A DNA stretch of 64,000 nucleotides from assembly GCA_951406725.2 (NCBI GenBank), contig OX597820.1:106888001-106952000 (forward strand), in the 5' to 3' direction. This DNA is from Octopus vulgaris (Eukaryota). Under the pieces are notes generated by a model. It made no database searches, was not told where the DNA came from, and saw nothing but the letters and a program-made list of their open reading frames with translations. The position numbers and the translations under genes are program-made. Of the stretch, positions 1 through 64,000 are shown piece after piece (within the stretch, counting starts at the first letter, position 1; each line of letters starts with the position of its first letter).

Positions 1-151
1 CAAACTAAACTAAATATGAATATCAGAGGAGGTACACCCATACAAGAGTGGGTACAGCCATAATATATATATATTATATATATATACATATACATATGAG
101 TGCATATGTTATCCCATGGTGGGTTGCACTCACAACACCTATCTCAATTTG

Positions 152-4736
<4,585 letters not shown>

Positions 4737-4770
4737 ATATATATATGTATATATATATATATATGTATAT

Positions 4771-5169
4771 ATCATCATCATCATCATCATTTAGCGTCCG
4801 TTCTCCATGCTAGCATGGGTTGGACGGTTCAACTGGGGTCTGTGAAGCTGGAAGGCTTCATCAGGCCCAGTCCGATCTGGCAGTGTTTCTACGGCTGGAA
4901 GCCCTTCCTAACGCCAACCACTCCGTGAGTGTAGTGGGTGCTTTTTACGTGCCACCTGCACAGGTGCCAGACAGAGCTGGCAAACGGCCACGAACGGATG
5001 GTGCTTTTACGTGTCACTGGCACGGGGGCCAGGCGAGGCTGGCAACGGACACGAACGGATGGTGCTTTTACGTGCCACCAACACGGGAGCCAGACAGATC
5101 TGGGAAACGGCCACGAAACGGATGGTGCTTTTACGTGTCACTGGCACGGGGGCCAGGCGAGGCTGGCAA
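4771..5169 (-). mobile_element. Non-autonomous retroposon (SINE-like) with (GAT)n tail and internal ~60-bp repeat modules
   Basis: (CAT)n at 4771-4790, then the family core ccatgctagcatgggttggacgg...cccttcctaacgccaaccac, which recurs many times in the window; four modules anchored on ggtgcttt(t)acgtg. Confidence 0.85.
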
Positions 5170-5219
5170 TACATTGGTATATTAAGATGGCATTTGGAAG
5201 ATAACAAAAAACAAATATA

Positions 5220-5563
5220 GGATCTTTACCTTTTGATCAACAGATTTTATAAATATTTTTTTGTAACTAAACACCTTCAAACCTCGGACACTGGTAGAAT
5301 GCGCCACACAAAACATCTCCCACCCCCAGCATTCCCGAGAAAAACCTACATTCACGAAGCCATTTCACGCCAAAGTAGTCCCATTTCGGCAACTTCAACC
5401 AATCAATGACGTGCACTCAGCAGAATAAAACCACTGCCGTTGCTTGTCAACAACAAATATCGGCTGCGCACCTTTCACTTGTCACTGTTCTTTATGACAT
5501 CGTTCATGCGTTTGTACTGGTTTTAAGGTTTTAGGGTTAGGGTTAAGGTTTTTAGGCTTAGGG
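5220..5563. mobile_element. One arm plus part of the interior (TTAGGG-like repeats) of a long-TIR non-autonomous DNA element; arm is T>C hypermutated
   Basis: Starts ggatct and aligns with both arms of the element at 59911-60714; ends ttttagggttagggttaaggtttttaggcttaggg. Confidence 0.8.
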
Positions 5564-6293
<730 letters not shown>

Positions 6294-6665
6294 AGCGTGA
6301 TGCCTAAACCAATCAGCTCAACCAACCAATCAGCTTAAGTAATTGAGTGATACTACACACTGATTGGTCAGAATACAGTTTGCAAAACCTAGCACTCTGG
6401 AGCCTACCCAGCTGTATTTATAGCACAGAATCACTCATCTTGCTACAGTCAAAAAATTGTGAAACATGACTGTCAACACTACTACATGAACCCGAAGATT
6501 GCAGAATTCAATGCATGAAAGTACTAGTTCAATCAGAATGAATATTTAACATTCTACTATTTCATTTTATTTTATTCAATTATAATATATTATCTTATAA
6601 TATATCATTATAAGATTGTAAATAAAACGTGAAAATCAGACAAGGTTGGAATTCTTTTTATTAAT

Positions 6666-8905
<2,240 letters not shown>

Positions 8906-8939
8906 ATATATATATGTATATATATATATATATGTATAT

Positions 8940-9732
8940 ATCATCATCATCATCATCATTTAGCGTCCGTTCTCCATGCTAGCATGGGTTGGACGGTTCA
9001 ACTGGGGTCTGTGAAGCTGGAAGGCTTCATCAGGCCCAGTCCGATCTGGCAGTGTTTCTACGGCTGGAAGCCCTTCCTAACGCCAACCACTCCGTGAGTG
9101 TAGTGGGTGCTTTTTACGTGCCACCCGCACAGGTGCCAGACAGAGCTGGCAAACGGCCACGAACGGATGGTGCTTTTACGTGTCACTGGCACGGGGGCCA
9201 GGCGAGGCTGGCAACGGACACGAACGGATGGTGCTTTTACGTGCCACCAACACGGGAGCCAGACAGAGCTGGGAAACGGCCACGAAACGGATGGTGCTTT
9301 TACGTGTCACTGGCACGGGGGCCAGGCGAGGCTGGCAATACATTGGTATATTAAGATGGCATTTGGAAGATAACAAAAAACAAATATAGGATCTTTACCT
9401 TTTGATCAACAGATTTTATAAATATTTTTTTGTAACTAAACACCTTCAAACCTCGGACACTGGTAGAATGCGCCACACAAAACGTCTCCGACCCCCAGCA
9501 TTCCCGAGAAAAACCTACATTCACGAAGCCATTTCACGCCAAAGTAGTCCCATTTCGGCAACTTCAACCAATCAATGACGTGCACTCAGCAGAATAAAAC
9601 CACTGCCGTTGCTTGTCAACAACAAATATCGGCTGCGCACCTTTCACTTGTCACTGTTCTTTATGACATCGTTCATGCGTTTGTACTGGTTTTAAGGTTT
9701 TAGGGTTAGGGTTAAGGTTTTTAGGCTTAGGG
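8940..9732 (-). mobile_element. Duplicate of 4771-5563 (SINE-like retroposon plus hypermutated TIR arm)
   Basis: Near-identical at offset 4169; about 4 substitutions seen (e.g. acctgca/acccgca, cagatctgg/cagagctgg, aacatctccc/aacgtctccg). Confidence 0.92.
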
Positions 9733-11023
<1,291 letters not shown>

Positions 11024-11025
<2 letters not shown>

Positions 11026-11580
11026 CATCATCATCATCATCATCATCATTTAGCGTCCGTTTTCCATGCTAGCATGGGTTGGACGGTTCTGCTGGGGTCT
11101 GTGAAGCCAGAAGGCTTCATCAGGCCCAGTCAAATCTGGCAGTGTTTCTACGGCTGGATGCCCTTCCTAACGCCAACCACTCCGTGAGTGTAGTGGGTGC
11201 TTTTTACGTGCCACCCGCACTGGTGCCAGACAGAGCTGGCAAACGGCCACGAACGGATGGTGCTTTTTATGTGCCACCGGCACGAGGGCCAGGCGAGGCT
11301 GGCAACGGACACGAAACGGGGCGGTGCTGGCAACGGTCGCGAAACGGAAAGTTCTCTTACATGCCACCGGCACTGGTAACACATCTGCAATTTCCATTGA
11401 TCGATTTCCATTGATCGATTTCGATTCTGATCCTCACTTGCCTCAATGGGTCTTCACAAGCAGAGTTTCGACATGCCACCGGCACTGGTAGCACATCCGC
11501 AATTTCCATTGATCGATTTCGATTCTGATCCTCACTTGCCTCAACACGTCTTCACAAGTAGCCACTTGCCTCAACACGTC

Positions 11581-11584
<4 letters not shown>
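11024..11584 (-). mobile_element. (GAT)n-tailed SINE-like retroposon inserted in a (TA)n tract
   Basis: (CAT)n tail, family core, internal direct repeat acatgccaccggcactggta...gatcctcacttgcctcaa (x2); TA tracts on both sides. Confidence 0.88.
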
Positions 11585-11630
<46 letters not shown>

Positions 11631-11632
<2 letters not shown>

Positions 11633-13100
11633 GTAGGATAGGGCCACTCCTTCAAAAAGATGGTACACTCACAGTAAATCCAATGAGGATAAGTGAAATA
11701 CTAAATGAGCAATTCAAAAGTATTTTCACTCCACCCCTAGGGCATTTTCAAGTCAGTAATCCAACTGACTTCTTTACCACTGCAGATATAAAATCAGAGG
11801 CAACGATGATTGATTACATCAATATAAAGGAAGATGATGTAATAAAGGCTATAGATGAAATAAAAACAAACTCAGCTACTGGCCCCGATGGATTCCCACC
11901 AATCCTCCTAAAAGTATGTAAGAGAGTCCTAGCAAGACCATTACAGTTCCTCTTTCAGAGCTTCCTTGCAGCTGGCAAACTTCCAAGAAAACTGAAGGAG
12001 GGTAAAATATGCCCTATTCATAAAAGAGGTAGCAGAGCGGAGACCAAGAACTACAGACCTATCTCTCTGACCTCACACATCAGCAAGGTCATGGAACGAA
12101 TAGTCAGAAGGAAACTAATCACCTTCCTTGAAGAAAATGACTTGCTGCCTGACACCCAACATGGTTTCTGACCAGGAAGAAGCTGCTTAACTCAGCTCCT
12201 ACAACACTATGACTGGGTGCTGAAACGACTGCTCAACCACTCAAATGTGGAAGTGATATATCTCGACTTTGCAAAAGCCTTTGATAAAGTCGATCATGGA
12301 ATGATATGTCACAAACTGCGTGATCTTGGTTTATTTGGAAAACTGGGAGAATGGCTTCAAGACTTTCTGAAGGATAGAAGTCAGGTGGTAGTAGCCAATG
12401 AAATGTAGGTGGCTTACCAGATGGATTCTTAGAGCTTTTAGAACAAGAGACCAGGAAACCATGATGGTCCTCTGGAGGACACTTGTCCTAAGCCACTTTG
12501 ACTATTGCTCTCAGCTATGGTCACCAATCAGTGTCAAGTTGATCACAGAACTTGAGGCAACCACCGAAGCTACACGAAGAAGATAGCCTCTGTGCAGCAT
12601 ATAAGCTATTGGGAAAGACTCAAGAGATTGAGACTCTATTCCTTAGAGTGTAGGCGGGAAAGATATGCCATAATATACATCTGGAAGATCCTGGAAGGAC
12701 TTGTCCCAAACTTTGGCATCGAGAGTTACACAAATACTAGAACTGGGTGCCACTGCATAGTGCCAAGGACTCCAAATTTGCCATCAAGATGTAGGACAAG
12801 ATACTGTGATAGCCTGGGCTTCAGAGGTCCACAGCTCTTCAATATCCTCCCGAAGGACCTGAGAGACCTGCATGGGGTGGATGCAGATGTCTTTAAAATA
12901 AAACTGGATCTCTTCCTGTCAGGTGTCCCAGATGAACCAACTTCACAGCAGGAGGTGCAGATGAGGGCAGCTGCATCGAACTCTCTCATGCACCAAATGT
13001 CAATTGCTAAAAAGCATTCGTGAAGTAAAATCATGTAGCAACACCAAATGGAGGTGCCCCAGCATGGCCACAGCTCGTGAGCTGAATCTAGATAAAAAAA
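11631..13100 (+). mobile_element. LINE copy 3 with the same internal deletion and a short A-rich tail
   Basis: 5' ~1 kb nearly identical to copy 2; 3' part diverged from copies 1 and 2 (YTNTRTGCHCIVPRTPN vs YTNARTGRHCVVPRTSN). Confidence 0.92.
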
Positions 13101-13124
13101 AATTTTTTTTAAATATATATATAT

Positions 13125-13671
13125 GTCAGGTCTCTTTCGAGTGCTACTGGTAACATGTAACCCAGTACAACCTGTTGCATGGTCGGGTTGACGGTGACTA
13201 AACCGGCAACCCCACCAAGCTTGCTTGGTGAGGAGGGTGTTTATTGGACACCCTGCGAGATGAAAAACAAAACCCGTCAAAGGGCGGAGGAACTCTTGAG
13301 AGTCAACGGCCATCCAATAAATGTCTTAAGGCTGTATCATGCGCGGGGACATAGAAATAATCGGACTGAATACCCGATCGCGCAGTTAAACCATTGAGTG
13401 TGAAGGACTCCTAGCCTTTGTTAGGGCATCCTTCTAGGAGAAGGTAACTCAGGTAACTGGGATAACTCCGACATAAAACCTGTGACTCAGTGGTTACCGA
13501 TGATGTTGACTTCTTTTCAGATTATGGCTGCTGTTGCTTAGTGAGTGGGATTGACTCAGTGCAGAGCCTTTCCTCACTTTAAAAAAAATCTTGTTGCACA
13601 GGCATTGCATGATAACAACATTGATTAAGCTTCGTGCTATGGCCATACTCGATAACGAGGGGGCAGCCACC
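13125..13671. mobile_element. Unclassified relatively GC-rich insertion flanked by (TA)n
   Basis: Higher GC and CpG than the surroundings, bounded by TA repeats, no credible ORF. Confidence 0.4.
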
Positions 13672-13672
13672 A

Positions 13673-13736
<64 letters not shown>

Positions 13737-14022
13737 ATGTGGGTGTGTGAGGATACATGGCTAGTGGTTAGGAAATTGTTGTACTCAAAATTGAGATTGT
13801 GGTTTCAATTTCTTTACCAGGTGGTACATTGTGTTCTTCAGCAATACACTTCATCTCACATTGCTCTGCAGTCTTTTCAGCATCTGACATATGGTGGAAG
13901 TGAGCTAATGTACTGCATCATACATTTGATCACTATAAACAAATCATTTGTGTAGGCTGTTCAGCTACAAATTGCAGAACTGTCTTTCTCAGACCATGAG
14001 AGACTGCCATCACACACACAAG

Positions 14023-14185
14023 CATGACTATGTGATTAAGAACCCACATGGTTTCAAGTCTCAGTGCCATTGTGTGGTACCTTGCATAAGTGTCTTCTAT
14101 CATAGCTCCACACCAGAGACATGAAATCATGAGGGAATTTGATAGGCAGAAACTGCAAGAAGCCCTCTGTATGTGTGCATGCATG
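14023..14185 (+). mobile_element. Degenerate tRNA-headed SINE (family also at ~23180-23330 -, 34360-34480 -, 35916-36100 +, 48510-48660 -, 61165-61330 +)
   Basis: gcatggctgtgtggttaag...ggttcagtcccactg...gcaagtgtcttctactatagc...gaaactg..agaagcc(tg)n pattern shared among copies. Confidence 0.65.
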
Positions 14186-15199
14186 TATTTCTCATGCCTT
14201 GTTGGACACCCGACAACCATTCACTATATCTACCCATCAACACTTGTTCTACATTCATTATATTCACACAATCCTCACCCATTCCCCATCTCTCAGTCTC
14301 CTATACAATCTTGCCAACTCTATCTATCTACACTCTCAGTTCTTCTGTCCCTACTCTTATGCACCTCCTACCTTGAGGGTTTGCCCAACACCCTCACCAT
14401 CACTATTTTATTCCTTTCTAGCTCCATCCCAATCATCTCTGCCCTCTCTTCTAAAATGTGAATCAACATATAGCCCCTCTACAGCAAGAAATCTTTTTTA
14501 CTCTAACCCTTTCTTTAACCCCTCATCATCTAGCATAACACAACCTGTCTAGGAGTTCATGTGATCTTTCTAGTGTCTGGCCTTGCAAAAAAGCATCCAC
14601 AACATGCTGTAAACTGGTTGGTGTTAGGAAGGACATCTAGCCATAGAAGCCATGACAAAGTAGACAATGGAACACAAAGCAGTCTCCCTTTGATCTATTA
14701 TGTCCTGTTGAGCCTTCCAACCCATTCCAACATGAATACAGATATTAAATGATGATTAGGATATTGATAATGTGTGTGTATTTGTGTGGTGTCATCATCA
14801 TTTAACATCCATATGGGGTGGACAGTTTGACCAGAGCTGACAAGCTGAAGTGATTTAGCTTGGTTTCTAGGGTTGGATGCACTTCCTAATGATTACAGTT
14901 AAGTTCACTGCCATCAATTTACTGTAGGCAAAGTTCACCACCATCAATTTACTGTGAGGAAAGTTCACTATGAAAATATATCCATAGTATTTCACCATTA
15001 ATAGTTAAAAACTATTTTATTGAATTTATCCTGCAGTGAACTTACTGGACATATTTCTCAACACCAACCACTTTTTAGAGTGTGTTGGGTGCTTTTTACA
15101 CAGCACTAGCATAGGTGCTTTTCACATGACACCAACACAGATGCTATTCATTTGGCACTGGAACACGTGCTTTCTATGTGGCCTGGCACAAGTTACATG

Positions 15200-15470
15200 G
15201 CGCTGGCACCAGATATCTTGGTCCTTTGTCATTTCCTTCGTAAGGCTCAGTGTCCTGAGATCAGCCTTCAGTACTTTATTCCATGTCTTCCTGGGTCTCC
15301 CTCTTCCATGAGTTCCATCCACTTTAAGTGATTGACACTTTGTGCAACTGTCTACATTCATTGGCATCACATGACCAAACTAGCAGTCTTCTCTCTTGCA
15401 CACTGCATCTAATTCTTCTTATACTTAACCTTTCTCTCATTGCACTAGCACTCTGTCACACATGTATACT
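15200..15470 (-). mobile_element. RTE-clade LINE 3' fragment
   Basis: Translation KVDGTHGRGRPRKTWNKVLKADLRTLSLTKEMTKDQDIW matches the RTE ORF C-terminal GRPRKTW motif. Confidence 0.75.
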
Positions 15471-15498
15471 TATATTTCAATTCTTTCTTATGGCTTAG

Positions 15499-15652
15499 AC
15501 ACTGGATGTACGAGATAATCCAGATTTGATAATGCCTCCTAAACCAGAAGAAATCCGGATGCGCAAAGAATTTTACAACATTGACTTTTCATTAGCAAAT
15601 CAGTTACGTTTAGCAGGTGCTGCAGCTCCCCCTCAGACAGAACAAACACCAG
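15499..15652 (+). CDS. FLII: FLII exon a ([16 protein letters not shown]...[17 protein letters not shown])
   Basis: ttag|acactg ... ccag|gtaggt; end of LRR region. Confidence 0.93.
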
Positions 15653-18600
15653 GTAGGTGATATTTACCTATTTTTATAATTATTTTTTTGTCCACATATC
15701 TCAGACTTTCAATTGTATTTTAATATATTTCCATGTTCTTCTAAGATTCTTCTATCAAGCTCATTTGTTACAGTATCTGATGGTCAGATGGTTGGGTGGA
15801 GTTGGATCAATCTCTTGCTTTCTCCAGTCACTCTTTAGATTGCATAGAGAAAATAAATGTGATAGAGAGAGAGTTAACATAAGAGGTGCAGGATGAGAGC
15901 ACATAGTAGGTTTGGTGACAAGCATTGAAGTGTGAGAGGCAGAATCATAGGGAGAGGGAGTATATAACAGTAATTATAAGAGGAGTTAAATAAATGAGAA
16001 ATTAATTTTATTTAATTTTATTGTAAGGTAATATTTTACTTTCAAAAATTAGTGTTCATTTCATCATTTTGTATAAGCACCAGGAAATTTGATAAGAGTT
16101 AAATCATAATTATTGTATGTATGCCAATATTTTCTGATATTACCCATGATGCAAAAGTATATTTCTAAAGTTACCATCATCTGATAGTTATCATTCTACT
16201 CTGTCTGTGTGTGTGTGAATTCAAACACACAAGTAGGGAAAATGATTGAAGTAGTTGAGCAACAAGTTAAATTGCAGTAGAATAAAAATACCTAAATTGA
16301 AATACAGCTAAGAATTGGCAACAGGAAGGACATAAAACCATAATATACTTCCTTCAATAAGTATTGTCCAAACCATACCAGCTTGGGGAAAACATACTTA
16401 AAAACATAAATGAAATGAGGTCATAAGTGCTCATCTAAGAACTGATTTAATGCCTCCTTCAGTCAGTTTTTATGAGCATAAAATTTGTTTACTTATTAGT
16501 CTGGATAATAGAAGACCTGTCTATTACAAAATTTTGGCTATATCAGGATTTAACCCTTTTGACACCAACTTGCCTGAGACTGCATTTAGTTCTGTTATAT
16601 AAAGTCCTTATTTTAAAGTGAGCTTAATTAAACACTTCCATCAAATCTTCATGTCAATTTATGCTCCAAACACCAGCTTCATGACAGTTATTTTACTAAA
16701 TTCTTTATTTTCAAAATTAAGTGAAAACAAAGGCAGTATATTCCAAGAGAAATATAGTACCGAATGGTTTAAATAACAGATTTTGCTTTTTGTTTCTTTT
16801 TTTAAGGCTTATCTATTTGTATTTATTTATTGTATGTTATTGCTAATTAGTTATTTCTTAATTTGAAAATATCACCTTTCTTTTAGCACCCAAGGATTCA
16901 ATTGCTCGAAAGCTGAGATTGAGGCGACGGCGGGATGGACAGGATGAAAGTGAAAAAGTGTTAAAGGTCTGAATAATTTTCTGTTTAAATTTTGTTGTTT
17001 TTTCATAGTTACAAATAATAAAAAATAATTCTGTCATTTGGCTTTATACCAGATTGTCTGATTTGCAGAAAATTTCATTAGATATAACCATTTCATTATG
17101 TTTTCAGGGAATGAGGGATGTGGCAAAAGATAAAGCTGCTGGGAAGGCTATTGTTGAAGAAGAACCAGAATTACTCAAGTGAGCAATAACTTTTTCACCT
17201 TTTTGTTACCATATTTCTGTTGAAATACACTGCTTTTGTTTGAATTTGAAAATAACGAAGAACTTAGAAAAATAAATAATTTTGACATTATTTAGTGTTG
17301 GAATATAAAATAACATGAAATTATAGTGGAAGGATTAAATTTGGGCCATTGTAAAGCAGCAGGTTTATACCATAAAAGTAGGGGTAGTTTCAGGCAAGTT
17401 AGTGTCAGAAAGATTAACCACCGTTTCTTTTTACTATAAAAAATGACAGCCATGACAAAAATAAGGATTGTATTGACATTCCAATGTATATTACTAGAAT
17501 AAAATGTGCTAAAAGGAGTTCAAAACCTTTGGTATATTTTTTATATTTTTAAAAATTATTTTTACAAATTATAGATATAATCATCTCTTGGAAGAAAAAA
17601 AAATAAAACCTGTTTTTGTGTTTTCCTTTTCCATTAATTCTAGACCAAAACGTTTTGAAGATACTCTAGAGAAACATCAACTTGACTATAGTCAAATCTT
17701 TGATGATGACATTGGACAGATTCCTGGTATGGAACTTTTATTTTGCTCTTTAAATTGATTTCTGTTGTGCTGTTTCTTCACTTTAAAACTTTTGTTTTAA
17801 AAAAATTTCATATGTATTTTGTAAAGGATAATTTAAGTATTAAAATTACATCTTGGTTCTTATTCCTTTTTTACTCATTGCTGTTATCAGGTATCATAGT
17901 ATGTTTATCCTAGTTCTCAGAGTGTTAAGCTGTTAAGACATCTCTCCCTTAATTCTTTTATTACCATATTTCAGTTGAAATACACTGCCTTTGTTTCAAT
18001 TAATTTTAAAAATAAAGAAGAATTTAATAAAATAACTTTATCTTTATTAACTTGGTATTTGGAGAATAAAAAGAAAAACATGCAGTCTTGTTTGAAGGTT
18101 TTATTTTAGATCACATTGAAACAGGTTTGTATCATTGAACCAGGGGGCTGTATCAGGCGCATTGGTATTAAAAAGGTTGAATACTTGTGTTTTGTGGCTT
18201 TTTCAAACCGCAGGTTAACCTGCCTCTGCTGTTTTTCTCAATAAGCTGTAATACCCTCTCTGTCCTACCTACTTGCAACTTAGTAAACTGGGAGAGTTAT
18301 TAAGATTTATGTGTATTTGCCAATATGTCACTGGTGACAGTAAATGAAGTAGAAATTCAAATTTTCAACCCCACCAACAATAACAACTTTGACTCTACTA
18401 AATGCCAAGAAAATATTACACAAAAGTAATTTCTATTCATATACTGCAGGGGTGGGGAAAACTCTGCCCATGGGTGCAATTGTACACATGAGCCCATTTT
18501 ATTGCATCCATAGGCTGATATACTTGTATGTAAATGTTTCAATTATAAAATTTATACAATACTCGTATACCTATTTGTGACATAGGTCAGGTTTCCACTA

Positions 18601-21600
18601 TGACTTAAAATGGTCGAACTCGAACAGAAATTGTCTGGTAATTGCCATTTGAAAGGAAATTTTGTTTTCACTATAAAATACATATTGCTAGGTTTGTATC
18701 ACCCCCTTGAGACCCAACTACACTTTAGCTAAGAAAACTAAATATATATTGCATGTACCAAAATAATTTTTATATGAAACAATAGCTGAAGGATGATAGA
18801 AGATACTATGTTAAAATTATATCCAAGAACCTCCAAGTATATAACTCTCCCTATTTCATTTTTCATGTTTTACAAAAACATCTCTGAAATCAACACTCAC
18901 TCTCTTTCTGTCAGTCGATAAGCAAAAAATATTTTAAAATCTATTAAAAATCAAAAACAAAATGGTAAAGCTTCATTGAAACAGAAACTACTAATTTGGT
19001 GCTTTGCAAATAGGATTATAAAAAAATATTAAGAATTTTTTTTTTATCAAAAAGCAGTGTAAAATAACTTCTTTCAAAAAGGGGTGTTACATTTTTGCTA
19101 TCGATTAGTGTCAAGAAGGTCAACAGGAGTTACTTTCATCTGCCATCGGCATATCAGTTATTGCCCTTCCCTATCCACTCGCTTGTCAACACCTGTGTGG
19201 ACAAGGGAGAGAGAAAAGTGAATTTAAACCTTGCAGGACCAAACAATATCTTTATTTTTTGCAGATTTTTATTTTTTACTATTTTTACAACTCTAAAAGC
19301 ATGCATTACGACTACGAGCCAGTTGGCTTTTGTTTTTCCCAGGCAGTGGTAAAAACAAAAGTTCCGAAAGTGATTAAATAAATTTAATTGGTTTATAACT
19401 TTGTTAAATCAATTTTTCAATACCCTTATCAATATGGCAAGAGGTTATAAAAATCCTATAAAAAGAAGTGCTGGTGAACGTGCTTTGTTTGATGAAAAAT
19501 GAAATGAGCTTTATTTTTTTATTGAAATAGGTAACAAGTGCATTTGTCTTGTTTGCAAAAACAAGCAGCTGTTCAGAAAAAAACATAATATTGAAAGATT
19601 TTGTGAGTCAGCATAAAACCTATGAAAATTTGAAAGAATCTGAACGTTTAGGCAAGATAGCCTCCTTGAAAGAATATCTGACCAAAAAACACTTTTTTAA
19701 AAAGGCTTATTCTTGAAAGTGAATCACTTACTCATGCTAGTTATGTGGTATGCGAAAAAAACTCTGACCACATAACGATGGTGAATCTATGAAAGAATCC
19801 TTACTGCTGTTGAGAATATATTCCCAGAAAAACCTAGTTTGTTTGGAAATAGTAGCTTATCAAGAAAAACTGTTTCTGATTGTATTAAAGATGTTGCTGA
19901 GGAAATTCTCTAAAATCTGATTCAGCAGAATTCGCATTGTGTTCATTAGCTATTGATGAGACAACTGATCTGTCTAATACTGCTCAAATGGCAATATTTA
20001 TACATGCAATAATTGCAAAATTCAACATTTGGGAAGAATTTCTTGCCTTGAAATCAATGCATGGAACAACTAGAGGTGAAGATTTATTCCAAATGGTCGA
20101 CTCAGCCTTAAAAGATTTTGATTTACCATATAAAAAAATGAGTGGTCTTGCTACAGATGGCGCTCCATCTATGGTAGGTCATGAGAAAGAGTTCATAGCT
20201 CTGATTAAGAATGAATTTAAGAAGTGTCTTCTGGATCTGGAAACTTTGTGTCGCTGCTTTATTCATATGTGCAAAATCTCAAGATGGGCAATGTAATGAA
20301 AGTTGTAACTAAGGCCGTTAATTTGATAAAAAGCAAACGGTTGAATAATAGGGAATTTAAAGAATTTTCGAAAGATCTTGAAACTGAATATGGGGATTTA
20401 TTGTACCATTGTGAAACTAAGTGGTTAAGTAAGGTCTAAATCCTTAAGCGATTCTATAAACTGAAGGAAGAAGTGTTCCTATTATAGAATTGGAAGATAA
20501 AAAGTTTCAAAGTGATTTAACATTTTTAGTAGATATAACTAGTCAATTAAATAATTTGAACTTGAAACTACAAGGCTCCAATCAGCAAATAACCAGTTTG
20601 CTTTCTCGTATCAAAAGCTTTGAGTTGATGCTTTATTTGTCGTACATTGGAAAAGAAAGTGTTTCACACATTTTCTGAAATTGAGTGAACAAAATCCCAA
20701 ATCAACAAAGGAATATTGTAATGAGTGTGGAAGTCTTTTGAAGAAATTTGAAAGCAGATTTGAAGAAATACAGGATAAAATCGAACTACATGTTTTTGAA
20801 ACACCATTTAATGTGTGTCCTGAGGAGGCTCCGGATTCCTTCCAATCAGAATTAATTGATTTGCAGTTGGATAACTTAATAAAATTAAAATATTATAATC
20901 TGTCTTTATTGGAATTCTACAAACCCATCAATCCTGAGAAATTCCCTGCTTTACATAAAAATGCCTTGAAATTCACATCTCAATTTTTGACAACTTATCT
21001 ATGTGAGCAGTTTTTTCCAAATTGAATTATGCAAAAAATTGTCTTCATACCAGACTTACTAATAAAAACCTGAGTAATGAACTAAGAATAGCAGTTTCTT
21101 CAGATGTGATATTCCTAAACTTTTTTAAAAAGAAGGAAAAAAAAAACAGTTTCATCTTTTCACTAAACAAAACCAAATTTTAAAGTTAAGGTTAATTTGC
21201 TTTGATAAAATTATCACTAGGATAAATTTGTTTAAATATGCCATTTACATATAATAAATAATATAAATGTCCTAAATTCAGTGGCAGCGTTAATGAAGAT
21301 GTTACGCATTAATTTAATATGTTAAACTTATCTTTATTAATGTTTTGAAAATTTCAAGAGTATTCTTTGAGAAAAGAAAGGTTTAGAGAGATATTCTTTC
21401 CTTTTGTTTTTCAGGCTTAACCTGTTGGGAAATGGAGAATTTCCTCCCCAACCAAGTTGAAGATAGTGAGTAATATTTTACATTCATCATCATTTAACAT
21501 CTGTCTTCTATGCTGGCATGAGTTACATTGTTCAACTAGATTCGACTAATCTGACGGTTGTGTTGGTTTCCAATGTCTGCTTTGGCAAGATTTCTAAGGG

Positions 21601-24600
21601 TGGTGCCCTTAGTGATGCTAATGATTTTATACATGTATTTGGTGTAATCTTTTGTGGCATTGGCACTAGTGAGATCACCAAGTAACTCACAAAATAAGAC
21701 CTCTCTACTGAGTGGGTGTGTGCATGCACACACATATATACACACGACAGGCTTCCTTCAGTTTCCGTCTTTCATATCCACTCACAAAGCTTTGACCAGC
21801 CGAAGGATATGGTAGAAGACCCTTGCCCAAACTCTTTGTATAAAGAAAGAAAAAAGATATTTGGAACATTTTTTTTATGGAGGTTTAGCAATTTTGGTGA
21901 TCTGTTAAGAATATTTCTACCAAATTCAAGCATCAGAAATTAATAAATTCCTTTCAAAAAGCCAATCTATTCTTATTTTTATTTTCTTGTAACTGAATTT
22001 ATTTTTAAAATATTAGAATATTTCAGTGTAGATAGATTTCATCTGAACACATTTGAGAGATTTGAAAATATTCTCTTGCTAGAAAATAGAGATGTATTTG
22101 CTAAAATCTAATCAGTTCTTTGAAGCTGTAAAATGTTTTAGAGAGTTGCTGATTTTACTATATTTTCTTCATTATCATCAGTTTTGTGGCTATTGTTTGT
22201 CAAAGTAGTATGTTAAAAGTATGAATTACAGCACTGCAGCTCTTCACATATCTAATGTAGCAGTGACATGACTTCTAATGTAGCACTGCCATGACCTTTA
22301 CTGTAGCAGTGCTACGACCTTCACTGTAACTGTAGCAGTGCTACGACCTCTACTTTAGCAGTGCTTCAACCTCTACTGTATCAGTGCTTCGACCTCTACT
22401 GTAGCAGTGCTATGACCCCTACTGTGGTAGTGCTACAACATCTACTGTGGCAGTGCTACAACCTCTTATGTAGCAGTACCATGGCTTCTAATGTAGCAGT
22501 GCTACGACCTCTGATGTGGCGGTGCTACGACCTCTACTGTAGCAGTGCTATGGCCTCTACTGTAGCAGTGCTACGGCCTCTACTGTAGCAGTACTACAAC
22601 CTATACTGTAGCAGTGCTGTGGCCTCTAATGTAGCAGTGCTACGGCCTCTACTGTAGTACTGCCACGACTTCTACTGTAACAGTGCCATGACCACTACTG
22701 TAGCAGCGCTATGACCTCGAATGTGACAGTGCCACAACCTCAAATGTGGCAATACTAACAGTAGTTTTTCCAGCTTTGAGGTTTTGGCTGAGGCTTATAT
22801 TTACTGGTAACCCTTTACTGGTAGCTCTTTGGTTATGTGACAGATTATCCCATCTCTAGAAAGATATCTCTCACCTGATTTGGTAATGTTTCTACTGAAG
22901 TTGAAATAAAAATGATTGTGCAGCTAGGTTTTATCATGTAATTAAGGTAGATGACTTCTTTTTAATGCCCACTTTTCCATGTTTGCATGGGTTAGGTGGA
23001 ATCTGTTGAAACAGATTTTCTCTTGCTGAATGATCCTTCCTGTTACTAATCTTCACTTGTTTGCCAGAAATGTTTTCCACAAAAAAAAAAAAAAATCAAC
23101 AATACTTGTATGATATTGACACTTGTTTACAATCATCCTGTGATGTCAAAATAAAGGTAAGCACACAGACACACACACAGAGGTTTCTTTCAGTTTCTGT
23201 CTTCCAAATCCACTCACAAGCTCTGGTGCTATATTAGAAGACTGTCACCCAAGCTGCTATGCAATAGGACTGGACCCCAAAACCTCATGGTTGGGGAGCA
23301 AGTTTCTTAACCACACAGCTATGCCTGGCTTTATTTATGACAACATAGTGATGGTTGCTAGCGAAATTGTTTATAGATTCTTTTTTTTCTGCATTACATA
23401 ACAAACAAAATTTCCTAATTAAATGTTTTTTATTATTTCATCATGTGGCAATTACCAAGTGAATCATACTTTTTATTTGCATAGGTCTAATTGGTAAATT
23501 TTATGAAGCTGACTGTTATATTATATTATGGACATTCTTTGAAGAAAATAGAACATTAAGCTGGCAAATATATTATTGGATTGGTGATAAAGCTCCAGTA
23601 AGTATATCATATCAAAGTATATATGGCTTAGATATTTTTCAAAAAATTTCAACTCTCATCAATTTCATTAAATGAAAAACCACTTGAAACAAATTAACTT
23701 CATTTAAATTCAAGTGAAAATTCAATGAATGTATATATTAAATATTTCATCATTAAGTATATTTGCTGTTATGATCTAATTTTAAAGTAAATCTTTGCTT
23801 TTTATTGATGTTTTCTCCCCACTTTTTCTTCATTAAATTTAGCTTGACAAAAAAGCTTGTGCTGCCATACATGCTGTGAACCTTCGAAATTTGCTTGGAG
23901 CCGAAACAAGAACCATTCGTGAAGAGATGAATGATGAAGATGATGACTTCTTAGATTTATTTGAGAATGGTATTTCGTACATTGATGGGGGGAGGACAAC
24001 TAGTGGTTTTTATACAGTTGAAGATATTGTGAGTATGATTTTATAAATCTTTTAAAAGTACAGTGAAGCTTATTTACAATATATTTATTACGTACAATTT
24101 TATATATATATAAAACCGAATCGACCAAGCTACCAGATGTGAAATGTCACTGGTCACAATGCACTTCCTTGCATTGTTTTAGCTTTTGCATGATGACACT
24201 CTAGAGGCTATGTGGACTGGCCATCATTCTTCCTAAATGGAACACTAGTCCATCACAGGGTTACCCATTTACAACTAAGTGGAATGGGGCACACATGCAT
24301 TACAACCAGCACACAAAGGAAAAAAAAAAAACCACTGTGCCTACAAGATTTTTCTAGATAAAATTAAATTTCGTTTTTAACTGAAGATGGTTACTTGTAC
24401 AGATGTGCACATGGTTTGCAAAGAAAGATAAAATTTGCACACAAGTAAATTTCTGTGAACACCTACAGCAAAAAAAGAATTTTTAATTAAAGGGAACATT
24501 GGTAGATACATTCATCTAAGTAAATAAATGTAATGTGATTTATTTATCTCCTTTCTCTAGATAAACTAAAAATACTTCAGGCAGACACATTTAACTTGTT

Positions 24601-27600
24601 AGAACAAAAATATTTAAGACACAGTTAATTATGTATGTCTCTAAGATACGTTCTATATTTTTCAGTATAAACACATTTTCCCTTAACTTTATATTATGTA
24701 GGTCACTTTACTCTGAAAGCACAAAATTTACTATTATAAGAAGTCATGTTGTTCTTCTTGTCCCTAGGCAAGGCACATTTTACCTTACTTGTCAAAACCG
24801 CATTTGATTTTATGTCTTGTATCTTCCATGCCTCTGAGGCAAGGTGTATTGTCAAGTTACCTGGAAGCAAGACACATCATTATGATTGCCTCAAAGTAAG
24901 GCCAATTACTCTGCTTTCAGTGTAACCAGGTTATTTTATATTCTTTTAGCTTCTTATGTTCTGAGTTCAACTTTGTTTTTCATCCCTCCAGTGACAATAA
25001 AATAATGTACCAATCAAGTACTTGGCCAGTGGAATTGACTTGTACCGTCTCCTCAAAATTGCTGGCATTGTGCCAAAAATGAAAACCATTATTTTTCACA
25101 GCATGACAGGAAAGAACATACTTCCAGTGTGTAGAAAAGATAGTTGGCTCTAAAGATAACATCTTAAGTATTTGTTATGGGAGAACCCTGTACACCCCCA
25201 CATGACTGAAAGTTTACTAAATGGATTTGAATAGATAAAGAATTGCATGAACTGTCAGTGGAAGTTGACAGCGTTGGTCGTCTGTATTGGTTACTGTGTT
25301 AGTTTAATATCGTAACTATGTTGGAGCAGTATGAAGTGCATTCTGTGTGAACAAAAATTCTGCGATAAGTTATTCTAGATAACCATATCCAAATATTTAG
25401 TGGGTAGTACTATTCTTACCCCCAATGTGTACATGCACATCATAACAGTATTCTTGCAAAATGTCATCATTTACAGAAACACTGGAAGACGTGTAAAAAT
25501 GTCAAATAAAAATATTTAATATTGTAACAAGAAAAATTTGTTGAATACAAGTCAATTGTAATAGTCAATATAACAAATTTACATTTAGCTCTGACTGAAG
25601 TTATAAGAATTTATGTCTATATTTCTTTAAAAAAGCCATCTTTGGTAACAAAATTGTATTTATTTCAGGGATTCGATAAAAAACTGTATCGTACATCAGG
25701 AACTTTAAAATTACATTTGGAAAGAGTAAGTGAATTGAATTTTTTTTTTTATAATGTACATTAATCTGGGAAATTATTGATACTATTATTAGATTGTGTA
25801 AATTGAGATAAATCAGATGAAATGTGTTAAAGTGTTCAGTTTTTCTGTATTTCATCCTCGTTATTTTAATGTCCACTCTTCCGTGCTTGCATGGGTCTAA
25901 TGGATTTTGTTGAGGCAAATTTTCTACAATCACATGTCCTTCTATATGATTTCAAAGTAATATTTTCTCATAGCTGGACATGTTTTTATTAGAAAATTGA
26001 AAATGAACAAAATCTTGCAAACTACATGGCAACCTCACTAATGCTGGTGGCATGAAAAAAAAAACCCCATCCAGTACACATTGTAAAATGGTTGGCTTTA
26101 GGAAAAGCTTTCAGCCATAGAAGTCATGCCAAAACAGACATTGGCACACAGCACAGTCCTCAGACATGTCAGTTCCTGTCAAACAATCTGACTCATGTCA
26201 GCATGAAAGACAGACGCTAAGTGTTCAGTTTCTCTAATTATAAGTCTTAATTTTTTTTTTTCACTTAATTCATCCAAAAAAGAGAGAGAATTTTCTCCCA
26301 AATTGTTGATGTCCCTACATCAGATTTTCAGGTTGGTACTTGTAGAGAAAATATGGAAAGGGAGAGCTTTGAGCAAGGTATTTAGTACAAGGTTTTGATA
26401 GCAAGATAGTGTTTCTCAAAGTTTCTCATGTTGTATTCTATGTTCTCTATTTGATCTGGTTTCTCTATTCTTTCATATTTTTTGTTCTTTCTTTACTACA
26501 GTGTGATATGAATGCTACTGCATTAGATCCTCGCTTTGTATTCTTGTTTGATACTGGTCTCACTATTTATATTTGGGAGGGCCACAAAGCAAAAGGTGTA
26601 ACCAAAACAAAGACCAGGTAAACTTATTTCATTATTATGCATAAAGTAATTTTGGAAGCAATTAAATTTTTGCTTACTGTTAAAAAAAAGAATACATTTA
26701 TTAAAGAATTTGCCTATCTCACCTTAAAAGCTAAAATCTTGAATCTATAAGTATGATGTTGTTGATGACTGTAGATATGGCTGAGGAAGTTCAAATGAAG
26801 AACAGGAAAATTTACTATATCTAGTTCTCTGTTTCAATAACTTGTGGTGCTAACTACTAGTGAAGTAGAGCCTTCACCTTGTTAAAATAATTTCAGTCCC
26901 AAATGAAAAGAAATTAGTATTTTAATTGAAACTGCATTTTATTTACATTTCTAATAAATGTTGACCAGGTTTTGGAATGTAATTTTCTTTCTCTTGCAAC
27001 ATTTGAAAGATACATTGAAATTTTTTTTTTTTTTAAGTTTCAGCTCAGAGCTGAAAACGAATGTTATCTTTTTAGAACATTTGGGCCTTTTTAAAAATTT
27101 TCTTTTTCAAATTAACAGGTTAATTGCTGAGAAAATCAATAAAAATGAAAGAAAAAACAAAGCTGAAATAGTGATGCTAAAACAGGGTATGAATGATACT
27201 GACTTCTGGAGAAAGATTGGAGGTCTACACGCTTCATACCAACTCAGAGTAAGTCTTTTTACACTTGGCTGTTTCATGAATGTTTAAATTGTATTCATTA
27301 TTTTATTTAATATGCACAAGTATGATACTTTATTTTATTAAATATTTTATTTCTCTCCTACAAATGTGATAGAGCTGTCAACATTATTTTTTTGCAATTT
27401 ATTAGAAATGTTTTACACCTTTAACTCCACTAAGTTTGCACTTAATGAAGCAATCAATATTGAAATTATTTTGGTATTTAGCTGTTATTTCTAGAGCTGC
27501 TGACAGCAAGAATTCAGGACATAGCTAGCCATAGCAAAACATCCACGGAAAAGGTTAATAACATCTGGAGCAGCAAAAGTGTCCCCAAAACAAGGCTAGT

Positions 27601-29338
27601 GTGAGAAACTTGTTTAACCAATGGGTATTTATGGTTGGTTGTGGAGCATGGACTCTGAGCAGATTAGTAGAGAACATAATCGTAATAGAATTTGAAATTG
27701 AACCAAATTCAATGACTGGCACCCATGCCAACCTCCCTTCATTGGACACTAAACTCTGCTTGCGAAGACCTGTTGGGGCAAGTGAAATCGAAATTGAACC
27801 AAATTCGATGACTGCCACCCGTGCCAGTGGAGCGCTAACAGCTCCATCCGAGTGGGATCACTGCCAGAGCAACTGTCTGGCTTCCGTGCCAGTGAGCACA
27901 TAAAAAGCACCATTTGAGCATGATCGTTACCAGCGTCGCCTTACTGGCACGTGAACAAAACATTCGAGCGAGATCATTGCCAGTGCCACTGGACTGACTC
28001 TTGTGCAAGTGGCAAGTAAAGAAACACATTTTGAGTACTGCCAGACTGGCCCCCGTGCAGGTGGCACGTAAAAGCACTCTCGGAGTGGTTGGGGTTAGGA
28101 AGGGCATCCAGCTGTGGAAGCTCTGCCAGATCAGATTGGAGCCTGGCGCTGTCATCTGGTTCGCCAGTCCTCAGTCAAATCGTCCAACCCATGCTAGCAT
28201 GGAAAGCGGACATTAAAGGATGATGATGATGATATATACACACACTGTGCTTGAGGGGACCCTGTACTTAAGGAGACCTATTGAGTCAAGTACATCAACA
28301 TCAAAAATCAAATGGAAATTGTAGTTGTGATGCCTGTGCCGGTGGCACATAAAAAGCACTATCCGAACGTGGCCGATGCCAGCGCCGCCTTGACTGGCTT
28401 CCGTGCTGGTGGCACGTAAAAAGCACCCACTACACTCACAGAGTGGTTGGCGTTAGGAAGGGTATCCAGCTGTAGAAACACTGCCAGATCAGACTGGAAC
28501 CTGGTGCCGCCTCCTGGCTTCCCAGACCCCGGTGGAACCGTCCAACCCATGCTAGCATGGAAAACGGACATTAAACGATGATGATCATCATCATCATCAA
28601 TGCATTTGAAATGCGAGTGTATAGAAGAATGCTACAAGTCTTGTACAAGAAGTATCAAACAAATGAATGAGTGTTACATCATAAAAGTGAAAGACAACTG
28701 CTGAATATTATGAAAAAACAAAAGCTCATCTATTGTGACCATATTCGAAGAAGCAGAGGTTTGGAAAACATCATGAAAGGAAGAATGGAGGGTAGTAGAT
28801 CAAGAAGGCACGCAAAGAATGCAATGGCTGGGCAATATCATGAACTGGCTGGACAAGAGTGGTAAAGCAGCTGGAGATTTTTATTGGGTCATCAATGCAC
28901 TGCAGGTGTATGATACATGATGACAACAATGCTAACAGCTGAGAACTTTAATCTGTTAAAATAACTTTATTTTGAAAGTTTCAAATGCCACCAGCAGCAG
29001 TGGTCTTGAAAGATTTATTAAACAGAAAATTAATTTAGTTATGCTAAATTAATTTTCTGTTTAATAAATTAGTCATATTAGACACACACAAAGAATGTAA
29101 AAGAGAAGATACAAGTGTATCAGTTTCTGACTATAATTTTAATATTGGTTTGTTTTTAATTAACCCTTCTCTTTTTTCATACAGACATTTCAACTTCAAT
29201 TATTATTCTTGTATTCAGCTAAATTGACATCATCCTATAAACAATTTTCAGAAAAAAGTTTTAATAAGTAAGGGATGAAAAAGGAAGCATTTGGATATGA
29301 AGTTGTTCAAATTTATTAAAACTTGAATGTTTTTTTTT

Positions 29339-29403
<65 letters not shown>

Positions 29404-29761
29404 AAAAAGGAGATGTGGAACACGAGTTGTGATATATAAAAAAGGAAATGAAGAAAATGCTGACAAAATAATTTAAGTAAGGGAGAGTGTATTTAATTAG
29501 GTGAAAGTTCTTTTTACCGGTTGCGCATTTGTTATGCTTATCAAAAGATATTTTTTAAGAGAGATAGAGTTCCTTTCTGATAGATTTTTTGCTCTTATCT
29601 GTCAGATAAGAGAAAAAAATCTATCAGAAAGGAACTCTATCTCTCTTAAAAAAATATCTTTTGATAAGCATAACAAATGCGCAACCGGTAAAAAGAACTT
29701 TCACCTAATTAAATACACTCTCCCTTACTTAAATTATTTTGTCAGCATTTTCTTCATTTCC

Positions 29762-29799
<38 letters not shown>

Positions 29800-32700
29800 C
29801 ACATTCTGTTAAATAGCATTTATTTCTTCTAATGTAGAGGTTAGCAAGAAATGAAGCTTTAGATTTGAAGGTAAGCAGTGTGCCATCTTTGAATGTTAAA
29901 ACCATTGCATGTTATTTCAACATTTGGCCATATCTTCAGCATGTATCATTACTGTTTATTAATTCCTGGCTTTTACTACATATTTTAATTTAATGATTTC
30001 AGTTTACTAAGACTAAAAATATTCTGACAAAATCTTGAAACTGTTAAGAATTAATGCTAATGGAAGTTTGTTTTTTGTCTTTTCTTGTAATGTTTCTGAG
30101 TAATCTTGAGAATTACTTCATGTGTAACTTCGTATGGCTTGAATTGAAACTGTCTAGGATGTCTTCAAATTTGCAATATCTTCAAAAGTGTCTTACTTCT
30201 TTCAAGAGTATTCTGTATTATTCAACCTCATTTAAGGAATAACTATAACTACAGTCAACAAACAGTACTAAAGATATTGATGTCTTGGTGTGTGTGCTCA
30301 CACATAAAGTCATGCATGGTCTTGTTTTTTTGCTACAATCAGGTTTCTAGGAAATTTCAAAAATTAGCATGATGCTTTATTCACTGAGATTAATACAGTA
30401 ATTATTTGGAAGTTGGTTTTTGTCATCTTAAATTTCTTGAGATCATTTCAATTTTTACCTTTATTACTATACCATTTCTATTACTATTCTTAGATTTCTG
30501 CTTTACATATTCCAACACATTCAAAATTATATAAAAAGAGAAACAAACATTCCTTGGAGAACTAGAAGCAAGTCTTGTGATTAAGTTTCTAAATTCCAAA
30601 ACTTGTGTTTGTATCTGTGTCTACACAATGCACTCACATGTGAACATATATGTTTGCTTAATTTTTTTTTGTCAGTTTTCAATTGATTAAACTGCTTTTT
30701 TATATGTTTCTACTAATTAGCTTAATATTTTAAAAATAACTTTCATAATATTTTGATTTTGATTTCTTAGTTCCTTTCTTTTTTTCTTATTCCCAAGCTT
30801 AAAAACAAAATATAATCTTAATATTCTAAATAGATTGTTTCATTTTAGTAAAATTTTCATCTCTACTAAAAAAAATTTTCTTAGTTTATTGATCTTGGGA
30901 TCTCCCAATATAATATTCTGATGTATGTATTCTGCATAAGTTAAATGGTGACAAGTGAAAATTTTGTATATATAATAATAAATCCCACAAGTACTAATAC
31001 CCTTTTTTTTTTTCCATCATGCCCCAATATTACACTATTTTCCATAGTTAATATCTAAAGCGAAAACATAACTATATTTACAAAATAACATATATAGTTG
31101 ATATCTGATGATGTTTATATAGTGGGTTCTCTCACTGATTTTGACATTTGAGGGTCCAACAGTCAACTATTAGACTACTTATGCGAATGATTTGCTTTCA
31201 GTAGTGAAGGGTTGTGCAAGACTAGCCACACTTTTTGGAAAAGTTGATAGCAGAAAGTTGATGCAAATGTTTGCCATGAACTCAATGAACAACATAGTTC
31301 TCCTCTTCCTGGACAGTTTAACCCTGGTAGGTCAAGTGTGCACCCAGATAACAAATCAGAAATTTCTGTATATGTATGTAGCTATACTTAAGTTGTGTAG
31401 AAACGAGAGTCGATCTAATCTTGTGATTTAATCAACAGATCACTAGGTCAGAGTGAACCTGGTACACCTCTAGAACAGTTGTTTTTTTTATTCTTTAAGC
31501 TGAGAAAGAAGGGCAATAAGTTTGTGAGCCTTCCAGACTAATAAAATTGCTATTTTGGCCTAAACTTCTTTTGATCAGTTTGGGGAAAGAAAATATAGGT
31601 AGGGAAAATGTTCTAGAAAGCTTCATTTCTGGGACAGAATTTATAAATAAATATGTTTAACCCTTTAACATTCAGATTACTCTGTCAAATGTAATACTTA
31701 TTTATTTGCATGCATTACCTCATAGCTTTAAGATTTTGATGTGTTTATTTTTAGAATGACGTTGTAGGGTAGGTATGAGAGACCAAATCTAGCCAGTTTG
31801 AACAAAAAACAGGTAGAATATTTTGGTTGGATATAGCTGGTTCAAATGCTAAAGAGTTAATACAGTCTTTAATGTACTAGAGAAGATAAGAGTGACAGTG
31901 TTAATTGTAGTTGTAATAGAGATCAGCCTAAGATTATTGACTTACGTTTATAACTAATTTTAACTGTACTTTTCTCCACAAATATGTTTGTGTGACCTTC
32001 ATATAGTGACTTTTCTACATAGTGTTAGCTGTATCTGAGGTTCTTTCGGTACTTACAACGTTCGGGCTGTTGAGAAACATTTATGTGTAGGTATTTGCCA
32101 ATTTATCACATTACAACATTCCATAGAAGGATTTGAATTCATCACCTCGAATTTGCATTAGTTATGTAGTGTTTTTGGCGTTTACTGCTTTCATACCTAT
32201 TTGTAACTAGCTGAAGTAATCTGTTAAGAGCTACTGAGTACCAGAAACATTCTGCTGACAAAAACTATCATCTGTTGACTCATCAACAAGCTGTAATTTT
32301 TTTACTTTATTGACTGTAATGAAGAAGTCATCTCAAAATCTTAATAAAGCACATTTCAGCAGTGTGATGCTCCCTGAACCCATATTGATAAGAACATATC
32401 AATAACAACATACTGATCGTTTTTATGAATTTCATGTCTTCATACTTCAGTGGGGCAATGGAATAAAACATTCATCTGTAAATTGCCTTCTTTAACAAGT
32501 CTTGTATATATCTAAATTTGTACCCTCATCAAATTTATGTTCATCATCATAATGATCTGTTTGGGTTCTTGGCAGAACAGAAGCTCTTCACAGCATTCTT
32601 CTGTATTTTTCTTTCATATGGTTCTTTGTCATCCTTGATTGTCTTATTCATCTCACATTTCACAATTGGTTGGTCAGTAACTTCTTTTTTGGCTTTATCC

Positions 32701-35700
32701 TTGAGCTCTATATTACTCACAATCTCTGGATGCCTAATGTTTAAGATGTTTCTGCGGTACCTGTTCACGAATTTTTGAGGCTTTCTAAATATATTTGTAT
32801 TCAGTTGCCATTACTCGGCACCATATAAGCAGGATGGATTTGATGTTGCTATTGAATATTCTTTGCTTAATATGTCTGAACTGAGCCTTTGCTTTCTAGA
32901 TAAAATTTTAAATGTTTGCAGGCTACACTCACTTTTTCATGTCCTTATTTTGATGCTCTTTGTATTTCAACTTGCAGACAGCATGCCTCTTAGATATATA
33001 TATATATAAAACCTTTCACTTTGTTCAATTTGTGATTTCCAACCATGACAAAACTAGCATTGTTATGGTGAACTTCTGTGATTTCTGTCTTTCCAGCATT
33101 AGCTCTCAGTCTGGGGTTTTTACTTCTATCTCTGATAGTTTGTTTTTTTCTGCATATGTGAGCAAATATTTCTCAGATCCTTCAGATCAGTGGTTCTCAA
33201 CCATTTTTTTATCTATGGATCCCTTTCATTACTATTTGATGTTTAAAAACTAGTTCTGTAAACACATTTTTTCAAAATTTCTATTTTGCTTTTCACTCAT
33301 TAATTTGTGTAGGTTGAATTAGGTAAAATGTTTGAGAAAGAAATTTGGCTGTTTTTTGCAATAAGTACACCTAAATTAAAATTTAAGTGACCCTTAAAAT
33401 AATATGGACACCATTTACTGTTTTGCTTATGTATGCCCCTAAAGAATTTTATATGAACCCTGTTTGAGAACCAGGATTCTAGATCCTCCAGAAGCTTCTC
33501 TTGCTAAAAGAGCAAGCACAAGAGTAGGTACAAGCCTAGCTTTGTACATCACCCATTCAATCATCTTCAAGGTCATCAATAATAATAGACAAAAAAAGAA
33601 AAAAGAACAGACTGGAGGAACCTAAGTATCTCAAGAGTTTTAACTAGAAACTGCGCAAGTGAATCCAGGCAAGTGAATGAGACATTGGGACAGTGAATAA
33701 GCAGAAATCAGAACAGGTTTAGCTGAGCATTCCCATTAACTGCTTAACAGCATCATCACTCCTGCCTCACATTACATGTGACTCACATATTTCACCACTG
33801 ATCTCTGAATGCATTTGTTATTTGTAGTTGGCCTGTGAGTCAACTACAAAGGACATGACATAAGCCTGAAAGATGCTTGAAAAATGGTACCACAGCAGAC
33901 CCAGACAGAGTTCCACCTGATGTCCTGAATGTGGATTTGGACACCATTAGTAATTTGGTTTCCTCCTTACTGCAGACAATAAGAGTGGTGAGGGGAACAC
34001 AAAGTATTCACACTTTGTGTCCCCAGTACTTGTATCTTCTACAATAAGAGGAAAAGTTATCTGGTGAAACTGCCAAAAACTGGAAGATCTTGGCTAATTA
34101 GGAAAATGTGGTATCTTTCTTCTCTCAGTATCTAGCAAGGTATTCACTAAAATCATCATCTTTGCTTTAACATCCATTTTTCCATGCTAGCATATTGAGG
34201 CAGATTTTCTACAGCTAGTTGTCCCTTCGGTCACCAACCTTCACATGTTTCCAAGCAAAGTAATATTTCCACTTGGCCAGACATGTTTACATAGAATATT
34301 GGAAATGAATGATACTAATTGTATGACAGGCTCTTTAATTTCCTGTTTATCAAAATCAACACTCAAGGCTTTGGTCAGCCCTGGACTATATTAAGACTCT
34401 TGCTCAAGATATCATACATTGAGACTGAATCTAGAACCATGTGGTTGGGAAGCAGATTTCTTAACCACACAGCCATGTCTATGTGTTGTATCATTTTTTT
34501 AATAATTTTCATCCCTAAATTTTTTATGCTTTCACCTGTAATTATCATAATCAATTCTGAAATTTTGATAGTTATTAAATGTGTATATAAATAAAGATAT
34601 TGTGTGTGTGTGTAGGCTAATCGAAATTGAAAAAAAAAAAACAGGAAAAACAACAAAAGTCAAAAGGATGTACACAGTGACTATATTAGATTGATGCTCA
34701 GAGAAAGTTTAAGATGGAAAAAAAGAGTGGATGTAATGTTTTGAGCATGGCTCTTCATCAGAAAGAGGGGAAAGTTCAGAGAGAAGGAAAAGAATAGTCC
34801 AAGAAAAGCAGATGTGTCATATATGTAGATAAATAAAATGTTCTGTGTATGAATGTGTACATGCAAGTTTATGTGAGTGAGTTTATGTTGCCCTTTGTCT
34901 TCATGGTTGTTTGCTAGTTGTAAACAACAGTCTTATTCAGATGGTATCATTTATTTCCAATTCTCAACAAACCATGTCCAAGCTATATGTTATTCAGTAG
35001 ACTGGAAGATTGTTACTTTGCTTGGAAACAGATGAGGGTTGGTGTCAGGAAGGGCATCCAACCGATAGAAACTTTCTTCCCGTGTAGTATCAACTGACCC
35101 ATGCAAGCATGGAAAAGTAGCCACTAAAACAATGATGATGATGAATGTATTTCTGTTATGTGAGTTATAATGTTCAAATTTTAAATTCCAGGAACATGTG
35201 CCAATTGATTTTGAACCCCACCAGCCTCGTTTGTATCGTGTGGGACTTGGAAGAGGTTATCTAGAACTACCACAAGGTAACATCTATACTTATTTATTGT
35301 TTGTTAATCAATTTATTTAATTTCCATTCACACAGAATCCTATTAATAAAAGCTTATCACCTTTCTGAATACATTAAGCTGCAGTTTGGCAATTATTGCT
35401 GATAGCATGGGAACCAGTTTAATGAGGCTACTAATATTATTGATAGTTAGTTCACCTGTATGTTAAGCAATATTAGTGATATTATTCATGAAGATTATTC
35501 TTTTTCAGACTGAAAACCTTATTTTTAGAGATGAAAACAATACTAATACATTTCATTATCTCTAAAAGTGAAGTTATTAATTAGACTTTACATTTGCAAG
35601 CCATACCGCTTACTATCAAGAATTCACTATCTTAGATTTCACAGCCATCACGTATCACCAATCTTTTTATTATGATTATAATCATTTTAAACCTTTTGTT

Positions 35701-36068
35701 ACTGTATTTATTTTGAGATGCTCTGTGTTTCTTTCAATTACTTTAAATATAACAAAGAATTTAGTAAAATAACTTAGTTATCATTCAGCTAGTGTTAGGA
35801 ACATAAATTGTGACTAAGGTTTGGTGGAAGATCTTAATTCAAAACTTATGAAAACAAGACATTTGTACTCAGAGCCAGTTTCAGCCGGGTTGGTAATGAA
35901 AGGATTAAAGTGCAAGCATGGCTGTGTGCTGAAAAAGTTTGTTTTACAATCATGTAGTTGTGGGTTTAATCCCACTGCATGTTTCCTTGAGCAAGTGTTT
36001 TCCATCATAGCCTTAACTTAACCAATAACCTTTGAGTGGAATTTGATGGATGGAAACTGTGAGAAAGC

Positions 36069-36100
<32 letters not shown>

Positions 36101-39100
36101 CAGTGAAAGATTAAGTTTTGGTAAAAAGCATGTCCTATTCCAACAAAGTCATTTGTACCATGTTACAGGCACTGTCTTGAAACTAATGTAATGAACCAGT
36201 TATCTGATGGGAAATTGTTTACTGATTGCAGTATTGAATAAGTAAATATATAAACCTTCCCAAACAACTAAAAGTTATGAGGAAGAAAAATCTAGAAAAT
36301 TTGGTTACAATGCTTTGATGTGTTTGACTTCCTGCTGACATTAAACCACACAAATCCCTCACATGTTGTCATATGTTAGGGTACCAAAAGGAAGTGTCAA
36401 CTATTCAAACTTTAAGTTTCAGAGTTCAGTATAAATGTGATGTATCATTAGGCTGCATACATTTCCTTTTAATCAATAAATTACTGAGGTATTAATTCCA
36501 CCTCTAGTAACTCTTCTGCTGAGATGAGATTTAGAAAGTCCATCTGAAAGAGTGATGGTCTGCATAATAGCTGCCTAGTTGTAAGTAGGGACCCTACAAG
36601 CGTACATGTCACTGTGTTAACAGTTTGTTACTTTATCGTACTGACCGCAACTTGCTCCTGAAGTCACTACTGTGAAAAAAATTAAATTACTTTCAGTAAT
36701 ATTATTCAAAGCTTTTTTAAATTAATACACCAATAATTTGTATCATTGTTATGGGAACAAGATAAAGATATAAAGGTGTTTTAAAATATTTTTAAAAATC
36801 TTTAATAAAACTATCTTTAATTTTGTTTATTTTTTTAAACATTTTCTTTTTTTCTTCTTCAATTCATCACTGTTATTTCAGTTGAAGTTCATCATGGTCG
36901 ACTAGAACAGAAGCTACTTGATACAAAATGTGTATATATCCTGGATTGTAATACAGACTTATTTGTCTGGTAAGTATTACATGAAACTGAATTAACCTTA
37001 GTTTACAGCATATTTTATTTAATGTTGATGTATACTGAATTATAACTTAATGGATTTCCTTGCTACTTTTCTTAACTAACAGGATAGGGAAGAAATCAAC
37101 TCGGCTTGTTCGTGCTGCAGCTTTGAAATTATCTCAAGAAGTCTGCGGTATGCTGAAACGGCCTTCTTTTGTGACTGTCACAAGATGTCTTGAAGGGTAA
37201 GTCAGCAGTTTGTCCCTGTTGCACATTGTTCTGGTTTTTGAATTGTCATAATCTGGACATTTTTTAAAACTTTCCCCTCTTAAATATAATGGCTTAATCT
37301 ATAAATATTTACTTAATTTATAGATATTTACTGATGCTTATAACTAAGATTTCAGACATGGTAGTTCAAAGCCCAAAGCCATATTTCTAATGGTGTGGTG
37401 ACATAGTGATTAATCTGCCTTGTTATTGTCTCCAAAGTTCACAAATTAAATTTTGTCATTGATGTTGTGAGAGTTTCAGCTAGCTCTATCAATAGGGTGT
37501 CAGCCTACAACAATAAACTTAACCGAATATACTACTTCAAGGGCCATTGTGTTCTGTAAGTATTGCATATTAGCCTGACAGTCATTTATTATTGAAGCAA
37601 ATATATCAATGATCTTCCAATTAAGTGTACTTTTAATAAATTCAAAAACCATCAGGTGTCTTGAAGAAATTTCGAACCTGGGTTCTCATTCCCAAGGTAT
37701 TTTTCGATGTTGTTATTGTTATTCAGGTCACTGCCTGGAATCGAACTCGGAATCTTGGGGTTAGTAGCCCACGTTCTTAACCACGATGCCATATGTAAAT
37801 CATGTACTTTTTTTTTTAACTTCAGCACTGTTGGATCCAGTTCACTAAATATGTCTTTTCCTCTCATTCTTTGTCTTGTACAATGTTCTTCTCTGTTCCA
37901 TTAACCTGAAGGGAATCTCCATCCTCAATTTTTTCCTTTAAGTTTCTTTAAAATATGAAAATAACTGAATTGGTGCATTATTTAAAATAATAAACTCAGT
38001 TTCAATATCTTGAATTTTGGATTGCTCTAGATTGTGAGGAACTAAGCAGAAACTTTATGACTAATTAATTATTAATACATTCTCCTTTCCTGATTTATGA
38101 AAATCTTGGTATGATATTGGTAAAAAAATTTTTTTTAAGATTGATAATTTTTCATATATCTATTTTAACCATTTAGCTTGTAACAGCTGTGATGATGATA
38201 TTGGAACATAAAAACTTTTTCCTGTATATCATTAGTGTTATAATAAATTTATTCTTTTGAATTGATTTCAGAACTGAACTACAGATTTTTAAAACCAAAT
38301 TTGTTGGTTGGGATGACATCATTGCTGTTGACTATACCAGGTCTGCAGAATCAGTCATTAGGAGAGGTGCAGATATGAAGGTAAAGACTTGCAGTCTGAT
38401 TAAATTTTCCAACTCAGTTTTTGAAATTATTAGTCACTATTGACAATACATGCACCTGTGTGCCCTATTTGCTTTGTCTATCCACCTCTATCTCCATCTC
38501 TAATCATCTGTCACCCTCTTTTACGTTATTGTGAAGTCACCTACCCACTCACCCTTTCTAATTCTCAAGCCCTATTCTCTCTATTATATTCACCTTGTAC
38601 CTTGTTATGTCCTCACCAGCTCTTTCTTCTCTTTCCAGCTAGAGAAGCCATGTATTTCCTTCATAGCAAGACACCTGTTCTTGTCCTATCATACTTCAAC
38701 CTCTCAACATCTGGCACAAAACCACCCCCTTCAGTACTACACCTCAACTCAGCTGAGGGGATTTTCTCTTACAAGTTATTTGGTAACCTTACTTGTGCTA
38801 GTGTCAGAAAAAAATGTACCTAGTACACTCTGTAAAATTAATTGATCAACAGAACAAGCAGCCTGCTCGTGGAAGTATCATGCAAGTGGCTGAGCAGCAC
38901 TCTGTGGAGTGCTCAGCCACTTACACATTTCTACAGTTGGATGACTTTCCTAACACCACTTAGTAAAATGATTGGTGTTAGGAAAGTCATCCAAGTGTAG
39001 AAACCATGCAAAAGCAAACGCTGGAGTTCTGTGCAGTCATCTGGTTCATTGGTTACTGTCAAACTGTCCAGCCTATGACAACATGAATGACATAAGCTAA

Positions 39101-42100
39101 ATGATAATGATGGGTGCCTTTATGTGCCAGGTACACAACACTGGCATCAGCCACAACTATGACGTCACTTGGCTTGACAGGTCTTCTCAAGCACAGCATA
39201 TCGCCAAAGGTCTCTGAGGCAATGACAAATGACCAAGACCTTTGGTGATATGCCCTGCTTGAGAAGACCCATCAAGTCAAGTGAAACCATAGTGTGGCTG
39301 ATGCCAGTGTTGCATAACTGGCACGTAAAAAGCACCTTTCAAACTTTGGGCCTCCTGGAGGCAATGACAAATATCCAAGACCTTTGGTAATATGCCATGC
39401 TGGAGAAGACCTGTCAAGCCAAGTGAGATCATAGTTGTGTTCAATGCCAGCGTTTTGTAACTGGCACCTGTGTTGGTGGCATGTAAAAAGCACCCACTAC
39501 ACTCTTGGATGGTTGGCATTAGGAAGGGCATCCAGCTGTAGAAACTATGCCAAATCAGATTGAAACCCAGTTTTCAGTCAAACCATCCAACCCATGCCAG
39601 CATGGAAAATGGATGTTAAATGATGATGCTGATGATGATCGTGATGAAGTGAAATCAACAAAGTGTATTAGAGAAAAATTTATGCACAAAATAGAAGTTA
39701 TCGTGCTGTAGGTAGAACCTGTCTGATACCAAACTGTTTTCTAATTGTAACCATTTAACTGATTTTTATTAAAAGGTTTTCATTGATGTAAGAGGTGACC
39801 TATGGGAAACCTTTTAAAATGTTTCCATCAGGCATGAAATCCTATATCCCTCCTCCTCATGCCAACAAAAGAGCCCTTATGTTATCACCTTAATCTGTTA
39901 GATATTGTGGAATCTCCCCTTGTAAATGAAAAGTGAGTGTCCTACAAATTCTTGTGAACAAACTGCACAGATGATTTATTTATAGTGATCAAATGTTTGT
40001 ATTGTACATTACCTCACTCCTTCCATCAAATGGACATTACCTGTAAAGGTGCACCATGTGCCACGCATCAGGTGTTGAAGTGATCACAGAGCAATGTGAA
40101 ATGAAGTGTTTTGCTCAAGAACACAATGCACTGCTCAGTCTAGGAATTGAAATCATAATTGTGTGATTGTGAGTACAACACTCTAACCACTACATCACAT
40201 GCCTTCACTACTCAATGTAACACCCTAATATCCTTCACATCGGACCCTACTATTAAGAAAAAAGAAAGATACATTGGATAATGTATTCCTGGGTACCCTT
40301 AAAGAGGTACAATGATCATAGATCTGCTCAGTATTAGCTGAGTTCTCATTGTACCTGAGAAGTTACTCATTTATATGATGAAGATTCAATTAATTTTTCC
40401 AAAGTTTTATGACAATCATTTGAGCATCAAATAAATTGCTTTGCAGTAATTGTTCTGGATCTCTGTGTTCTTGTAGTCAAACTTAGAGAGGAATCAGCTC
40501 TTCCAGGTCTGAAAGTGCCCTAGTCATGCTATATGCCATTGACTTCATTAAGACACTCTTTTCCGAAGTCAACCCTGAGTCTCATTAAAACCAAATATTG
40601 TAAAATTTAATCTAAAGTTTTCTACAAGCACTGTTTAGTTAAAGGTATCTGAATTCATCTTTCATGAATTTATATTTCTTTCAGGTGATAATGGAAAGAG
40701 ACAAAATCAAAACAGATTTATCTGCTCTGTTTATTCCACGACAACCTGCTATGTCACTTGAAGAAGCAGTAAGTATTCTAATATTAGTTCTCTTAGCATT
40801 TCCGACCTCTTCTTTTTTATATAGTTTTTAGTACCTTGAAGAAAGCAAGAAAACTTATTTTCACAACTTATACACATCTAGTTCAATTGGAATTGCATTT
40901 TACATACCAGTCAGTCTTTATTTCTCTTCTTGACAAAATATTATATCACTGACAGAAAATTTTTTATTTATTTCTATGAATTATGATTTTATAATTTGTA
41001 CCAGATATGATTACTTGTTTCAAATTTTGTAAACAAATTTTGTCTTTAAAAACTCACAAAATTTTCTTTTTGTAAACTTATTAAATAACAGAAACCCATT
41101 CACATCTCCTCATTTAATTCTATGCAAAGTGATATTCGAAGACTACAATAATGTGAAGTGCATAATGGTCTGTGGTGTATAACAACATCCAATAATCTCG
41201 TCAATACAGTGGTGCACACACGCATATGCATACATTTATGTATATATGATAGATTCTCTTGTTGTGAATGGCAAATGAGGATTCAGTAAAATAAAGCATT
41301 AATTATGTTATATGGACATGAATGTATCTCTTGAGGTTTGCTTGTGCCTTGCAAACCTTTTGGTAAATGGAACAAGTTCAGGACTCAGTTTGCTTGAGTG
41401 CTTGTAAATCATTTACTATGTGTCTTCTTGGGTGGACTGCAAGGCCTGCTTTGCTTCATGCCACAAAACCACAATGACAGGTAAGGTTTCCATTTAGAAG
41501 AGCAACATTTTACCAGTGTGTCTTCATGCTGCACGAAGTTGGTCCTGATGTTGGAATCGACTTTGCTCAAATCTTTAAACTGAGGAGAAGCAGGACTTGC
41601 ACCAGGTCCTGCATAACCAGGTCCAATAACCACACCACATCAGTTCTTAATTCCAATTCTTTTTTTTTCTTTAATAAGCAATTAGTTTTAATTATGAGCA
41701 TTGAAACATCTCATTTTCCTCTCTTATTAATGTCTAATACTTTAAAGTCTGCCTAAGTCAGTGATTATCATTTTCATTTATGAAACCTATTTGCTTTCAT
41801 CTATTTTTTACCAGGAACAATTATCTCAAGAGTGGAATGAAGACCTTGATCAAATGGAATCTTTTGTATTAGAAGGAAAGAAATTTGTCCGTCTACCTGA
41901 AGAAGAATTTGGTACATTTTTCTTTTTATATCTTTCATCATTTCTTACTCTTTACTTAGAGAAATCCATCAGATAAAATGTTATAGCACAAATAGAATAT
42001 AGAAATACACAGAAATCCGTAATCTTTTAGATAACTCCTCTTCCATCACCTTACATCTTATGCACAACCTTTGCCTCACCTCTCTTGCACTCTTGTAACC

Positions 42101-44996
42101 TATCCAACCACACGTTGTTTCTCTTTCTCTCATATTCTCTCATCCTTCCTCTGTCTACTATCATTTTTACTATTCTGCTACTCTTTACCACCCCAGCCAC
42201 TCCCACTCTACTTTAAGGTGAGTGGCCATAGGGCTCTTCTACAGCAAGAAACCCATTCTGTTCTTGACATTATTTTCATACTTTAACTCCTCATCACCCA
42301 GCATAAAACAGCCTCCCTCTCTACTGAGTCTCTAGTCAGTTGAAGAGAATCTATATCTTATAGCCAGCATGCTGACCTCACTAGTGCCGGTGCCACAAAC
42401 AAAGAACCCAGTACATGCTGTAAATAGGTTAGCATTAGTAAGAGTTGCAGAAACCATGCAAAAGTAAACACTAGAGCACAATGCAGTTCTCCAACCCATC
42501 AGACCATCCAACCCATGCCAGCATGGAACATAGGCATTAAATGATGATGATTGTAGTGTGAAAACTCGTCTGTAACAAGTTGGGCTGAAAACATATATAT
42601 TTACATTCCCTTTTTGTTTTTGGCTACTGTACCAATTGACAAGATCTGTGATAACTATTTACATGTTGGTTGTCGTTGCTGTTGACTAACCCCAGATTAG
42701 CCCTAATTGAACAAACTTATGATTGAAAGTATTCCAGCTGCAACCATCTTTTCTTTCAAGCAGGTTGCTCTGAAGTGATGCAATGAAGAAAATCATGTTT
42801 TTTTAATAGCTCCTATCAGCCTCCAATGTCATAGGACTGCACTGCTTTTTGATTTTATAAGCATATCCACAGGTAGTAGAGATACTGAATTGAAAATAGT
42901 TGACCAAAGCTTTTGGAAACAAGGATAATCAACGATTTAGTGTATCAATTCCCAGAAAAACAATGCATTTAAGATATGGCAAGTGACTGACAGAAAGTAT
43001 TGATCTGGTTGTATGTCTCTAGAGTTTCTAATAGATCATTATTCTGAACAAGACAAGGGTTTCAGGCTGGAGATGAAAACTATAAGTGGAGAGATACCAG
43101 TAGCTGACAAAGGTTTTACTGAGTAACGCTAAGACAACCTTCAGCCTGTTTGACAGTTTTAGAATTGTGGTTTATCCAATGCAGGTCATTACTGATGATA
43201 ATGCCCAGGCTACATTCACTAGCAGACCCCAATCCTAAACCAAGCACTGAAAAATAGAAAAACTAGGTGGTTGGACTTGAATCACAATTTCTGTCTCTGA
43301 CTAAAGTTGAAAAGGATTTATAGAAGTAAGAAATGAGAGCAGAGATTTGTTAAAAGCCCACTATTATTTTCTGGATTCATTTTGTTTGTAGGTCATTTTT
43401 ACAGTGAAGACTGCTATGTTTTCTTGTGCCGCTACTGGATACCAGAGGAGTATTCAGAAGACGAGGAAGAAAACAATGAAGAAAGTAAAGCTGAACTTTC
43501 AGAGGAAGACTTCAAATGTATTGTCTACTTTTGGCAGGGAAGAGATGCAAGTAACATGGGTTGGCTTACCTTTACTTTCAGGTTTGTGTTTATCATTGTC
43601 AACATTATTTATATTACATTTGAGTTACTGAGACCGTAATGATGATGATGATGGTGGTGGTGGTGGTGGTGGCGGCGGCATGCATGCATACATACATACG
43701 TGGTGGTGGTGGTGGTGGTGATATGTATGTATGCATGCAGTGCTTGGGTACATAACTCATCAAAGAAGATTAAAAGAGAGAGCAGAAAACAACCATGAGT
43801 TAAGTAATGACACAGCAATGAAAGCTAGAAATATATACTAAGTACACAGACTATATGAAAAGACTGAAAAGTTAACAGTAAAAGAGCCATAAAAAACAAA
43901 AGTGCATAAAATGATCAAGAGTAGTGTTGGCAAATTTTTTGGAAGCTTGGAATTTTTGAAGGATGCAGTATCATAATTGTGCAGGTTGTCTATTCCATGT
44001 TTCAACAATTCTGAGCATGAAAAAATGTTTCTGAAAGTCATAAGTGCTGTGCTATTTTTTAAATTTTATAAGCATGCCCACTAATGGTGGAGGTATTGAA
44101 TTCAAAAAGGGAAGCCAAAGTCTTTGCTGGAAAGATGGTGGATAATATTGCGAGCTTCTACCAAGCCTGCTGCTAGACATTGAAGCTTTAGTATATCAAT
44201 GCACTAGGAAGCAATATGTTCAAGATCATCTTGTTGCACATCTCTGGGCAACATTCATCATCATCATCATCATCGTTTAACGTCCATTCTCCATGCTAGC
44301 ATGGGTTGGACGGTTCCACCGGGGATCTGGGAAGCCAGAAGGCTGCACCAGGCTCCAGTCCGATCTGGCAGTGTTTCTACAGCTGGATGCCCTTCCTAAT
44401 GCCAACCACTCCAAGAGTGTAGTGGGTGCTTTTTACATGCCACCAGTACAGGAGCCAGTCAAGGCAGCGCTGGCAGCAATATTCTGGATAAGATGGGATT
44501 TCCAAACTGGAGATGCAAAATGTAAATGTGGATGTACTATAGACATAGATGGTTGCTGTGTGACTGACAAAGTTCTTATTCAGTGATGTTAAGACAACCT
44601 CAGCCTTTTTGATTTTAGGAATGTGGTTCATTCAATGTAGATCTTTGTTGACCATAATGCCTAGGCTACAATCCCTAGCAGACTTCTTTGGTATCATGAA
44701 GGGAATTGGTAAATTCCATGTTTTTCATCCCAAAATGTATTCTACTGAACTTGTCTACTGCCATTAATCCATTGCAGCATTGTGTCTGGATCAGATTGCT
44801 GGAAAGATCTATAGTGTTTAGAATCTGTTCTTTTTATTGCAAGGTACAGCTTAATATTGTCTGTATACTTTAACACAGTAAAATGCTTCTTATTGACATC
44901 TATTTCATTAATGTATATATCAAATAATGGGGGGAGCCAAGACCAGATCCCTGTAGAACACAGATGTCATTGCAAAAGGTGCAGAATTTTATTCTT

Positions 44997-45030
<34 letters not shown>

Positions 45031-48000
45031 ACTTCATTAAATACTTCTATTTGCATCTTTCTTCCATCCAGGATCAGCAGAATAAATATCAATAAGCTGC
45101 ATAGATCAATTTTATTAAGTTTTCCCGCCTTTCCTTTCAGAAATGTCTGTTTCTATGCAAAAAAAGATTCTAGTGCATTATGTTGATTTTGGAAACTTCA
45201 ACTATGGCTTGCCATTCCCCACTTCTCCCACCTTTTCTTTTCTTCTGCCTCAAAATGTAACTGTCTATTAGATCTTTGTCAATTAACAAGCTAAATTTAG
45301 ATTGTTCCATTGTCACTTTTTAAATATATTTAATTTGTGAATATTTCTAATTTAAATGTGTGACCCTGAAAAGTTATTTATTTTCAGCTTACAGAAGAAA
45401 TTTGAAAGTCTGTTTGGTGATAAACTTGAAGTTGTGCGTACACATCAACAACAAGAAAATCTGAAATTCCTCTCTCACTTTCATCGCAAGTTTGTAATCC
45501 ATAGTGGCAAGCGAAAATTACCTGGTGCTCCAGCTGTCAAACGGGGTGTTGAGATGTTCCATTTACGTGCCAATGGCAGCCCTCTAGCTACTCGCTGCAT
45601 ACAGGTATAGTATTGAGCTGTTATTGTTTTAACAGCTTATTTTTAATATAAATCACATCAGTCACCATACTTTAATCATATTGAGAACTTTAATGTTTCT
45701 TCATGGCATAATGGATGAATGGTTAAGATGCTCGACTGCAAACTATATAATTAATTCTGCTACAACTACTATTTTGCACCCCTCCATAAACTATAAGGTT
45801 GTCCCAAAAGTTCGTAAACATAAATGTCTTTATTTTGAGGAATAATTTTTGTTGTTTTTGTTAGTACTTGGCAAGTAAAAATTCAATTTTCGCAAGTGTT
45901 TACGAACTTTTGGGACAACCTAATATACAACTTTGCATGTTATTAATCATTTGCATTTTGTTGAGGTGGGTTTTTTTTTTTTTTTAGCTGGATGTCATTC
46001 TTACTGCTAATCAGTAAACTATAATCTAGTTGCCTTATATTACCTATAGCCAGGCAAATTGAGACAGAGTAGTGTATTACATTTGAACTCCCAACCATAT
46101 GGTCAATTGTCCAGCAGGTCAACGTTACACCAAGAATGATATAACAAGAATTATATTTTCAGATACAAAATGAGTGTTTTAATTATATTGTCAGTTTCAT
46201 CACTTTCTTATTTAGTATCAGGAATAGTTATTCATTCATATGTTGGTTTCATTTACCGTCCAACCCATGCTAGCATGGAGAACGGACGTTAAACGACGAT
46301 GATGATGATGATGATTTAGACATGTTTAAAGTTGTAAATAGTACATGTCATCTCAGCCTTGAAAATAGTGTTTAGCTCTGGTTTCGTGGCACAAAATGGA
46401 CAAAAATACATTTCCCTCAAATGATGATAGCCTATTGCAGATATTATTTCGTATTTTTCCTGACTGTTATATGAACTAAGGCATGTAAATTAAGGGGGTT
46501 GCCCTTTTGCACAACAAAACTTTATATATAAAGGTGTTGCTCTTACACCCAACAAAACTTCTTATAGCATAAATGGTGTTACCCTGATACACAACAAAAC
46601 TTCTAAGACTCCCAAATATGATTTAGTACTTATGCTTTGTCAGCTGGCCTATTTCATTGTCTAATTAATGTATAATAATTTGATAAGTTTCCATATACCT
46701 AAGAGAAGGTTGTACTTAATTCTGAATTGTTGCATTAAACAGATGTAAAATGGCTTTTCTATTGGATTCAGTGCCTGTCTATTGCATATATTTTCAAAAT
46801 AGTTTATACCTTATCCAATAGTTAGTTGAAATTGGCTATGCAGAGCCGTATCCTGTTTAGAGAGCTAATGAATTACTTGCAACAGATTTGAAATTATAAC
46901 TTGCACATTTCCCTCAAATGAGTCTTCGTTACATGACTCAATATGTATCAAGAAAAATGTCTAATACAACATGATCATTTGTTGCAATTGTAATTCTTTC
47001 AGTATTAAAAATTAAAAGCATATCAAACTCCCTTAATTATTTATAAGCAATGAAAAAGGGTTTTTCTTTTATATAAAAACTTTTTTCTATATTTTTTTGT
47101 ACAGATCAAGCCAGATGCCTCTCTACTTAATTCACATTTCTGGTAAGTTCTAAAAATGCTAATATAGATTGCACTTTACCTTCTCGATAAACAAAATGTG
47201 AAAAAAAGCTGAATGATTACTGTATTCATTTGTGTCTAATATGCACTTTCTTTCCACGTTTTTTTTTAAGCCTAAGAAGTAAGCATTAGCATTTTTTTTT
47301 CATATCCCATGTGTGTGGTAACATTTGGGACAGCCTGGCCTGAAGTAAGTTATATTGATCATTTATGATAACTTATGTATAACATAGCTTAAATCATTAT
47401 AATTAGTCACAGGTCTTTACTGTGTTATAAGCCTACAGGCAAATCAGGCCATAGTCAATCCTGGTTACCAATATATATAAGCAACCAAGAATACAATACT
47501 CCCCCTGAAGGGGATGTCACTTTGCCACAGGGTTGATCTCCAGCTATTGCTGGTATTTATTTACAAATGGGTGAACTAGAGTGACATGAGGTGTTATATT
47601 CAAGTAAACCAAACACCACTTTCTCTAGAAATTGAAACCATACACTTTACAATCATGCATCCGACACCCTAATCATTAAAAAATTAAACCATGGGCACTG
47701 AAGGTGAAAGATTAATGTGGAACCTTGCTGTGCTCAAGAAGACCTGTCCTCCACAGCAGAAGTTTTAAAGCTACTCCCCCTAATGAAGAGGATTGGCTTC
47801 CAAAAGCTCTGTGCTGGTGCCATGTAAAAACACTTGTGCCAGTGTCACGTAAAAGCGCTCGAGCCTGTGCTACATTAAAAACACCCATTGGTCGGTGTTA
47901 GGAAGGGCAGCCAGTCGTAGAAACCATGCCGAAACAGACAATTGGAACCTGATGCAGCTCTCCAACTTGCCAGCTCTGGTTGAACCATCCAACCCTTGCC

Positions 48001-51000
48001 AACATGAAAAATGGATGTTAAAGTTATCTTATTCTTTTCTACTCTAGGCACAAGGCCCAAAATTTTTGGGCAGGGGTGCCAGTTGACTAGATTGACCCCA
48101 GTACACAACTGGTGCTTAATTTATCGACCCCGAAAGGATGAAAAGTAAAGCTGGCCTCAATGGAATTTGAACTCAGAACATAAAGACAGGCGAAATACCT
48201 CTAAGCATTTTGCCCAGCATGCTTACGTTTCTGCCAGCTTGCTGCCTTATGTTGTGTGTTATTGAATATACCGAAGAGCAAAGAAATAGTGATAGAATTC
48301 AATTAGGTATATTTTCTATGGCCAGATGCCTTTCCTGTTGCTAACCCTCACTTGTTTCCAATCAGGGTGACATTTCCCCATGTTTTCATTGAAAATTGAA
48401 AACAAATGATATCACTTGTATGATGGTGACACTACTTACAACTTCTACATGATGTCAAGATGAAGAGGCACAAATGCACTTGTGCAACACATGTATATGT
48501 ATATGAAGGGCTTCTTTCAGTTTTTCTCAACCAAATCCACTCACAGGGTTTCTGTCAAACTGGGGCTGTAGTAGACATTTGCCCAAGGTGCCACACAGTG
48601 GAACTGAACCCAAAACCAGGTGGTTGGGAAGTAAGCTTCTCAACCACACACTCATGCCAGCACCTGTGTACAGTATATTAAACATTTATTTATACTTCAT
48701 AAATATATTCACATTAGAGAGTGTATGGATCACTGTCTTGTTAAATACAGGAAAGTTTTGATGAAATGAAGTAATCAGAAAATAAAAGCAACATTGATAG
48801 CAAAGAAACTACCTTTTATTAAGGTAAAAATTCATAATTTCTCTCTATGTATTAATGTCAGTGTTGATTATGTCCCATGAATTTACATATAGCAAAAAGC
48901 GACTGAAGGGATTTAAACCAGTCATATCAGCCCTAAATGTTCTGTTTTATGTTCAAATTGGCTACATCCAGCTTCTTGCACCTGTCCTACAATGTCATTC
49001 TGAAACTAAACAATCTCATCATTGAAATCTTAAACCTTCAAGATAATATGTGATTAGTTCAAAACAAATGTGAATTGGTAAGCATTTTGGTTGATGGGTT
49101 ATTTTTTTTTTTTTTTTGAGAATTGAATTTTAAACACTGCTTTTCAATGCATTATTCTTCTGATTTCAAAAAATTAAAATTGTTTTAATTTAATAAATTT
49201 TTAATTAAAAAATTTTTTTTCCTAGTTCCTGAAGGTAGAAAACAAAAATCTTAAGTTCTTTTTTTTTCTAAATATATAATTAAAAAGGAGTAGAGAGTTT
49301 TTTTTATTTTTTCAACCAATACTTGAACAATAAAAACTTGTTGGGAAAAATGGATGTAAAATGATATTGATATTTTGTTCATTTAAACATATCTCTCTGT
49401 TAGTGTAGGTACGTGGCTTAATGGATAGGGTAACGATCGTAAGGTCAGGAATTCATTTCCTGGTGACATGTCCTTGAGCAAGACACTTTATTTCACATTA
49501 CTGCAGTCCACTCAGCTGGCAAAAATGAGTAAGCATTTGTATTTCAAAGGGCCAGCCTTGTCACACTCTGTGTTTCTGTGTCATACTGAATCTCCCTTAG
49601 AACTACGTTAAGGGTACATGTCTGTGGAGTGCTCAACCACTTGCACATTAATTTCATGACCAGGCTGTTCCATTGATCAGATCAACTGTTTTAACCAACA
49701 GTGCCAGTTCTGTTAGTGCAAATATACTTTATTCTCCTTAATTTTAACACCTATAAAATGCACAGTTGCTTGTAGCAGTGAACATAATTACTCTATATAT
49801 TTATACAACACTTCTGGCTATAAATCTAGTTTTCAGTGAGTGCAATGAGAATAGAAACGTAAAGGAAATCATGGAAAGAATTATTACAATGATGGTGGAT
49901 TGGGAAAAAAATGTAATTGAAAAAATTGAAAATATTTCACAATTTAGAAATATTTTGTTTCTTTCTCTTCAGTTACATACTAAAAGTACCATTTGCCAGT
50001 GAAGATTTACAAGGGATCGTGTATGTTTGGATTGGGACTAAAGCTGATCATGAAGAGGCAAGATTAGCTGAACAAAATGCTTACAATATGTTCAAAGTAA
50101 GTGCATCTGGGTGATTTTTGCTTGTTTTTATGTTGTTTTTTTTTTTTTTGCTATTTGTCTTTTTTTTTTCCATTATAAATATCCATATTCTTTGTATTAC
50201 TGCAATAACTATCTTCGCTCATCTTAATGAGTGACTGTTTGCTTGCACCACCACAGTCCATGCAAGTCACCCATGTGTCTTTTTATTTTCTTTTAGTTTG
50301 CACATGGCTTGGTGGTTAAGGTATTCGGCTTGAGAGTTCAATTCCTAGCAGCATGTTGTGCCCTAGAGCAAAACACTTTATTTCACTGTGCTGCAGTCCA
50401 CTCAGCTGGCAAAAATGAGTAGTACTTGTATTTCAAAGGGTCCAGCTTTGTCACACTCCGTGTCATGCTGAATCTCTCTGAGAAGTATGTGAAGGGGTAT
50501 GCATGTCTGGAGTGCTCACCCACTTGCATGTTAATCTCACGAGCAAGCTGTTCTGTTGATCAGATCAACTGGAACCCACATCATCATAAGTGACCGAGTG
50601 TCAGTTAGTTTGCTTTTACATTTCTTTTTCTATGCCTGCATTGGTTAGATGAATATATTATTAAGGCATTGTTTTACAGCCAGATGCTCTTCTTGTCATT
50701 AATCCTGACCTGCTTGTCAAGTAAGAGATTTAATGTCACATCTATGAAGGTGCAAAGTGAGCAGATAGTTTGTAGACTGAAGTGACAACAACCCTGCCAC
50801 CTTGTAGCGACTTTTGTAAAGCATAAATGTAAACACACACAACAACTTTTTTCAGTTTCTGTCTATGAAATTCATTTACAAGGCTTTGTTTTGCTTTGGG
50901 CCATAGAAGACATTTGTCGCCTGGTTCCAGATGCAGTTCCACTGTGTGACACCTTGAGCAAGTGTCTTCTGCTACAGCTAAAGCTTTATGAGTAGATTTG

Positions 51001-51990
51001 GTAGACAAATTGAAAAAAGTTCATTCTATGTGAGTGTGTGTGTGTGTGTTTGTATTTGTGCTTCAATGGAAATATGCTAAGCTACAATTAAGGGTATAAT
51101 CGATTCTTCTGTAAGCAAATCATCCACTAGCTTTGTGACTTCCAAAGCATAAAATAAGAGTTCTCTTGTAAAACAGGGTTAGCAACAGACAATGCATTAA
51201 ACAGTACCTTTTAGCATGGAACAATGAACATTAACAACAAACATCTAGTTTCATCTAATAGTTTGCCAGCAGTGTGACACAATAATGCTTGATGGGCTTG
51301 TGAAATGTTGTACAGTAAGTAATTGCAGTTTCGTCACAGAAAAAGTGAAGAAATCAACATTAGTCATGTTATTTACCACTACTCTAAAACCATTTTACCT
51401 ATGCCAAATCATTGAAAGTCGGAATTTTATAACTTACATGATATTTCACCTTAAATATCAGATGGAAATTGCCATCAGATTTTACAACTGAAATGCATCA
51501 GATTCTGGAGATAAGGGAATTGTATACAACGACAATCTATACACCACTGAAAAATCTATTTTGCACAATCTATACTTGGTGTTGTAAGGATTCACAGTAC
51601 AAACTGTTAATGGTTTTCCTCAGGTTTATACTTATCTTGCTAATTAACTTGAGGGAGAATTTACACTTATGTAGTAAATATGTTATAAGAATTCACAGTG
51701 CAAAACTTTTGGTATATTTTCACCAGCTCTGTATTATGGCTGTGATAATGGTGATGAATATCTTTGAGGGAGGAGATTGTTCTTCAATGACTTTGATTCA
51801 GTGACTTAGATTGATGACTTTGAATGTTGTTATGTTGCAGGAAAACTTTACAATTCAAATGATTAATGAAGGAGAAGAACCTGAAAACTTCTTCTGGGTT
51901 GGCATTGGAGGTCGTAAACCTTATGAAAGAGTTAGTATCTGAATATTTTTATTTTGATATTCTACTTTGAATTGGAAATGTTATGTAATT

Positions 51991-52026
<36 letters not shown>

Positions 52027-55000
52027 GTGTACAATGAGTTTCATAAATTAGGTGATAAATTCTTATTTAACCTTGCACTCCCCCTGCTTCAATTAATTTT
52101 GGAAATAATGAAGAACTAAGAACTTAGTAAAATAACTTTCATTATTAACCTGTTATTTATAACAAATTAATGTAAAACTTAGGTGGAAAATTTTAAATTA
52201 GATCACTTTAAACATAACCTTTGTGTCATAGAATCAAGGGTAGTCTCAGTTCGTTGATTAACTAAAAGAGTTAAATGAGTCTATATATAACTTAAGTTCA
52301 GTTGTTCTCCTGACTACTACTCCACCTTGGAAATAAATGACTGTCGTCACAATCCATTCCCTTGCCCTGAAGTCAGTAAGGCTGATTATATGCTGATCAT
52401 AAAGTATTAATGACTCTAATTCATTTGTGTATAAGATATATAGATATGATGGAATGTAAATTCCAATTCTGGAAAACAGTCTTTCCATCCAGTGCCAGCA
52501 TTTATAATAATCACACATGACTCAATCTATTTACACAATGGAATAGGAAAAGGCTAAGAGTTTACAACAACAACAGCAACAAAAATTTACCTTGTCTTGA
52601 TGTCATGATAAACAACAGATGACAAAACAAATTAACATTTATCTCCATTTCAAAAACCAGTATTGCTACATAGTTCATGAGTTATGTCTGACTATATACA
52701 ATCTTCCTTCTAAAACTTCATGAAATCCTCTGTAATCATTGCAATAACACAGCAGGTGTGTGCTATATAGTCACTAAGCACAATTATAGGAGTGATGTCA
52801 GATTAAGTTTGGCCTATCATCCAGTAACCCCATAGTGCTGTCCTTTGGAGTGGATACAAAATGTTTGTTTATTAGTTTCTTTCTATTATCATATATTGTT
52901 TTCAAAAAAAAACAAAAAACTATCACAATCTGAAGGTGGCAAATTTCAGAGAACTTGGTCTGAGATTGAATTCCTCAGAGCTGTTGTACTTTCACATCCA
53001 TTTTGTCATTATCTGTGAGTTCAGTTATTTTCATTAAATATGACTTGAAGTGAGATGAGCTCTAGCAAAGTGATTTGCCCTTAATTATAAAGTCAGATTA
53101 AATCTTTTATAAAGTTAAATAAAACTATAAATCAAATATCATTTTCAGAGGTTTTCCATAGATGGTCCCAGTCAGTTTCTATAGACAGTCCCTGTTAGTT
53201 TCCATAGATAGCTGTAGTTTCTATACGTAGTCCCAGTTGGTCTCTTTGGATAATCCCAGTTTCCAAGAACTTCCATGGATTGTTCCTGTTAATTACTTGG
53301 TATTTAGCTTATTTACATTTTGATTTTCAAAAAAAAAATCCTCTTTCAATATTTATCAAGCTTTTTATTAAGAATAAATTATTATTTTCAGTTTGTAGAG
53401 ACTAAAGTTTCGGATTTTTTTCATTTCAGAGTGCAACTTTCATGCAGTATGCACGTCTTTTCCGCTGCTCAAATGACAAAGGCTATTTTACTGTATCAGA
53501 GAAGTGTGCCGACTTTTGTCAGGTAAAATGCAAATGAAACTTATAATAGTTATATCACAGAAACATATTAAAATGTTTATATCATTTCTAGCAAGTGATT
53601 TGTTAACTTGTAGCACAAACTAAAATTCTGCTATGATAAATATACAATAGATTTGTATTTTACTCAGTTTGTAAAATATCATACACCTACTTAATTTCAT
53701 TTAACACTAGTAGATCATTATCGTTTTAATATCCACTTTTCCTTGCTTATATATGGGTTAGATGAAATATGTTGGGGCAGATTATCTATTGCTGGATAGT
53801 CTTCTAGTTGCCAACATCCATTTATTTTCCAAGCAAGGTAATATTTCTCCATGGTTAAAATAAGTACTTGGGTTGACTTGTTCAATAGAACCTTAAAGCT
53901 AGTGCCCCAGCATGGTCGCAGTCCAATGATTGATACAAATAAAAGATAAAAGCTGTGTGTGTGTGTGTATAGATAGACAGAAACAATATCTTTGTTTCTG
54001 TATGAGTTAAAAAGTCTATTTTATATAATTTTAAATTTTATTCAGCTGTCATCAGAAAAAAAAAAATTTTTGAGAACAATTTATGACTTAATTATCTTAA
54101 ATTGCAGGATGATTTGGCAGATGATGATGTCATGATCCTTGACAATGGAGAAAATGTATTCCTCTGGGTTGGTCGTAAAACCAGTGATGTTGAAATTAAG
54201 TTAGCCTTCAAGAGTGCACAGGTGACATATTATGGCTTTCTTTCATTTACAAATCCTAATTTTATTTTGTTTCAACTTTGTTTTATACACAATTCATAAA
54301 CAATTTCACAATAAATTTTATCTCACTGCATCATAAACAAACTGATAAAAAAACATTTCCTTTGCTACAAACCTTAGATTTTTAGAACTTCTAATGATGC
54401 TGCATGATTCATTAATTCATTTATACATTCGTTGTTTTCCATGGTAACATGGGTTAAATGAATACATTATGAAGGCATAATTTTAAAGCCAGATGTCATT
54501 CCTGTCACTAACCCTTGCTTGTTTTTCAAGTACAGGAGGGATCCCTTGTTTTACACATCTTCAAAAACACGAAGCAAGTGTACAATTTCTTGGCAGGAGA
54601 ATTGACAGCAACTACACTGCTCCTTGTTCACAACTTCCATAGAGTGCAAATGTAAACAAAGATACAGAAATGCACATACATATATCATTGTAATCATCAT
54701 TTACTATCCATGTTCCATGCTGGCATAGGTTGGACATTATTCAACCCTATTCAGTCTTTACAGTTGTCACCTACTCTTTCCCACCATCCCTACTTATCGC
54801 TCAACATTTCTACTCATATATACCATTTTCACATCCACTTTTCCAAGCTTGCATGGGTTGGATGGAGTTTATTGAGGTAAATTATCTATGGCTGGATACC
54901 AAGCAAGGTTAATATTTCCCCAAAACCAAGAATGATTTCACAGAATATTGGAAATTGATGACATTCACCCACAACAATCACACAATGTCAAAACAAGGAA

Positions 55001-57029
55001 GTACAAACATACATACAGATATATGTGTGCGTGAGAACCTGAAATCATGTGGTTAGGAAGCACACTTAACTAAAAAGACATACCTGCAACCTATACTCTG
55101 TCATATATGTACAGGTAGTATCTACAGTATATACTTATGACATTGTCTTTAGCAGTCTGTTGTAGATATTGTCTATAGCAATATATTGTAAGTATTGTCT
55201 GCAACAGAATAAGTATATGAGAGCTGAGTAGATAAACAACACCAATATAAGACGAGGAAATATGATGATCTTGTGAAGGATGTGACAGAAGAAGGGTATC
55301 GTTGCATAGTACAAGTAGTGGAAGTTAGCGTATGAGGTTTGTTGTAGCCTCCATGGGCCAACTACTAAGTCAGCTCAGAATCAAAGGTTACAAAAGAACA
55401 GTGATGATGAAATGACTGTTAGGCACAACTGAGAACTCAATGTGGAGAAAGGGAAATGATAGCTGCAGCTGTGAAACAGAATACTGCAAGCTGCTAATAG
55501 GAAGATACCCCATATTTAAATTGATCCACAGTGCAATGTTCTTTCAACAGTTTTCATGGCTTAGTGTTTACCAGAGTTCAGGAAAATAAGATCACTCAAA
55601 GATTCCAGAGTTAAAGGACATGTGATGCTGCCTTACTTCTTTCCACAAGGCCTAGAGTTAACTCTGCCACCTACATTGAGGAGCTGGAAATAATTGTTAA
55701 GCCCTGGATAGACAGTATTTAATAGAAGGCTCTATGTGTTTCAGTAAGACTCTGCTCTATCACACAAGGCTCTAGTAACACAGGAATGGATAGCTGAAAA
55801 TTTTCATGATCACACAACCCCTAACATTTGGCCTCCTAATTCCCTGGATCTCAACCCATTGGACCATTACATGTGGAACATGTTGAGAGAGAGGTCAATA
55901 AACACACCATAACACCAAAGATTCTTTGAAAGCTGCCATAGTCAGAGTAATGTCCAGAATGAACCAAGACCACTTGATTTGAGCATGTAGATGATTTAGA
56001 TCTCATATAGAAGCAGTTGTTGAAGCTGAAGGTGACTTTATTGTATAACATTATAGCAAAGGTTTATTTTTATTCTCATAGCATATGACATAAATCTGTC
56101 CTCAAATATCTTAAGCACCCTGTATATAAAAATTGTATATTATTATTATTATCATTATTATTATTATTAATGGCTTTTAATTCATCGCTACATTCTGACT
56201 TTTCCATCAACATCAGCTTTGCCTTTCATCCTTTCAGTGGGTTAATAAATTAAGTACCAGTGAAATACTGGGGTCAGTGTAATCAACTAGTTTCCTCCCC
56301 ACAAATTTCGGGCATTGTGCCTTTAATAGAAAGGATTATTATTAAGGTGGCAAGCTAGCAGAACTGTTAGCACACAGGGCTAAAAGTTTAACAGCATTTT
56401 GTCTATCTTCACATTCTGAATTCAAATTCAGCCATGATTTTGCCTTTTATCTTTTGGGGGCTGATGAAATAAGTACCAGTTGAGTACTGGGGGTCAATGT
56501 TATCAACTATCTCCTTTCACCAAATTTTAGGCCATGTGCCTCTAGTAGAAAAGATTACTATTATTATTTAGAAGGGGGCAAGCTGGCAGAATCGTTAGCA
56601 TGCTGGGGAAAATGCTTAGCGGCATTTGAGTTCAAATCTCGCCGAGGTTGAATTTGCTTTTCGTCCTTTTGGAGTAGATAAATTAAGTACCAGTTGCATA
56701 CTGGGGTCGATATAATTGATAGGCCCTCACTCCCCAAAAATTTCAGGCCTTGTGCCTGTAGTAGAAAGGATTGTTGCTGTTGCTGGTTGATGTAAATGAC
56801 TTACTCCCTCCCTTGAAATGACTGGCCTTGTACCAAAATTTGAAACCACCATTATTATTATTATTTACATGAAGTATATTTTCAACTTTTCCAGGTGTAC
56901 ATACAACACATGCGCAATAAGCAGCCTGACCACAAGCGTGTCCTATTGTTTGCTCCCAAATATCGTGAAAACAAAAAGTTTACCAAGTGTTTCCATGGTT
57001 GGTCTAAATACAAAGAGGTTTTGAGTTGA
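15499..57029 (+). CDS. FLII: Protein flightless-1 homolog (LRR + gelsolin repeats), 5'-partial, 24 coding exons in window, 872 aa + stop
   Basis: Hand-spliced exons all have GT-AG ends and consistent phases (2619 nt). The translation is collinear with human FLII as recalled, from LDVRENPNLVMPPKP to FTRCFHAWS. Confidence 0.97.
16887..16966 (+). CDS. FLII: FLII exon b ([15 protein letters not shown]...KVLK)
   Basis: tttag|ca ... aag|gtctga. Confidence 0.92.
17108..17178 (+). CDS. FLII: FLII exon c (GMRDVAKDK...)
   Basis: ttcag|gga ... aa|gtgagc. Confidence 0.9.
17644..17726 (+). CDS. FLII: FLII exon d ([27 protein letters not shown])
   Basis: ctag|a ... g|gtatgg. Confidence 0.92.
18447..21166 (+). 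mobile_element. Decayed hAT (Buster/SPIN/Charlie, GTF2IRD2-like) DNA transposon; transposase pseudogene ~19434-21166
   Basis: Left end caggggtggggaaaact; fragments [97 protein letters not shown]; many stops and frameshifts. Confidence 0.88.
21415..21465 (+). CDS. FLII: FLII exon e ([17 protein letters not shown])
   Basis: tcag|gc ... a|gtgagt. Confidence 0.92.
22256..22750. repeat. 23-bp minisatellite, ~21 copies, consensus TGTAGCAGTGCTACGACCTCTAC
   Basis: Period 23 (e.g. units start at 22561 and 22584); each unit has the palindrome GTAGCA-g-TGCTAC. Confidence 0.93.
23485..23597 (+). CDS. FLII: FLII exon f ([12 protein letters not shown]...IYYWIG)
   Basis: atag|gt ... cca|gtaagt. Confidence 0.94.
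23843..24028 (+). CDS. FLII: FLII exon g ([16 protein letters not shown]...SGFYTVED)
   Basis: ttag|ctt ... att|gtgagt. Confidence 0.95.
25669..25725 (+). CDS. FLII: FLII exon h ([19 protein letters not shown])
   Basis: ttcag|gga ... aga|gtaagt; phase 0-0; fills the expected gap in the protein. Confidence 0.85.
26502..26617 (+). CDS. FLII: FLII exon i ([18 protein letters not shown])
   Basis: tacag|tgt ... ag|gtaaac. Confidence 0.94.
27119..27248 (+). CDS. FLII: FLII exon j ([17 protein letters not shown]...FW)
   Basis: aacag|g ... aga|gtaagt. Confidence 0.94.
27690..28585 (+). mobile_element. Two tandem (GAT)n-tailed SINE-like retroposons (~27690-28233 and ~28260-28585)
   Basis: Core gtggttggcgttaggaagggcatccagctgt...gtccaacccatgctagcatggaaa..ggacattaaa(gat)n present twice. 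Confidence 0.85.
28600..28870 (+). mobile_element. RTE-clade LINE 3' fragment
   Basis: [11 protein letters not shown] ... [20 protein letters not shown] ... [13 protein letters not shown], typical of the RTE C-terminus. Confidence 0.7.
29432..29772. repeat. ~340-bp near-perfect palindrome (foldback) between (TA)n tracts
   Basis: Arms ~170 bp; centre ctcttatctg-t-cagataagag at 29602; one mismatch (29591/29613) and one homopolymer indel seen. Confidence 0.95.
31657..31860. mobile_element. TTAA-flanked piggyBac-like MITE, second family (partial inverted copy at ~48913-49100)
   Basis: ttaa-ccctttaacatt ... aatgctaaagag-ttaa. Confidence 0.7.
32550..33800 (-). mobile_element. Degraded RTE-clade LINE fragment interrupted by a hAT MITE
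   Basis: Minus-strand remnants [12 protein letters not shown](YGAE) and [21 protein letters not shown]; boundaries approximate. Confidence 0.6.
33188..33476. mobile_element. hAT-Charlie-like MITE
   Basis: TIRs cagtggttctcaa / ttgagaaccagg; flanks cttcagat / ttctagat resemble a degenerate 8-bp nTCTAGAn TSD. Confidence 0.7.
35192..35276 (+). CDS. FLII: FLII exon k ([28 protein letters not shown])
   Basis: tccag|gaa ... g|gtaaca. Confidence 0.95.
35687..35908. mobile_element. TTAA-flanked piggyBac-like MITE, family 1 (other copies ~16550-16772, 17194-17417, 17949-18180, 52067-52261, 58553-58735, 62053-62280)
   Basis: ~220 bp, TTAA at both ends, short TIR (ccttt...tac / gtaatgaaagg); highly similar to the copy at 62053-62280. 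Confidence 0.82.
36882..36969 (+). CDS. FLII: FLII exon l ([23 protein letters not shown])
   Basis: ttcag|tt ... tg|gtaagt. Confidence 0.94.
37083..37196 (+). CDS. FLII: FLII exon m ([19 protein letters not shown]...LEG)
   Basis: aacag|g ... gg|gtaagt. Confidence 0.95.
37652..37795 (-). mobile_element. tRNA-derived SINE
   Basis: Minus strand tggcatcgtggttaag (A box) ... gagttcgattcc (B box); acceptor stem does not pair, so not a tRNA gene. Confidence 0.72.
38272..38380 (+). CDS. FLII: FLII exon n ([28 protein letters not shown])
   Basis: ttcag|a ... aag|gtaaag. Confidence 0.95.
39113..39640 (+). mobile_element. (GAT)n-tailed SINE-like retroposon with internal direct and inverted modules
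   Basis: Module gaggcaatgacaaat...gacctttggt...gagaagacc occurs twice forward and once inverted; family 3' core at 39485-39640. Confidence 0.78.
40685..40768 (+). CDS. FLII: FLII exon o ([22 protein letters not shown])
   Basis: tcag|gtg ... gca|gtaagt. Confidence 0.94.
41815..41911 (+). CDS. FLII: FLII exon p ([27 protein letters not shown])
   Basis: ccag|gaa ... g|gtacat. Confidence 0.96.
43392..43581 (+). CDS. FLII: FLII exon q ([16 protein letters not shown]...[19 protein letters not shown])
   Basis: gtag|gt ... ag|gtttgt. Confidence 0.96.
44255..44480 (-). mobile_element. (GAT)n-tailed SINE-like retroposon
   Basis: (CAT)n plus family core; close reverse complement of 28375-28585. Confidence 0.85.
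45388..45604 (+). CDS. FLII: FLII exon r ([17 protein letters not shown]...[11 protein letters not shown])
   Basis: ttcag|c ... cag|gtatag. Confidence 0.96.
45796..45921. mobile_element. 126-bp Tc1/mariner-type MITE
   Basis: Perfect 25-bp TIRs aggttgtcccaaaagttcgtaaaca / tgtttacgaacttttgggacaacct in TA-rich flanks. Confidence 0.85.
47105..47142 (+). CDS. FLII: FLII exon s, 38 nt ([13 protein letters not shown])
   Basis: tacag|atc ... tg|gtaagt; matches human INTDSSLLNSEFC. Confidence 0.92.
48030..48250 (-). mobile_element. SINE with gcctttcatcctttcggggtcgataaattaagtaccag-type core
   Basis: Reverse complement of the units at 56340-56770. Confidence 0.8.
49408..49710 (+). mobile_element. tRNA-headed SINE (second copy at ~50300-50605; the two flank FLII exon t)
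   Basis: Two ~300-bp direct copies sharing gagcaa.acactttatttcac...gcagtccactcagctggcaaaaatgagta...gatcagatcaactg. Confidence 0.8.
49973..50096 (+). CDS. FLII: FLII exon t ([21 protein letters not shown]...MFK)
   Basis: ttcag|t ... aaa|gtaagt. Confidence 0.95.
51841..51930 (+). CDS. FLII: FLII exon u ([21 protein letters not shown])
   Basis: tgcag|gaa ... aga|gttagt. Confidence 0.95.
53150..53290. repeat. Degenerate ~23-bp tandem repeat (gtttccatagatagtcccagtta-like), ~5-6 copies
   Basis: Recurrent ttt(c/ct)catagat / gtccc motifs. Confidence 0.55.
53430..53522 (+). CDS. FLII: FLII exon v ([23 protein letters not shown])
   Basis: ttcag|agt ... cag|gtaaaa. Confidence 0.96.
54108..54221 (+). 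CDS. FLII: FLII exon w ([15 protein letters not shown]...[10 protein letters not shown])
   Basis: tgcag|gat ... cag|gtgaca. Confidence 0.96.
55615..56124 (+). mobile_element. 3' half of a Tc1/mariner-superfamily (maT/DD37D-like) transposon, decayed
   Basis: Remnant translation YVFQ*DSA.SH ... [13 protein letters not shown] ... [16 protein letters not shown]; right end gcaccctg-TA. Confidence 0.8.
56170..56868 (+). mobile_element. Head-to-tail array of 3 SINE copies plus a tail fragment, separated by (TTA)n
   Basis: Repeated tttgccttt.atcctt...aagtaccag...tactggggtc...ttgtgcct...tagaaag.att(att)n. Confidence 0.85.
56895..57029 (+). CDS. FLII: FLII last coding exon (VYIQHMRNK...[16 protein letters not shown])
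   Basis: ccag|gtg; TGA at 57027-57029. Confidence 0.96.
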   Translation: MYIQHMRNKQPDHKRVLLFAPKYRENKKFTKCFHGWSKYKEVLS

Positions 57030-58514
57030 ATTTTTTGCTGCTGTTCTACCAAGAACAAATATAATTGTACAGTTGACATATATATGTATTTATATATATA
57101 TATATACATACATATGTGATGTGAATGTTCATAGTCTCTTGCAGTTTGGAGATTTAATCATTCTCAAATGAGATAAACTGTTATTAAATGTGCAGACTGC
57201 AAATAGACTGAAAATGCTTATTAAAAAAGTTGCATTGCATAATTTAGTAGCTTTGTTGAAACCCTTTATGTGTGTGTGTGTGTGCATATGCACACACACA
57301 ATATATATGTCTGTATATAGTGCGTGCATGTGTGTTTATAACAGTACTATCTAGGCTGGTGTCTGACAGTTGTTATTTCTGAGTGGTTGATGTGAAGATG
57401 GCAATACCAGACCAGTCATTGACAATACTGAGTATCTTGGCAATTCTCCTTGGGTTTGAAACTTTAGTAAAAACTGTGAACTGCTTGTTTGTTTGTTTAA
57501 TTATTTGAATAGTGGTATTAATGATTATTATTGTGATAATTATGCTAATGGTGAAAGGAATATAAGCAATGATAATTTCTACATAAATAAAAATATATTT
57601 GGAAAATTTAACAATATCAAAACCATGAATGTGTATGTATGCATGCATGTATGTATGTATGTATGCAATGAAACTTGTTGCTTGAACAATCATTCGATTG
57701 GAGTAACAAAAGCGTTGTGTTGACGATTATAATGATGGTGGTGGTGACAATTATGATGTCAGCAATTATACATGGCTGCATCTTCTCTTATATATTTATT
57801 GTGATAAGTTGGCTGTTTGTAGCATGACTAATTAATTAATTACATTGAGCATGGCAGACAGGCATTAATTGTTTTCTTTAAAAAGAAATGTTAACATTAG
57901 AAGAAGCAGGTAAGGTGTCAAACATTACTAATGTCCATATTGTATTGTGACCCTTACACTGCTTCCTTACAAAACAACTCTACTTGCCTAAGGCTTAATG
58001 CCTAACTCTAAAAACTCACAATAGTTATACATATATAATACATTATGTATGTATATTTCTTTTCTGGAGATTAATGTGTATATGAGTGTGTACACGTATG
58101 TGTGTATTGCTGAATGATTTTGTTGAAAACTTAGATTTATGTATACATTTGTTATACAGGATCGTGTTGCTGATGTGTTGAGAGAGATGTGAGCTAAGCT
58201 AGCAACAACTGTTGGTTGCATTGATACTTAAACTTTATATGCCTTCTGTGATTGCATGATGTGGCCATAGTTCTGTTGATTGGTGTCACAACATTAATAC
58301 AACCAAAAGCAGCAAACTGCAGAATTAATGTGTAACTATAAACACAGTAACTAATGCATGATACAATATTTCGTTTTAATATCCATTTCATTTTAATGTG
58401 GAATATTTCTTTTTAACTTCTGCTCATTTCGGTTTTTCTTTTGGTTTTTTTTTATGTTTCTAATGTTTTCTTTTTCCCTCCCCATTATTATTGTTACACA
58501 GTTTTATTTGAGAT

Positions 58515-58520
58515 AATAAA
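58515..58520 (+). promoter_or_regulatory. Candidate FLII polyadenylation signal AATAAA (implies ~1.5-kb 3' UTR)
   Basis: U-rich upstream, GT/T-rich downstream (cttcttgttgttgttt); transposon relics resume immediately after. Another AATAAA lies at 57586. Confidence 0.5.
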
Positions 58521-59910
58521 ACAAGATCTTACATTTTACTTCTTGTTGTTGTTTAACCCTTTTGACATTCAACCTGCCTGAAACCACCTCTGGTTCTATG
58601 ATACAAACTTAAATTCCAGCTTTAAAGTGACCTAAGTTAAAACTTTACATCAAAATTTCTTAGATTTATGTATACATTTGTTTAATTTATGACTGTGGTA
58701 CTAAATTCTTCAATATTTTCAAAATTAAATCAAATCAATGGTAGTGTATTTCAACATAAATATAGTAATAAAAGATAGGCAAGAGAGGAGCAGACAGTTT
58801 ATTAATTAAAATTAATTGGGTTCGATAAGAAGCTTGCTTTCCAAGTGATCTCAGGTTCAGTCCCAATGTATAGCACCTTGGGAAAGACATCTGCCTCAAT
58901 AACTCTGTCCAACCTATGCAAGCATGGAAAAAGTGTATATTAAAATGATGATGATGATGAATAAAGACACAAATTTTGTGGTGTTCAAGGTCAGGGAATT
59001 GAATTGACTTCAGTATTTGACTGATACCTATGTTATCAACCCTAGTTGAAGGTAACCACAACAATATTTGAACTCAGAACATAAGACTACTTAACTAGAA
59101 GCTGTAAACATTAGATAGTCACAACTAGCCAAGTCACTGAGGTAGCAACTTCTGAATCAACAGTATTCCATCATTGGTACTTAGCTACATTCCTGGTGAA
59201 AAACACTTGATTCTCAAAGTTTCAGTCCTCCTAATTGTAAACATTATCAACTGGTAATTTGGCTGAGTTGTTAAAGCATCAACTAGATGGCCTTGCAGCA
59301 TTTATTCTGGTTCTCTGCACTACATTCAAATGCTGCAGTGTTCAACTTTGCATTTATTCTTCCAAGTTCTTCAGATGTTGTGTCTCATGGAAGCAGTAAC
59401 AGATTTCTGGTGATTTGCTATACTTGAGATGACATGTCAAACTAACTATAGTTGTGGCAGTGACACATGGAAGGCACCTATGCCAGTGATACATGATAGG
59501 AAAACCATGCCAGTGACATGTAAAAGACCGCCAGTATACTCTATGGAGTGGTTGACATTAAGAAGAGCATCAAGCCATAGAAACCAAACCAAAATAGACA
59601 AATGGAACCTGATGCAGCTCTTTGGCTTACTAGCTCCATTCAAACCATCATATCCATGTCAGCATGGAAAACAGATGCTATATTATGATGATGATGAACG
59701 TTGATAGAGTACCAGTCCTATCATTAGGATTCACTCTTCTTTTTTTGTATTTTCTATCTGTGTCTATGGAAGAAATCAGGTGTGTGGTAGACCCTAAAGA
59801 AGAATAGACTCAGTCATATCTAAAACTGGCCAAGGCACACTGTATATTCCAATGTGACACTCCTATGATTTCACCAGAAGTTGTAGTGCAACCAACACTT
59901 TTAATTTTTT

Positions 59911-60714
59911 GGATCTGTTCTGTTTTGCTCACAGATTTTTTAATTATATTTTTTTAACTAAACAGTTATTTCTCACACTCAACACAGTTTACTTTCAATA
60001 TTTTTGACAAAATTTCAGATTTTAGAAGTTATTTCGTGTTAAAGTTGTATTTGGGTAATTTTAACCAATCAATGATGTGTATTCAGCTGAAGAAAATTAC
60101 TGCTGCTGTTTGAAACAACAACTTCCGGGTCCATTGACAAAACGATGAATCTTTGACAACAAACTGAAAATTTCCCCTAACAAAGCCCCTTTTAACCAGC
60201 TGAATACACGTCATTGATTTGTTAAAATTACCCAAATATTTTTGTTTTGTTTGTTTTGTTTTTCCAGTTTCAGCTCTTGAGCTGTTTAGTTAAAACATGC
60301 TGGGGCACCGCCATTGTGGTGAAAGAGTACAGCAGGGATCACCACCTCTTTTTTGCCGGAGCCTCGTAGGGCTTTTAGGTGTTTTCGCTCAATAAACACA
60401 CACAACGCCCGGTCTGAGAATCGAAACCGCGATCCTGCGACCGCGAGTCCGCTGCCCTAACCATTCTGGGGCCTCTATATGTCAGATTGTATCATGACAA
60501 CTTTAACATGACAACTTTAACATGAAATAACTGTCAAATTTTATGGAAACAACTTTAACATGAAATAACTTCATTCTCTTCTCTTTGTTTTATTGTTATT
60601 TTGTCAAAGCTTATTGTTCTATGTGACACATTCTACCAGTATCCGAAGTTTCAAAGTGTTTAGTTTAAAAAAATTAACTAGTGGCAAAATCTGTGCATGA
60701 AATGGAATAGATCT
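59911..60714. mobile_element. Long-TIR non-autonomous DNA element (ggatct...agatct) with a SINE nested in its right arm
   Basis: 60050-60089 is almost the exact reverse complement of 60198-60237; outer ends are also inverted (aactaaaca/tgtttagtt, cacagattt/aaatctgtg). Confidence 0.8.
60240..60465 (-). mobile_element. tRNA-headed SINE with LINE-derived 3' tail
   Basis: Minus strand tggttagggcagcggac...ggtttcgattctc head; tail ggtgccccagcatg...cagctcaagagctgaaactgg then (AAAAC)n. Confidence 0.78.
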
Positions 60715-61721
60715 TCGGCAGATCCAATGATTGGCACTTATAACCAGCCATTCATGTTACCAATTGTATATCATTGATCAAAAGAACATTATGGTCACCA
60801 CAGAAAACTATTACTGGGATTAAGTATTGCATTTATCATGAAAGTTGTAGACATGTGCATCTTCCAGTAATACATGACAGTGAGGGATTAGACATTAAAA
60901 AACATTATATATACAGCTCATGTTTCAGACAATTAAGGAACTTTGGAAAGTGTCATTTATTTGTGTACAATATTAACAATAACAAACCATTTAAATTTGA
61001 TATAATTGATAATACTCCCTCTTTAAAATTTATATTTCGATAAAAAGGTATAGTTATACATTTCAGCAAATAGATTACAAACAATTTCGCATATTTCTAA
61101 GTATTATTCATCCAATAACATTGTTAGGAAAGTTTGTAGGAGATAGACATTACATATTCATTGGCATGGCTATGCAGTTAAATAGTTCACTTCCCAATCA
61201 CATGATTTCAGGTTCAGTCCCACTGCATGACACATTAGGGCAAGTATCTTCTACTATCGCCTCCAAGTGAATCAAAGCCTTGTGAGTAGATTTCATAGAC
61301 AGAGGCTACAAGAAGCTTATTGTATATGTGTCTGCATATATATATATATATATATGAAAGAAGGTTTGAAAATGAAATTTAAAAGATGTTTATTCACTTG
61401 ACTGGTTTCACTTATTTAGAAAAAGATTGTCAAAAGTAACATAAAAAAAAACTTTGTTGTGTTAGGTACTGGTTGTCACAAAATATTACAATACATATAT
61501 ACATTCTTTGATAATAATAAGAACATGTTAAAAACCGTTTACAGAAAAAATCTTGAGAAATTATTAAAAAGTTCATAAAAAATATTAGGATTTCATTAGA
61601 AATCATGTTTGTTTGGAAAGTATCTATATATATACACAGAAAATTATAAGTTCAAAAAGGTCATATTTTGGTGGTATATATATACACAGAAGGAGATATA
61701 TTTAGTTTACAAAGAATTTGG

Positions 61722-61821
61722 NNNNNNNNNNNNNNNNNNNNNNNNNNNNNNNNNNNNNNNNNNNNNNNNNNNNNNNNNNNNNNNNNNNNNNNNNNNNNNN
61801 NNNNNNNNNNNNNNNNNNNNN
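61722..61821. other. Assembly gap (100 N)
   Basis: Run of N. Confidence 1.
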
Positions 61822-62933
61822 TAGAATCGGATACTGTTGCAACACATACTTAAGAAATGATCCTTAAAAGCATGGTCTTGTTATGTTTAATAAAAAAATA
61901 ACTTTTAACATCATTTCCTATGAAATAGTCACCTTGAGCAGCAATACACCAGTCCCAGCATTCCTGCCATTTTTGGAATCCAACCTGGAAGTTGTTTTCC
62001 ATAAACAAGTTGAGGACCTTCTGTGATTTTTCTGTTGATCTCAACAGCAGTATTAACACTTTCATTACCATATTTATTTTGAGGTGTTCTGTGTTTCTTT
62101 CAATTACTTCAAATATAACAAAGAATTTAGTAAAATAACTTAGTTATCATTAAACTAGTGTTAGGAACATAAATTGTGACTTAGGTTTGGTGGAAGATTT
62201 TAATTCAAAACTTATGAAAATAAGACATTTGTACTCAGAGCCAGAGCCGGTTTCAGCCAGGTTGGTAATGAAAGGGTTAAAATAGCAACCTTTGAGCTGC
62301 ATTTTCATCTTGGGGAAAAATGGAAGTCTGCAGGTGCTAAATCTGGTGGATAGGGTGGGTGTGGAAGTGATACTGTGTTGTTTTTGGTGAGAAACTCAAG
62401 ATTGAGGAGGGTTCAGTGACAGGGTGCATTGTCATTGTAAAGGATCCAATTCTTTGTGCTCCACAGATCTGGTCACTTTCACCAAATGTCCTCCCTCAAA
62501 CGCTTCAACAATCTTCATGCACAAGCTGATGAATTTTCTCCACATTCCCAATGTAGGTCTTCCAGGGATGTTCTTCCACTTTTGAAGCACCTGTGTCACT
62601 CAAAACATTGTGTATGACTCATTGCCTCATCACTGTAAGCTTGCCAAAGCATGCCTAATGTCTCTGTAGCTGACTTCCCAAGTTTAGCACAAAATCTCAC
62701 GTTGGCTCTTTGTTCCAATTTCCTGTCCATGACAAAAAATCATAGACTACAGCAGACACACGTGATCACAAAAACACAAATTTCATAACTTGCGAAGTAA
62801 ACACAGCAGTGTCAGTCAGCACACTGCCTATTGAAGGTCACTGCTAGCTCTCACTATGCACACAACTCAACTTTGCTGCCATCTGTTTGTACACTACAGA
62901 ACTAGTCTGGGAACTTTTTGATATGACTTTGTA
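61822..62933 (-). mobile_element. Decayed mariner element with a nested TTAA MITE (62053-62280)
   Basis: Minus-strand ENNFQVGFQKWQECWDWCIAAQGDYF is the mariner transposase C-terminus; TIR-like end ggaactttttgatatgactttg-TA. Confidence 0.78.
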
Positions 62934-62959
62934 ATTCACAAACCTGCAGGAGCAATGAA

Positions 62960-63268
62960 CAGGGAAAATCCAGATATACCACCCTAGGTCTAGCTACCTC
63001 TCACACAAAGGCAGGATATTTAATCCTTCCACCTGTATAGACTACAGTCCTCTCCAAGCACTAGAATAAAGAAAAGAACTGACGTCACTTCAGTAGTGTC
63101 TATACCATATGACATGAGCTGGTCAATGGAGGCCTAACATTTAAAAGCCACTTAGAATTTCACTGAAATCCCTTTACTCTTCTCTAGATATCTGATGAGA
63201 TGAGTTTATAGAAGCCCATGAAACCTTTTGTCATATAGAGCTGAGTTAAACTGTTATTAAAATACATA
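62960..63268 (+). mobile_element. Probable Penelope-like element 3' remnant
   Basis: GYLILPPV*TTVL resembles the GIY-YIG domain C-terminus (GyxLpxxWxxvL) and is followed by a hammerhead motif. Confidence 0.5.
63182..63240 (+). ncRNA. Candidate minimal type I hammerhead ribozyme
   Basis: ctct-ag-atat CTGATGA g atgagttt atag aagcccat GAAAC ctttt GTC atat-agag: core boxes, stems I-III and GUC triplet in the correct order. Confidence 0.6.
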
Positions 63269-63550
63269 ATCATCATTTAATGTCCGTTTTTCATGCTGAC
63301 ATAGGTTGGATGGTTTGACAGGCACTAGCAAGGCCAGGGTCCACACCAGGCTCCATTGTCCGTTTTGGTATGGTTTCTGCAGCTGAATGCCCTTCATAAT
63401 GCCAACCACTTTACAGTTTGTACTGAATGCTTTTTAAGTGGCACCAGCACCCATGCTTTTTATGTGGTACCAGCACCCATGCTTTTTATATGGTACCAGC
63501 ACCCATCCTTTTTATGTGGTACCATCACCATCAGGGTCACCAAGTATTTT
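63269..63550 (-). mobile_element. (GAT)n-tailed SINE-like retroposon with internal 26-bp x4 repeat
   Basis: Family core followed by (tttttatgtggtaccagcacccatgc)~4. Confidence 0.78.
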
Positions 63551-63959
63551 GCAAAACAATAACCCCTAAACTAGGAGGGGACAGTAATATTAAGGGGGAT
63601 GGCTTTGTGCAAGTTGAGAGATCAAAGGTATAGAGGGACAAAAATAGGTGTCTTGCTGTAGATTAGAGACATGGCCACCCTAGTTGGAAAAGAAAGAAGA
63701 GTGAGTTAGAGAGTAAGATAAAGAAAGTTATAGTGAGAGAAAGATGATAGTGAAAATAGGTGACTGGTAGAGACATTAGGTGGGGGAAGAAAAATAACTG
63801 AGAAAGCCAGTGGTGTGGAAAGGTTCTTCTCTCAGCTGATAGAAAAGTGATGGGTGTTAGGGGATGAAATAGTGGGAATGATGTGTGGGGGCAGAGAGGA
63901 TGGAAATGGTGGTGGAACAGAGCTCCTCATAGACAAGCAAGTGTATATGTATGTATGTA

Positions 63960-64000
<41 letters not shown>

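What the first reader, a model, noticed from the sequence alone, without database searches (positions are those of the whole stretch)
5275..5443. Apparent ADAR-hyperedited RNA written back into the genome by retrotransposition
Seen: this segment (and its duplicate, 9444-9612) aligns with both arms of the long-TIR element at 59911-60714. By hand alignment over ~150 bp there are about 20 T>C changes, only 1 C>T, and no matching excess of A>G. Examples: cactttgaaacttcggatactggtagaatgtgtcacata > caccttcaaacctcggacactggtagaatgcgccacaca; gaagttattt > gaagccattt; aaaattactgct > aaaaccactgcc. Changed Ts are mostly followed by A or T, while many surviving Ts are followed by C. On the minus strand that is A>G with avoidance of a 5' G. 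The changes are confined to the TIR arm, the part that would be double-stranded in a transcript; the element interior (5460-5563) stays T-rich. The arm lies 5' of a minus-strand retroposon with its (GAT)n tail, and the whole 4771-5563 unit sits between (TA)n tracts. Established: ADARs hyperedit long dsRNA and disfavour a 5' G, inosine is copied as G by reverse transcriptase, and coleoid cephalopods have exceptionally high A-to-I editing. Inference: a read-through transcript containing a foldback element was hyperedited, then mobilised through the SINE tail (5' transduction) and integrated. This would be a route from RNA editing to heritable DNA change, and would imply germline editing.
Basis: partly seen in the sequence, partly recalled or inferred. 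Interest (0 to 1): 0.88.

Follow-up and report, generated by a model that had tools for sequence, protein, structure and literature searches.

The report
RNA edits written into octopus DNA
A 400-base piece of this octopus chromosome is a copy of a fold-back sequence lying just past a myosin gene on another chromosome, with 35 of 77 A letters changed to G on one strand, likely because the RNA-editing enzyme ADAR rewrote the RNA before a jumping gene likely copied it into DNA, which would turn normally temporary RNA edits into inherited mutations.

Summary
Confirmed, and stronger than reported. Window 5169-5563 copies one donor locus on contig C30: a foldback element 1.3-2.6 kb past the stop codon of minus-strand myosin-XIX. 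Against donor and family consensus it has 35 T>C of 77 T and 0 A>G of 61 A in 5275-5478. On the myosin strand that is A>G, confined to the part that pairs in the donor, with 5' neighbours U>A>C>G. Contigs of two runs carry the C letters. The 'SINE' is the unedited 3' UTR of an RT-coding LINE. The donor has no LINE at the junction, so template switching or RNA joining fits better than 5' transduction. Eleven dispersed copies of a separate SINE carry the same sense-strand mark. Not shown: editing of the donor in RNA, a clean target-site duplication, the tissue. The same mechanism was seen in cultured human cells (PMC11702581), and this scan noted similar cases in this and other genomes. New variant of a known kind.

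The parts
4737..4770 (.). (TA)n/(TG) microsatellite left of the insertion; its run pattern resembles the start of the right tract, compatible with a target-site duplication blurred by slippage (not provable)
4771..5169 (-). 5'-truncated 3' UTR of an RT-coding LINE (RTE-like), with (GAT)n tail at 4771-4790 and ~62-bp internal repeats; unedited (0 T>C, 7 other changes in 380 bases)
   Evidence: longer copies L043 and L055 run into an ORF, Pfam RVT_1 53.7 bits for L043
5169..5219 (-). Flank copied from the donor locus (C30:3544314 onward), ending in the donor's 8-bp target duplication at 5212-5219; one base (5169) is shared with the LINE part
5220..5499 (-). One arm of a foldback (long-TIR) non-autonomous DNA element, copied from the donor; 5257-5499 is the part that pairs with the donor's other arm
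5275..5478 (-). Hyperedited block: 35 of 77 A read G on the minus strand, 0 of 61 the other way
5500..5563 (-). Start of the hairpin loop with TTAGGG-like repeats; the copy ends here. 0 of 21 T>C in 5500-5545; 5546-5563 could not be aligned uniquely and may hold one more
8940..9733 (-). Second copy of the whole unit (edited block 9444-9647), 4 substitutions and 1 indel from the first; part of a 4.2-kb tandem repeat whose join lies inside a LINE

Best explanation
Window 5169-5563 is a copy of a fold-back element and its flank that lie just downstream of the myosin-XIX gene on contig C30, and its one-strand A-to-G block likely records ADAR editing of that RNA hairpin, which a LINE reverse transcriptase likely copied into DNA after jumping to it from its own RNA. 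Steps. (1) Shown: the donor holds both arms, 243 bp of them uninterrupted, 1.3-2.6 kb past the stop codon on the gene's sense strand. (2) Predicted: the minus-strand RNA folds into one long stem (z = -35). (3) Inferred: ADAR edited about 45% of the adenosines in the stem. (4) Inferred: an RTE-like LINE began target-primed reverse transcription in a (TA)n tract, copied 399 bases of its own 3' UTR, then continued on the edited RNA 51 bases downstream of the element (template switch; prior RNA-RNA joining would look the same). It read inosine as G and stopped in the loop. (5) Inferred: the insertion was inherited and later duplicated in tandem. I put ADAR origin at about 0.9 and this joining route at about 0.75 of that.
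For: Unique donor: the only other locus with flank plus arm, sharing 5 changes with the window against the consensus. Spectrum 35 T>C vs 0 A>G. Edits fall inside the donor duplex: 35 of 95 T vs 1 of 53 outside, P=2e-7; the one outside site (5191) also reads C in donor contigs of runs X11 and X7 (L078:4336), so it may be an allele. The donor's other arm is broken by a ~390-bp insertion opposite 5257, and 0 of 17 T in 5221-5256 are changed. Neighbour order U>A>C>G agrees with the upstream-G depletion in PMC5625713 (passages). Polarity matches myosin-XIX sense and LINE sense. The LINE part has no T>C, as expected of a separate unpaired RNA. The copy is half an element plus flank, which cut-and-paste transposition does not give. 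Contigs of RNA-guessed runs X3, X11 and X7 run from unique flank into the donor element. RTE-clade chimeras by template switching are described (PMC4476161, passages). Eleven SINE copies show the same sense-strand mark.
Against: Editing of the donor was not seen in RNA: contigs of other family copies swamp the signal, and those runs are only guessed to be RNA. That the element lies within the myosin mRNA is inferred from distance and coverage; possible poly(A) signals lie both before and after it. No clean target-site duplication. Only 1 base of overlap at the junction. The last 21 bp of the stem beside the loop (0 of 10 T) and the first 18 bp (0 of 8 T) are unedited. 3' neighbours show no clear preference (U 7/17, A 12/32, C 10/16, G 6/12). 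Seven unpaired A in the predicted fold are edited, though the donor has changed since. X1 may be the sample behind the assembly; X2 is shallow (depth 5-7). No second edited copy of this foldback family was found.
Confidence: 0.68

Rival explanations
1. 5' transduction: a donor allele once carried the truncated LINE 51 bases past the element; the read-through RNA was edited and copied from the LINE tail; that allele is now lost or unassembled.
For: Needs no template jump; sense orientation fits; the window keeps donor alleles at 5184, 5191 and 5229 that this genome's donor has lost, so the source was an older allele.
Against: No LINE at the junction in the genome or in contigs of X3, X11 and X7 that cross it; no other locus has flank plus arm. 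Needs an extra insertion and its loss.
Confidence: 0.17
2. Two separate insertions: an edited retrocopy landed first, and a LINE later inserted at its 3' end and removed the rest.
For: (TA)n tracts here attract many insertions; the foldback part has slightly more non-editing change (13 differences in 330 bases from the consensus, of which 5 are shared with the donor) than the LINE part (7 in 380).
Against: No donor sequence or tail remains beyond the LINE; the parts abut with one shared base and the same orientation; both ends of the unit sit in one (TA)n tract.
Confidence: 0.06
3. DNA-level mutagenesis: an error-prone polymerase with an A>G-at-WA signature (Pol eta-like; recalled) made the changes while copying DNA or making the second strand.
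For: The 5' U/A preference is shared with that signature, and second-strand synthesis would give sense-strand A>G.
Against: 45% of A changed is far above recalled error rates of a few percent. The changes stop at the duplex edges and skip the adjoining LINE part, which would be made in the same reaction. Few other change types. ADAR acting on the cDNA strand of an RNA:DNA hybrid would give the opposite polarity (inference).
Confidence: 0.06
4. A C-rich subfamily, CpG decay in the other copies, GC-biased conversion, or an assembly artefact.
For: The family has older subfamilies with their own C sites (five hits).
Against: Top 40 genome matches are 81-85% identical apart from the two window copies. 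A three-site pattern hits only those two of 361 arms that match the same pattern with T or C free. Donor and consensus have T. No A>G partner class. Contigs of X1 and X2 show C.
Confidence: 0.03

Closest known systems
ADAR-edited pseudogene insertions made by human L1 in cultured cells (PMC11702581, preprint; passages read; Fig. S8 not seen)
   Same: Clustered T>C restricted to an inverted repeat in the 3' UTR of an mRNA that a LINE copied into DNA (3 of 235 there).
   Different: There: induced L1, cultured cells, inverted Alus, whole pseudogenes. Here: a natural, apparently inherited insertion in an invertebrate, a DNA-transposon hairpin, fused 5' of a non-L1 LINE end, with the donor traced.
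APOBEC DNA editing of LTR retroelements (PMC4866542; PMC2873906; passages read)
   Same: Strand-biased clusters of one change fixed in genomic repeat copies and polarised by consensus.
   Different: That is G>A on the sense strand, made on cDNA, in vertebrate LTR elements; that screen used invertebrates and DNA transposons as negative controls. Here it is A>G, made on RNA, and limited to a duplex.
LINE 3' chimeras by template switching or RNA ligation (PMC4476161; bioRxiv 10.1101/2025.02.02.635956; passages read)
   Same: A cellular RNA piece joined in sense to a 5'-truncated LINE; described for L1, L2 and RTE clades.
   Different: The partner here is a fragment from past a gene's last coding exon, and it is hyperedited; 'ADAR' and 'editing' do not occur in the main text of the 2025 census.
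Hyper-edited RNA clusters in animals (PMC5625713; passages read)
   Same: Dense A>G in long duplexes, upstream G depleted; octopus is among the two highest species.
   Different: Those are RNA reads against an unedited genome; here the pattern stands in DNA.
A>G hypermutated retroviral proviruses (recalled, and named in earlier scan notes; no paper read)
   Same: Edited RNA reverse-transcribed and integrated.
   Different: Viral RNA and viral RT in infected cells, not a host transcript.

Membership tests
ADAR hyper-edited cluster | Dense single-type A>G on one strand | tested here: met
   35 of 77 vs 0 of 61
ADAR hyper-edited cluster | Lies in a long RNA duplex | tested here: met
   Donor stem predicted at z=-35; 35/95 inside vs 1/53 outside
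ADAR hyper-edited cluster | G depleted 5' of edited A | tested here: met
   G 2/14, U 13/17; P=0.016
ADAR hyper-edited cluster | Edited strand is the transcribed strand | tested here: inconclusive
   Matches the strand of myosin-XIX 1.3-2.6 kb upstream; contigs give no strand
ADAR hyper-edited cluster | Source RNA seen edited | tested here: inconclusive
   Family contigs swamp the donor
LINE 3' chimera (template switch or RNA ligation) | 5'-truncated LINE with tail at the 3' end, foreign RNA piece in sense at the 5' end | tested here: met
LINE 3' chimera (template switch or RNA ligation) | The two parts are not adjacent at the source | tested here: met
   Donor lacks the LINE; a lost allele cannot be excluded
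LINE 3' chimera (template switch or RNA ligation) | One target-site duplication around both parts | tested here: inconclusive
   Both ends lie in (TA)n with similar run pattern
5' transduction | Source locus has the retroelement next to the carried flank | tested here: not met
APOBEC DNA editing | Sense-strand G>A clusters | tested here: not met
   Sense change is A>G
   Longer copies continue into an RT ORF
RTE-clade LINE | RT domain and short-repeat tail | tested here: met
   RVT_1 above cut-off; (GAT)n tail
RTE-clade LINE | RT groups with RTE references in a tree | not tested
   Clade label rests on a recalled C-terminal motif; no reference set held; PDB sequence search empty
hAT-type non-autonomous DNA element (donor family) | Terminal inverted repeats with 8-bp target duplication | tested here: met
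   8-bp duplication exact at the donor and at L015, L023, L027; near-exact at several others of 15 distinct elements with both ends
hAT-type non-autonomous DNA element (donor family) | Partner hAT transposase with the same ends | not tested
   No autonomous partner sought; other superfamilies also make 8-bp duplications (recalled)

The most novel reading that the evidence does not exclude
In octopus, ADAR is active in the germline or early embryo on ordinary host transcripts and SINE RNAs, and LINE machinery repeatedly fixes the edited RNAs as DNA. The genome then holds a datable fossil record of single edited RNA molecules, each pairable with its unedited donor, and RNA editing is a recurring source of clustered heritable mutation (at least 1 in 10,000 copies of one SINE).
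Probability: 0.6. Interest if true: 0.85.

Novelty: new variant of a known kind. Interest (0 to 1): 0.72.

Why it matters
Octopus RNA editing is studied as a temporary, mostly neural change. A traced donor-and-copy pair shows about 35 edits of one RNA molecule standing as DNA, with the surrounding unpaired sequence untouched. If inherited, ADAR and a LINE were active together in germline or early embryo. Such copies allow past editing levels, neighbour preference and timing to be read from DNA. They can also be mistaken for editing in RNA-seq when reads from the copy map to the donor, and they add a clustered A>G class to repeat evolution that earlier screens for G>A did not look for.

Tried and rejected
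Other edited copies of the foldback family: three T>C patterns gave only the window copies plus 5 old-subfamily hits and 1 hit without excess; an A>G pattern gave 0. Each pattern sees only copies intact over 22-25 bases, so this is no proof of absence. All-family scan of 1.67 Mb held (205 sequences, 348 kb callable; 14 loci that duplicate the window or the donor left out): both window copies were recovered, one new case (L069) appeared, L103 and L109 were judged subfamily or mixed changes by eye, and 33 of 39 flagged windows were C>T or G>A. An unmasked first scan gave microsatellite false hits. No strong case lay in the 1.2 Mb of evenly spaced stretches. Four-site patterns on the SINE: sense 1 hit, antisense control 0, too few to show strand bias by themselves. 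ARAGORN and Rfam did not recognise the SINE head, so its sense strand rests on recalled A- and B-box motifs and the tail. Runs X8 and X9 hold the donor but no contig over 5320-5350; no RNA holder was listed; neither is counted as absence. Ten paper searches listed no report of inherited ADAR-edited retrocopies, but they also missed PMC11702581, so they are incomplete. Passages of PMC7186786, PMC5974252 and PMC12548423 and PMC9115989 (active RTE LINEs in octopus) gave no such case.

Full report
Observation. The segment and its duplicate are as described. A genome search with 5200-5563 found a large repeat family (2021 candidates, 40 scored); apart from the two window copies the best matches are 81-85% identical. 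Aligning 28 of these showed T in nearly all copies wherever the window has C. The organism is an Octopus species: the gene beside the donor matches myosin-XIX of O. sinensis and O. bimaculoides.

The donor. A search with 5160-5240 returned one locus that carries both the 51-bp flank and the arm, C30:3544314; four weaker hits match the flank only. The donor aligns with 5169-5564 and starts exactly where the retroposon part stops. It shares 5 changes with the window against the consensus. It is a complete foldback element with an 8-bp target duplication. The window copy holds the left duplication, the flank, one arm and part of the loop, which is not the product of cut-and-paste transposition.

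Spectrum. With donor and a consensus of 27 other copies to polarise, the window has 35 T>C of 77 T and 0 A>G of 61 A in 5275-5478; its other private changes in the element number 7, plus one site where all three differ. The donor has 11 private changes, 1 of them T>C. Fifty-eight other arms have a mean of 1.4 T>C in that segment, maximum 6. A pattern needing three of the C letters hits only the two window copies, of 361 arms that match with T or C free.

Duplex and context. The donor's second arm pairs with 5257-5499 and is then broken by an insertion of about 390 bp. Its minus-strand RNA is predicted to fold into one long stem, -344 kcal/mol, z = -35 against 20 shuffles. T>C is 35 of 95 inside that stretch and 1 of 53 outside (P = 2e-7); 5546-5563 was not counted because the loop repeats align ambiguously. 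The single outside site reads C in donor contigs of two other runs and may be an allele. On the minus strand the 5' neighbours are U 13/17, A 17/33, C 3/13, G 2/14. Upstream-G depletion is the shared ADAR mark across animals, and octopus is among the most hyper-edited (PMC5625713, passages). The 3' neighbour shows no clear bias.

Strand. T>C on the plus strand predicts a minus-strand RNA. tblastn of three named myosin-XIX proteins places the gene on the minus strand of C30 with its last coding exon ending at 3546892, 1.3-2.6 kb upstream of the donor. Contigs of three RNA-guessed runs cover the donor's unique flank and enter the element, at depths like those of the last exon. They give no strand and do not resolve editing.

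The carrier. 4771-5169 is 97-98% identical to many genomic copies and differs from the consensus of 28 at 7 of 380 sites, none T>C. Longer copies continue into an ORF with a reverse transcriptase domain, so it is a 5'-truncated LINE 3' UTR; the RTE label is from a recalled motif and was not tested by a tree. RTE LINEs are reported active in octopus (PMC9115989, passages). LINE and donor parts share one base at 5169. The donor has no LINE there in the genome or in contigs that cross the point. RTE-clade elements are reported to form chimeras by template switching (PMC4476161, passages); RNA ligation before copying is the other described route (bioRxiv 2025.02.02.635956, passages). Sequence alone cannot separate the two.

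Is it in DNA? Of 24 runs listed, two hold about half of the words or more (X1 0.69, X2 0.49). X1 (DNA-guessed) has a 172-bp contig identical to 5240-5411. X2, under another organism label, has the junction and the edited block with 2 differences, the number by which copy 2 differs from copy 1 in that stretch; one of them (5315) is listed and matches copy 2. X1 may be the assembly's own sample and X2 is shallow. The two tandem units differ in other inserts (6293-6667; 11025-11583), so a real duplication and two assembled haplotypes both remain possible; X1 depth is 88.6 on the copy and 47.6 on the donor.

Recurrence. A scan of 1.67 Mb found one more case: a tRNA-type SINE at C30:3454926-3455302 with 7 T>C in 25 bp. 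Its motif, with up to one mismatch, hit 7 loci with different flanks. Outside the selecting motif they have T>C 39 of 511 against 32 of 3896 in 52 background copies, and A>G 6 of 441. With T columns removed, a tree rejects one clade for the seven (p-AU 0.0103, quick tree with weak support). A three-site pattern gave 11 loci; the 4 new ones have 29 of 272 outside the motif. All 11 give 68 of 783 T>C vs 13 of 674 A>G, with 5' neighbours U 22/141, A 33/263, C 10/181, G 3/198. Three of the 11 (L219, L222, L229) have 0-1 change outside the motif. About 82,000 copies carry the motif (35 in 1.2 Mb, scaled up), and chance predicts 0.05 three-site hits. The change is A>G on the strand that bears recalled A- and B-box motifs; ARAGORN and Rfam did not confirm the head. 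No further edited copy of the foldback family was found.

Mechanism and rivals. Most likely: ADAR edited the hairpin in the myosin-XIX 3' region, and a LINE RT switched from its own RNA to this RNA, read inosine as G and ended in the loop (0.68). 5' transduction from a lost allele (0.17), two separate insertions (0.06), an error-prone polymerase (0.06) and subfamily or artefact (0.03) follow. The polymerase model fails to explain 45% change that stops at the duplex and spares the LINE part.

What is known. Human L1 in cultured cells made 3 of 235 insertions with T>C clusters limited to inverted Alus in 3' UTRs (PMC11702581, passages; its supplementary figure was not seen). APOBEC G>A editing of vertebrate LTR elements is the established genomic analogue (PMC4866542, PMC2873906; passages). 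My ten searches listed no inherited ADAR case but missed the preprint above, which came from an earlier scan note, and the library lacks most subscription papers. Earlier notes of this scan describe similar cases in this and other genomes; I did not test them and do not count them as support.

Verdict. Real feature; new variant of a known kind. Its strength is the traced donor, the match to duplex limits and gene strand, and recurrence in a second repeat family. Interest 0.72.

Noticed in passing
L219-L225, L227-L230 (e.g. G000:C30:3454926-3455302): Eleven dispersed copies of a tRNA-type SINE with sense-strand A>G clusters and the ADAR neighbour pattern; the first seven do not form one clade.
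   Followed up: yes
one search hit list: None of the 11 edited SINE copies lies on C1-C5 (34% of the genome; about 0.01 by chance), though the motif is equally dense there (14 in 460 kb vs 21 in 740 kb). May reflect gene density.
   Followed up: partly
window 4016-12400: Tandem units joined inside a LINE: 8186-8882 matches the first LINE and 7374-8190 the third, as from unequal crossover or two haplotypes in series; the units differ in other inserts.
   Followed up: partly
window 5500-5563; L033:1860-2090: The loop of the foldback family is made of telomere-like TTAGGG repeats.
   Followed up: no
L033:2330-2717: A ~390-bp element is inserted in the donor's right arm; it coincides with the limit of the duplex.
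   Followed up: partly
L043:196-1314: The carrier LINE's ORF has a cysteine-rich stretch after the RT core that scores weakly as PHD (22.1 bits, below cut-off 24).
   Followed up: no
window 60330-60460: A tRNA-like short element sits between the arms of the older foldback copy at 59911-60714.
   Followed up: no
L034-L037: The 51-bp flank belongs to a small tandem-repeat family found on C25, C29 and C30.
   Followed up: no
L078:6290-6407: Run X3 has two contigs over this stretch past the myosin stop, with 0 and 8 differences in 118 bases; the letters were not shown and could be editing or another copy.
   Followed up: no
L076:1158-3540: Exons of an armadillo-repeat gene on the plus strand, about 16 kb from the donor and convergent with myosin-XIX.
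   Followed up: no
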